From the NCBI GenBank assembly GCA_951406725.2, contig OX597831.1:51832001-51896000 (forward strand): 64,000 nucleotides of DNA, in the 5' to 3' direction. The position numbers and the translations under genes were made by a program. This DNA is from Octopus vulgaris (Eukaryota). Shown here piece after piece: positions 1-64,000 of the stretch (position 1 is its first letter; each line of letters opens with the position of its first letter). The notes beneath the pieces are model-generated. The model had not been told where the DNA came from. It ran no database searches and saw nothing but the letters and a program-made list of their open reading frames with translations.

Positions 1-60
<60 letters not shown>

Positions 61-216
61 TCAATATAGGGTGGCAAAATTTTGTAGATAAATTTTGTAG
101 ACAGGGTAAATGTTTTTTAATTTTCTCCTGGTTTGCGGAATTAATGTTATTTTGCGGTTGAAGCTTTGGCTGTTATTTCTAGTGGGTGAATGGCCTATTA
201 TGGCCGTTCCTTGATT

Positions 217-290
<74 letters not shown>

Positions 291-647
291 GTTAGTGATT
301 ATACATTGTGTGCTTCTTACAGCATTAAGAGTTTTAAACTCTTATTTCTTGTAATATAAGTACTTTGGCACCCTCAGTCACAATTAATGATGATAAAACT
401 TTTCATTTATGGTATTATATTGCGCCCAGCTGTTTATATTAGTTTATATATAAATATATATATAAACACATTTAGCGGACGTTACTTGTATTATCTAAAA
501 CAGTTTGATTCGGCATGAAGCGATTTAAAGTTTCGCGGGCTTCTGACAGAAGCCCGTCTCTTTAGGGCTTAGATTACCGACATTAAGTCGCATGGAGCTG
601 TTTAAAATAATATACATACATGCATACACACACACACACACACACAC

Positions 648-689
<42 letters not shown>

Positions 690-1125
690 AGTGAGAGAGG
701 TAGAGTAAGTGAGAGAGATAGAGTAAGTGAGAGAGAGAGGGAGTGGGAGAGAGGGAACCAAAAATCAAACAGAAATAACAGTGTGATCAATGGCATGAAT
801 TTGAAAACGAGGAATAACGGTATATTAATACCATACTAGATAAATTCTTGTGGACGTAACCTAACATCGGAAGGTTACTATATTGATTCTACTTCCAGTT
901 ACCTTCATAATGATATTAAATTATGAGAGAGTTCTTGTTGTTTAAGTTGATACTAGCTCTTGGACAGTACTTAGGGGTTTTGCTATGCGTGACAAGAAAA
1001 GACTTGCGTACAGTTATTGGGCGTATGAAGGTTTAGATTGTGTATAAGCAGTCAAAAGCGTCCAGGGGATCGGAAACGTCAGCAGCAGCCGCTGTAGTAG
1101 TGGCAGGGGCAGCAGCAGCAGTAGC

Positions 1126-1158
<33 letters not shown>

Positions 1159-2146
1159 TGTTGTAGTTATTGATGTTGTAGCAGTGGGTACTATGGAGGT
1201 ACACAGCACAATAAAAACTGGAGTGTTTTCACGAGAGATTTGTCTGTTCGGAAATATGGTGTAAAAACTCTGACTGCCAGTCTGTCAACATGTATGTATG
1301 TGTGTATGTATGTAAGTGTATTCATGTATATTGCACGAATACGTGTTATTGTTTACCTATGATCAAAAGCGTTCCAGCCGTGACAATCGTTTCTTTATCT
1401 TAAGACTTCATTATTTTGTTTCTTTGACTTTTGGTTAAGACTATAGGATTTCATTTTATTAACAATCCTAGCAGGCCTAGAGGTTCCCGTGGGGCTCTAT
1501 GTGTAGCTTGGTAGTGCTTGTATACATTGCCCCAAATATATAGGGAGTTTTCTCACAACAGGGCGTATGTATGCCTTGTGAAAAATCAACAACTGTTTTT
1601 GAGCCAAAATATTTGTTTGACGTTCCAAGACAAAAACCAGGCTTTTTGTATTATTGACTATGTTAAGAATGTGTGGTCGTCATCAGATGGCATTACACAT
1701 TGTTGTATAAGGAACACTTGATATTAGACATATGTTACGAACTACTGGTTTGGTTCATAAACTGACATCGTAGCTGAACAAAAATCATTGTTTATGTTAA
1801 GTGATATAACCATTTCGGGGTTTGGGGAATATATTTCCTGTGATACTTTTAGTGGACAGAAGAATGTAAGTGTAGCATATTGATACCTTACTCTTACGCC
1901 CGTGTTTTTAACTCGCTGAAGTAAGTAAAGTATGGCCATGCTGGGGCACTGCAACCCATTTTAGTATGAGCGTGGGATTCATGAAAATTGACGAAACTGA
2001 ACACGAGATACTTACTCGTTCATTAATGGATCGGAGTTGAACGGCAATTATCACGTGTGAGGCGAATCCGTCTGTAATCAAACTCTATTATGAAGATTAC
2101 TCTCAACAACTAAATATCAATATCAGATTTGACTTTGCATTTAGCC

Positions 2147-2337
2147 TGTTTCAGTCATTTGACTGCGGCCAAACTGGAGTACATCCTTAAGAGATTTTAG
2201 TGGAAGAAATTCACCCCAAGACTTATTCTTTGTAAGCTTAGTACTTATTCTATCGGTCTCTTTTGCGGAACCGTTAAGTTACGGAGACGAAACACGCACA
2301 CATACACACACACACACACATACACGCACACACATAC

Positions 2338-2428
<91 letters not shown>

Positions 2429-2833
2429 GGGCAGCGAGCTGGCAGAAACGTTAGCGCGCCGGGCGAAATGCTTAGCGGTATTTCGTCTGTCGTTACGTTC
2501 TGAGTTCAAATTCCGCCGAGGTTGACTTTGCCTTTCATCCTTTCGGGGTCGATAAATAAAGTACCAGTTTCGCACTGGGGTTGATGTAATCGACTTAATC
2601 CCTTTGTCTGTCCTTGTTTGTCCTCTTTGTGTTTAGCCCCTTGTGGGTAGTAAAGAAATATATATATATTCGACAAGCTTCTTTCAGTTTCTTTCTATTA
2701 ACTTCACTCACAAGGCTTTGCTCGGCCTGGGGATATAGTAGAAGACACTTGCCCAAGGTGCCACGAATCAGGAATGAACCCAAAACCATGCGGTTGGGAA
2801 GCAAGGTTCTTACCACACAGCCACGCCAGCGCC
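2147..2833 (-). mobile_element. SINE family A copy (tRNA-like head, internal microsatellite) with a SINE-B inserted in its microsatellite
   Basis: Reverse complement of the family A sequence seen at 25626-26000 and 41621-42010. Confidence 0.85.
2429..2660 (+). mobile_element. SINE family B, long-tail form
   Basis: Head gcagcgagctggcagaa...gagttcaaattcc (B-box-like), central gactttgcctttcatcctttcggggtcgat, tail ttagccccttgtgggtagtaaagaaata. Confidence 0.85.
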
Positions 2834-3786
2834 TTTTTATTTTCTTACTTAAGCCTTTCGTTCCCTATGGAGCATAAGCCTTCGGCTACTTTTCTCCAGT
2901 TCTTGATTTTTGTGCTGTCTTTTCTGCTTCTCTCCAGTTGGACCCGTGCTTTTTTCGGCTCTGCCTTTCGGATTTTGCTACACCGTGTTATATCTTCTCC
3001 CGAGGGAAGGCCTTCCCCTCACAGGTGTTGTAGGTTTTGAATTGTCACCGATGCTTCTACAAACTTACTTTCTCTGGAGGTAGAGACGTTGGTATCAAGC
3101 AAGTTCATTTTTACCTCTGGGAAGAGGTAGTCAATATTAGTCTAATCTCCTACCTTTGACCAGCGTATTAGTCTAGCCTTTAACCTTTCACTTGTCTAAG
3201 CATAGTATCACTGGCATTGTTCTCAGGAAGACCGTAAATCAGTTCACATTTATCGATATACTGTATCACTTCTGTTGTTTTCTATAGAACTATGAATATT
3301 ACTCCATAACAATTTGGATATGTTAGAAGCCTTTCAAATGGAATTCTTTTACTAAATCCTCAGTCTACTGCAAATTAAACGTCAGTGGAAGGATTGCATG
3401 CACGAAATTGTTTATTCAACTGAATATTTCCGAATTAAATCCGATTCAGTGTTCGAGAGGATAATGCCATTTGAGGCGAATATTTAAGATTGCCGCACAA
3501 ACTACTCACATGTTTTTACTTTTAAGAATGGAAAGTACACAGAAGAGTATGGAAAAAATACTTAACTGAAATGATCCCAAAACATCTGGAGAAATTAAGG
3601 ATAATCAGTACTGATGCAGAGCATTTGGTTAAAAAAACTGTTTTTAACATGGAAGAAATTGTCCATGAATGATGAGTAACTACGAAGAGAAAGTGAAAAA
3701 GGAAACTCTAAAAAGCATACTCAAACCTCTGACTCGACTTGCATAAGTTCTGTCTCCTCATTTATTTTCTTATATTGCTATTACAG

Positions 3787-3837
3787 TGGCTTCTTCTCCA
3801 CGTGGTTTACTGCCACATCAATTTAAAACACCAACAG
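3787..3837 (+). CDS. Candidate 51-nt exon (phase 1-1) of the DUF885-family gene: (V)ASSPRGLLPHQFKTPT(E)
   Basis: Pyrimidine tract plus ttacAG acceptor and GTAACT donor. The frame is open, and the trailing G joins the AG at 5251 to give GAG (Glu) in frame. No family motif in this segment. Confidence 0.55.
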
Positions 3838-4177
3838 GTAACTAGTCTTTCTCGTCGTCACCAATATTGCGTTCAGCTCAAAGAGAAACATTCAACCATT
3901 TTGAATTACGCAAATCTTATAATATACAGATAATTTAGTTAACAGGCCAGAGTTACCTCGTTACGGCCAGACACTTTGCTGGTCTAAGGGTCAGCAATGG
4001 CTACCAACCTTTTGAGAGCGGTGACCATTGGTACCAGTTACCATAGTAACTGTCTTCAGAATTGCACTAATTGCTGTCGTGGGTTTTGGGGACACTCATC
4101 ACTTTACTGTCATCCTAAAAATTGAATACACTTTAACCAGCTCTGACCAACGGATCAGTCCGAACGTCGAAGAGCAG

Positions 4178-4240
<63 letters not shown>

Positions 4241-4243
<3 letters not shown>

Positions 4244-4273
4244 TTTTGTGAGTTGGCTGTTGCCTTTGTTATA

Positions 4274-4349
<76 letters not shown>

Positions 4350-4381
4350 TATAACAAAGGCAACACCAACTCACAAAAATT
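4241..4381. repeat. Inverted repeat with ~30-bp arms centred on a (TA)n tract
   Basis: aatttttgtgagttggctgttgcctttgtt ... aacaaaggcaacaccaactcacaaaaatt. Confidence 0.9.
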
Positions 4382-4629
4382 TTTTTTTTTTGCTTGAGAA
4401 TTACAGACCAGGTATTTCCGGCCTACGAATTGAAGACATTTTAATTCCTATTTCGTTCAAGCTTGTTCGATTTGCTATTTGACTCTAGCCTGTCATGATT
4501 TTACGATTATTTCTTTTACTATCATAGCTTGTATGTGTGATGTACTTGGTGTTACGGTTGTCATATGGTAAATTGTAAAGAATCTTACCAACGATTAGAT
4601 ACCATATGTTTTGTACACACACACACACA

Positions 4630-4682
<53 letters not shown>

Positions 4683-5062
4683 TTTGTTATTGTTATTGTA
4701 TCTATAAGCTTATGTCTTCTGTATTTTGCATGTTAACGTTTTTTTTCTTATTTTGAGTTTAATGTGTTCTTTTCACACTATTTGATTCTTGTCTGAAGTC
4801 GTTTGTTATTTGTTACTAGAGTTCATTGAAAACCGTATTAATACTCATAAAATTTTCTGTTCCATTCAAGTATTATTATTGCCATGAATAAAATACGTAG
4901 TTCAACTATTCTTATAGCCAATACTTGATATCTGCATTTCAAATACAAAATCTGTAGTGATTGGTGTCGAATATCGCTGAGCAGTCGATTATATTTACAT
5001 TTCGCTATTACCGTTACTTATTTGCTCAGCCATAACCACTATTATAATAAAAACAAAAAACA

Positions 5063-5119
<57 letters not shown>

Positions 5120-5126
5120 CACACAC

Positions 5127-5165
<39 letters not shown>

Positions 5166-5250
5166 ACACACACACACAGACTCAAACTGTCAGCAAGATG
5201 CAAATTTTATATGAATGATAATGTTATATTGTCTTTTTTTTCTTCTTCAG

Positions 5251-5402
5251 AGAATGGAGACGAAGAGAAGTTACGGAATGCAGAAGAAAGAATCTTTCGC
5301 CACATTTTAAAGGAAAACCCGGAATTTGCAACATATTATTCCTTCCATGATTATAACGACAAACTGGAGTCCTTTTCACTAGAGGCTTTTCAACGTCGAA
5401 AG
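5251..5402 (+). CDS. DUF885-family gene exon: NGDEEKLRNAEERIFRHILKENPEFATYYSFHDYNDKLESFSLEAFQRRK
   Basis: ttttcttcttcAG acceptor, GTAAAG donor, phase 1 to 0. Matches the DUF885 N-terminal pattern (P-E-x-A-T...Y-x-D-x-L). Confidence 0.9.
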
Positions 5403-5409
5403 GTAAAGC

Positions 5410-5450
<41 letters not shown>

Positions 5451-5502
5451 AAATATTGAATTTCTAAATCTCTCGTAGAGACATGTACGGTGGTAGGGCA
5501 AC

Positions 5503-5567
<65 letters not shown>

Positions 5568-5879
5568 TTAGTTGAGTTAGTGGTTAAAATAACCGTCTGA
5601 GGGATAGAAGTATCCATTACACTACCGGTATATTACCTATATTTAACCATAGGCATACATATACAAGCATATTATGTTCATAAGTAATAGGTAAAGACAA
5701 GGATAAACATGGGTTTATCAAGAATCAAAATTTAAAGAAAACAGAAAATGGAGAAGTACTGATGAACAACACTTGACTTACATCAATTATTATTTATTAA
5801 TTCAATGCAAATAGACTGCATCCCATCTAACAGCTGTTTCTGCTTCTAATGTTGTATGGTATTGCCATTGATATGCAAT

Positions 5880-5924
<45 letters not shown>

Positions 5925-5925
<1 letters not shown>

Positions 5926-6067
5926 CCCCAGGACATTCTTTGTAGGCCTAATACTAATTCTATCGGTATCTTTTGCCGAACTGCTAAGTTGTGGAGACGT
6001 AAACATACCAACATCGGTTATCAAGCTGTGGTGGCGGGGTGAGGGAACAACACAGACACACACACAT

Positions 6068-6124
<57 letters not shown>

Positions 6125-6303
6125 CACACATACACACATACGACGGTCTTCCTTCAGTCTTTGTCTACCAAATCCACACCCAAGGCTTTGGTCGGCACGA
6201 GGCTATAGTAAAAGTCACTTGCCCAAGGTCCCATTCAGTGGGACAGAACCCAAAACCATGTGGTTGGGAAGCAAGCTTCTTACCACACAGCCACGCCTGC
6301 GCC
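5925..6303 (-). mobile_element. SINE family A copy (3' end lost at an (ATAG)n tract)
   Basis: Similarity to other family A copies. Confidence 0.85.
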
Positions 6304-6397
6304 TACACTATGCTTATACTTTACATAACGTCCAGTAACTGTCACGTTAACGTCTTTAATTATACCAGATAATAATTATTTACTCAATAAACACATT

Positions 6398-6745
6398 ATG
6401 TGGCTGTGTGGTAAGAAGCTTACTTCCCAACCACAAAGTTTCGGGTTCAGTTCTTCTGCGTAGCACCTTAAGCAAGTGTCTTCTACTACAGTCTTGGGCC
6501 GACCAAAGTCTAGTGAGGGGATTTGATAGAAGAAACTGAAAGAAGCCCGTGACATCTCTCTATCTCTACCTATATCTATGTGTGTGTTTGTGTCTGTATT
6601 TTCTCCCTCACCACCACTTGACAACCGGTGTTGGTGTGTTTACGTCTCTGTAAATTAGTAGTTCGGCAACAGAGACCGATAGAATAAGCGCTAGGCTTTT
6701 TAAAATAAAGTCCTGGGTTGATTTGTTCCACTAAAAAAACCTTCA
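6398..6745 (+). mobile_element. SINE family A copy, inverted relative to 5925-6303
   Basis: tggctgtgtggtaagaagc...ttcgggttcagttc...aagtgtcttctacta... Confidence 0.85.
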
Positions 6746-6789
6746 GAAAAATATACTTCTTGGTGCTATATACACATAATCAAAATATC

Positions 6790-6960
6790 AAGGTCTGAAA
6801 TCTTTTGGAGAAGGGACTTGATTACATTGACCCCAGTGCTCGACTGGTATTTATTTAATCGATATCCCAAAAAGATAAAAGGCGAATTCGACCTCGGTGG
6901 AATTTGAACTCCACTAAGCATCCTTTCTAGCGTGCTGACGATTCCATCAACTCACCGCTT
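6790..6960 (-). mobile_element. SINE family B, diverged copy
   Basis: Reverse complement of the B central domain (gaccccagtgctcgactggta...gacctcggtggaatttgaactc). Confidence 0.7.
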
Positions 6961-7437
6961 TATCTTCTCTTAATGTAATATGTGATAGACTAGGTAAGAG
7001 TGCACTACATGAAAAATGGCGCAATTGCTAAATTGAAGAACCCTTGATTGCAGCTAAATAATATCGACATTTTCCGTTATCGGTCGAATGTATTTATGTA
7101 ATTAAGAGACTGAAAGACGGCATTACAAAGGCTTCGCTATTTGTTCTGCTACCGGTTCACTACTTACTTTTCAAACAGATGCGTCTGCATCATCAATACG
7201 CCTTGTCGTAATGCCAAATACGCAACCAATTTGCTTCTATTCACATAGATTGAATGAGATTGAAAAGAAGCGGAGTTAGAACTCATTGAAATAATTAAAT
7301 CTGTCGAAATGCGTCTCACATACACACGTGCATAAACACACCCACATACGGATATACATGTATCATGCATGGATGTATGTAGGTACATGTGTATGTAAGT
7401 ATGCATATATGCACGCACACACACACATACACACACA

Positions 7438-7472
<35 letters not shown>

Positions 7473-7794
7473 TCATATGCATACAACGTGATGACAAAAG
7501 ACGTTTAGGAGCTGACCATACGCTTACAATAAACAGATACACTCAGATGAATTTTCCATTTCATTCGCTTGTGCAGGTTTAGATCAAATTTTTATTAATT
7601 TCCATCAAGTAGTAATGGTAAAAACTTTGTAATAAGTAAACAAAATTAAAAATTAAACACGTAAACTTTATGCATGTTTTCCCACGTAATTCCTTAATTT
7701 CAAATTCAAATGTTTAAATCCCGCCTTATAATTATGAAGAAATGATTATCTCCCTTGCAATCACTAGGGAAACCGCGTTTATTAATTTGAACTT

Positions 7795-8570
<776 letters not shown>

Positions 8571-9374
8571 GCCTTCAAAACAGTGAGTCTGAAGAGCAGC
8601 TTATGGGTGTTGCTACAAAGGAAATCCTTAAATTTCACTCACTAAATATTCGAGGTCTAAAAGCTTTACAAAATATTCTTCTAAGTTTCAGATCAACATA
8701 TTCAGCAGATATAGTTAAAGGCAGGAAGACAACTAAAACGTCTGTTACTAAGTTGCAATTATCAATTCAATGTTAGCATCGTCATGCCGAGCATGCTTGC
8801 TTCCAACAACAAATTGTGCCTTTTGAAATTAGTTGGTGTATAATTTAATCTCGTGCTTTTTCGCGATGTCTTTGCTAAGTTCCTATTTACATTGCCTCCA
8901 CCCAAATTTTTGCTGAGATGGCTACCGATATGATACAATTGTTTTTATTGCTTTTTTATATGCTTTCGTAAGATGTCCTGTCATCTTACAATTAAAGCAT
9001 CGTTATCAACAGCAGAATGTTATTTCGGTTTTGTAAGGGAAGTTTTTGATCGACACCTAAAATACAAGTGTTGCTCAAACTGAACTTAATTTCTCCACAC
9101 CAGCATAAGGATTGTGGGCTATCGTAGTAACGATGCCTATAACACTACCAGTGGATTCGTTCAACATGAACCTAGAAATTGCATCCTGCAACATTAAGAC
9201 AAGACAAAGCTTTGAAAAATTAACTTTCGATCGCTTTCATTTATATCTGTAGCAAAAAAGTAATTTCCATTAGCCTTTTCTGCAAATGATACAGGAAATT
9301 TACGGTATTTATGTTATTTATCTAAGAGAGCTGGCAAAGTCATAAAAAAGCTGTTAATATCGTACAATGAATTA

Positions 9375-9815
9375 AAGCGGTGAGCTGGCAGAACCGTTAG
9401 AACGCCGGGCAAAAAGCTTAGTGGCATTTCGTCCGTCTTTACAGTCTGAGTTCAAATTCCGTCGAGGTCGACTTTGCCTTTCATCCTTTCGGGATCGATA
9501 AATTAAGTACCAGTTGCGTACTGAGGAAGTTCTAATCGACTGGCCCCCTCCCCACAAATTTCGGGTCTTGTGCCTAGAGTAGAAAAGAATATCATACAAT
9601 GAATTAAAGCGGTGAGCTGGCAGAACCGTTAGCACGCCGGGCAAAAAGCTTAGTGGCATTTCGTTCCTTCTTTACAGTCTGAGTTCAAATTCCGCCGAGG
9701 TCGACTTTGCCTTTCATCCTTTCGGGGTCGATAAATTAAGTACCAGTTGAGCACTAGGGTCGATGTAATCGACTCTCCTCCCCCTCCCAAAATTACTGGC
9801 CTTGTACCAAAATTT
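9375..9815 (+). mobile_element. Two tandem SINE-B copies with different 3' tails and a duplicated upstream flank
   Basis: aatatcRtacaatgaattaaagcggtgagctggcagaaccgttag occurs twice, ~230 bp apart. Confidence 0.85.
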
Positions 9816-10668
9816 AAAATGAAGGATATTGGATTCTGACTTCGATTTAGACGTACGAGCGTTCATTCGTTCGATCAAACGAACAAGTTGTTCAGTGAAA
9901 AAGCGTCCGAAGTGGCTGAGTATTTCACAAACACGTGCATCCTTTACGTAGTCTCAGGTAGAATCAGTGTGATAAGGTTGGACCTCTGAAACACGAGAAC
10001 AAACTATCTAATAGTTCCTTTACAGTCTCCACCGACCCAAATTCACTCGCTAAAACTTATATGGACCAGAAATTATGATATAAAACGTGCCCAAGGTGCC
10101 ACGCGGTAGTATCGGACCCGCTATTTCATGGTTGCGAAGCGAACTTCTTAACCACACATCCATGTCTTCTTTCACATTCATTCAATGCTCATAGTTTTAT
10201 TCATTCACTGAATGTGTTTCTACTGCTAGTAAATTTAAATGCAATGGAATATTTTTCTGTTCAACAGCACACAAAGCCATCTCTTGCCTTCTCTTTTGTA
10301 ATTCGAAGCCACTCTATTTCATACTAATCACAAGCTCTTATATCTCTATATCTCCTAAACTTAACTTTTCCGTTAAATTCATCTTATTGTTCTCATCTGG
10401 TTTGTGAGTCAAAGATTTCCTTCAAACTGGATAATAAATTTATCAAAAGCTTCTGCAGGATTATCATCCTTCAACATATGTGGCTTGATTCTGATTGATG
10501 ATAGAACTGATTATCGTAACTTCTCAAGCATAAATATTGTTGCAATTTGTAATTTCAAGAAGCCACTATACAATTATAGACGTATTTCACACTTCAGAAG
10601 ATTTTAACTAACGAAGTCATTTCATAAACCTTTTATAATAAGCGGAGATTGAGCAAGCATGTACACGA

Positions 10669-10715
<47 letters not shown>

Positions 10716-10728
10716 ACACACACACACG

Positions 10729-10770
<42 letters not shown>

Positions 10771-10779
10771 CATACATAT

Positions 10780-10858
<79 letters not shown>

Positions 10859-10898
10859 AATATATATATAAATATATATACTTACATATATACATATA

Positions 10899-11270
10899 CA
10901 AAGTCTGATCAATAAGTAACCGGACTATTGCCATAGTAACGAAGCTAAAGCACGGAGAGTGAAGCTGCATGGGACAGATTGACCTTGACCTCTGCTGTGC
11001 ATGCGCACTAAGTTTTAACGTTCTAGCTCACTTCTTCTGTTTACAGCAACGCTTGGAAGGAACGTGTGTAGTGAATTATCGTCGCATTGACCATGACAAA
11101 GCAAGTAGTCATGGCGATACCTGCTCAGAGGCTTACGCAAAGTAGCTGAACGTATATGGAAGAGGAGTGTACGAGTGGCTCAGACGTTTCCAACATGGCC
11201 GAAAAAATGTCGATATTGGGAAACCCCAACCAGCAGAACTGAGAAAAACATCGTAGAATTTTGTAGGTAG
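10899..11270 (+). mobile_element. Mariner-like transposon 5' fragment (TIR plus decayed N-terminal HTH)
   Basis: TA followed by TIR-like caaagtctgatcaataagtaaccggact; translated remnant VYEWLRRFQHGRKNVD. Confidence 0.7.
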
Positions 11271-11344
11271 ATACCGTGCAGAAAACTGACGTGTATACAT
11301 ATATATTTACATGCATACATATACACGCAGACACAGGAACACAC

Positions 11345-11386
<42 letters not shown>

Positions 11387-13952
11387 ACACACGTCCATGT
11401 ACATGTATGTGTGTGTTTGTGTGTGGGACAGTGAAAACCCCGAGTCAATTTGCAGCCAATAAATTATAACATAGCCATGCGATAAGTTTCAATAAAATGA
11501 GTACACGACTTGAATAATAACTGGGATTGACATCGTTGGTTTGTAACGATAAGATATTTCTGTTTTGAGCTGTCACCAAACAAACTATCTATTGTTATCA
11601 CCAACATCAGAGAAAATATTCACATCAAGTTAAATAGTTCGAAGATTATCTATGACGTTGTTTCGAGAATGACATAAGCCGTTGGTTTAAGCTGCGTCGT
11701 CGTCGTCATCTAGTGGTCTTGGTTGCCCTACAGATCCTGTTTGCGGCTGACTAGTTTAAAGCATGCACAGCAACCCTCAGCTGATCGGTTTCAAGTGTGC
11801 AACTCTACTCGCTCTATTTATAGTGTAGCGTGTAGCCATTTTCAAATAATAGCGCCAATTTGTTGTAGCTGGCAATATGATGTATGACTGTCAATATGAT
11901 TGTCGTTTTCCCACTGGTTGATATAACTGCTCATATAGGAATTCTAAAAATTAGTTAAAGAATATTTTTATGTGATTTCGATTCTTTAAAGTTGAGCAGT
12001 TATAAAAACCCTGGATTTTGGGAAAAACTCTAGTGTTTGTGGGTGGTAACTAAACTCCACGACACTCACTCCTTTGAGACATTGGTTATTTTTTTATGCC
12101 ATGTCTATGAAAAATCCAACAAGACTTGTTTGAATTGATGAGATCTATAATAGTTAGAATGAGGAATTAGTTAGCTAAAATATTAGGTCATAATTCTCTA
12201 CGACAAAATTACTTTACTTCAAATTGTATTATAAATATTAAAAATGCTATATGTACATAATAAAATATGTACATAATAAAATGTAGAAATTATTTTCTCT
12301 TTCTTCACGTTCTTCAACTTATTAATGAAATGTATTTCTGTAATTATGAAACTGTATTTTTATAGCGGTTAAAAGAACACGAAATTATTCATATTCAACA
12401 TACATGCACACTTAATTTTCATTAGCGTTCCAGAAAATATATTTCTCGCTATGGCGTTTATGTAGCTGGAGTCAGGATTTACATATAATGATAACACTTA
12501 TAAGTAAGTTATGAGTGACGGTTTTATCATTATATATCCTTACAACAAAAGCTAAATATATTTATCTATTTCCAAATAGGAAACAATAAAGTAGCGTTAC
12601 ACTAACAGTAAACAAACCAACCAGAAAATATCCGCTATGTAAGAAAAACTGGTAGTTTGCTGTAATAGCTATTTCTTCCAAAGAGATAACGGTGCCAAAA
12701 AGGTGGAATTGTTAATGACATCCGTGTTATTAATTATTTCTGACATAATCAATAATTAAGCGAATCATGTTCGTGTTGTTTAGATTTTGTTTTCTTATTT
12801 GCTTCGGATACAGTGATCTGGGTTTCATTTCTAGGGGTGAGTTGATATTTGGAACTACTAAGTATTCATGCTTCAGGTAAAAGCAACTGAAGCCCATGCC
12901 GTAGTATTATTTCAGTGCTGTAGTCAGAAGACTGCCGCTAGTAAAAAAAATTAAAATGCTATATACACAGACTTAGACGATCTACTGGAAACAACAGCCA
13001 CATTTTCTATAAATTATATCCTAAAAGAAAACGAAAAGAAAAACAAAAACACAAAGTATAATGTAGTTCATATAGTGATTCTGAAAGGAAAAAAGAAAAT
13101 GAGATGGTCAAGAATCAGAAAATTAGAACGACTTTGATCGTAGGTCTCTTCGGTCCGACGTTACCTGAAAATATAACAAGAAAATTACACACGGGGGTGC
13201 GCACAAGTACATATGCTTATGCATGTATGAGTGTAGATGGCTAATTGAATATCTTAAAGTTAAATTATGCGACAGATTACCTCATGCGACAAATAAGCAT
13301 GTTTTGTTGATGAAGCGCTCATAAGATCGTGTAATTAGATATTTTATAAACGATCTCTCGTGTTTTGTTTATTATGTATAAGTGCACACACACAAACACA
13401 CATACACGCGCATACACACTCACACACACACATATATACATACACATACACACTTATACATACTGTACATATATAGAGAGCTGGAATGAGAATAAATGTT
13501 TAGATACAAAGAAGATATGGAGTAAATTATATTTTTGTAATTAGAGTCTTTTATATTCGTGACGTATTTTATGTTGTATAAAGAAAACAAGCTTAACAAG
13601 CCAATTAAGTACATCTTCATTAGCTAATTATTTTCAAGTAGTATTATACACTAGTTTGGGAAAGAGCTAGACATGCATAATGAATTAGTGTATACATGCA
13701 TAAATATTGTTAGTGAGTGTTCAGTTATGTCGAAATAGATTTCAAGATATGTTAAAATTCAAGAAAGTGGTAAAAAAGTTAAGGAATTAATGAATATGTA
13801 TTTGAACAATAGATTCTTTAATTAAACAGATAAGAAGTGTAGAGGGGTTGTATTAATTAGATATATTCCTTACATTTAATTATGCAAAATGGATAACTCG
13901 AAAATGGCATTTTCTACCTAAATATATGATATAAGTAATTAATATTGGTTTT

Positions 13953-14175
13953 AGGGCGGCGAGCAGGCAGAATCTTTAGCACGCGGGCGAAATGCGGTAT
14001 TTTGTCGGCCGTTACGTTCTGAGTTCAAATTTTGCCGAGGGCGACTTGGCCTTTCATCCTTTTGGAGTCGATTAAATAAGTACTAGTTACGCACTGGGGT
14101 CGATGTATTCGACTTAATCCCTTTATCTGTCCTTGTTTGTCTCCTCTATGTTTAGCCCCCTGTGGGCAATAAAAA
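13953..14175 (+). mobile_element. SINE family B long-tail copy with ~15-bp TSD
   Basis: Flanks aattaatattggttt / aattaatgttggttt. Confidence 0.85.
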
Positions 14176-14186
14176 AATTAATTAAT

Positions 14187-14582
14187 GTTGGTTTCAAGCT
14201 TTGGCACAAGGCCAGCAAGTTCTGGGGAGGGGTAGGTCGATTATATCAACCCCAGTGCTCGACTGTTACTTATTTTATCAACCCCGAAAGGATGAAAGGC
14301 AAAACCGACCTCGGCGAAATTTGAACTCAACGTAAAGACGAACGAAATGCCTATTTCTTTACTACCCACAAGGGGCTAAACAAAGAAGGAAAAAACAAGG
14401 GCAGACAACCGGATTAAATCGATTACATCGACCCCAGTGTGTAACTGGTACTTAATTTATCGACCCCGAAAGGATGAAAGGCAAAGTCGACCTCGGCGGA
14501 ATTTGAACTCAGAACGTAACGGCAGACGACATACGGCTACGCATTTCGCCCGGCGTGCTGACGTTTCTGCCAACTCGCCGCC
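14187..14582 (-). mobile_element. Nested SINE-B: long-tail copy (14352-14582) joined into the head of a short-tail copy
   Basis: The minus strand reads ...tgggtagtaaagaaata|ggcatttcgttcgtctttacg... Confidence 0.85.
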
Positions 14583-14613
14583 TTGATATAAGTTATTGAT
14601 ATTAGCAGATGAG

Positions 14614-14893
14614 GTAAGGCAGCAAGCTGGCAGAACTGATAGCACGCTGGGTGAAATGGTTAGCGGCATTTCGTCTGTCTTCATGTTCTGAGTTCAAATT
14701 CTGCCGAGGTCAACTTCGCTATTCTAACCGCTGTTGATTTATTTACGTCTTCAAAACACAGGGGCCTGGCAAAAGAGACGAGAGAATAGGTTCCCGACTT
14801 AAAATAAAAGCAGGCGTAATTTGTTTGGATAAACCTTTCAAAATGGTGCTCCAGTATGACCGCAGTCCAGTGACTAAATAACTGAAAGATAAA
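14614..14893 (+). mobile_element. SINE chimera: family B head plus family A-like tail
   Basis: B head up to gccgaggtcaacttcgc, then ggcaaaagagac...ggtgctccagtatgaccgcagtccagtgact (A tail). Confidence 0.6.
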
Positions 14894-14914
14894 CTAGATA
14901 CTGAGTATGTCTTC

Positions 14915-15300
14915 TTTTCAATCATTAGACTGCGGCCATGCTGGGGCACCGCCTTGAAGAATTTTAGTCAAATGAATCAATCCACGTACTTAATTGTTAA
15001 GCCTAATACTTATTCTATCGCCTTTTTTTGCCGAACCGCTAAGTTATGAGGACGTAAACACAACAACACGTGGTTTGGACGGGGACAAACACAGACGCAA
15101 GGACATACATACATAGATGTAAATACGTATACCACAGGCTTCTTTCAGTTTCCCTTTGCCAAAAATCCATTCACAAGGCTTTGGTCGGCCTAAGGCTATA
15201 GTAGCAGTCTCTTGCCCAAGGTGTCGCGTAGTGGGACTGAACGCGAAACCACGTGGCTGGGAAGCAAACTTATTTTTACCACACAGCCATGCCTGCGTCT
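14915..15300 (-). mobile_element. SINE family A copy, ~100 bp upstream of the exon at 15401
   Basis: Similarity to family A. Confidence 0.85.
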
Positions 15301-15400
15301 AAGACTATATATATGTGAGAGCAATCTATATCTATAAAATTAGTCTGTATATATATTTTAGTTTAACCATTTCTTAATTTTTTTCCCTTTCTGTTCGCAG

Positions 15401-15531
15401 ATGGAGTGTAACGACATCCTAAATAGTATTAAAACGATCAATGTGAGCAATCTGTCATCTCAAGCTAAATTGGATTATAAATTCTTACATTCCTTTCTCG
15501 AAACCTATTTAGAAGGATTCACCTGGATAAA
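15401..15531 (+). CDS. DUF885-family gene exon: MECNDILNSIKTINVSNLSSQAKLDYKFLHSFLETYLEGFTWI(N)
   Basis: ttttccctttctgttcgcAG acceptor, GTAAGT donor, phase 0 to 2; in frame with both neighbours. Confidence 0.9.
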
Positions 15532-15924
15532 GTAAGTAAAAATTTCAATTACATTCCATAGTCATCTTGACTTTTCTATCCCGTTGACTTTAATTATAAT
15601 CGATTTTTTTTTATATAGAGAGAGGCTGGGCCAAAATTACGCACCAAAACATTTGACATTTTATTTATATTATGTTGTTATTATTTTTCTTCTTCTTTCA
15701 ATTTTGTTTCCATTTCTTGCCGAGTTTCTTCCTGACACCTAGGGCAAAGAAACATTGGTAGGCCATTAAAATAAATACACTAGATTGGTCATTTACAAAG
15801 TCACGTTATGTGAAAGAAAAAAAGGGAAAAAAAGAAAGAAAAAAGGAGAAAAAGGGGAAAAGGAAAAAGGAAAATACGAAAGATTGTTGTTGTTATTATT
15901 ATTATTATTATTATCATTATTATT

Positions 15925-16003
15925 ATTATTGAGTGAGAGAGCAGTGCATGCCATCAAAGTGACACTGGAGTAAATATCCTCATCATCATCATCGTCATCA
16001 TCA

Positions 16004-16068
<65 letters not shown>

Positions 16069-16165
16069 GAGAGAACAGTGCATGCCATCAAAGTGACACT
16101 GGGGTAAAATATACAAAGCCCAGTATACCCATCATGATTACCCAGGCACATGCATTACAACCATA
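15925..16165 (-). mobile_element. Duplicated retroelement 3' end with (AAT)n tails
   Basis: cagtgcatgccatcaaagtgacactgg occurs twice, each preceded on + by (ATT)n. Confidence 0.55.
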
Positions 16166-16187
16166 TGTATGCGAAATGGCGATCTCA

Positions 16188-16375
16188 TTATTAGCTCCAC
16201 CTTAGCGAAGGCGGAGGTATTGTTTTCAGTCGTGTTTGTTTGTTCGTGGACAAGATATCTCAAGAACTGCTGGATGGATTCAGATGAAACTTTCAGGGAT
16301 GTTTGGCCTTATGACTGGCACGAACTGATTAGATTTTGGGATCAATCCAGTACCGGACAAGGACTCTGGATTATT
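16188..16375 (+). mobile_element. DINE-1/HINE-like non-autonomous element fragment
   Basis: attagctccaccttagcgaaggcggagg hairpin start, then gtttgtttgt and ggatggatt...atgaaactt...gattagattttgg. Family assignment from memory. Confidence 0.45.
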
Positions 16376-16913
16376 CGTTATATTTATTTTACATGAAGTA
16401 TTACGATCTTACGTTGGCTTTCAAATCTGTCTCTGATTATTTTCCTTGAAAGCACACTCATAGTTTCCACACCAGTTATGGCGGCGTTACTGTTTCCAAA
16501 GTTTTATTTTCGTTTCTCTATTATTGATTTTACTCGCGTCTCTATCTTAGTAAAAACTGCTGGATAAAGAAATCAAACTGCATAAACAAACGGCAGCAAA
16601 ACGGTTCGGGAATTAAATAACACAAATATATTCAGTAACAATAATAAATTTAATTTATCCTCAACAATTTTTAGTTTCGCCAATTTTGAATATATTGCTC
16701 CTGTTTAAAACCTCTTACCTACTTGACAATTGCACTTCTAGCTCTGCCTTGAAAGAAGCTTTACTTCTTGGACTCAAGTTTTTGTGCACAACGATGTTGT
16801 TAAACCTCCGTTTACAGCACCGTATGCGGGTCCTTTCCATTTTCGTTCATGCACGGATAAATGTTTCACTATAAACTTTTATAGTCGTGAAGACACTATA
16901 TCATTGGATAGAC

Positions 16914-16965
<52 letters not shown>

Positions 16966-16970
16966 TATAT

Positions 16971-17027
<57 letters not shown>

Positions 17028-17579
17028 CTGAAACTTGAAGTGTTGAAAAAGTTGAGTGAATTGTGTTAGTAAATATGTATAAACCAATTTTCCTTTTCCT
17101 TTCACATTAAATTCCGATATAATCGAAATTTACACCATCTGAAAGATTTTTTGTGGAAAATTTCGTTTGAAAATACTTATTTTTCTGAAAGCTATGAGGA
17201 AACAAAGTCGAAGAGGCACACTTGAGTAGATGTACCCAGAAGAGAAATCTATACATGTTTGCGTATACGCGTGTACTTGAGATTCGTTTCTTCTTTTTAT
17301 TTATTTCACCTAGACATTGGTCATAGCTCCATCAAAATTTCTAATTGATTGCAGAGTACTCTCACTAAAATGTCTTGGCTCGTCACGTTAAAATGTCTCG
17401 TCATGCGTACAGAAATACCTGATGCACACACGCACATACGCACAAAAGCACACATTCATTCATGCATATGTATAATCCAAACGTAAATGCAAACATAGAT
17501 ACATACATACATGCATGCATTCATGCATACATACATACATACATACATACATACATACATTCATACATACATATTTACA

Positions 17580-17830
17580 AGTTTATCATTTAAGTATATA
17601 TGAGCATGTCTAGATATGCAAGCATACGCATGAGAAGACATACATAAAACAAAACATAAAATTTTGCACGTATACATACATACATACATACATACATACA
17701 TACATACATACATACATAAAAAAAATACCACGTTGTTGGTGTCGAAATTCCAGCGAAGGAGCCTTGGATCTTGGTTAGAAAACGGTTCTTTCTCTATTGG
17801 CAAGAAATCTTGAAATAAAACTGAATAATG
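17580..17830 (+). repeat. ~250-bp repeat with internal (TACA)n; second copy at 33645-33935
   Basis: Shared tatatgagcatgtcta...aaattcca..gaaggagcc.tggatct...tctttctctattggcaagaaatctt.aaataaaact. Confidence 0.8.
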
Positions 17831-17912
17831 ACACACACACACACATACATAGACACACAGACATAAGCGCGCGCACGCATGCACACACACACACACACAC
17901 ACACATTCAAGG

Positions 17913-17947
<35 letters not shown>

Positions 17948-18629
17948 CGTGGTTATAGTTCAATGGCTGAAATTAATAAAAGTTACGATAATATAGACAG
18001 CATGAAAACCAAAACAAACTGCTACACGGTCGTATATTTATGTTTAAAACATCTTGCTGTGGAAAATCTTAAAACAAACCACTCTCGGTCTGTCTACATC
18101 TTTTTCATTGGGAAAACCCTTCATCTGTTTTGACGGCAGAAAATGATACCACTCCACTCCAGCGTATAGAATATGTTTGAAGTATCGGGTGTATTAATTT
18201 CGATATAAGATTCTGTGAATTCCGTTGCTGTGATGGCGAGAAAAGGTAGTCTAGTTCATTGTAGCATGGAAAAGGTGAATGAGTTAGTTTACACGTGGAG
18301 AAACTATATATATATTTACATATATTGGTGTTAGTCTGACAGCCGTAAATAAATTATTAGCACACTTGTACATCATAAAACATTAATAAGAATCAGTAGA
18401 CCAAGCGTTATTTTTTTTTAATCTCTGAAGCATACGTAGTTTCGTGTGGAATGAAAGTATTAGATGTGGAGAAATATACATCAAGTATTCGGCAACAGAG
18501 CGACTATTAATAAGTCCGAGGATACAGCAAGTTCCAATCCCATACTGCGCTAATGAGGAATTAGGGTACATCTCCCATATGTTATTCATTATACTGTTAT
18601 TTTTATTAACATATAAATATACTTTCGTA

Positions 18630-19070
<441 letters not shown>

Positions 19071-20271
19071 TATTGAATTTTTTTTTCTCGTGTCCATTCT
19101 AAAGTTGAAGTGAATAAACTTTTCTGAACGATTGCCAAATCAACACCAATATGCAAATATGTTTATCTACGTATGAACTAATGAATACGAGCCAATGAGA
19201 AGGAAGCTTGACCTGTTAGAAAGAGAAGTTAAATATCCCTCGACTTACTATTTACAATTTTAGAACAAGGAAGAAACGTTAGATAATGTAGTTTTAGATG
19301 CACTGTATCTGACCATAAAAAGACGGCATTGCCATAGTTTGCATATTCTTTGCTTTTGGTTAGATAAAACATTTTCTTTTCTTGTAGTGGATTGAATCAA
19401 ATCTCGGGATATTAGTAATAGATAAAGACCGTGTGAACACGTCTCTTAAATGTTAAGTGTTCAACTTAATTGCTAATCCTGTCTAATTCATTAACCTTTC
19501 ACACGCTGGAGAGAATGCTTTATGATAGTGAATTACGTCTCTTTACACTTTGAGTTCAAATCCCGTTAGGATCTGCTTTGTAATTCGTCCTTGTCGATGT
19601 TAATAAAATAAATGCCAATGAAGTCGATGTAACTGATTATACTACTACTACTATCCCTTTTCTGTAAAATATGTTGTTTGCTCTTGGAGATCGGTAGATT
19701 AGTAGAAAGACTAACGTGTCGGAAAAAATGCCTTAGGATATTTCTTCGTGTTCTGAGTTTCAATCTCGTCGAAATCGATAACATAAAGTACCAGTCAAGT
19801 ACTGAGGTCGATCTAATCGACCTGTCCCCACCACCTCTCCTCAGAACGGCTGGGTTTGTGCCTAAATTAGAAACAATTATCACTGGTACTTGCTAGACTC
19901 GTTGGAGCATCGGACTAAGTGTAGTAAGGGCTTTAGTTATGGTTCTTTGCGTTCTGAGTTCAAAGATATAGCTTTGTTGTGGAGCAAAGTAGGTCTTGTA
20001 TACGTGAAAGATATAATATTCCGCCTGGTTTAAAACAAGTCTGCTCCACTTCTTCAGTGATTTTCGCGGAATACATTTCGGTTAAGCATTTGGTCGAATC
20101 TTCTAACCCTTTCCCTGCAAGCATTATAATGTAAATGCTCCGGCTGGACAGTGTCTACATTATGGAGGCTCTACACATGTCATAGTTATTGTCATTTTTC
20201 TCCTAACAAATTTACGCATTTTTAAATGTACATCCTCTAATTCCACATGTTCATTCTTATATTCTCAATAG

Positions 20272-20404
20272 TTACGGTGCTCTAACTCCACTCAACTTCC
20301 TTGACAAAACCATTCTTACACAATCCTGGGTCTACAGAACTGAGTACATTGATGAAAAAGATTTCGAAGATTATTTCAAACGGATGGATAGCATTCCACG
20401 GAGG
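20272..20404 (+). CDS. DUF885-family gene exon: YGALTPLNFLDKTILTQSWVYRTEYIDEKDFEDYFKRMDSIPRR
   Basis: ctcaatAG acceptor, GTAAGT donor, phase 2 to 0. Resembles the DUF885 'D-Y-x-x-Y-x-x-R-L-x-x-I-P' segment. Confidence 0.9.
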
Positions 20405-20926
20405 GTAAGTTTGTTGCTGCTGTTCTTGTAGTTGTGCTTGTTCTTTTCATCGTCTTTTTCGATTTTATTGCTGCTGTTGTTTAACTCCAGGTGTGCCCTG
20501 ATTGATTGGACATATGACCAAAGGTATTCCAGCAACCACAATTTCATGTTTTGCTTTAGACATTGAGTACTTCAGATCATCTTCTCCAATGTGTCGCTTT
20601 TTCTATTTTAGACGGTAAAGTAACATTTGACTTGGGTGAGATTTGGCTGCTATTTTTCGGTCTAGCAACAACGTAGTCGGTCCTTTGTTCTTAAAAGAAC
20701 TGAGTAATTTTCTCTAAACCCTTGAGTAAGTATTTTTATGTACTCACTTTTCGCTACCATAAACGTTGCGACAAGCGATGAGACTATTTTGTTTCCTTCA
20801 TTCAGAAGGGCAATGCCAGAACAACACTGAAGTCTTTGTAGAAAAACAGTGACTAACATGAACCGATTACCTAGTATTTTTGAACTGGGGAAATTTGTTT
20901 TTTTTTTTATATATGATTGTTGTTTG

Positions 20927-21064
20927 CGTCATAAGAATATAGAAACTTCGAGACACGTGAAATATATCGTTTTTAACCCAATATTTACACAATATCATCT
21001 ATAGTGTTATCTATTTCGCGTTCCACCATTAATAACGATTCGAAGTTTCTAAATTCTTATGACG
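20927..21064. repeat. Small inverted-repeat element (25-bp arms), possible MITE
   Basis: cgtcataagaatatagaaacttcga / tcgaagtttctaaattcttatgacg. Confidence 0.75.
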
Positions 21065-21442
21065 TATATATATGTGTGCGCGTGTGTATTAATTAGTTAC
21101 ACACTAATCAGCGTTGATTGAAATATAGTTATGCACAGTCATCTAATTAACATCTAATTAATTTATCCTAGTTTGACAACGCTTATCACACATCGGCAAA
21201 TATTCCATTTGCTATTCTTATATAAGAGCTTCTGGTTCAAAGTGGTCATGAACGATTGGGTGGGGGTAAGAATATATAGTCGAGGACGCCTGACGGCACA
21301 GAAACGCATGCATCTTACTGTTCGGTGACATCATTCGTGGCGCAGTAGTGTGTTTACACTATGAGAATTGTTTCTCTCGAGACAGTTTGTTGCAGAGTAT
21401 TGTCTTTCCATGTCCGAATGTAAGCGAACATGTTAAATATGA

Positions 21443-21538
<96 letters not shown>

Positions 21539-21919
21539 CCAAGTAAGAAACAAGACAGATATTGATTGAGTTGATAAGAAGCGATAAGTTGACAACTTTG
21601 ATGACATAATCAACAGGTAGATACTTACCAACAACTGAAATACCGGTGAGAAGACGATTAACAAATTATAAATTCTCGTAAAGGAAGATGGAAAAATGAG
21701 AAGTGATATACAAATAAAAGAGAAAAAAAATTAAAAACAGAATATGATTATGAAATAGGAGAGCAAAATCGGAGCAATCACCGAAATGGCCGATGAAAAT
21801 CAATAACATAACAATAATGGAATAAGATATGTAAAGATAAAAATAAGTCCGGATACAGATAGTGAAAATCATCAATGAAAAGCGAAGACCTACGAACTGG
21901 CAAAGGAAACGACGGCAAC

Positions 21920-22555
21920 TATCTGCGGCTATCTATCTGCGGCTTTATATAGCTATGGTAAGACCTCACCTGGAATTTGCATCACCGGTCTGGAACCCCT
22001 ATCTTGCCCAGGACATCAATCGTCTGGAAGCTGTTCAGCGACGTGCAACCAAAAGAATACCCTCCATCAGGCATTTGCCATATCCTGAACGCCTTACTTC
22101 TCTGGGCATGGACACATTGAAACTCCGACGTCTGGCAGCTGACTTGGCAGACACCCATAAAATTATCAACCATCGCACAAACAATAACTCTGAGCACCTC
22201 TTCAAACTCCACCCATCTAACACCCGTGGACATATTTACAAAGTAAGAAAACAGCACAGCTCCCATGATTTCAGGAAACATTTTTTCACGCTGAGAGTTG
22301 CTGAAGCATGGAACAAACTGCCGGCATCGGTTGTTAGTTGTCGGAGCACTGCATCCTTCAAAACTTCCATGCTTCCTGAGATTCGCCAACACTACACTTG
22401 ATTTTCTCCCCTCCATGCACACACAAGCATGTATCTGACTCATACATTGTTCGCTTTCCAGACATTTCTACATTACTGCATGTACTTTATATGCGCTTTC
22501 TGACAAGTTGTGGTGCACCTGAGCACTGTATACAATAATTTCATTATTATATTAT
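21920..22555 (+). mobile_element. 5'-truncated CR1-clade LINE (ORF2 C-terminus plus 3' UTR)
   Basis: LYIAMVRPHLEFASPVWNPY...LEAVQRRATK...YPERL...LRR...TRGH...FFTLRVAEAWNKLP is typical of the CR1 ORF2 end; (ATT)-type tail. Confidence 0.9.
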
Positions 22556-22823
22556 AAAATAGCTTAATAAAATAATATCTAAATATTAATAAAATAATAT
22601 CAGTTTCAATAAGCACCAAACTAGCCCGCAAACTAGCCCACAAAATCTTTACCTGATGATCGCAATGGCGTGAAACTCGAACCACGACAAAAGGTTCAGT
22701 TTAAATAGGCTATATACTTTATACCATTCATGGTTGCGACAAGTACTCATTTCCTTTATTGCTGACAAACTGTTACGTTTCAATATATATGTTTCTTTCT
22801 CTCTCCCTCCCCCCCTCTCTCTC

Positions 22824-22854
<31 letters not shown>

Positions 22855-23066
22855 TGTATGTATGTATGTATGTATGTATGTATGTATGTATGCATGTACG
22901 TACGCATGTACGTACGTACGTATGTATGTATGTATGTATGTATGTATGTATGTATGTATGTATGTATGTATGTATGTATGTATGCATTATGTATATATGT
23001 TCACACATACACACTCATTGTGACACATGTATGTATGCATAATGTTTATATCTATCTCTTCTACAG

Positions 23067-23135
23067 ATCGATGAGCTGATACATCTAATGAAGGCAGCTA
23101 TTCGGTTAAACAGGACTTCACATTTAGCTTCCATA
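23067..23135 (+). CDS. DUF885-family gene exon: IDELIHLMKAAIRLNRTSHLASI
   Basis: ctcttctacAG acceptor, GTAAGT donor, phase 0 to 0. Confidence 0.88.
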
Positions 23136-23379
23136 GTAAGTAACAAATTCTATTACCACGTGTTATGTCACATATCGTTTATACATTTTTCCAAGTGCTG
23201 GTTTCTCCATTGCATACCACCATCTTGGTTATATGTTTAAAATGTGTCTTCGAGTTTCTTCCAATATTGTATTTCTTTGGGTAAATGGCATCTTCAACTT
23301 TGCCGTTTTTCTATGGATATAGAGCTTGAGTAACGAACACAGTCATGAGTTTAGATAAACCTGAGTAAGAATATGAATA

Positions 23380-23747
23380 TCTTTATATATAAAAGAGATT
23401 TCTAACTACTCCCACATTTTGCGGTGCAGTTTAACCAAAAGTAGGTATCTTATAGTCGTGATTCATATCGAGCCCTTCTGTGTATTAGCGCGCGTCTACG
23501 ATGAGTCTACGATAAAAAAAAAATTACTATCATTTTTTTCCATTTTAATGCATTTTTCGCTATTATATAAGGGAAGTAACTCTCTAAAAATGTCTACGAT
23601 GAGTCAACGATTTAAAAAAAAAATTTACCATCATTTTTTTCCCATTTTTAATGCATTTTTTTTGCTATTTTTGGGCTATAACTCTCTAAAAATGCTTATA
23701 TAGTTATTTCCCTTATAAACCCGAGCAACGCCGGGCGATACTGCTAG
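23380..23747 (+). mobile_element. Non-autonomous Helitron-type element
   Basis: A|TCtttatatataaaag start, subterminal hairpin cccgagcaacgccggg, CTAG|T end, no TSD. Confidence 0.8.
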
Positions 23748-24589
23748 TTATGCTTAAATTATCTTTAAGTAAAAATGTTTGCTCAGATTTGTTTCTGAAT
23801 TATATTTAACAACTATAAAATCCCAGAACGGGATTGAATCTAGTCCGGTTGATCCCTCTTTTTCTGCCAACAAAAATGTTGTACATAAAAACAAAGTGTT
23901 CACAGCTGTCACCAATATATATATATATATGAGGAGATAATGCTTTCTAACGATCATATATTATTTGGGTTGGTAAAGCGCTGTTATAAAACAACATATC
24001 AGTAATGTATTAATCGAACTAATTGTTAAGAAGGCGTTATATATTCAAACTGGTTTAACTAGTTTAGTTTAGTCCTTATCAATAGGAATTAATAGTGCTA
24101 AGAATGTGTTATATAAGTGGTTTATTTTAGCTGTTATTGATGGTGAGTTTATAGCAGTGTCTTCGTGGGCAGTTAAAGACAGAATTACTCCGTCGGTGAT
24201 GAAATCCTTACATAGATGTGAAACAAAGTTGGCTGATTCTTATTTTTTTCCGTTCACCAAGATATATATATAAGGAGAAAATGCTTGCTTCTATTTATTA
24301 CATCTTGTGTTGCTTAAATATTTACAAGTATATTGTACAGCACGGTAATAAAACACTGTTAACGCGCTAGGAGTCACATAAATCCTTCAGAAAGACGCAA
24401 TCGTCACATATGAGATGTTTTAATCATAGGTTGTTCAGTTTGGGCTGATCTAAGGCTAAACAATTACAACAGACAAATAAATAGACAGACAGATAGAGAA
24501 AGACCGAGAAAACATATCCGGACTGTAACACCAAACAATCACCGTATGTTGAAACAGTCTGTACGTGGTGATTCGACCTGTTATGAATA

Positions 24590-24981
24590 CTAGCAGTATC
24601 GCCCGGCGTTGCTCGGGTTTGTTTCGACCCTTTAGAATTGGAATTTTTGAAAAGTAAAACTTGTGCATTATGTAGCTTGTTATTCTCTTTAAGTGAACAT
24701 TTTTCTGGTTGAAATACACCGAAAAATGGCGACACAGCAGTCAAAAAATCGTAAAAAATAGGGATTTTCATAGAAAAAAAAGCACCTTTTTGGTGTAAAT
24801 AATTTTTGGTCTTAACATGGTCCGATTTGAATTTTTTATCTTCTACGGAATGAAGAGCAAGCCTTCTATCATACTCTCAATTTTGGTCAACTTGCGCCGC
24901 AGGGTCTCGGAGGAGATAGTGTTAGTTGAAGGCTACCAAACCTGCCACACACACACACAGACAACTTCAGCTTTATTAAGA
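24590..24981 (-). mobile_element. Non-autonomous Helitron-type element with the same 3' end but a different body
   Basis: actagcagtatcgcccggcgttgctcgggttt is the reverse complement of the 23718-23748 end. Confidence 0.75.
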
Positions 24982-25625
24982 TTAGATTAAGTAAATTCCT
25001 TAAAAATACGACGAAAAGACTGATAAATTAATGCTGCACTGGAACTACACAATAATATCAACATCAAAGAAACATAACATATACAGTATAATTAACACAG
25101 TTGCATTTATACATAATTGTAACATTTAACTTTAATGTAACGTTACATAATAACTATACTTATAAAACTGCGTGATTTATATGTCAAGTACTTGATGTTT
25201 TCTTTACTATTAGGCATAAGTGAATATATGTGAAAGTAAAGATTGTAAACGACACTGCCGCTGGTATTAATTGATTGAATTTATATAGTAGAATACTTTA
25301 AAGTAATTTTAAGATCATAACCCTTAGATCAAAGACTAAAGGTTTTAATTCAGCTTTGGTGTGATGAGAATTAAGATGAGTGTTGGGCTTCTAAGCACAA
25401 ATTTACTTTAGAGCAAGTTTAGGCAAGCTTTATTAAATAGAAAGACACTAAAACTCACCGTATAATACGCATCTTCTTCAGAATGCAAGTTATAAAGCCC
25501 ACCAAATCAAGATCAGAATTATGGGTGCACATAATGAATAGCATTAAATCGCAATATTTTTCCCCGGGTATACATTTAATAATAAGAAGACAATAATGTG
25601 ATAAAGCTGTACTATTTTTAAAATA

Positions 25626-26000
25626 GGCTTTGTGGTATGTAGCTTGCTTACCAACCACATGGTTCCGGGTTCATTCCCGTTGCGTGGCACCTTGGGCAAG
25701 TGTCTTCTACTATAGCCTCAGGTCGACCAAAGCCTTGTGAGTGGATTTGGTCGACAGAAACTGAAAGAAGCCCGTCGTATATAAGTGTGTGTGTCTGTGT
25801 TTGTCCCCCAACATCGCTTGACAACCGATGCTGGTGTTTTTACGTCCCCGTTACTTAGCGGTTCAGCAAAAGAGACGATAGAATAAGTACTAGGCTTCCA
25901 AAGAATAAGTCCTGGGGTCGATTTGCTCGACTAAATGCGGTGCTCCAGCATGGCCGCAGTCAAATGACTGAAACAAGTAAAGGAGTAAAAGAGTAAGAGT
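25626..26000 (+). mobile_element. SINE family A full-length copy
   Basis: A/B-box-like head (tgtggtatgtag...ggttccgggttcattccc), ggcaccttgggcaagtgtctt, microsatellite, and (agtaaaag)n tail. Confidence 0.9.
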
Positions 26001-26065
26001 ATATTTTGAAATATATATTAAAATATATAACTTTAACATATATATATTTTATATAAAGTGAAATA

Positions 26066-26495
26066 TTGGTTCAAATTTTTGGCACAAATTTTTAGCAAGT
26101 TCGACGGGTGGAGTAAGTTGATTACATCGACCCAAGTGTTCAACTAGTACTTAGTTTATTGACCCTGAAAGGATGAAAGGCAAAATAGACCTCAGCGGAA
26201 TTTGAACTCAGACGAAATCCCTGTAAACATTTTTGTCCGACATGGTAAAGATTCGGCCAGCTCGCCATCCTTATGTAAAAAGGGAATATTAGATTCAAAT
26301 TTTGACACATGGCCAGTACTTTCGGGGGAGGGGGTTAAGTCGATTACATTGGTACCCGTACTCAACTGGTTCTTAATTTATCGACCCCGAAAGGCAAAGT
26401 CAACTTTGGCGGAATTTGAACTCAAAGCATAAAGACGGACAAAATCCTGTTAAGCATTTCGCCCGGCGTGCAACGATTGTACCTGCTCACCGCCT
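26066..26495 (-). mobile_element. Two tandem SINE-B short-tail copies
   Basis: Reverse-complement B domains at ~26120-26210 and ~26340-26425. Confidence 0.75.
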
Positions 26496-26605
26496 TCTGT
26501 GAAATGGAATACTAAAAACCCAATATTTTGGATTATTGTAGATTATTTACTCTTGTAGTAGTTGTGCAACACTGCAAGCTGTAGATGATATCATAAGGCA
26601 ATTTA

Positions 26606-27040
26606 AGACGGCGAGCTGGCAGAAACGTTAGCGCACCGGGCGAAATGCGTAGCCGTATTTCGTCTGCCGTTACGTTCTGAATTCAAATTCTGCCGAGGTC
26701 GACTTTGCCTTTCATCCTTTCGGGGTCGATTAAATAAGTACCAGTTACGTACTGGGGTTGATGTAATCGACTTACTCCGTTTGTCTGTCGTTGTTTGTCC
26801 CCTCTATGTTTAGCCCCTTGTGGGCAATAAAGAAATAAGAATTGTTAGCACAGCAGATAAAATGCTCAACGGCATTTCTTCCGGTTTAATGTTCTGAGTT
26901 CAAGTTCTGCTCTGATTGACTTTGTCATTCATCCTCTCGGGGTTGATGAAATAAGTACCAGTCTACCACTGGAGTCAGTGTAATCGACTTGCCCCTCTCC
27001 TTCAAAATTTCATGTTTGTGTCTATAATACAAAGGATTAT
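26606..27040 (+). mobile_element. Nested SINE-B: long-tail copy (to 26837) joined into the head of an older copy
   Basis: ...tgggcaataaagaaata|agaattgttagcac... Confidence 0.85.
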
Positions 27041-27615
27041 AAGATTTTAAGACAATTTATGTCCCTAAAACGAGATGCGTTTTATACATAGTAGTTTATT
27101 ATACATACTATTATATACTCGTATGTTCATTCTTCCATGTGTTATAATTTATATGTAACATAATATATGTAGAGTTTATTATATATTCTATTGCATGTTC
27201 AAACGTTGGCTACATTGTATAATGTAGTTATAGAAAAATATGTATGAATATCTAAAGGATGGTCGCAAATGGAACACCTTTGATCATAAGTCTAGTCGAT
27301 CGGTATTACAAACATTCTTTTTTTATCAATTAATCTGTCATGAAGCGAATAATCGTTAGCTTTGATGATAATTCTTGTCAACATCTCATAGGAGTCATTG
27401 AGATGTGGATCTGTCATATATTGGGCAGAATGAAATGGAAAGACATAATTGTATGCATGCGACACAACACAGAGGGAATTGAAGGATCTTGGCAAACCGA
27501 TCCCTGGTTACCGAGAGGATACCTGGCTGACGGCTGATGATATAAATTTTAGTATATAGAGAAAAATACCTTTCTTAAAATTAATCATAATAGAGCTTTC
27601 GAGAGAGAGGCAGAA

Positions 27616-27664
<49 letters not shown>

Positions 27665-29328
27665 ATTTAATATCCCTTCTTTACTTGAGAAATATCATTA
27701 CTATCACGACAGTTTTCAAAGATTGAATGCAAATCTTCCTTAAGTAATATCAAATACTTTCTTAACACCGTGTATAAAATCTGCAAGTTCAACTGAATCT
27801 TAGGACGCCCACTCTTTATATTATTAGAAGCAATTTCTTCTACTCAGTTCATCTTGCTATTGTTTCGTAAGAAAAGCTAATGATTTCACCATTTTTCCGG
27901 TATACAGTTTCAGAAACCGCTAGAAAGCATTCTTTTGTAAATTCTCCGACAGAATATATGATAGAATATTTTACAACTTTTTTTACAATAATATAGTTTA
28001 TGTGAGCAATTGCTTACGTGTTTCTATTCGTTTTAGCAAAAAAAAAAAAAAAAATGAATTCAGTTGATTGTTTTTCTGAAGTATTTCTATTTCAAGTTTT
28101 CTAATGTGTCTTTTAAATTTATACAACTCAGAAAGTTTAGTCGTGTGACGACGTCAAAGTTAAATTCTTTAAATGCTGAGAGGGATTCGGAACATATTAA
28201 ACGCACTCTCCTGGTTTTCTCTTCAATGAAGAAATTGTAATTTGTTCATTTATCTTGCAATTGTTTTTATTTCTCCAAAAAGCTGATTGCTTTTGAAATT
28301 TAATTACGAATAAATGAATAATTATTAATTATTACAATTATTAATCAGCGCTCTTAATAATTGTTTCGGAAACCTTTTTCTTCTTTCCTTTTTTGAAGTC
28401 GTTTTTTTTAATGATTAACATGATTATTAATTAAAATACGAAAAAAAAAGAACTACAGTATCTAATATGCTCACCCTTTGAAAAATATGATAAAATATCG
28501 TTAATCTTGCCATAGGTTATATCACCCTGATTAAAAATTATTGTCACTGCTGCACAAAGATTTACCCAAGTCGAGATATTAGTTTGTTAATAGAAGCCTT
28601 TTTGCTTTTTTTCCCGTTGGTTGATAATTTAAGGAATTGCTCAACTTTATAAAACTTTGATCAACAGAATGCATAGCGAAATGAGAGAGAAAGAAGCCAA
28701 ATTGTTCTAATTAACAGTCAGACCTAAAGATTGTATAACAAAATTTTAGTAAAAAGTTATATTTATGTAATCCTTACATTACGTATGCCATATAAAATGT
28801 CGGTCGCAAAGAAATGCATTTTACCCGAGTGTCACTGGTTTCCCATTTTTGCCCTCTGCGATCGCTCAACCTGCTAGAAATAGTCATATTTTCCATCTTA
28901 CTATCTTAAAAAGATTATGGACACATTGGATACTCAACGTCAGGATAAAAAATAAAAGAATGGTAGGATGATCACAGCTAAAACGCATTCGAACATAGGT
29001 TTGTCTGTTCAATTCGGACTGATCTGTTGTTTTAACAGCTTAACAGTAGGATGTGGTTTGGGAGTGATTTGGTTGCTATTTCTAACAAGACGTGCGGGTT
29101 GACTCGACATCTGCATGTCAGTAGATTCTCGTAGTAGCCACACCGCAGGCGGGTAACGTGAACTTAGTCTAAGTAACCTCCGTGATTCGCGGTAATTTAC
29201 TAACTGTACCTTCGTCCACCTGGTCCCCTATTCCAAAGTATCATATAAATCTATTTATAGTTTCTCACTTTACTGTGTTATTAATATGGCATTTATCATT
29301 TACATTTCACTCTTCCATTTTATTTTGT

Positions 29329-29404
<76 letters not shown>

Positions 29405-30494
29405 TTCTCTTTCGACCTTTCAGTCTTACTTTCCTATCGTTTCTTCTATCTGAAACTTTGAAACTACAGAACGTCGATATTTGTGATGTGGTGCCGAGAA
29501 CATGAGACTATATCCACCTACTAAGTAACTTTATATAGCAAAGCTACATATATGTTTAAAACGCAACATCGTGTACGCGCACACACACACACGTGAATAT
29601 GCACATGCGCGCATACACGCATACACACATGCGCGCATACACGCATACACACATGCGTGTAAATAAATGCGTGTGTGCTTGCTTACACACACATATGTGT
29701 ATGTGTGTGTATGTGTGTGTGCTTGTATGTTTTGCTTATCAAAACACTAGCTATAAAAAAAATCACACGAGGAGCGTAACATATCGAGTTCTATTTCTTT
29801 CGTAAATCCATTCTCATATACGTAAGATGTATGATAAGCATAGACCCCATTCATAGAAATATTTCCCATTCCTTGACTGGTACTATAATTTATCGACCCC
29901 CGAAGAGATGAAAAACAAAGCTGACTGCGGCAAAGTCTGAGCTCAGGATATAAAGCCTCGAAACCAAATACCGCAAGTATTTTTGTTCGAGACTCTGTCA
30001 AGCGATTTCTTCGTCAAATACGTAATTAACGATAAAATAAGATCCAGACTGAAAATTAGAAATTAGAAATTGCCTAAGACTCTTGAAGGCAACGCCACCA
30101 CATATTCTGACACCATTAGACTCATCCAACTCTTTCCAAATCCTCCGCACTGTCCTAAGATTCACACCCAAACACTATGAAATGTTCGTATTGGACCTTC
30201 TGGCGCGAATGTCAAGCAGTACAGCATGTCGCTTCCAAATTTCTGGCAGAATGAATTGCATCATGGTGCTGTTTTCTCACAGACGGTGCCCAACTGACCC
30301 GACTATACTGTGTGGTCGAAAAAAATCAAAAACTAACTATGTGCATGCGCGATATTGAAAATATAAAATGGCGACGATTTACTCATCGTACCCTGCACTC
30401 GCGCGCACAGACACACACATATGTATGTATATGTATATATGCGTGAGTAGTCTAGGTGTGGGTATGTTATCGTAATGTACAGTATTATATATCC

Positions 30495-30628
30495 ATCACG
30501 GCTGATCTTACTAATCGGTTTCGCGCAAGGATTGTTACCGAACACTCCATTGTATTTCTTTCGCGAAACCGATTCGGTAAGATCAGCCGTGATAGCTAAA
30601 TGTACAGTATTATAATACTGTACATTTA
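30495..30628. repeat. Compound palindrome (~32-bp arms plus a perfect 32-nt palindrome)
   Basis: atcacggctgatcttac.aatcggtttcgcg / cgcgaaaccgatt..gtaagatcagccgtgat; then taaatgtacagtattataatactgtacattta. Confidence 0.85.
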
Positions 30629-30663
30629 GGTTAATATTTATACCGTATATATATATATATATA

Positions 30664-30950
30664 TGATGGCTGCCCCTTCGTTATCGAGTATGGTCATTGC
30701 ACGAAGCTTAACTGTTACTGGTACTGTGATCGAATGTGACTTTTTAGCCCAGCTAAAGATCTACAATGTCATGTACAGAATTGGCAGCTAAGACCTTTAC
30801 CGGTAATAGCCGGCTGTAGTTGTAACTGGGCTTCATGTACTTTTGCATGTCGTTTAAGTCCTCCTGCCGAATTACACTCTCTTCCACATGCGCGACAGAT
30901 ATGATTAGTATGGTGTGTTACACCACCACCAGTGGCCAAGTTGTCACTCA
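30664..30950 (-). mobile_element. RTE/BovB-type LINE 3' fragment with C-terminal C2H2 finger
   Basis: CRACGRECNSAGGLKRHAKVH; 3' end ctcgataacgaaggggcagccatcat on the minus strand. Confidence 0.7.
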
Positions 30951-30959
30951 TCTGTCTCG

Positions 30960-31002
<43 letters not shown>

Positions 31003-31060
31003 TAAAATATATATATATAATATATATAAAATATATATATAAAATATATATATATTACTG

Positions 31061-31143
<83 letters not shown>

Positions 31144-31193
31144 GTGTGTGTGTTTGATTGTTCTTCTAATCAGTTTTTGCTATCTACTTGCAG

Positions 31194-31300
31194 GACCGAC
31201 TAACAGATGAATTGCAGCTCTTCAAAATTCAAGCCTCTCTCTTTTATCCAATCAAATTAAAGGAAATTATTCTGGTGAATCACATCCCAAATGACACGTG
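31194..31300 (+). CDS. DUF885-family gene exon: DRLTDELQLFKIQASLFYPIKLKEIILVNHIPNDT(W)
   Basis: tctacttgcAG acceptor, GTACGG donor, phase 0 to 2. The trailing TG plus the next exon's G gives Trp. Confidence 0.8.
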
Positions 31301-31583
31301 GTACGGTGTATTATTTGTTCTATATTCTCTCCTATGCGTGTGTGTGTGTGAGTGTGCGAGTATGCGCGTGTGAGTGTGCGCGTGCGCTCATGCGCGTATG
31401 TATCTGTGAGTTCTAGTTAAAGAGGTTAATTTTGTAACTGCATGACTCCTGAACCGACTGCGCCACCTGGGACAAGTGTGTTTTATTACAGCCTCGGACA
31501 GGTTTCATAATATATAATTTAATTATTATAAATATGATACATATATATATAACATATATAGTGCGTATACATTACATACTTAA

Positions 31584-32159
31584 CGCAATAATGCCTCGAT
31601 ATACGAGTTCATTTGTTTCCGGAAATCGCATGTAAAGCGAAAACTCGTAAAGCAGAGCAATATTTACCCATAGTAGCTACGTTATAAATCGTAATTTGTT
31701 GTTAGGAAAATATTTTACCTATAAAATTCATAATACTCGTAAATAAATGGCAATAAAACAACAGAAGGATGTAAAGAATACTTTATGTAAAGTAAAAAGA
31801 ATGTCGGTATTATTTATAATAACAAATATTATTATTATAATCGTTTTCTGAATCACTTTCACTCGCACTAGACTTGCACACACCATCACTTGTAGGCTCG
31901 ATCACCGATTCACAAGCACTCGTAGACAGACTTGTAGATTTCTTTTTGAAAACTAGTCTAGAGTTATTTGCTTAGAATAAGCTGTTTTTCACTCTCTATA
32001 AATTTCTCGATAACACGCAGAAGCATTTGTTATGATAGTGGAAACTTTCGCACTTCGTTCAAAATTTGGATCTTGTGCTTGAAAAACGAAACTCGTAAAC
32101 CCGAGGTCTCGTAAAGCGGATCCTCGTAAAGCGGATCCTCGTAAAGCGATGCATTGCTG
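31584..32159. mobile_element. Tigger/pogo-like non-autonomous DNA transposon (decayed)
   Basis: Imperfect TIRs caataatgcctcgatatacgag / ctcgtaaagcgatgcattgctgTA, with repeated ctcgtaaa subterminal motifs. Confidence 0.55.
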
Positions 32160-32189
32160 TACATATATAATACATATATAATGAAAAAA

Positions 32190-32480
32190 CGCAATGGCCC
32201 AGTGGTTAGGGCAGCGGACTCGCGGTCGTAGGATCGCGGTTTCGATTCCCACACCGGGCGTTGTGAGTGTTTATTGAGCAAAGATATCTAATGCTCCACG
32301 AGGCTCCGGTAGGGGGTGGTGGCGATCCTTGCTGTACTCTTTCGCCACAACTTTCACTCTTTCTTCTGTTGGCCTGCTCGCTTAGGCAGCGTCATTTGTA
32401 GGCTAAAACAATGCGAAGCGCATTGTGACCAGCGATGTATAGCAACATCTGATAGCCTGGTCGGTCACGGTGGTCACGGA
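32190..32480 (+). mobile_element. tRNA-derived SINE (third family)
   Basis: A box tggcccagtgg, B box ggtttcgattccc, non-tRNA body, (ggtcacg)-type tail. Confidence 0.8.
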
Positions 32481-32632
32481 GATAATGAAAAAACACTATA
32501 AATTGCAATTGCATATAAAAAAAGTAATTTCATGTAAAAATGTATTCTTTGTAACAGCTCAAGAGCTGGTCCATAGTCCGGTGTTTGGGGACCTTTGCCA
32601 TAAATAATAGAATAATTAAGCAAACTTAAATG

Positions 32633-33075
32633 TGGCGAGCAAGCAGAATCGTTAACACGCCAGGCAGAATGCATGGCGGTATTTCATCCGTCTTTACGTT
32701 CTGAGTTCAAGTTCCGTCGAGGTCAGTTGTACCTTTTATCCTTTCTGGGTCGATAAAATAAGTAACAGTTGAACACTGGGGTCGATGTAATCGATTTAGC
32801 CTCTACCTCGAAATGGCTAGCCTTGTGCCAAAATGTTGAAAGCAATATTTCAAATTACTTAAAGTTGGCGAGCTGGCAGAATCGTTAGCACGTCGGGCAA
32901 AATACTTAGCGGCATTTCATCCGTCTTTACGCGCTGAGTTCTAATCCCACCGAGGTCGACTTTACCTTTCATCCTTTCTGGGTTCATAAAATTAGTACCA
33001 GTTGAACACTGGAATCGATGTAATCGACTTAGCCCCCACCCCCGAAATTGCTGGCCTTGTGCCAAAATTTGAAAC
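32633..33075 (+). mobile_element. Two tandem SINE-B short-tail copies
   Basis: Two heads (ggcgagc...) ~235 bp apart, each ending ggccttgtgccaaaa-like. Confidence 0.85.
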
Positions 33076-33255
33076 CAATTTTTAAAGTTATTTATTAACT
33101 AACAATATATGAATTGTACACTAAATGTTAAACACAAGTTACACAATGGTAATATTTACGAGGATTCAGCCTCCTCCATAATAAAAACAACTACGTTTTA
33201 TTCAATAGCTTAACTAAAACAATGAAACACATACATACATACATACATACATACA

Positions 33256-33287
<32 letters not shown>

Positions 33288-33459
33288 AGACCAAAAGGGT
33301 ACGGGCGTCGCTATATATATATATATGTAAAAAAAATACAAACTATCAGCCGAAATTGCGAAGATGATCCGGTTCTTGACTGAAGATTGAAGGCTTCGAA
33401 GTCCGTGTTTTGTGTATCGTCTTTTAAATGTTTTGCGTTCTTGTCCCAGTTTGTATTTT

Positions 33460-33491
<32 letters not shown>

Positions 33492-33549
33492 CATACATAC
33501 ATACATGCATGCATACATACATACATACATACATACATACATACATACA

Positions 33550-33581
<32 letters not shown>

Positions 33582-33766
33582 CAATCGAAGACTACATATC
33601 CAATCTATCACTGGAACTGTGAAAATCTGCAAAACTTTCCAGAAGTTTATTATTTAAATATATATGAGCATGTCTAAACATGCAACTATATGCATGAGGA
33701 TACATACATAAAACGAAACATACAAATTTGCACACACATACATACATACATACATACATACATACA

Positions 33767-33798
<32 letters not shown>

Positions 33799-33979
33799 GA
33801 CAGACAGACAGACACACAGACAGACAGACATAACCTGTTGATGTTGTTGAAATTCCAATGAAGGAGCCCTGGATCTATGTTGGAAACCGGCTCTTTCTCT
33901 ATTGGCAAGAAATCTTAAAATAAAACTCAATAATAATATACATACATACATACATACATACATACATACATACATACAT

Positions 33980-34050
<71 letters not shown>

Positions 34051-34197
34051 AATTAAACTAGTCATGTTTTGAAGTTCTCTTGTGACTGTTTTAATATTTT
34101 TTGTCCCGGATTTACTTACAAAAAGACTTCAGTGAGTCCTGAACCCCACGACCCGTGAACCTGTAATCTAATAACGGGACTGATGCCTAATCGTCAA

Positions 34198-35507
<1,310 letters not shown>

Positions 35508-35775
35508 AGTATTGGATACTGTGCGACGTCTTTAAGTAATAATAACAACAACAACAAAAACAATAATAATAATGACAACAACAACAACAACAACAACAGC
35601 AACAATAATAATGGTTTAAAATGTTGCCACAAGGGCAGCTTTTTGGGGGAGAGGGTGAGTCGATTATATCGATCCCAGTGTTCAACTGGAACCTTTATTT
35701 TATCAACCCCGAAAGGATTACAGGCAAAGTTGATCTCGGAGAAATTTGGAGTCGACAATAATGATGATGATGATG

Positions 35776-35836
<61 letters not shown>

Positions 35837-35852
35837 CAACAACAACAATATG

Positions 35853-35949
35853 ATAATAATGAAATGAGATGAAATAGAACCAGGATGTGTGTTATTAGAA
35901 AAACGACCCTCCCGTGATACAACAACGCACATGCATACTCACACTTGCA

Positions 35950-35984
<35 letters not shown>

Positions 35985-36140
35985 CACACATACACGTACA
36001 CGTACACACACACATGGGTATGTATACACGCATACGTATAATAATAATAATGAAATGAGATGAAATAGAACCAGGACGTGTGTTATTAGAAAAATGGCCC
36101 TCCCGTGAAACAACAACGCACATGCATACTCACACTTGCA

Positions 36141-36211
<71 letters not shown>

Positions 36212-36257
36212 ACACAAACATAAACACACACATGGGTATGTATACACGCATACGTAT
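35853..36257. repeat. Local tandem duplication (two units, ~190-215 bp)
   Basis: ataataatgaaatgagatgaaatagaaccagga...catgggtatgtatacacgcatacgtat occurs twice. Confidence 0.9.
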
Positions 36258-39200
36258 GCATTTATCTATGTAAAACAAGAAATAACTACCAGCAACATAG
36301 CATACCATTCTAGCCTACCAACAGATCAACCAACCAGCCAGCCAACCAACCAGCCAGCCAGCCAACAACCATCCAGCACAGACATCAATCAACGTAGAAA
36401 TTCTTTGAGAAATGTCTTATCTTTTCGTTGTTCGCTTTTGTCTTTAACTACAAACCCCTAAACATCCGACACCACATACCTCAAACATCTCCAACAGCTG
36501 TTTTTCTTTATCACACTGCTCCTAAGTATATCCTATGTATGTATGTATGTATGTATGTATGTATGTATGTATGTATGTATGTATGTATGTATGTATGCAT
36601 GCATGTATGTATGTATGTATGTAATGCATGTATGTATGTATGTATGTATGTATGTATGTATGCATGCATGCATGCATGCATGTATGTTTGTATGTATGTA
36701 TGTATGTAAGTTCGTATGTAAGCTCCTACGTACGTATGTATATAACTTATAAAATGTGAGTATATATGTATATAACTTATAATGTGTGTGTATATGCATA
36801 TAATATATATATAATATATATGTATATAATGTATATATACTATATATATAATGTATATATATTTTATTTACAAATATATATATATTATATAATATATCGT
36901 ACATATATGTATGTGTGTGTTTATCACTGTGTGTGCACGTGTGTGTATGTGTGTGTGTGTACATACAGAGACAGAGATATAGACACATAAATAACTACGT
37001 GCATATGAACGTTTACATATAAATACATTCAAACACAGCTACATATATTTGTGTGTGTGCGTGCGTTTATCTGTCATTACACAAATACAAAATTTGCCGA
37101 ATGTTTAAGTTATTAGACGGCTAGCTCAAGTATTGTTAGTTCATGTCTCCTACATAACTTCTCACTCACAGATTTAGACAGTCAGGATACAAGCTTTTTC
37201 ATAGCCTCACCTTGTAATTACACGACTTACATGAAACAAAAGATAAAAGAATACAAACAGAAATGTGGAAAATTATCAGGCATGGTTTGATGCAGAATTA
37301 ATACCAGAATCAAACCAGAGCTGCGACTGGATTAATTACAGAATCAACGCATAGATGTTGCTGAAATACTATAGAAACGATTTTCATGATTTATTCATGA
37401 TTTCGAAAGCTACCATCAAGATCTGTGTAAGATTCCCGTGTCGACTTAACACCGTAGCTTAGCTCTTCTCAGTAAGACAGACTAAACATTTGAGGTAATA
37501 AGTAAATGTATACATGTATTGACGCAAGGATTTGTGACCGTTCGAAACGCCTTGTACAAATAATCAAAAGTACAGTACCGCTTACATTATACCTTTTTAT
37601 CATTTTACTTGTTCCGGTCACTGGGTTGTGATTATCCAGGACTGAAGGGTTTAGTCGAACTAATCGACATCAAGTACAGTACTTATTTTAAAGTTTGGCA
37701 TTAATCCCATCGGTCTCATTCTCTTTTTTTTTTCGTTTTTTTTTTCGTTTTTACCGAACTGCTAAGTTACAGGGATGTAAACAAACCAACACCGGTTGTC
37801 AGTCGGCTAATGGGGGATGGGGACACAAGCACAAACAAACACACACGCATTCACATACACACGGAGACATTTACATACATTCTCTCTCACACACGCACCT
37901 GTATACGACGAGCTTCCACACAGTTTTCGCCCACCAAATTGACTTATAAGGTATTGTTCGACTCGGGGCTATAGTAAAAGGTATTTGCCTAAGGCACCAT
38001 GCGGTAGAAGTGAACCAAAAACCACTTTCAGTAAGTAAAGGCGTATAATCTTGAACTTATTCTGACCTCTTCTGAAATATGGAAGAAGTATTGTGAGCCT
38101 TATACGAGTTTCTATTCCTTGTTTCTTCAACTTCCAGATGTACTTTCACCAGATGAAACTCAGTTTACACTTCTATCTGGGTGGCGAAATGCGCTAATCC
38201 TATTGATAATGAGCGAGTTTTCAATAATGCATATATATATTCTAGACATGCCATCAATATATGAAGCATCAGCTTTATATACTAGCTTTTTGTCGCGGTA
38301 TTTAATTAAGAGGACATCTGACTACACTTCTAAAATTACAATCATGTTGGGTTGATAGTATATTTCTGGTTACATTATTATGGTTGAATATTTGAGACCC
38401 TATATTTTCTAAACAGCTAGATTTCAATGTAAAACTAGGACATGAGGAAGTGGACGGTTTTTTAGTGTCAAGAACCACTTTACTATATTTCTGGACATAT
38501 TCATGCTGTATGACGTGTTAAGCCATATTATTTTCATATTTCGATGTAAAAACCGATTGGAGAATGTTTTGTATAATTAATCTTATTCCCCGTTATAGTA
38601 TGGGCGGTTTTATATTATATGGTCTTGCCTAAAGATAGTTGAAAAATGTGTGTAGTGACGTTATTGATTATATGTTTAATAATTGTACTCGGGCGGTTGG
38701 AAATATAATTTATGTATAACGTTCCCTCGCTCGGCTTATGCTACCGATGGATACGCCTGTATTTGGATTTAATGTCCCGATAGTTTACCATTCTCAAGTT
38801 CAATTTTATTGTGATTTAAATGGAACACTTTGAATTTGTTGATTAACTTTTCTAACTTTATCCTTACCATGTCCACTCCTGTTGTAATACTGCGAAGTTC
38901 GTCATCTCCAAGTCTTATATTAGCTTCTACATAATTTCTGCGTGTGTTTAGAATATAATTTCATTTATTCGTTTCTATTTTTTATTAAGCTGTGCAATTA
39001 TGGATGAAACTATGAAATACCTTCCCCACATAGATTTTCTTATGTAATATTCAAGTCGGTCACTGACAAAATGATATGGCTCTTTTGTTCAACACAAGAC
39101 AGTTCTTGGGATTTTTAAATACGTGAAAGAGTGTGTACATATATGTAGATGCATGCATGGATAAGATTGTACTTTTGTAAACGAGTGCGTGTGTGCGGTA

Positions 39201-39761
39201 CCATATGCACCTATGATTGTGTGCGTGCGGTGCCATATGCACATGTGATTATGTGCATATGTTCATTATAGAAAACTCAAATGAAGAATCCTTGGACTGT
39301 TTTACATAACTTTCCCTGTACTGTTAATCGACTGTATTTTGAGGATGCGAAGTAATTACTTTTGTTCTTCGTTGGAGAAACCAAGACTTTTTAAAAATTG
39401 TTCTTACGGAGCCCATTGTACCTATAAGTGGTATACACAAATACACACATACAAATACACACACACATACATACATATATCATGCATACATATACATATC
39501 TATGTGTGTGTGTCTTTATAACCTGTGTTTGTCCCCCCTCCCATCACTGCTTGACAACCAGTGTTGGAGTGCTTACGTCCCCGTAACTTAGCGGTTCGGC
39601 AAAAGACATCGACGGAATAAGTACTTGGTTTAAAAAATAAATTCTGTGGTCGATTTGTTCGACTAAAACCCTTCAAGTCGGTGTACCAGCATGGCCGCAG
39701 TCAAATTACTGAAACAAGTATAAAAAGAAAAGAATACACACGCGTGCGCATACACACATAC

Positions 39762-39801
<40 letters not shown>

Positions 39802-40329
39802 GCACCATATACGACGGGCTTCGATCAGGAAACTTGGTGGCATCTATTGCCAACCTTGACAGAAGAGTAGGAAATTGTTGTTGTTCCTATTGCTGTTCGT
39901 ACGCTGCTGTCACTAGAATTGACAGCGATAGTAAATATGGTGGTGATGTTATAAGTAGTTTCGACTAGTGTGAAGGTTTCGCGCTGATCGCTTCTGTGGA
40001 AGCCCCATTATGTATGGGGCTTCCATTGTCTCTATATTAGAAGTAGTATTGACCTTCGCCAGCGTGGTTATAGCCGGTAAGTTTATGTTTCTGTCGTACG
40101 ACTTCCGACTTCCGGAAGTTGCAATCACGTTGTTGGTGGCGGTGACGATGTTAGTGAAGGCGTTAATTTTGTCACATTTGACAATGGCAGTGATGGCGGC
40201 GGTGATTGTACGTTTTACGTACAGTAGCACTTTTAGCACAACAGAGCAACCAACATCGAATATTATTAGTATTACATACATACATAGATACAGACAGACA
40301 TATATACATACATACAGACAGGCAGACAG

Positions 40330-40363
<34 letters not shown>

Positions 40364-40823
40364 AGTCCATTCAGCTGGTAAAAAACGAGTGGTACGTGTA
40401 TTTCAAAGGGCCAGCCATGTCATATTCTGTGTCACACTGAAGTTATTTCTAAGTTATTCTAAGTTATATATATATATATAACCTAGAATAACTTAGAAAG
40501 GTTTTGGCCAGTATTGGCCCAGACCATGTCTAACTTAATAGCACCACCTGGCGAAGTCTTTCAATTCAGGATTTGGGCACCAAAGCCCATTCGAGCAGAG
40601 AGTTATTGTTTGAGGATATATATATATATACACACACACACATACAGACAGACAGGCGGCGTGCCTGATCAATTATATGCTATAACCAAAAATATACTGC
40701 TCGACATATATACACGCGCGCGCGTGGGGGGTGTCTGTGGGTGTGGGTGTGGGTGTGTATCTTGTTGCATGGAATCTCTTCCTGTTTCTCTCAATTAGTT
40801 TACCATTCTTCTTTTATTTCCAG

Positions 40824-40908
40824 GACAGAAATCCGACACAAAATCCAAAACAAAGTAACCAAACAGATCGCACCTTCATATAAAAATTTCAAAAGATTCA
40901 TTGAAGAG
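40824..40908 (+). CDS. DUF885-family gene exon: TEIRHKIQNKVTKQIAPSYKNFKRFIEE
   Basis: cttttatttccAG acceptor, GTAAAA donor, phase 2 to 0. Resembles the 'v-x-P-a-Y-x-x-l-x-x-F-l-x-x' helix of DUF885. Confidence 0.88.
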
Positions 40909-41279
40909 GTAAAACAGCTCGTAATGTTAAGCTATTGAGTTTCTTAATTTACTTCTTAATCCCTTTGTTCTTGTTGTTGTTCTTCTTCTTCTTCTTCTTC
41001 TTCTTCTTCTTCTTCTTTCTCTCTCTCTCTCTCTCTCATTATTTATATAAATACATATTCTTTTATACTTTTACTCGCTTCAGTTGTTTGACTGCGTCCA
41101 TGCTGGAGCTTCATCTCGAAGGATTTTAGCCAAACAAATCGACCCCAGGACTTATTTGTTAAAACCTATGACTCATTCTATCGGTCAAACCCACCAACAG
41201 CGGTTGTCAAGCAGTGGGTGGGATGGGGGGGGGCACAGACACAAACACACACACACACTCCCTCTCCCTTTTCTTTCTG

Positions 41280-41310
<31 letters not shown>

Positions 41311-41620
41311 CGTACATAACTCCCTCTCTCATTTCTCTTTCTCTCTCACACACATACATAGGTTTCTCAGCCCACGTGCGAACTTACACGCGTCACTTTA
41401 TACACTTAAATATTATGCGAGTAGCTGACGGCCTCACAGCTAGAATCAACAACGTCCACCCATGTACATATGGATGTATATATGCACACACAAGTCTGGG
41501 AATTACCTAATGCCGCAAGTGCAATGGAGCCTTTATCGCATGTATGGAAATACCCACATATGTTGACAATGTCTTTTAAAATCAAGCGTAGTATATTCTC
41601 TATGATCTTCATATAATTTA

Positions 41621-42010
41621 CAGGCGTGGTGTGGAGCTTGCTTCCCAACCACATGGTTCCGGGGTTCAGTCCCACTGAATAAAACCTTCGGCAAGTGTCT
41701 TCTACTATAGCCTCGGGCCGACCAAAGCCTTGTGAGTGGATTTGGTAGACGGAAACTAAAAGAAGCCCATCGTATATGTGTGTGTGTGAGTGTGTATGTG
41801 CCTGTGTTTGCTCCCCCCGCTTAAAACTAGTGTTGGTGTGTTTACGTCTCTGTAACTTAGTGGTTCAGCAATAGAGACTCGTAGAATAAGTACTGGACTT
41901 TAAAAAATAAGTCCTGGCGTTGATTTGTTCGGCTAAAACCCTTCAAGGCGGTGCTCCAGCATGGCCGCAGTCAAATGACTGAAAGAAGTTAAAAGAATAA
42001 AAGAATAAAA
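41621..42010 (+). mobile_element. SINE family A full-length copy
   Basis: Similarity to 25626-26000. Confidence 0.9.
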
Positions 42011-42124
42011 AGAATACATAGATGGTTATATATTTCAAAGTCTAGTAATGTTGTTGTTATTGTTGTGATTATGGCTAACAAGAAGTTAATTATAATAATA
42101 AATTAAAGTTTTTTTAAAAAGTTA

Positions 42125-42223
42125 ATTTATGGCCTTATCACCTTGAAAACATCGGCTCTCGTCTGATCACCGAAGTTAAGCAAAGTCGAGCCTAGTTAGT
42201 ACTTAGATGAGTGACCACTTGGG
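42125..42223 (+). pseudogene. 5S rRNA-derived sequence (about the first 100 nt, diverged)
   Basis: ggccttatcaccttgaaaacatcggctctcgtctgatcaccgaagttaagcaaagtcgagcctagttagtacttagatgagtgaccacttggg matches animal 5S rRNA, including the box A and box C regions; the 3' end is missing. Confidence 0.85.
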
Positions 42224-42279
42224 TATATGTGTGTTATGTTTGCGTGCCGTATGTAAGAATATATATATATATGTATGCG

Positions 42280-42503
42280 TGTGTATATGTTTGCGTGTCT
42301 ATGTTTGTCCCCCCCCCCACCATCGCTTGACAACCGATGCTGGTGTGTTTACGTCCCCGTAACTTAGCGGTTTGGCAAAAGTGACCGTTAGAATAAGTAC
42401 TAGGCTTCCAAAAAATAGGTCCTTTGGTCGATTTGCTCGACTAAAGACGGTGCTCCAGCATGGCCACAGTCAAATGACTGAAACAAGCAAAAGAGTAAAA
42501 AAG
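42280..42503 (+). mobile_element. SINE family A 3' half directly following the 5S-derived segment
   Basis: tgtttgtccccc...catcgcttgacaaccgatgctgg...aaatgactgaaacaagcaaaagagtaaaa. Confidence 0.85.
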
Positions 42504-42659
42504 TATCTAAATTTATATGTGTAACAAAATCTTAGAAGCTGTAATACTGGCATTTCTTGCTACCCACCTACCTACCTCAGTACCCCTATAAACTCTTCCA
42601 CTGCTCAGAGGGCGGTAACGTCAACTTTGAGAAACACTTATATATCTACTGAACTAGAT

Positions 42660-42830
42660 TAATAGTTCTTAACAAAGATCCATATGACCACTTGGGGGGG
42701 GGGGGTCCATATAAGACTTTTGTGGGTGCATGCAAGCACAATAGTAAATTGGGGATCTGCCGTAAAATATTATGGATCCATGAAAAAGAAAATCTTGCCT
42801 CAGATATATTTATTGCAAGAAGCACCTAGG

Positions 42831-42892
<62 letters not shown>

Positions 42893-43058
42893 GTTTTACA
42901 TAGTTCAACCTGCGCAAGCTAATGTGTGAAAAGTAAAATAGGGATTTTGAAAGAAGTATCTATAAAACTAGTTTTTAAATATCGAATGGCTATGGGGTCC
43001 ACCTGAATAGAATAGTAATTAAAGAATCCATAGATAAAAAAATGGTTGAGATCCACTA
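42660..43058 (-). mobile_element. hAT (Charlie-like) MITE, related to 50826-51426
   Basis: Ends ggttgagatccacta; internal ggggtcc motifs are the reverse complement of ggacccc motifs in the 50.8-kb copy. Confidence 0.55.
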
Positions 43059-43116
43059 ATCCAGATAGTAGTTATGTTGGTTGGGGAGTAGGCTTACGTA
43101 GCTCATTAAATAAGTT

Positions 43117-43197
<81 letters not shown>

Positions 43198-43769
43198 AAA
43201 ATATCTGGCTAGCTACCATTCTGTTCATCTATCTTCTATCTATCTAATAATCCTCATCTGTTACTCTGTGATTCTCGATCCTTTTGCTTCGACGTCAAAT
43301 ACAAAAAACAAAAACCAAAAAACAATAAGAGAAAAAGAAAAAAATACTGGTGTACTTCGCAGGGAAAATTTAAGGAATAGAGTTATATTTTAAAGTTTAA
43401 AATTTGGAGATGATATGTAACCTTTTTCACAAACATCGGAGCGCGAAGCGTTCCTCGCGAATGCACTTTTGTGAGATGGTTGTGATATATATAAATAGTT
43501 ATGAATAGGAACCTGAATGCGAAGTATGAACAAGCAATACGCATGTGCACACTGAATTCATAAATCGGAAGAGAATAAAAACGTGATGCGCATGTCAAAG
43601 TAAGACGGAAGAGGCGAATAAAACAAGTTATATGATGGTCTGCATGCTACGTCTAACACCGCTATCACGCCGCTTTGCTGCAATTATCTTGTGTTGTGAT
43701 AATTGTGTTGTGACAATTATCTTGTCACACTGTGTATAACATAATTATGAATACCAAGCAGCGCAAATA

Positions 43770-43985
43770 TTGATTTCAAATTTCAGCACAAGGTCAGCAG
43801 TTTTGGGGGAGGGGGGTAAGTCGATTGCATCAACCCCAGTACTCGACTGGTACTTACTCTATCGACCTCGAAAAGATGAAAGGCAAAGTCGACCTGGATT
43901 GAATTTGAACTCAAGACGTGAAGACGGATGAAATGTCGCTAATCATTTCGCCCGACATGCTAGCAGTTCTACCAGCTGGTTACCT
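43770..43985 (-). mobile_element. SINE family B short-tail copy
   Basis: Reverse-complement B head, central domain and tail. Confidence 0.8.
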
Positions 43986-44361
43986 TAAGCAGCTCAAATA
44001 TTAATATGGAATTTTTAAAATCGTAATAATTGTTTTTAAAAAATCTGTGGCGCACCTACTAGACACCAGATGTGACGCACCGTGTCCCGCTGCGCTCCAC
44101 TTGAGAACCACTGAACTAGACTATAGCTGTTTAGGTAGGTAGGTAGGTTGGCTGGTAGGTAGTAGGTAGGTGAATTGACTTTCCTATCTTACTACATAAC
44201 TATTTTACTATATAACTAAATTCATCTAACTCTCTAAATCCATATAATTGTACCGTATTCTATGTACCGTATTCTAAATGTACCGTATTCTATGCACCCA
44301 AAATATTCTAATAACCGTCCATTTCAATATTTATCTACCAATGTGTGAATCTTTTTTCCAG

Positions 44362-44529
44362 GAGTACATTCCAGCTGCCAGACCAAAGGCCGGTCTCTCC
44401 TCCCTGAAAGACGGTATTAAATATTACGAGGCGTGCCTCAAATGGTATTTTGGCTACAATATAACTGCTACTGAAGTATATAACCTTGGTGTAAGTGAAA
44501 CGAAACGTATAGCAAAGAAAATGAAGGAG
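44362..44529 (+). CDS. DUF885-family gene exon: EYIPAARPKAGLSSLKDGIKYYEACLKWYFGYNITATEVYNLGVSETKRIAKKMKE
   Basis: ttttttccAG acceptor, GTAAGT donor, phase 0 to 0. Strong DUF885 signature (EYxPxxR...G...G..YY...G..E..RI...M). Confidence 0.95.
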
Positions 44530-45213
44530 GTAAGTGATTGTTCTATTCTCTCAGCAGCGAACGGTTTTCCAAAGACAAGTTTTAATTCAAAACTTCGATG
44601 TAATGCCGTCTTTTAATATAATTCTTATAAATGGATGATTGATGCACATTATATTAAATAAGTTAAATAGTCGTCAAGAACAACGTAAGGGCTGCTGTGA
44701 AAGCATCTAGATGACTCTGGAGGAAAAGAGGTGATCGATGTCAGTAGAATGCCACTTGTACACAAGTTTAGGCTCGATCAGTCTGGGTCGGGTCACCTGG
44801 ATGAGAGTGTATTTTGTAAGACATGAAACATCCAGGGACACCAAGATACAAAGCTAACGATGTGTCCGAGTATTGTAACTGTAAACGTATGTTGAACTGT
44901 CGTGTTTTCATGCAAATGATATTATGAGTAAATAACCCTAGTGAAATATATTTTGCTTAAATCGGATAATTTCACGTCTACCGGCTTACAATAGAATATA
45001 CATCTGCTTAGTGAGTCTCTCATTGCTATTTCGCCACATACAATTATGGCTATACTTCGTTGAAGAGGTCTAATAAAACCGAAACATGTTCGGGAATGTC
45101 TCTCGTACGGCCAAATTATTGAAATAGTATTGGACATTGAGCAATTGCTTTCTTTTCCTTACCGCGTAATTATAATTAACTGGATTATTCCATTGTTCAC
45201 CACATTAAATATA

Positions 45214-45628
45214 CCGTAAGTATAATCCGCATTTTTCCCCAAAAATTTAAAGGTCAAAATCCCTAGTGCGTGCTATCTATGAGGTTAAAAATGAAAATTA
45301 TTTTCTAAGCCTGAAAGCAATGAAGTCATAAAAGAATCATCCATAACTCGCAGTAAGCAACATTTTTTAAAATAAAAGTATTCAGAACAAAGAATAACAT
45401 GTAACAAAAACAATTTCAAACATATTTACATTCCCATATAACAGTTAAGAATATCACGCATGCGTGGAAGTGTTTGTTCGACTAGGTGCTGCTGGCTTAA
45501 TTACGCACGACTCAAGTTAGAGAAGGAGTGCGTATTATACACAAGGTTTAGGTTTTTCAGAGGTACAGCCCCCTAAAAATCCCCCTGCGTATTATACTCA
45601 AGGGCGGACTATACTCGAAGATTTACGG
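45214..45628. mobile_element. Tc1/mariner-superfamily (pogo/Tc2-like) MITE with TA TSD
   Basis: TA|ccgtaa(del)gtataatccgc ... gcggactatactcgaagatttacgg|TA. Confidence 0.7.
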
Positions 45629-45664
45629 TACTGACAACTTAACTATTATAAATAGAGACTCGGA

Positions 45665-46095
45665 CATTGCTTAAAAAATAATTTGTCTTATGAAGAAAGG
45701 CTGAAGACGCTCGATCTTTATTCTCTAGAAAAACAACGACGCCGTGGTGATCTCGTTCTTGCTCACAACATCATAAGCAGAAAGCGTAACCTCTCGAAAG
45801 AGCTGTTCTTCACTCCTGCTCCAGAGCGTCGGCTGCGGGGTCATTCCGAAAAGCTCTATCTGCGACGATTTCATCTCAATCGAAGGAGAGGGGCTTTCTC
45901 CGTCCGGGTTGCGGATCCGTGGAATAAGCTGCCGGGCGAGATGGTGAAGATGCCGACGACCCCTCGGTTCAAAGTCTCCCTTGACCACAAGTGGCCTGAA
46001 CTCTTTACCTGAACACCACCCTGTACATAACTCCATGTCCCCCTACATGGCCTTGCTTTTTGCTTTTTGAGCCAAAGAATTAACTAACTAACTAA
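45665..46095 (+). mobile_element. 5'-truncated CR1-clade LINE (second family) with (TAAC)n tail
   Basis: SYEERLKTLDLYSLEKQRRRGDL...LRGH...FSVRVADPWNKLP; tail taactaactaactaa. Confidence 0.9.
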
Positions 46096-46529
46096 ATTAT
46101 TTAACCCAAATCGAATCCTTATGAAATTGATGGTAAACTTTTACCTCCAAAATAATTCTACTTAATTTTTTCTGTCTCAAACAACTATCTATATCAGGTC
46201 CGATATGTTGGCATATGAAGTTTTGATAGGAACGCTCGGCCATCATTCGTTCTGTTGATGCACGTGTATTCAACAACAGGAGTGTATTTTCTATATATTT
46301 ATCTCAAGACAGTCTGTCTATCTTTCCTGTTGATGGCATTGTATGTTGTTGTTTCAGCAACAACATCATGCAGTATTATCAATGACATTTTTTTGCCAGT
46401 ATGCTGATCACATATGTGTGTGATACCTTCCACAGAAATGTGACATAACCGACTTTATCTGTCGCATCTTAGCGTTTAAGGGCAACACTGTTTCTCGCGA
46501 ATGTTTGTATGAATGAAAGGATACGAGTG

Positions 46530-46556
46530 TGTAGTAGTGGTAGTAGTAGTAGTAGC

Positions 46557-46622
<66 letters not shown>

Positions 46623-46665
46623 GGTGGTGGTGGTGGTGGTGGTGGTGGTGGTGGTGGTTTTGGTG

Positions 46666-46721
<56 letters not shown>

Positions 46722-46767
46722 GGTGGTGGTGGTGGTGGTGGTAGTGGTGGTGGTGGTGGTGGTGGTG

Positions 46768-46838
<71 letters not shown>

Positions 46839-46870
46839 TGTGGTGGTGGTGGTGGTGGTGGTAGTAGTAA
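46530..46870. repeat. Compound (GTA)n/(GTG)n trinucleotide array
   Basis: Directly visible. Confidence 0.95.
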
Positions 46871-46995
46871 CAGCAGCAGCTGCAGAACTGTGTACTCGAA
46901 AGGTCTTTCTATAAATGTGGTTTCCAATAGGCAATTAGAAAGTTGTGAACCATCTGAAACTCAATTGATTACTGTATTCTTCACATTTCTTTTAG

Positions 46996-47082
46996 GTTAT
47001 GTCACAGCTGAATTTCCACGGAGATTTAAAAGAGTTTTTCAACCACCTTAAAGATATTCCAGAATTTTACAATATTTCCGAA
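46996..47082 (+). CDS. DUF885-family gene exon: VMSQLNFHGDLKEFFNHLKDIPEFYNISE
   Basis: tttcttttAG acceptor, GTAAGT donor, phase 0 to 0; F-x-G...F...L...P-x-F-Y pattern. Confidence 0.92.
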
Positions 47083-47106
47083 GTAAGTTGCTATGAATTT
47101 CGTCTG

Positions 47107-47162
<56 letters not shown>

Positions 47163-47207
47163 AATAACTATCTATCTATCTGTCAATCTATCTATCTACC
47201 TATCTAT

Positions 47208-47274
<67 letters not shown>

Positions 47275-48609
47275 CCCGTTAAAAGGAGGGCTGGGCATGC
47301 CGTGGTTGATGATGCGCAGACACGCGCTGAGACTGCGACATCTCCGGCTCTATGTAGACGACGGTGAACAGGTGTGGTCGCCGTTTGTGAGGCACGCATT
47401 CCCGCAACTCGTCTCCATGACCGAACTACAGTCGTGGATCAAAAAGAGGCCGAAGAAGGGCGAATGGCACCGCGAGTGTCGCGTTGCTCTCAAGCAACTC
47501 TGCCGTCCCGGGTCGACCTTGAGTGACTTCAACACAACCAAAGCATTCTATAGGGGATTAGTGGAGGGGAGGTACGACGACGAGCTCGGGGCAAACCTGG
47601 GCGTCGACGAGGAATACCTGACCCGCCTGTTTCAAACGACTTTCGGCCCGGGACCTATGGACAACTTCCAGAGATCCCTGGCCTGGCGGTGCTACCGAGA
47701 AGCGCTACCCGTTCGGGATAAGCTCTATAGGCATGGCTCGAGAAACACGGGGCCGACCTGCCCGAGATGCGGGCAGAGCGACGAAACCGCTCTGCACGCA
47801 ATCGTGCAGTGTCCAGCAATTTCCCACCTGTGGGCTTATGTCGAACGACTGCTGTCACGTGTGGGACGTGTCGGTTTATCAGCCGAGTCTATCGTTAATA
47901 TCGTCACGCCTCCTTCCTTCAAACGGGAAGGAAGAGCTATTTTTATCATACTTGTGGCTATGGCGAAAGAATGTATCTGGTGGACGCGTCTGAAAGGATT
48001 AGAGACAAACACTTTCCTCTCTGGTCAATCTCTCATCAACTTCTTCAAGTATCACTTGAAGAAAAAAGTGAGAGTAGAGAGGCAAGTTTTGTCTAGTGAA
48101 TGTTTTAAAAAAAGATGGGTGAATGTAGCAAGGATGGCACGTATGAATGACGAAGCCACCTTGACTATGATTCTATGAACCGTAAAAATTAATACAGAGA
48201 GTTGCTTATTTGCAAAAAAAAAAAAAGAAATATAACATGTGACTTCATTGACCGAGGTTACCGTGGTCTTTTCCGTAGGCTTTTCTTTCCACGGGTAAAC
48301 CTCACCTGTCCTCCCCTTTACACTTCATATTGACATTTCTGTGATAACGATCCCTATTGATCAATTTTTTTTCCTCTCCCCCTTTTTTTTTAACCCCCCT
48401 TTTTTTGTCCTCTTTCTCTCCTTTTACGATCCCTTTTGATCGACCCCCCTTTTTATTTTATTTTATTTTTTATTTTATTATTATTATTATTTTTTATTTA
48501 TTTATTTATTTATTTATTTTTTTTTTTTTTTTTTAAACCTTCAAAAGAAAAGATCTACCTTGTAATTTTTTCTGTCTGTGTGCAGCCCTGTGTGGCTAAT
48601 AAAGAAACA

Positions 48610-48610
<1 letters not shown>
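47275..48610 (+). mobile_element. 5'-truncated Tx1/L1-clade LINE (ORF2 C-terminus with zf-RVT CCHC finger, 3' UTR, AATAAA) embedded in a (TCTA)n array
   Basis: PLKGGLGMP...LAWRCYREALPVRDKLYRHG...CPRCGQSDETALHAIVQCP...LW; open frame to the stop at 48178. (TCTA)n flanks at 47107-47274 and 48611-48677. Confidence 0.9.
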
Positions 48611-48678
<68 letters not shown>

Positions 48679-48805
48679 GTCTGTCTGTATGTCTGTCTGT
48701 ATGTATGTCTATGTATCTGTCTGCCTGTCTATCTATATAGCTGTCTATGTATGTATGTATGTATGTATGTATGTATGTATGTATGTGTGTGTGTATGTAT
48801 GTATG

Positions 48806-48836
<31 letters not shown>

Positions 48837-49959
48837 GTACGTATGTATATCTGCATGTCAGTGTATCTATCATATAGGGGTAAAACGAAAGAAAACGACA
48901 TTCGTTGATCGACATCGTAGAGTTTCGTAGAGTTTTGATGAGAATGAGATGTAAGGGGACAATGTTTTTGAGATTCCGGTTCGAATGTAAGGCACGTTTG
49001 AAAGTGTTCCCAACAGTTATTAGTTGTAGTGGTAGAGTGTTTATGCCGAATATGTACGTATGCATGTATATATATGTATGTATGCCTGTATATATGTACA
49101 AAATCCACTGAGAAAGCTTTTGTTGGTCTGAGGCTAGAGCAGAAGACACATGCCAAGTCACCACACAGTGGGACTGAACCCAGGACCATGTGTTTGGAAC
49201 GTAGTTTGTTACCACACAGCCATACCTGCCCCTATGTATGTGTGTGCGTATGTGTGTATGGGTAGATATATTATGCATGTATATATGTGTATATATATGT
49301 GTACATATTACATGTACATCTATATATATACATCTACACATAAAATACAAAATACAAAGTTATATCTTGATATCGCTAGTGATAACAATACTCAAAATAT
49401 ATAACAGACTGGAATTGTAGGCCCGTCTCTTGCAATTTCGATCAATTGGATCTTGTCCTCCCTCTTGTATAGAAGTGTACGGCTGCAGCGAAATTCATTT
49501 TTGGACTTTCTTCTATCGAAGGCCTTTTAACAAAAATGCTTCCGTAAAGACGGTGAAAATATTGTCAATTTCCCCAAACAGGGACACAATTCAATTTTTA
49601 AACAATAACCAAAGGGGGAGGGTTACGGTTTACAATTATTTAACAAATGCAACACAACAACGTTTCCCTGACGAGGAACCAACAAACGTGATTACAATAG
49701 TCAAACAGTAATACTAATAACAACAAAACTTTTTAGTTTATCCCCATTTATGTGAAACCACTTATTCAAGTTCGTCATTGATGCAATTTTATACGAATTG
49801 CTAATACACACACACACATATAATAAGGGTGAAAAATTGAATATTAATTTGATTAATATGAATTGAAAACCAGTGGTGTAGCATATAAGACCATAGCGGA
49901 TCTTCTTCTAGCAAAATGGATGACTACTTGTTAATGGTTCATCTCTGTTATATAATACT

Positions 49960-50241
49960 TTCACTTTAATAGTTTCAGTATTAAAATGAAGGTGTCTGCA
50001 TTACAAAAGAGAGATGTTTTTGTTTCACTTTTAACACGTAATACTGAAATAGTGGAGAAGATATGATATTGCTGTGGGGTCGCCCTAGGGAAAAAGTTAA
50101 GATTTCTTTGCCGATGACACTCCTCGGATCTTAAGTAAGGCATGTGTAAAATTTGAATGAAATTGGTTGTGTAGTTCTCAAGTTTTAGGGAAACACACAG
50201 ACAGACAGACACACACATTCTCAGTTTTATATATAGAGAGA
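49960..50241 (-). mobile_element. Helitron-type element 5' portion
   Basis: The minus strand starts tctctctatatataaaactgagaatgtgtgtgtctgtctg; no clear CTAG end found. Confidence 0.5.
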
Positions 50242-50358
50242 TATATGGACTTATAATCTCACACACACACACACACACATTTTTGACATCATGAAAATAC
50301 ATAAAGTTTGAGAGAACGTGAAAATTTCAAGATCCACTATTCAAAGAATGCGTGTGTG

Positions 50359-50443
<85 letters not shown>

Positions 50444-50825
50444 TAGTGTGTGTGTGTATACTGAGCTTTTATGTATATACTTATCGATCTACACAATTTC
50501 TATCTATTTAGATACCTACCTATCATCTAGCTTCTTTTTTTTCCCTCTCTTTTTGTTTGTCTCATTTTAATTTCTAACTTTGAAGGCCCCTCTATAACAA
50601 AACTCTGACGTCGGAACACTTTAGAACGCATTCATGTTAGCTTTCTGACCGTGACGCGATGAAGCTTTCATATTTGTAGGAGGCAATTTCGAACTCATTA
50701 ACTTCATTTGCTAATGACCACAGAGTTTGGATGAAAGTATAATAGTTCCACAATTTTCAGGATTTCCTCTTCCAAATTCAGTTTATACTTTCCTCTCCTA
50801 CACTCGATCAGTAGACCCTATGTAA

Positions 50826-51426
50826 CAGTGTTTTCCAACCATATTTTACTGATGGACCCCTGAGTGGAGGCGCGTGGATCAGTGGTTAGGGAGTTGGACT
50901 TATGGTTCTAAGATTGTGGTTTCTATTCCTGGACCGGGCGATGCGTTGCAGAACACTTCATTTCACGTTGCTCCAGTCCACTTAGCTTTCAAAAATGAGT
51001 AATCCTGCGACGGACCGGCGTCCCGTCCAGGCGGGGAATATACATACACCATGAAATCAGGAAATCGGCCCTTATAAGTCAGTATGACTCGAGAAGGTAA
51101 CTTTACCTTTACGGACACCTTTGATTCCTATTTTATTTTTCTGGACCCCCATAGTCATTCGATGTTTTAAAAAATCCTATTATATTTTTATAATCAAATG
51201 CCTTTTATCATAAGAGATATTGATTGATTGATTGATTGATTGATTCTAGTTTCAGCTCATGAGCTGTGATCATGCTGGGGCACCGCCATATTACGCGGAA
51301 TTGTATTAAAAATTGTTTTAAAAATTTGTGCGTTGGAGAAGTATGACCAGTTCCTTGCGCGTAAATTTTAACAGTAAAATCTTATGTGGGCCCCCATGGG
51401 CCATGTAAACCCCGGTTAAACCATTG
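50826..51426 (+). mobile_element. hAT (Charlie-like) MITE interrupted by a SINE
   Basis: cagtgttttccaacc ... ggttaaaccattg termini; ggacccc subterminal motifs. Confidence 0.6.
50866..51112 (+). mobile_element. tRNA-derived SINE with V-domain-like segment and (CTTTAC)n tail
   Basis: A box tggatcagtgg, B box ggtttctattcc, cctgcgacggaccggcgtcccgtccagg, tail ctttacctttac; TSD-like ggacccct/ggacacct. Confidence 0.75.
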
Positions 51427-51557
51427 CTTCATAACGTTCCTTCCCGCTATAGTTAAATCAATACCTTCCTCTCCACTTTACTCTGTCACTTAACTCCTCA
51501 GTACTGTTCTCTCCTCTACACTCAGTCAATAAAGTCTGCAATATCTTCGTCTCATCT

Positions 51558-52055
51558 AAGGCGGCGAGCTGTCAAAATAGTTAGCATGTCGGAGGGGGTG
51601 GAATTGATTTTTTTTTATTACCCACAAGGGGCTCGAAGGGGGTGGAATGTTTAGTGGTATTACGTCCGTTTTTACGTTCTGAGTTCAAATTTTGCTGGGG
51701 TCGACTTTGCTTTTCATATTTTCTGGGTCAATAAAATAAAATAAGTACAAGTTGATTACCGGAGTCAGTGCAATCGCCTTACCCCTCCCCCGAAATTGCC
51801 AGTCTTTTGTCCAAATTTGAAATCAATATCTTTGCCTCTTCTATAAGCAGTCAATACTCTCCAGTAGGCGAAATGCTTATCGGTATTTTGTCTGCTGCTA
51901 CGTTATGAGTTCAAATTCCGCCGAGGTCGACTTTGCCTTTCATCCTTTCGGGGTCAATTAAATAAGTACCAGTTTCGCACCGGAGTCGATGTAATCGACT
52001 TAGCCCCTTTGTCTGTCTCCTCTATGTTTAGCCCCTTGTGGGCAATAAAGAACTA
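51558..52055 (+). mobile_element. SINE-B cluster: a short-tail copy containing a 32-nt tail insertion, then a 5'-truncated long-tail copy
   Basis: B head at 51558; insert 51605-51636 between agggggtggaat repeats; long-tail copy 51866-52055. Confidence 0.8.
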
Positions 52056-52084
52056 AATATTTTCCCCTTCTCTACATTTACGCC

Positions 52085-52445
52085 ACAAATATGGTTCCGG
52101 GTTCAGTCCCAATACGTGGCACCTTCGACCAGTATCTTCTACAATAGTCTCGGGTCGATCAGAGCCTTGTGAGTGGATTTGGTTGACGGAAACTCAAAGA
52201 AGCCCGTTGAATAATACATGTGTGTGGAGGGGGTGCCTTTATGTTTGTGTTTATCCCAATCTCACTGTTTGACAACCGGTGTTGGTTTACATCCCTGTAA
52301 CTTAGTGGTTAGGAAAAACGAAACCGATAAAATAAATACCAGACTTTAAAAAAAAGCAAATACTGGAGTCGATTTGTCCGATTAAATCCTTCAAAGTAGT
52401 GCCCCAACATGATCGCAGTCCAATGACTGAAACAAGTAAAATGTA
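52085..52445 (+). mobile_element. SINE family A copy
   Basis: Similarity to family A. Confidence 0.8.
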
Positions 52446-52802
52446 AATGATAAGAGATAAAACGTCTCATTACAACATAAAACGTCTTATTACAACATAA
52501 AACGTCTCATTACAACATACCCCTGAACAGGACGTTAGTCCGTTGCAAGCAGGGACCAAAGCCAGTACTTTTGAGGGTAGAAGACAACTTGATTACATTG
52601 ACCCCTACTATTTGACTGGTATTTTATTTTATTGGCCCCGAAGGGATCAAAAGCAAAGTTGACTTCGACGGGATTTGAACTCATAATGTAAACAGCCAGA
52701 AGCAATGCAGCTAGGTATTTCGCCCGACGTGCTAACGAGTCCTCCAGTTCGCTGCCTTTCTCTCTTCTACACTCAGTAAATAAACTCTCCAATGCCTTCT
52801 CC

Positions 52803-53731
52803 TGCATACTCGGTCATTACCCTACATCTCAAACTCTCCTATACTCAAACAATAAATTCCCAAACACCTTCCTCACCCCTTCACTTACTAAACAGACTCT
52901 CCACTACATACTACTCCCTACACTGAGGCAATAGACTTTCTAATATCTTCGGTTCCTCTACTCATCATCATCATTGTTCGACCGTGGTCGAGACAATGGA
53001 ATTTACTATGTCACGCCAGACTTCATGGTCCATCATAGCTTTACGGAGGTCCTGTTGCTGGATGCCTGTATCCCTGGAGATTACATCAGGGTAGGAGAGT
53101 CTGCACCCTCTGGTATTGCGAGTAGATGGCTTCCAGAGGAGAAGAGTAGAAATTACTTCTTTTTCAGCTCTACAACAATGTCCAGCAAACTGGACTCTCC
53201 TACCCTTCAAAAGAGATGACACAGGTGGTAATTTCCCATATATTTGCATTTTGGTTGGATGGCGCCTCCACGAGAGATTTTGAGCTCTCATAAGGAGGCG
53301 AGTGCAGGTTCCATCCAACCGCCTCTCAAGCTTCTTTGATAACGTCCAGGTTTCTGAGCCATATAGTAGAATTGGTTCGACTGTGGCTTTGAATATTTCA
53401 AGTTTGAAGTCTCTATTTAGATTTGATGACCAGATCTTATGCATGTCATTACAGGCTGACCAGGCCATACCCTTTCTAGTTAGAAAGTCTTTTCCAGATG
53501 ATGATATGTATGACCCAAGATATTTATAATCAGAAACCATATTTAAGGGCGTATTGTTGAGAGTATGGATGATGCATACTCGGTCATTACCCTACATCTC
53601 AAACTCTCCTATACTCAAACAATAAATTCACAAACACCTTCCTCGCCCCTTCACTTACTAAACAGACTCTCCATTACATACTACTCCTTACACTGAGGCA
53701 ATAGACTTTCTAATATCTTCGGTTCCTCTAC
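52803..53731. repeat. 159-bp direct repeats (52803-52961 and 53573-53731) flanking the RTE LINE
   Basis: tgcatactcggtcattaccc...ggttcctctac on both sides; 4 mismatches by manual count. Confidence 0.92.
52962..53572 (-). mobile_element. 5'-truncated RTE-clade LINE (ORF2 C-terminus, (TGA)n tail)
   Basis: YKYLGSYI...IW...KLEIFKATVEPILLYGSETWTL...RR..FAGH; open frame 53540-52971. Confidence 0.9.
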
Positions 53732-53927
53732 ACTCGATCAATAGACTCTCCAAACCACCGCCTTCAGTCTTCAAATTAGTCTGACTGAAATCATTCATTC
53801 CAAGCAACCGTTACTTCCTACCTGAAATATTTCCATTAATTAAATATTTCCATTAATTAAATATTTCCATTAATTAAATATGAATTGAGTATAATCACGT
53901 TAATTTAATGCTGTCCTCTCATTTCAG

Positions 53928-54022
53928 TCAAAAATAATAGATGAATACAGGGACATTATACAGAAACGAGTGAATCCAGTTTTATTCAATATATTCCACC
54001 ATGTTCCACTTGAAGAGGTCAG
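53928..54022 (+). CDS. DUF885-family gene exon: SKIIDEYRDIIQKRVNPVLFNIFHHVPLEEV(R)
   Basis: cctctcatttcAG acceptor, GTAAGA donor, phase 0 to 2. Confidence 0.9.
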
Positions 54023-54048
54023 GTAAGAATGATGATTTACTTAATGTA

Positions 54049-55318
54049 CGAGGGGCGTTCAATAAGTAATGCCCCTGACCCACTTCCCATAGCAGTAGAG
54101 CAACGACACTTGGCACAGTTATTAGTCTTTTCCTACATAGGAACTACCCAGAATTATGCATTTCTCCCATCGTTTGATACAGCTCTGGATACCGTTTTTG
54201 TAGAAGACCCCAGCTTGGTCCTCCAACCACGACGTGACTTCAGAAATCAAGGTTGCATCATCTGGGAAACGCTTTCCTTTCAAAATCAACTTCATGGCTG
54301 GGAAGAGGTGAAAATCAGAGGGTGCAAGGGGAGGAGTTCATAGCTGCACGCCTGTGCTTCTGATCTGGCGACACGCGAGTTGTGGACCGGAGCGTTGTAC
54401 TGCAGGAGGAGGATGCCTTTGCTGATCTTGCCTCGCCTCTTGATTTTGATAGCTTCTCTTAATTTCCTCAAAAGTGAAGCATAATAGGCTCTTGTAATTG
54501 TGGTACCCTTTGCCAGGAAATCTGTCATCACTACTCCGTCCTGGTCCCAGAAGACTGTGAGCATAACCTTGTCAGCGGAGGGCTGCACCCTTGCCTTCTT
54601 TGGAGGAGGTGAGTCACGGTGCTTTCACTGCATTGACTGGGCTTTGGTCTATGGATCATAGTGATGGACCCAGGTTTTATCCTGTGTGATCAGTCTTTTG
54701 AAAAATTTTGACTCATCTTCTTGGCACATCTCCAAATTCATCCTCGAGCACTCAACGCGTTCTTGCTTCTGGAAAGGTGTGAGCAACCTGGAAATCCATC
54801 TGGCAGACACCTTTTGCATATGCAAATGGTCATGAATGATAGTTTCCACAGACCCGGTACTAATCTTGACCTTATGGGCTATTTGGCGAATAGTTATGCG
54901 TTGACCTTCCAAAATGGCAGCCTCAACTTGACGGACAGACGTCTCATCAACGGCAGAAGGGGGCGACCAGATCTGGGAGCTGTTTCCACAGAGTTCCGAC
55001 TATGTTTGAATTCACAATGCCAGCGTTTTACAAGGTCATATGATGGGGCATCATCACCATAAGTTACTTTCATTTCATCAAAAGTCTCCCGTGGTGTGCG
55101 TCCTTTCAAATACAAAAACCAGATCACTGCTCGACACTCAACAGGCTCCGTTTCACACTTGACTCAGTTCAAACACCTGTAAATCAGAAACCACAATTAG
55201 TTCAGAGTTGTAATTCGCTACTTAATCTATAGAGGTATAAATAAGTGCACATGCAAAATTTCAGCTAGATCAAACAACTGCAAGTGGGTCAGGGGCATTA
55301 CTTATTGAACGCCCCTCG
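54049..55318 (-). mobile_element. Full-length mariner (DD34D, irritans-like) transposon with pseudogenised transposase
   Basis: 37-bp perfect TIRs cgaggggcgttcaataagtaatgcccctgacccactt and TA TSD. Motifs ITQDKTWVHHYDP, KVMLTVFWD and QYNAPVH (catalytic D replaced); frameshifts and stops. Confidence 0.95.
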
Positions 55319-55798
55319 TAGATCCCATGTTATTGCTTTTTAGAGTTAGGTCAGCACCTACTATCAAAGTTGGGCTTATTCTTGTATATAGTTCGCTAAA
55401 AGTCACTAACACACTAAAAATCCTTCACACTCGCACACACTCACATACTCACCCGCTCTTAATGATGTGTAAAATCATTAAGCCGTCTACCAAATCCACT
55501 CACAAGGCTTTGGTCGGCCCGAGGCTATAGTAGAAGACACTTGCCCAAGGTGCCACGCAGTGGGACTGAACCCGGAACCATGTGGTTGGTAAACAAGCTA
55601 AAAAATGGAGAAAATGACAAGAAAAAAACACAACGTGAGAACGTAACACATGCAAAGCATTAATAAGACGTTCAGAGAAAGAAAAGAGTGGTTGTTTTAC
55701 GTTTCGATCGTAGCTCTCCTTTGGAAATGAGAAACATAGGAAAATCTAAAGGAAAAGGAAGAAAATAATATCGCCATACATACATGCATGCATGCATG

Positions 55799-55866
<68 letters not shown>

Positions 55867-56004
55867 TACATACATACACACACACACACACACTCATACT
55901 TCTCTTTCTGTATGTGCATGTCATTTCTCTCACTGTCTCTCTTTTCCGCAACACGAAACACTTTACCAGACAGCTAAACGTCACAAATTTAACAAAACCG
56001 CCAT

Positions 56005-56335
56005 CACCACCACCACCACAACCATCAAAAACGAACGGCAACGACGACGGCCACGATGGCGACAACTACGGCGATCACCACCACCACCACCACCACCACC
56101 ACCACCACCACCACCACCACCACCACAACCACCACCACAACCACCACCACAACCACCACCACCACCACCACCACAACCACCACCACCACCACAACCACCT
56201 CCACCTCCACCACCCACCACCACCACCACCAACCACCACCACCACCACCACCACCCACCACCACCACCACCACCACAACCACCACCACCAACCACCTCCA
56301 CCTCCACCACCACCACCACTACAACCACCACCACC
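56005..56335. repeat. (CAC)n/(CAA) trinucleotide array
   Basis: Directly visible. Confidence 0.95.
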
Positions 56336-56522
56336 TGTATCACTCCAGAATTTTTCTGCTAAATTAAGCAGTATCAACAGATTTTAATTAGTCTTATTCT
56401 AACACCATTAATTAGTCTAACTCATGTTCCTGAGGCAAAATAACGACGAAATGAGAAATGAAAAATTAATTTCATCTTTTCTTTTCTTTTTCTCTTTTAC
56501 TCTCTTTTCCTGTGATATGCAG

Positions 56523-56606
56523 AGTGGCGGGGGTTGAAAACAACGCCCCCTGGGGATCGTATGGCAGAAATGTATTTCGTGTTAACGTCAGATGGCCGGA
56601 AGACAG
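56523..56606 (+). CDS. DUF885-family gene exon: VAGVENNAPWGSYGRNVFRVNVRWPED(R)
   Basis: Long pyrimidine tract plus tgcAG acceptor, GTAGGT donor, phase 2 to 2; F-x-V-N motif. Confidence 0.88.
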
Positions 56607-56739
56607 GTAGGTGAAGAGAAAAACAAAAGAAAAAAAGAAGTGTATATCTTGGATGTTGTTGTTGTTCTTGTTGTATTTGCTGTTATTTTTTGTTCTTAGG
56701 GATTGTTGTTATTAGTTGTTTTCCTTTCTCTCTTGTTCG

Positions 56740-56947
56740 TGATGTTTTTCATGTTGTTGTTGTTGTTGTTTGCTGTTGTTGTTGTTGTTGTTGATAAAGT
56801 TGTTCTGGCGTGTTGCTTTTGTTGTTGTTGTTGTTGTTGTTGCTGTGGTTGAGATTTTTTTAAAGGTGTTTTGATAGGTGATACGTTTGTCGTAGTTGTC
56901 GTTCATGATGATGATAATGATGATGATGATGATGGTGATGGTGTTGG

Positions 56948-57004
<57 letters not shown>

Positions 57005-57125
57005 CGATGATGATGATGACGACGATGATGATGATGATGAGGAGGAGGAGGAAGAGAGGGACACTGATAATAGTAGTAGCAGTAAATATAGTGATGATGA
57101 TTACTGATGATGACGATGGTGATGT
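56740..57125. repeat. (GTT)n and (GAT)n trinucleotide arrays
   Basis: Directly visible. Confidence 0.95.
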
Positions 57126-57691
57126 ACACTGTTCCAGAGATATCTCACCGTTACCACCATCCACCACGATACTATCAAAAGCAACACAAAGACTTCAGCA
57201 AAATCCGTCCAGTCTTTAATTTCTTCCCGTCTTAGCAATAAAACTGTTGTTATTGTCATTGCTGTTGTTTGGCTCCAGATCAGTCCTACTCGCGCAGATT
57301 TGGGATCAACGGATTTATATTATATGTGTTCATAAAAGACGGTGATGTGAGTGAGATTTGGCTGCTATTTCTAGCGGGTTGAGCAGTCACGTACAAGCTC
57401 AGTCGTTAGCTTATTAGTTAACACTATTGTCAGTTTCAGTCCAGTTCTGCTGTAATCGAGCAAACCTATCAATAAAACATGTCAACCGTGACCATCCCGT
57501 CTTTTTCGTAGATACAGTGCGAGTAGTAGCATATCTATAAGCTCTTTTTTAAGACACTGTGTTGTGATTACTATGAGGGAGATTTGTATGCTATTTCTAG
57601 CAGATCAAGCGGCCACGTGAAGGCTACCTCTTTAGCTCAAGTAAAACATCTATCTACAGATTATTTAGTATTGTAGATGTTTAAATAATCC

Positions 57692-58285
57692 TAAGGTGGC
57701 AAGATGGTAGAATCGTTAAAACGCCGGGCGAAATGCTTAGCGCTATTACGTTCTGAGTTCAAATTCCGCCGAGGCCGACTTTGCCTTTCATCCTTTCGGG
57801 GTCGATAAATTAAGTACCAGTTACGCACTGGGGTCGATATAATCAATTTGATCCGTCTGTCTGTCCTTGTTTGTCTCCTCTGTGTTTAGCCCCTTGTGTG
57901 TAGTAAAGAAATAGGTATTACGTTCTGAGTTCAAATTCCGACGAGGTCAACTTTGCCTTTCATACTTTCGGGGTCGATTAAATAAGTACCAGTTACGAAC
58001 TGGGGTCGATATAATCGACTTAATCCGTTTGTCTGTCCTTGTTTGTCCCTTCTGTGTGTAGCTCCTTGTGGGCAATAAAGAAATAAGAATCGTTAGAACA
58101 CCGGACAAAATGCTTAGCGGCATTTAGACCGTCTTTACGTTCTGAGCTCAAAACCCGCCGAGGCCGACTTTGCCTTTCGTCCATTCGGTGTCAATAAAAT
58201 AAGTACCAGCTGAACACTGGGGATCGATGCAATTGATTTACCACCTCCCCCAACTTGCTGGCTTCGTGCCAAAAATTGAAACTAA
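57692..58285 (+). mobile_element. Triple-nested SINE-B array
   Basis: Junctions ...tagtaaagaaata|ggtattacg (57913/57914) and ...caataaagaaata|agaatcgttag (58085/58086). Confidence 0.88.
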
Positions 58286-59281
58286 ATTTATATAATTCTT
58301 CCCTGTGAGATAGTTTTGTGAGTATTCGTTTGGTAATTCCTGAATGCAAAGGAAGAGAGAAGAGAAGAGTAGAGTAGAGAGAGAGAGATCTACAAACATT
58401 AGATCTGATGTCTTTTTAAAGCCAATTTAACATCAAATATGAATAACAAACCCACTGGCAGGGAACGATCACTGCATTTATTGCATACCGTGTGAACTAC
58501 GCTGAAGCTATATGTTTCTTCTCCAAAACCGATGCCTGATTATTTCTCTGTTGCACTGCCACGTTCTTCAGCACTGTCTTCACATGTCTCAGAAATAATA
58601 TATATCAGAATCCTTTCAATGTTGAGTCAGGTTTTACGTCCCAATATCTAATATAACAAGATATCCGATTTATGATTCAATGTATAGACGAGAAGTAACT
58701 CTTCCAGGGGAGAATATGAATAAATTATAAAATATCGGCTAGGCTTATCTAAATATCCTTTTCTATAAATAAGCATAAGATCTGAAATTTTAGGGAGAGG
58801 GCAATCGATTCTGAAGAATTGTATAAATTTAACAGTGAAAAATTGAAGTCAAGTCACTCTAAAATCACACACTATTGTCTTTCAATAGTGATAAGGAAAA
58901 AAGTAGTGTGTGTGTGTTTGTATATATATGTCTGTTTATATATGTATCAACGAGCAATGGAGATCTATCTGTTAGAAATAATTGCCAAACCACTCAAATT
59001 ACACCCTACTGTCTTAATTTATATATGTACTTAAGAATAGCAACGATGCCTCTAAGTGCTGCCTCGACCTGCTATATATAACTACCAAATTTCCATATAA
59101 CCATACTCTATTGGTTTATATATATATATATAAAACAGTACTTGGAGAAGAAGAAATATTTTTATTTGTATCGTTTTTACGTCCTGTTTGTGTTACATTT
59201 TATTTTTTTATTTTTTGTTTTTACCCCTCTGCGAAGTAATTTTATTTTGATTCTCTCGCAGGAAGGGCTAGTTTCACGAGT

Positions 59282-59341
59282 CGTGTTCTGTCTTACCTTC
59301 GAAACACGCTAGAGTTGAACTAGAGACAGCTGATGAAGGGG
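59282..59341 (+). ncRNA. Hammerhead-ribozyme-like motif in non-canonical strand order, within a Penelope-like fragment
   Basis: CUGAUGA at 59330-59336, GAAA at 59301-59304, stem I ctgtct/agacag, stem III cgtg/cacg, GUU triplet; stem II is weak. Confidence 0.35.
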
Positions 59342-59686
59342 ATTTTTCCTTGTGTAGTTTGTCTTGTACTCTGTTTTTCTGTTGTAAAAAAAATGGTTTG
59401 TTCCATGCTTGTTTTTCCGTTTTCGTTTCTCGTTGAGTTCTACGTCTAGTTGTGGTGTCCTGTACTCACGTATATATTTATATATGCATGTATATGTACA
59501 TGTAGATGTAGGTACGTACATATATGTTTGTATGTATGCATATATTTTATTTATTACACTATATATATATATAGGTATGAGCCAGCGAGAGGCAAATCTG
59601 TATTGTAGTTTCACCATAAAAGAAGCAACCACTCTCCTTCAAATCACAACCTCATTGTCTCCATTAACAACGGAGCTTCCACATGT

Positions 59687-59920
59687 TACTCTTTACTCTT
59701 TTACTCTTTTACTTGTTTCAGTCATTTGGCTGTGGCCATGCTGGAGTACCGCCTTTAGTCGAGCAAATCGACCCCAGGACTTATTCTTTGTAAGCCTAGT
59801 ACCTATTCTATCGGTCTCTTTTGCCGAACCGCTAAGTTACGGAAACGTAAACACACCAGCATCGGTTGTGAAGCGATGTTGGGGAGACAAACAGACGCAG
59901 AAACATATAGGCACACACGT

Positions 59921-59968
<48 letters not shown>

Positions 59969-60140
59969 ACATATACGACGGGCTTCTTTTAGTTTCCGTC
60001 TACCAAATCCACTCACAAGGCTTTGGCCTGCCCGAGGCTATAGTAGAAGACACTTGCCCAAGGTGCCACGCTGTGGGACTGAACCCGGAACCATGTGGTT
60101 GGTAAGCAAGCTACTTACCACACAACCACTCCTACGCCTA
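59687..60140 (-). mobile_element. SINE family A full-length copy
   Basis: Similarity to family A, including the (actctttt)n tail. Confidence 0.9.
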
Positions 60141-60455
60141 TGTCTAAAAATAGTAGAAATAGCAGCTAATTTCCCTTCAAACCATGACCTACTCTCTTAC
60201 ATATATTTGTATGTATGCATGAACCAATACACAAGACATTAATGTATCAGCTAAACATATCGGAGACGGTGGTCAATTCGCCCTTGAATCACCTCTTGTT
60301 ACTCGTCACTTTGATGCAATACTCAGGCTTCAGCGAGCACATCTGCTTGTATAGATATAAAGTTATAAACATGCGCGCGTGCGTACACACACACACACAC
60401 ACAGACTGATTTAATTGGAGTGTTTTTAATATGTCTGTATTGATATTCCTCAAAG

Positions 60456-60516
60456 GTCGACCTTTACGATGTTACCTCTCACTCTACACGAAACCAACCC
60501 TGGACATCATTTCCAA
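60456..60516 (+). CDS. DUF885-family gene exon carrying the putative metal-binding motif: STFTMLPLTLHETNPGHHFQ
   Basis: cctcaaAG acceptor, GTAAGT donor, phase 2 to 0. HExxPGHHxQ is the hallmark DUF885 motif. Confidence 0.95.
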
Positions 60517-60597
60517 GTAAGTGGAACTTAACACATAACTACTGCCTGACAAATGAACATTTACCTGTCTAACATGTATCTCTTGATTATGTTCATT

Positions 60598-60809
60598 GAT
60601 CTTCTTCTTCTTTTTCTTCTTCTTCTTCTTCTTCTTCTTCTTCTTCTTCTTCTTCTTCTTCTTTTTCTTCTTCTTCTTCATCCTCTTCTTCTTCTTCTTC
60701 TTCTTCTTCTTCTTCTTCTTCTTCCTTCTTCTTTCTCTTCCTTCTTCTTCTTCTTCTTCTTCTTCTTCTTCTTCTTCCTTCTTCTTTTTCTTCTTCATTC
60801 TCCTCTTTT

Positions 60810-60841
<32 letters not shown>

Positions 60842-60870
60842 TTCTTCTTCTTCTTCTTCCTTCTTCTTTT

Positions 60871-60902
<32 letters not shown>

Positions 60903-61000
60903 TTCTTTTTCTTCTTTTTCTTCTTCTTCTTCTTCTTCTTCTTCTTCTTCTTCTTCTTCTTCTTCTTCCTTCTTCTTTTTCTTCTTCATTCTCCTCTTTT

Positions 61001-61032
<32 letters not shown>

Positions 61033-61208
61033 TTCTTTTTCTTCTTTTTCTTCTTCTTCTTCTTCTTCTTCTTCTTCTTTCTTCTTTTTCTTCTTCTTCT
61101 TCTTCTTCTTTTTCTTCTTTTTCTTCTTCTTCTTCTTCTTCTTCTTCTTCTTTATCGTCGTCTACCTCCTCCTCCTCCTCCTCCTCCTCCTTCCTTCCTT
61201 CCTTCCTT
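60598..61208. repeat. ~600-bp (TTC)n pyrimidine tract with higher-order internal duplication
   Basis: Directly visible; the variant block cttcttcattctcctctttttcttcttcctc recurs ~190 bp apart. Confidence 0.95.
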
Positions 61209-61538
61209 CATTTTCAATTGCGCTGCATGTGAGCTCCGAGCATATCCCCTACAAAACTTGTGACCTTGCAAGTATTCCTCTTCAAATATCTCATACTATC
61301 AAACATTCCGCACAAATATGTCAAGTCAGAAGTAATTTCCTTTTCAAAGTTGTGATATTTTGTGGAAGGTTTTCTTCAAATTTCCAAGATTGCAAGAGAT
61401 CGTTTTCCAATTTGTAAGCTTGCAAAAGATATCCGATATAAATTTATGCGATTACGAGAAATTCCCTTCAAATGTAAGAAATACCCACCAGTAGATGTAT
61501 CTCATTTTAGTTTCTGATTTTGCCAGATATCTTTTATA

Positions 61539-62012
61539 CAGGGTGGACCAAAATGATCTGACACATTTGGAGGCTTAATAAAAGCACAGAAAAAAAGAAA
61601 TAATGAAAAGAAAAATTTTATTTTCTGAATGTACATATAATGCCAATTTATTTCATTAAGTTTTAAAAATTAAATCAGCTAAATGCTTCCCATCATTGTC
61701 AACAGACTGTTGGAGACGTTCATAAAAGTTATGGATCATTTCTTCTGGAATGGTGAAATGTGATTTCTTCTTGTGGGGATATTTAAAATCAAAAGTATTC
61801 AGTCATCGCCCTCGATCTATTTGATGAATTAAAACGTGCAACTTGTGTAGAAATAGCAACCATTCCAGAAGAAATGATCCATAGAGTTATCGATAACTTT
61901 CATGAACGTCTCCAACAGTGTGTTGACAATGATGGGAAGCATTTAGCTGATTTAATTTTGAAAACTTAATGAAATAAAATGGCATTTATATGTACATTCA
62001 GAAAATAAAATT

Positions 62013-62014
<2 letters not shown>
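61539..62014. mobile_element. Fold-back remnant of a Tc1/mariner-superfamily transposon 3' end
   Basis: TA followed by TIR-like cagggtggaccaaaa; inverted arms 61612-61754 and 61859-62014; + strand remnant CDFFLWGYLKSKVF...IPEEMIHRVIDNFHERLQQCVDNDGKHL. Confidence 0.8.
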
Positions 62015-62051
<37 letters not shown>

Positions 62052-62276
62052 TAGTGTTGAATTTCGGGATGGTCATTTTTGTTTGCCAAATAAACACACG
62101 CGCTATATATCTTTTGTTCACTCGTTTATTCCTTTTCTTATTTTATTATTTTTACTCATGTCCATTGTCCGGGACATGAGTTGAAATAATAAAATAAACG
62201 AGAGATAAACGAGGGAAGAAAAAATATACAGGATTTCACATCAGGAATCTTGCAAAACGAATTGATAAACGTACAC

Positions 62277-62349
<73 letters not shown>

Positions 62350-62375
62350 CACACACACACATACATACACACATA

Positions 62376-62623
62376 TTGGGTCAGCGTATAATTATTGCGG
62401 CTTTTTTATCAACAAATTTTATTCAGCAAAAACAATAACAATATTTAACAAAAACATCTTTAAATGACGGTCTGACCGTCTGCCAAGCAAATGGTCAGTA
62501 ATAATTGAAGTAGATGGTGAATATGCTCCGAAATAATCATATAAAGATGTTTTTGCTACATGTTGTTATTGTTTTTGTTGAATAAAATTTGTGGGAAAAA
62601 AGCCGCAATAATTATGTACCAAC

Positions 62624-62627
<4 letters not shown>
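62376..62627 (+). mobile_element. Mariner-derived MITE with TA TSD
   Basis: TIRs ttgggtcagcgtataattattgcggcttttt / aaaaagccgcaataattatgtaccaacccaa; internal LPSKWSVIIEVDGEY mariner C-terminal remnant. Confidence 0.8.
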
Positions 62628-62674
<47 letters not shown>

Positions 62675-62777
62675 AATGTGAGGATAAAATTCTTTTCGAA
62701 AAAAAATATTTTCTCGAAAAAAATTTTATCAATGGCCAGCATATTAAAAAATACCTTTAACGGTTAAATTTATAAAC

Positions 62778-62912
62778 AATTCATAAATGAGGGCAAAGGA
62801 AAAAAATTCTAATGCCAAATATGCCGAAAAATTATATGGTTAATGGACAATATGTCCAATTTTTCGGCATATTTGGCATTAGAATTTTTTCCTTTGCCCT
62901 CATTTATGAATT
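62778..62912. repeat. Near-perfect palindrome, ~55-bp arms, 24-nt spacer
   Basis: aattcataaatgagggcaaagg...gccgaaaaatt / aatttttcggc...cctttgccctcatttatgaatt. Confidence 0.9.
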
Positions 62913-63855
62913 ATATATATATATAGGGATGATGATAGGGAGAGTTTACGAAAAAAACAAAAGACGAAGACAGGTGGTGTACAAAACAAACAGATGTATT
63001 AGTATAAGGCTCAGGAATAGAAAAAGTATTTTACGTTTCGAGCCTATGCTCTTCTACAGAAAGGCACACAGAAAAAACAAGGAGAGAAAAAAAAGGATAT
63101 ACTCGTATATCAGTACCTATGTCTCGTTACTTTGTACACAAGCATCATGCAATCTGCCTTTCAATCTGTGACAGAATCACTTTGTTACCATCTGAAATAA
63201 TTGCTTCTTGAACTACGTTAATTCAATGAGCGAATACTTCAATTGATCGAACAGGGTCTTCGAGGTGGTCATTAAGCTCTGCAGTAATTTTGGGAGCTGT
63301 ACTTTTCTGATCCTTTCTAACAATTCGTGTAAAACTCCAACGGTCCATATCTGAAATTTTGGTTTTTCTTACGGGGTTTTGTTGCAACGAGGAGGTTTTT
63401 CCCTCTTTCTCAAAGGCTGAATGCTCATCGTCGAAACCGACGATGAACCATCAACTTCTGTTTATGTATGTATGTTTATGTACATGGATAAAGATGATTG
63501 TAGTCTGGCTATTCTTCATCATTGCAATTATCTTCTGTTTTGTTTGCAAACGTCGTGTTAATGCACGTCTGACAAAGTAAATATAGGCAGTACGGTTATT
63601 GTTTCTAGCTCCCATCTAAAATTGATAGCAGGTGACTAGCTGAGTAATGGGTTAGGGGAGGGAGAAACGTATGTGTGGTGCCGGTATTTAAACGAAGAAC
63701 AACACTATTAAGGCTTCTGTTGTTTCAATATGTCTCGTATGTGAATGAGAGTGTGTGTGTATGTGTGTGTGTGTGCGTGAATGTACACATATGAAAATAT
63801 ATATGTATACACACACGCACACAACCACTAGAACATACATATGTGCGCGTGTATG

Positions 63856-63902
<47 letters not shown>

Positions 63903-64000
63903 TGCATATGCGTGTGTGCATGTGTGTGTGTATGTATGTATATATATATATACATACATATATACACAGATATAGATATATGTATGTGAATGTATAAAAT

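Follow-up and report, generated by a model that had tools for sequence, protein, structure and literature searches.

The SINEU elements of crocodilians are moved by Tx1-type LINEs, and 90% of SINEU-3 insertions occupy fixed positions of an abundant repeat (Kojima 2015, PMC4494074). Alu elements insert into one another through the poly(A) tail and the A-rich linker. Approximately 19,000 such events have been described, a minor fraction of the Alus as a whole (Levy et al. 2010, PMC2836564). In R2Ol, read-through 28S sequence improves both the accuracy and the efficiency of insertion (PMC6795142), and insertion of SART1 is sharpened by read-through target sequence (PMC7265360). Priming of L1 depends on pairing at the target end (PMC3649969), and the precise 5' joins of R1A have been ascribed to cDNA annealing (PMC2718515).

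We analysed 64 kb of Octopus vulgaris DNA (51,832,001-51,896,000 of contig OX597831.1; the whole stretch is called the window below), which contains approximately 25 pieces of one SINE superfamily. Its long-tail (L) member inserts into the head of its own family. This resembles SINEU/Tx1-Mar in its apparent Tx1-type partner, in its fixed sites, in its sequential tandem insertions, and in the presence of LINE families at different sites (PMC4494074). However, the crocodilian target is a Mariner DNA transposon, and the SINEU heads are derived from U1 or U2 (PMC4494074). In octopus, the target is the head of the SINE's own family, the site changes between tail lineages, and insertion usually overwrites the head of the host. 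A U1- or U2-derived head was not found in the L SINE, and Rfam gave no snRNA match at E up to 5. The Alu hotspot is likewise a sense self-insertion at one prominent nucleotide, which that study attributes to the RNA tail pairing with its target, whereas in octopus about two-thirds of one tail lineage is involved, the sequence is not A-rich, and the head is replaced in register (PMC2836564). R1/R2 and SART1 offer two further parallels: the 3' junction becomes sharper when read-through RNA anneals to the nicked target (PMC6795142, PMC2718515, PMC7265360), and upstream homology gives precise 5' joins (PMC2718515). Those elements are autonomous, carry strongly specific endonucleases and insert into host genes or telomeres, whereas here a non-autonomous SINE targets itself. 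Squamate sSat arrays also consist of head-to-tail partial SINE units behind a leading copy (Vassetzky et al. 2023, PMC10702118). They run to hundreds of units and are ascribed mainly to recombination (PMC10702118), whereas the octopus arrays are short (up to five units in the sample), very numerous and seeded by targeted insertion.

No description of self-targeting by this SINE was found in the literature searched, which excluded subscription journals and Repbase reports. Ohshima and Okada reportedly described octopus SINEs in 1994. In the covered parts of a 2026 octopus repeat annotation (PMC13282606), supplements apart, the word "nested" does not occur and Tx1 occurs once. Self-targeting by the octopus SINE is real, and it is a new form of target-specific retroposition.

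The SINE superfamily and its insertion sites

All members of the superfamily share a head and core (positions 1-166) and carry one of three tail types, L, S1, or S2. The L SINE is 231 nt long, non-coding and present in high copy number, and it ends in TAGT-AAAGAAATA or CAAT-AAAGAAATA. At least 74,299 plus 20,904 exact L tails are found genome-wide. Target-site duplications, with a median length of 17 bp, flank 59 of 109 solo L copies. In tRNA-derived SINEs (SINE2), the head is related to a tRNA and carries Pol III A and B boxes; in the L consensus, TGGCAGAAACGTTAG is A-box-like and GAGTTCAAATTC is B-box-like. ARAGORN and Rfam gave no tRNA match to the head. A resemblance to the MetaSINE superfamily, which is marked by a 66-bp Meta domain after a tRNA head, is possible; no MetaSINE string matching the L SINE was found in the one of two supplement files that was searched.

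The sample comprises 1.43 Mb of the 2.8-Gb genome and contains 989 units in 602 chains. Most of its loci were picked by pattern search, mainly on contig C1, and are therefore enriched for the patterns in question. Tallies unselected for flanks come only from the lists of 105 TAGT and 99 CAAT tails and from their companion counts. Two loci that resembled segmental duplicates were removed before host and insert divergences were counted, and four loci (one duplicate and three SINE hosts) were removed before the upstream motif was tested. Three near-identical composites within 160 kb on C1 (L251-L253) are probably a segmental duplication.

The sequence-only reading of the window had placed the TAGT tail directly before ggYatt and the CAAT variant directly before agaatYgttag. 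Both statements hold to the base. gtagtaaagaaata is followed by ggtatt at 57913/57914, and ggtagtaaagaaata is followed by ggcatt on the minus strand at 14352/14351. gcaataaagaaata precedes agaatcgttag at 58085/58086, and a second CAAT-variant junction, at 26837/26838, continues with agaattgttag. Specificity was said not to be absolute, and copies do sit elsewhere, at 2430 and 13954 (2429 and 13953 in that reading). Enrichment of the two head positions in genome-wide flanks was borne out by exact counts. TAGT joined to GGYATT occurs 45,355 times, with 0 for the reversed-pattern control, and the tail joined to AGAAWCGTTAGC occurs 3,465 times, again with a control of 0.

Among the flank-unselected tails, position 48 follows 71 of 105 TAGT tails and position 15 follows none. 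The assignment of the CAAT variant to position 15 stands only in part. Position 15 comes next in 12 of 99 CAAT tails, but position 48 is also used (8/99), and most of these tails adjoin non-SINE DNA (79/99). Tail type and the site used are strongly associated (Fisher p = 4e-10). In 270 kb of DNA taken without selection, 48 intact position-48 sites were counted, or approximately 178 per Mb, so the enrichment of TAGT copies at this site is, by arithmetic, several thousand-fold. An antisense SINE lies next to the terminal tail in only 4 of 228 cases. Self-insertion of the L SINE into the head of its own family is confirmed as a real, genome-wide event with tens of thousands of cases.

Other placements were also seen. 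One GGTACT motif of the SINE core has received two L-TAAT copies (L298, L255) in antisense orientation and may thus be a minor third site. Head-to-tail pairs of S1 and S2 SINEs, separated by spacers of 10-19 nt, are frequent (19 of 132 S1 tails and 17 of 109 S2 tails), as at 9377-9819, 32634-33079, and 26060-26495 in the window, and S1 tails are joined at about position 15 in seven cases. By these pairs and joins, the older families show self-clustering as well.

Nesting in older copies and the growth of arrays

The focal locus is a trimer (Table 1). Its S2 unit belongs to a class that is approximately 14-15% divergent. The CAAT unit was inserted at position 15 of that S2 copy and is itself the host of the TAGT unit, which belongs to the L class (4-6% divergent) and is probably the last insertion, joined in register. 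The simplest order that we infer begins with an old S2 copy; a CAAT copy then entered it at position 15, and a TAGT copy followed at position 48, its join lying downstream of the deletion. The two L units have no rare SNP in common and differ at diagnostic positions 125 and 128. The deletion near 57.7-57.9 kb, which the sequence-only reading had called private, is indeed shared by both segments, 12 nt long and rare, but it is not private; it recurs in nine heads and two junctions among the first 100 of 374 matches, as counted by eye. The repeat that flanks the trimer is a probable target-site duplication of the S2 host, AT-rich and weak alone. The minus-strand composite at 14185..14582 has acttatatca on both sides.

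Table 1. SINE and LINE features of the window; head positions refer to the SINE consensus
Feature	Position	Strand	Remarks
L SINE unit, TAGT tail, only head of the trimer	57695..57913	+	12-nt deletion after position 51
L SINE unit, CAAT tail	57914..58085	+	starts at position 48; same 12-nt deletion
Short-tail S2 SINE, position 15 to tail	58086..58285	+	oldest unit, original host
Probable 5' target-site duplication of the original S2 host	57680..57692	+	11/13 identical to 58287-58299
Probable 3' target-site duplication of the original S2 host	58287..58299	+	partner of 57680-57692
Full L-TAGT SINE, L-type head, joined at position 48 of an S2 copy	14352..14582	-	
S2 host from position 48	14185..14351	-	host's C at position 50 kept
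L-CAAT SINE, antisense in tail of S2 host 14185..14351	13954..14184	+	off-site; 16-bp duplication
Full L-CAAT SINE joined at position 15 of an S2 copy	26609..26837	+	
S2 host from position 15	26838..27009	+	downstream of L-CAAT insert
Solo L-TAGT SINE between (TG)n and (TA)n microsatellites	2430..2660	+	off-site, TATAT class
5'-truncated Tx1/L1-like LINE, (TATC)n-targeting family	47270..48607	+	last ~50 nt resemble L SINE tail

The hosts had been said to differ in tail and in divergence, and the position-48 pairs agree. Downstream S2 units stand at 0.152 from consensus and the upstream L units at 0.047, with S2 higher in 17 of 17 pairs. The corresponding values for S1 hosts are 0.080 and 0.042, with S1 higher in 34 pairs and lower in 8 (n = 43). 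Solo copies stand at 0.151 for S2 and 0.094 for S1. Host divergence equals that of solo S2 and is near that of solo S1, so the hosts are older genomic copies. At position 15, the host is older than the insert in six of six S2 cases; S1 and L hosts are not significantly older. No clusters were found among the hosts, and the S2 hosts form a star (mean pairwise distance 0.266, mean nearest 0.199).

Explicit nested composites also occur. A host head, a 13-19 bp duplication and a full insert were found together in 10 of 130 position-48 composites as against 1 of 111 solos, and L237 shows the same explicit arrangement at position 15. Near 775.6 kb on C1 (L092/L206), the host's own deletion is present in both duplicates around a full-length insert. 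This locus is a direct parallel to the focal one and gives the deletion argument of the sequence-only reading in explicit form. The order of units in arrays is polar, with TAGT before CAAT 45 times and the reverse three times, as expected if TAGT copies insert at position 48 of any host. When empty and filled sites were sought in four public runs, the contigs of every run ended within the SINE; they show no more than that the 5' flank and the start of the head exist in further samples and under two further species labels.

Two explanations without repeated targeting have to be weighed against these data. Dimeric or multimeric masters may have been retrotransposed whole, so that each junction was made once and then copied. 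Several features of L-L composites agree with this: outer duplications are nearly as frequent in them as in solos (20/42 and 59/109), a few 3'-truncated dimers have clean duplications, and L-L neighbours are similar in age (0.038 vs 0.044). Such a route probably adds to L-L arrays. However, it cannot yield downstream S1 and S2 units that are older than their inserts and mutually unrelated, and it cannot produce full inserts preceded by a host head and a duplication. As the source of the junctions it is very improbable, and as their general cause it is refuted. The single amplified dimeric master against which the sequence-only reading had set its proposal fails on the star of downstream hosts (S2 nearest about 0.20). 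What that reading had argued instead, an in-register 5' join, agrees with the explicit nested loci and with the unrelated older hosts; its wider claim, nested self-targeting at two fixed head positions with a tail-dependent site, is upheld by the flank tallies and the same loci.

Alternatively, unequal crossing-over, slippage, and gene conversion between dispersed copies could have made the junctions at the DNA level alone. Local copying is real once a dimer exists. A rare variant is common to 43 of 124 L-L neighbours (null 3.4%), and two or more are common to 16 of 124 (null 0.06%). A confinement of this sharing to the duplicated 48-65 region was looked for and not seen; it is spread evenly along the unit. 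However, a rare variant is common to only 4 of 55 L-to-S pairs. High sharing in L-L pairs and low sharing in L-to-S pairs indicate that local duplication or conversion extends arrays after the first dimer has formed. Furthermore, recombination leaves without reason the base-exact non-homologous junctions, the GGTAT and AGAA starts at unique sites with 15-20 bp duplications, and the full inserts inside duplicated host heads. We therefore consider it highly unlikely that such events alone made the junctions.

Arrays of one, two, three, four, and five L units were counted 286, 75, 12, 9, and 1 times in the enriched sample. Four or more middle monomers in tandem, the mark of sSat, were not seen in this sample, whose longest array has five L units. 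A ribozyme or circular-RNA origin of the 184-bp unit was considered and rejected; it has no Rfam match, its head fold is not unusual (z = -1.63), and the arrays begin with a head.

A single head is present in 120 of 130 position-48 composites. Where the host is S2, this head has T at position 50 in 13 of 13 cases and C at position 61 in 12 of 13, while the host-type T at position 19 and the host-type A at position 36 are each kept in 5 of 13. Because the alleles are mostly those of the insert, the cDNA is likely to be joined in register within the homologous head, usually replacing it. The suggestion that host heads serve as promoter donors is not supported, since the heads are mostly insert-type. 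The in-register join resembles the precise 5' joins proposed for R1A (PMC2718515).

Partner LINEs and the choice of site

Several LINE families with an APE endonuclease, an RT and a zf-RVT domain have 3' ends that align with the L tail, so the tail is shared with Tx1-like LINEs. The Tx1 label follows domain layout and target specificity, not a tree. The LINE at 47270..48607 appears to be a relative of the partner LINE. Its family has a zf-RVT domain, and intact ORF2 copies of 1149-1152 aa with APE endonuclease and RT exist elsewhere (Pfam Exo_endo_phos, RVT_1, and zf-RVT). The best solved relative of this ORF2 is human L1 ORF2p (E 1e-53). Insertion into (TATC)n was seen in all 28 loci, among 30, in which the tail motif was found. 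This family (window copy; L340, L360-L395) is young, has many intact 1152-aa ORF2 copies and is sometimes stacked. The top RT matches were examined as partner candidates and rejected, since they belong to other LINE families without the tail. An abundant young LINE family with 949-aa frames (L317-L339) ends in a short stem-loop and (ATT)n, and its tail is unrelated to that of the L SINE.

An older Tx1-like family has a tail closer to L, and all 10 of the 10 loci retrieved for it lie at position 34 of a SINE head. Its hosts are L, S1, and S2 heads, and one locus has host head 1-49 upstream. The family is represented by L396 and L404-L413, and the wider family has a cluster of similar copies on contig C31. 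At L415:1-800, a non-SINE element with a near-identical L-like tail is inserted at SINE position 15. It has an AT-rich repeated 3' region and the end of a short ORF, with no ORF2 in the 950 bases read. Tail-related LINEs at (CT)n and ATTATT are single copies. No LINE was recognised at position 48 among 28 matches in one search; the eight fetched with upstream DNA were all SINEs. Likewise, the first 100 of 920 matches for a LINE-type tail at position 48 look like SINE variants, as judged without upstream DNA. A recurring GGAT tail at this position proved to be a SINE sub-lineage. A LINE is thus found at 34 and the SINE at 48 and 15, and one non-SINE element lies at 15 as well. On contigs C1-C4 (e.g., C1:64.24-64.25 Mb), tails beginning TGTTCGCCCCTTGTGGGTA are stacked head to tail with spacings of approximately 5.2 kb and 1.78 kb, which suggests that a LINE and a shorter passenger element use a common site.

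The use of sites outside the SINEs gives further information. Where the L SINE has landed off target in unique DNA, the first letters of the duplication match those of the SINE site, over staggered lengths. A GG start is found in 18 of 31 TAGT copies and 9 of 78 CAAT copies (p = 1.5e-6, four full 9-nt matches having been taken out beforehand). The sites of CAAT tails are of four kinds and go with a single-base haplotype; of two CAAT haplotypes, one scored position apart, one goes to AAT sites and the other to AGA/position 15 (p = 9e-6). An upstream motif is also present, with Y at -1 in 35 of 48 sites, R at -2 in 32, R at -3 in 34, and T at -5 in 22. It is loose, similar for both tails and weaker for CAAT, and it fits the TTAGC and CTGGC that precede the two SINE sites. 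Since RNA cannot supply an upstream motif, this is likely to be the share of the endonuclease.

Position 50 bears on the question from within the hosts. It is T in 93 of 100 junctions compared with 20 of 100 heads with the same downstream letters (p = 1e-27, scored by eye), and within S2, defined by tail, in 15 of 17 hosts compared with 13 of 48 solo copies. Selection of T50 hosts could account for part of this excess. Among nine loci chosen for the host's C in the 5' duplicate, eight are informative. In five of the eight, the 3' duplicate has T, the base of the insert, and in L308 and L309 insert-type letters run through position 64. The other three keep the host C, which counts against a role for RNA pairing. 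Long overwritten host tracts are not general; in unselected position-48 hosts, divergence is 67/673 over positions 55-74 and 245/2528 over 90-165 (p = 0.83), and L-type alleles at 61/63 are not significantly raised in S1 hosts (10/34 vs 4/24, p = 0.36). GAAATA is repeated just before GGTATT in four junctions (L250, L258, L188, L149), as expected from slippage during priming.

The L SINE nests in older, unrelated hosts with a sharp 3' junction, a median duplication of 17 bp and a LINE-like tail, and its choice of site is tied to the tail lineage. What sets the site is less certain. We lean towards a mechanism in which the site is set by pairing of read-through RNA, together with a loose nick by an endonuclease borrowed from a Tx1-like LINE. 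Pol III needs a run of T to stop. The L consensus lacks any run of four T, so read-through from composite loci is expected. Source copies already at a site would give transcripts that pass through the tail, past AAAGAAAUA, into the remainder of the host (GGUAUUUCG... or AGAAAC...). This 3' extension may pair with the strand nicked by the Tx1-like endonuclease. Its sole abundant long match would be the head of its own family, which would make the targeting self-feeding and would bring the L SINE repeatedly to two exact bases, 47/48 and 14/15, of older superfamily copies. The cDNA end would then anneal in register to the homologous host head and leave mostly one head with mainly insert alleles. 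Repeated insertion, followed by local copying of the 184-bp unit, may build arrays of up to five units.

The sequence-only reading had instead credited a sequence-specific endonuclease. Site-specific Tx1-like LINEs with related tails do exist, but none was found at position 48, and several signs (the bases of the 3' duplicate, T50, and the off-target starts) favour the read-through RNA end as the chooser of the site. In its strong form, each tail variant is moved by a sister Tx1 LINE whose own endonuclease recognises position 48 or 15. This form draws on the abundance of Tx1-like families whose tails are related but whose fixed targets differ ((TATC)n, (CT)n, ATTATT, and position 34), on the non-SINE element at position 15 and the stacked arrays of approximately 5.2 kb, and on the base-exact junction. 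The position-34 LINE and L415 indicate that several site-specific LINE families target the SINE, which counts against RNA pairing, and in crocodilians different Tx1-Mar families are described as setting different SINEU sites (PMC4494074). However, no LINE-type tail was recognised at position 48 among the matches listed, the upstream motif is weak, and the four kinds of CAAT site follow a single-base haplotype. Furthermore, an endonuclease cannot place insert-type bases in the 3' duplicate. Dedicated endonucleases are therefore a possible but rather doubtful account of the site, although they can act together with RNA pairing.

Meaning for SINEs and their targets

A broader proposal, which we put forward only tentatively, is that target choice is heritable and programmed by RNA. 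The downstream flank of the source copy could act as the guide for its daughters, so that a lineage would become locked onto one base once a copy had landed in its own family's head, and sister lineages onto other bases, while all share one loose LINE enzyme. If this is true, site specificity evolves through the RNA flank and not through the protein. If the flank does determine where a copy lands, Tx1 ORF2 combined with an exchangeable 3' guide would be a candidate for programmable insertion. The shares of the endonuclease and of RNA-DNA pairing in the target specificity of non-LTR elements become testable in one genome. In repeat libraries for genomes of this kind, the one process will be broken up into many spurious SINE "families". 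For the octopus SINE itself, a single base of its own family serves as the main point of insertion, used in tens of thousands of events, and this provides a concrete route from dispersed SINEs to satellite-like arrays.
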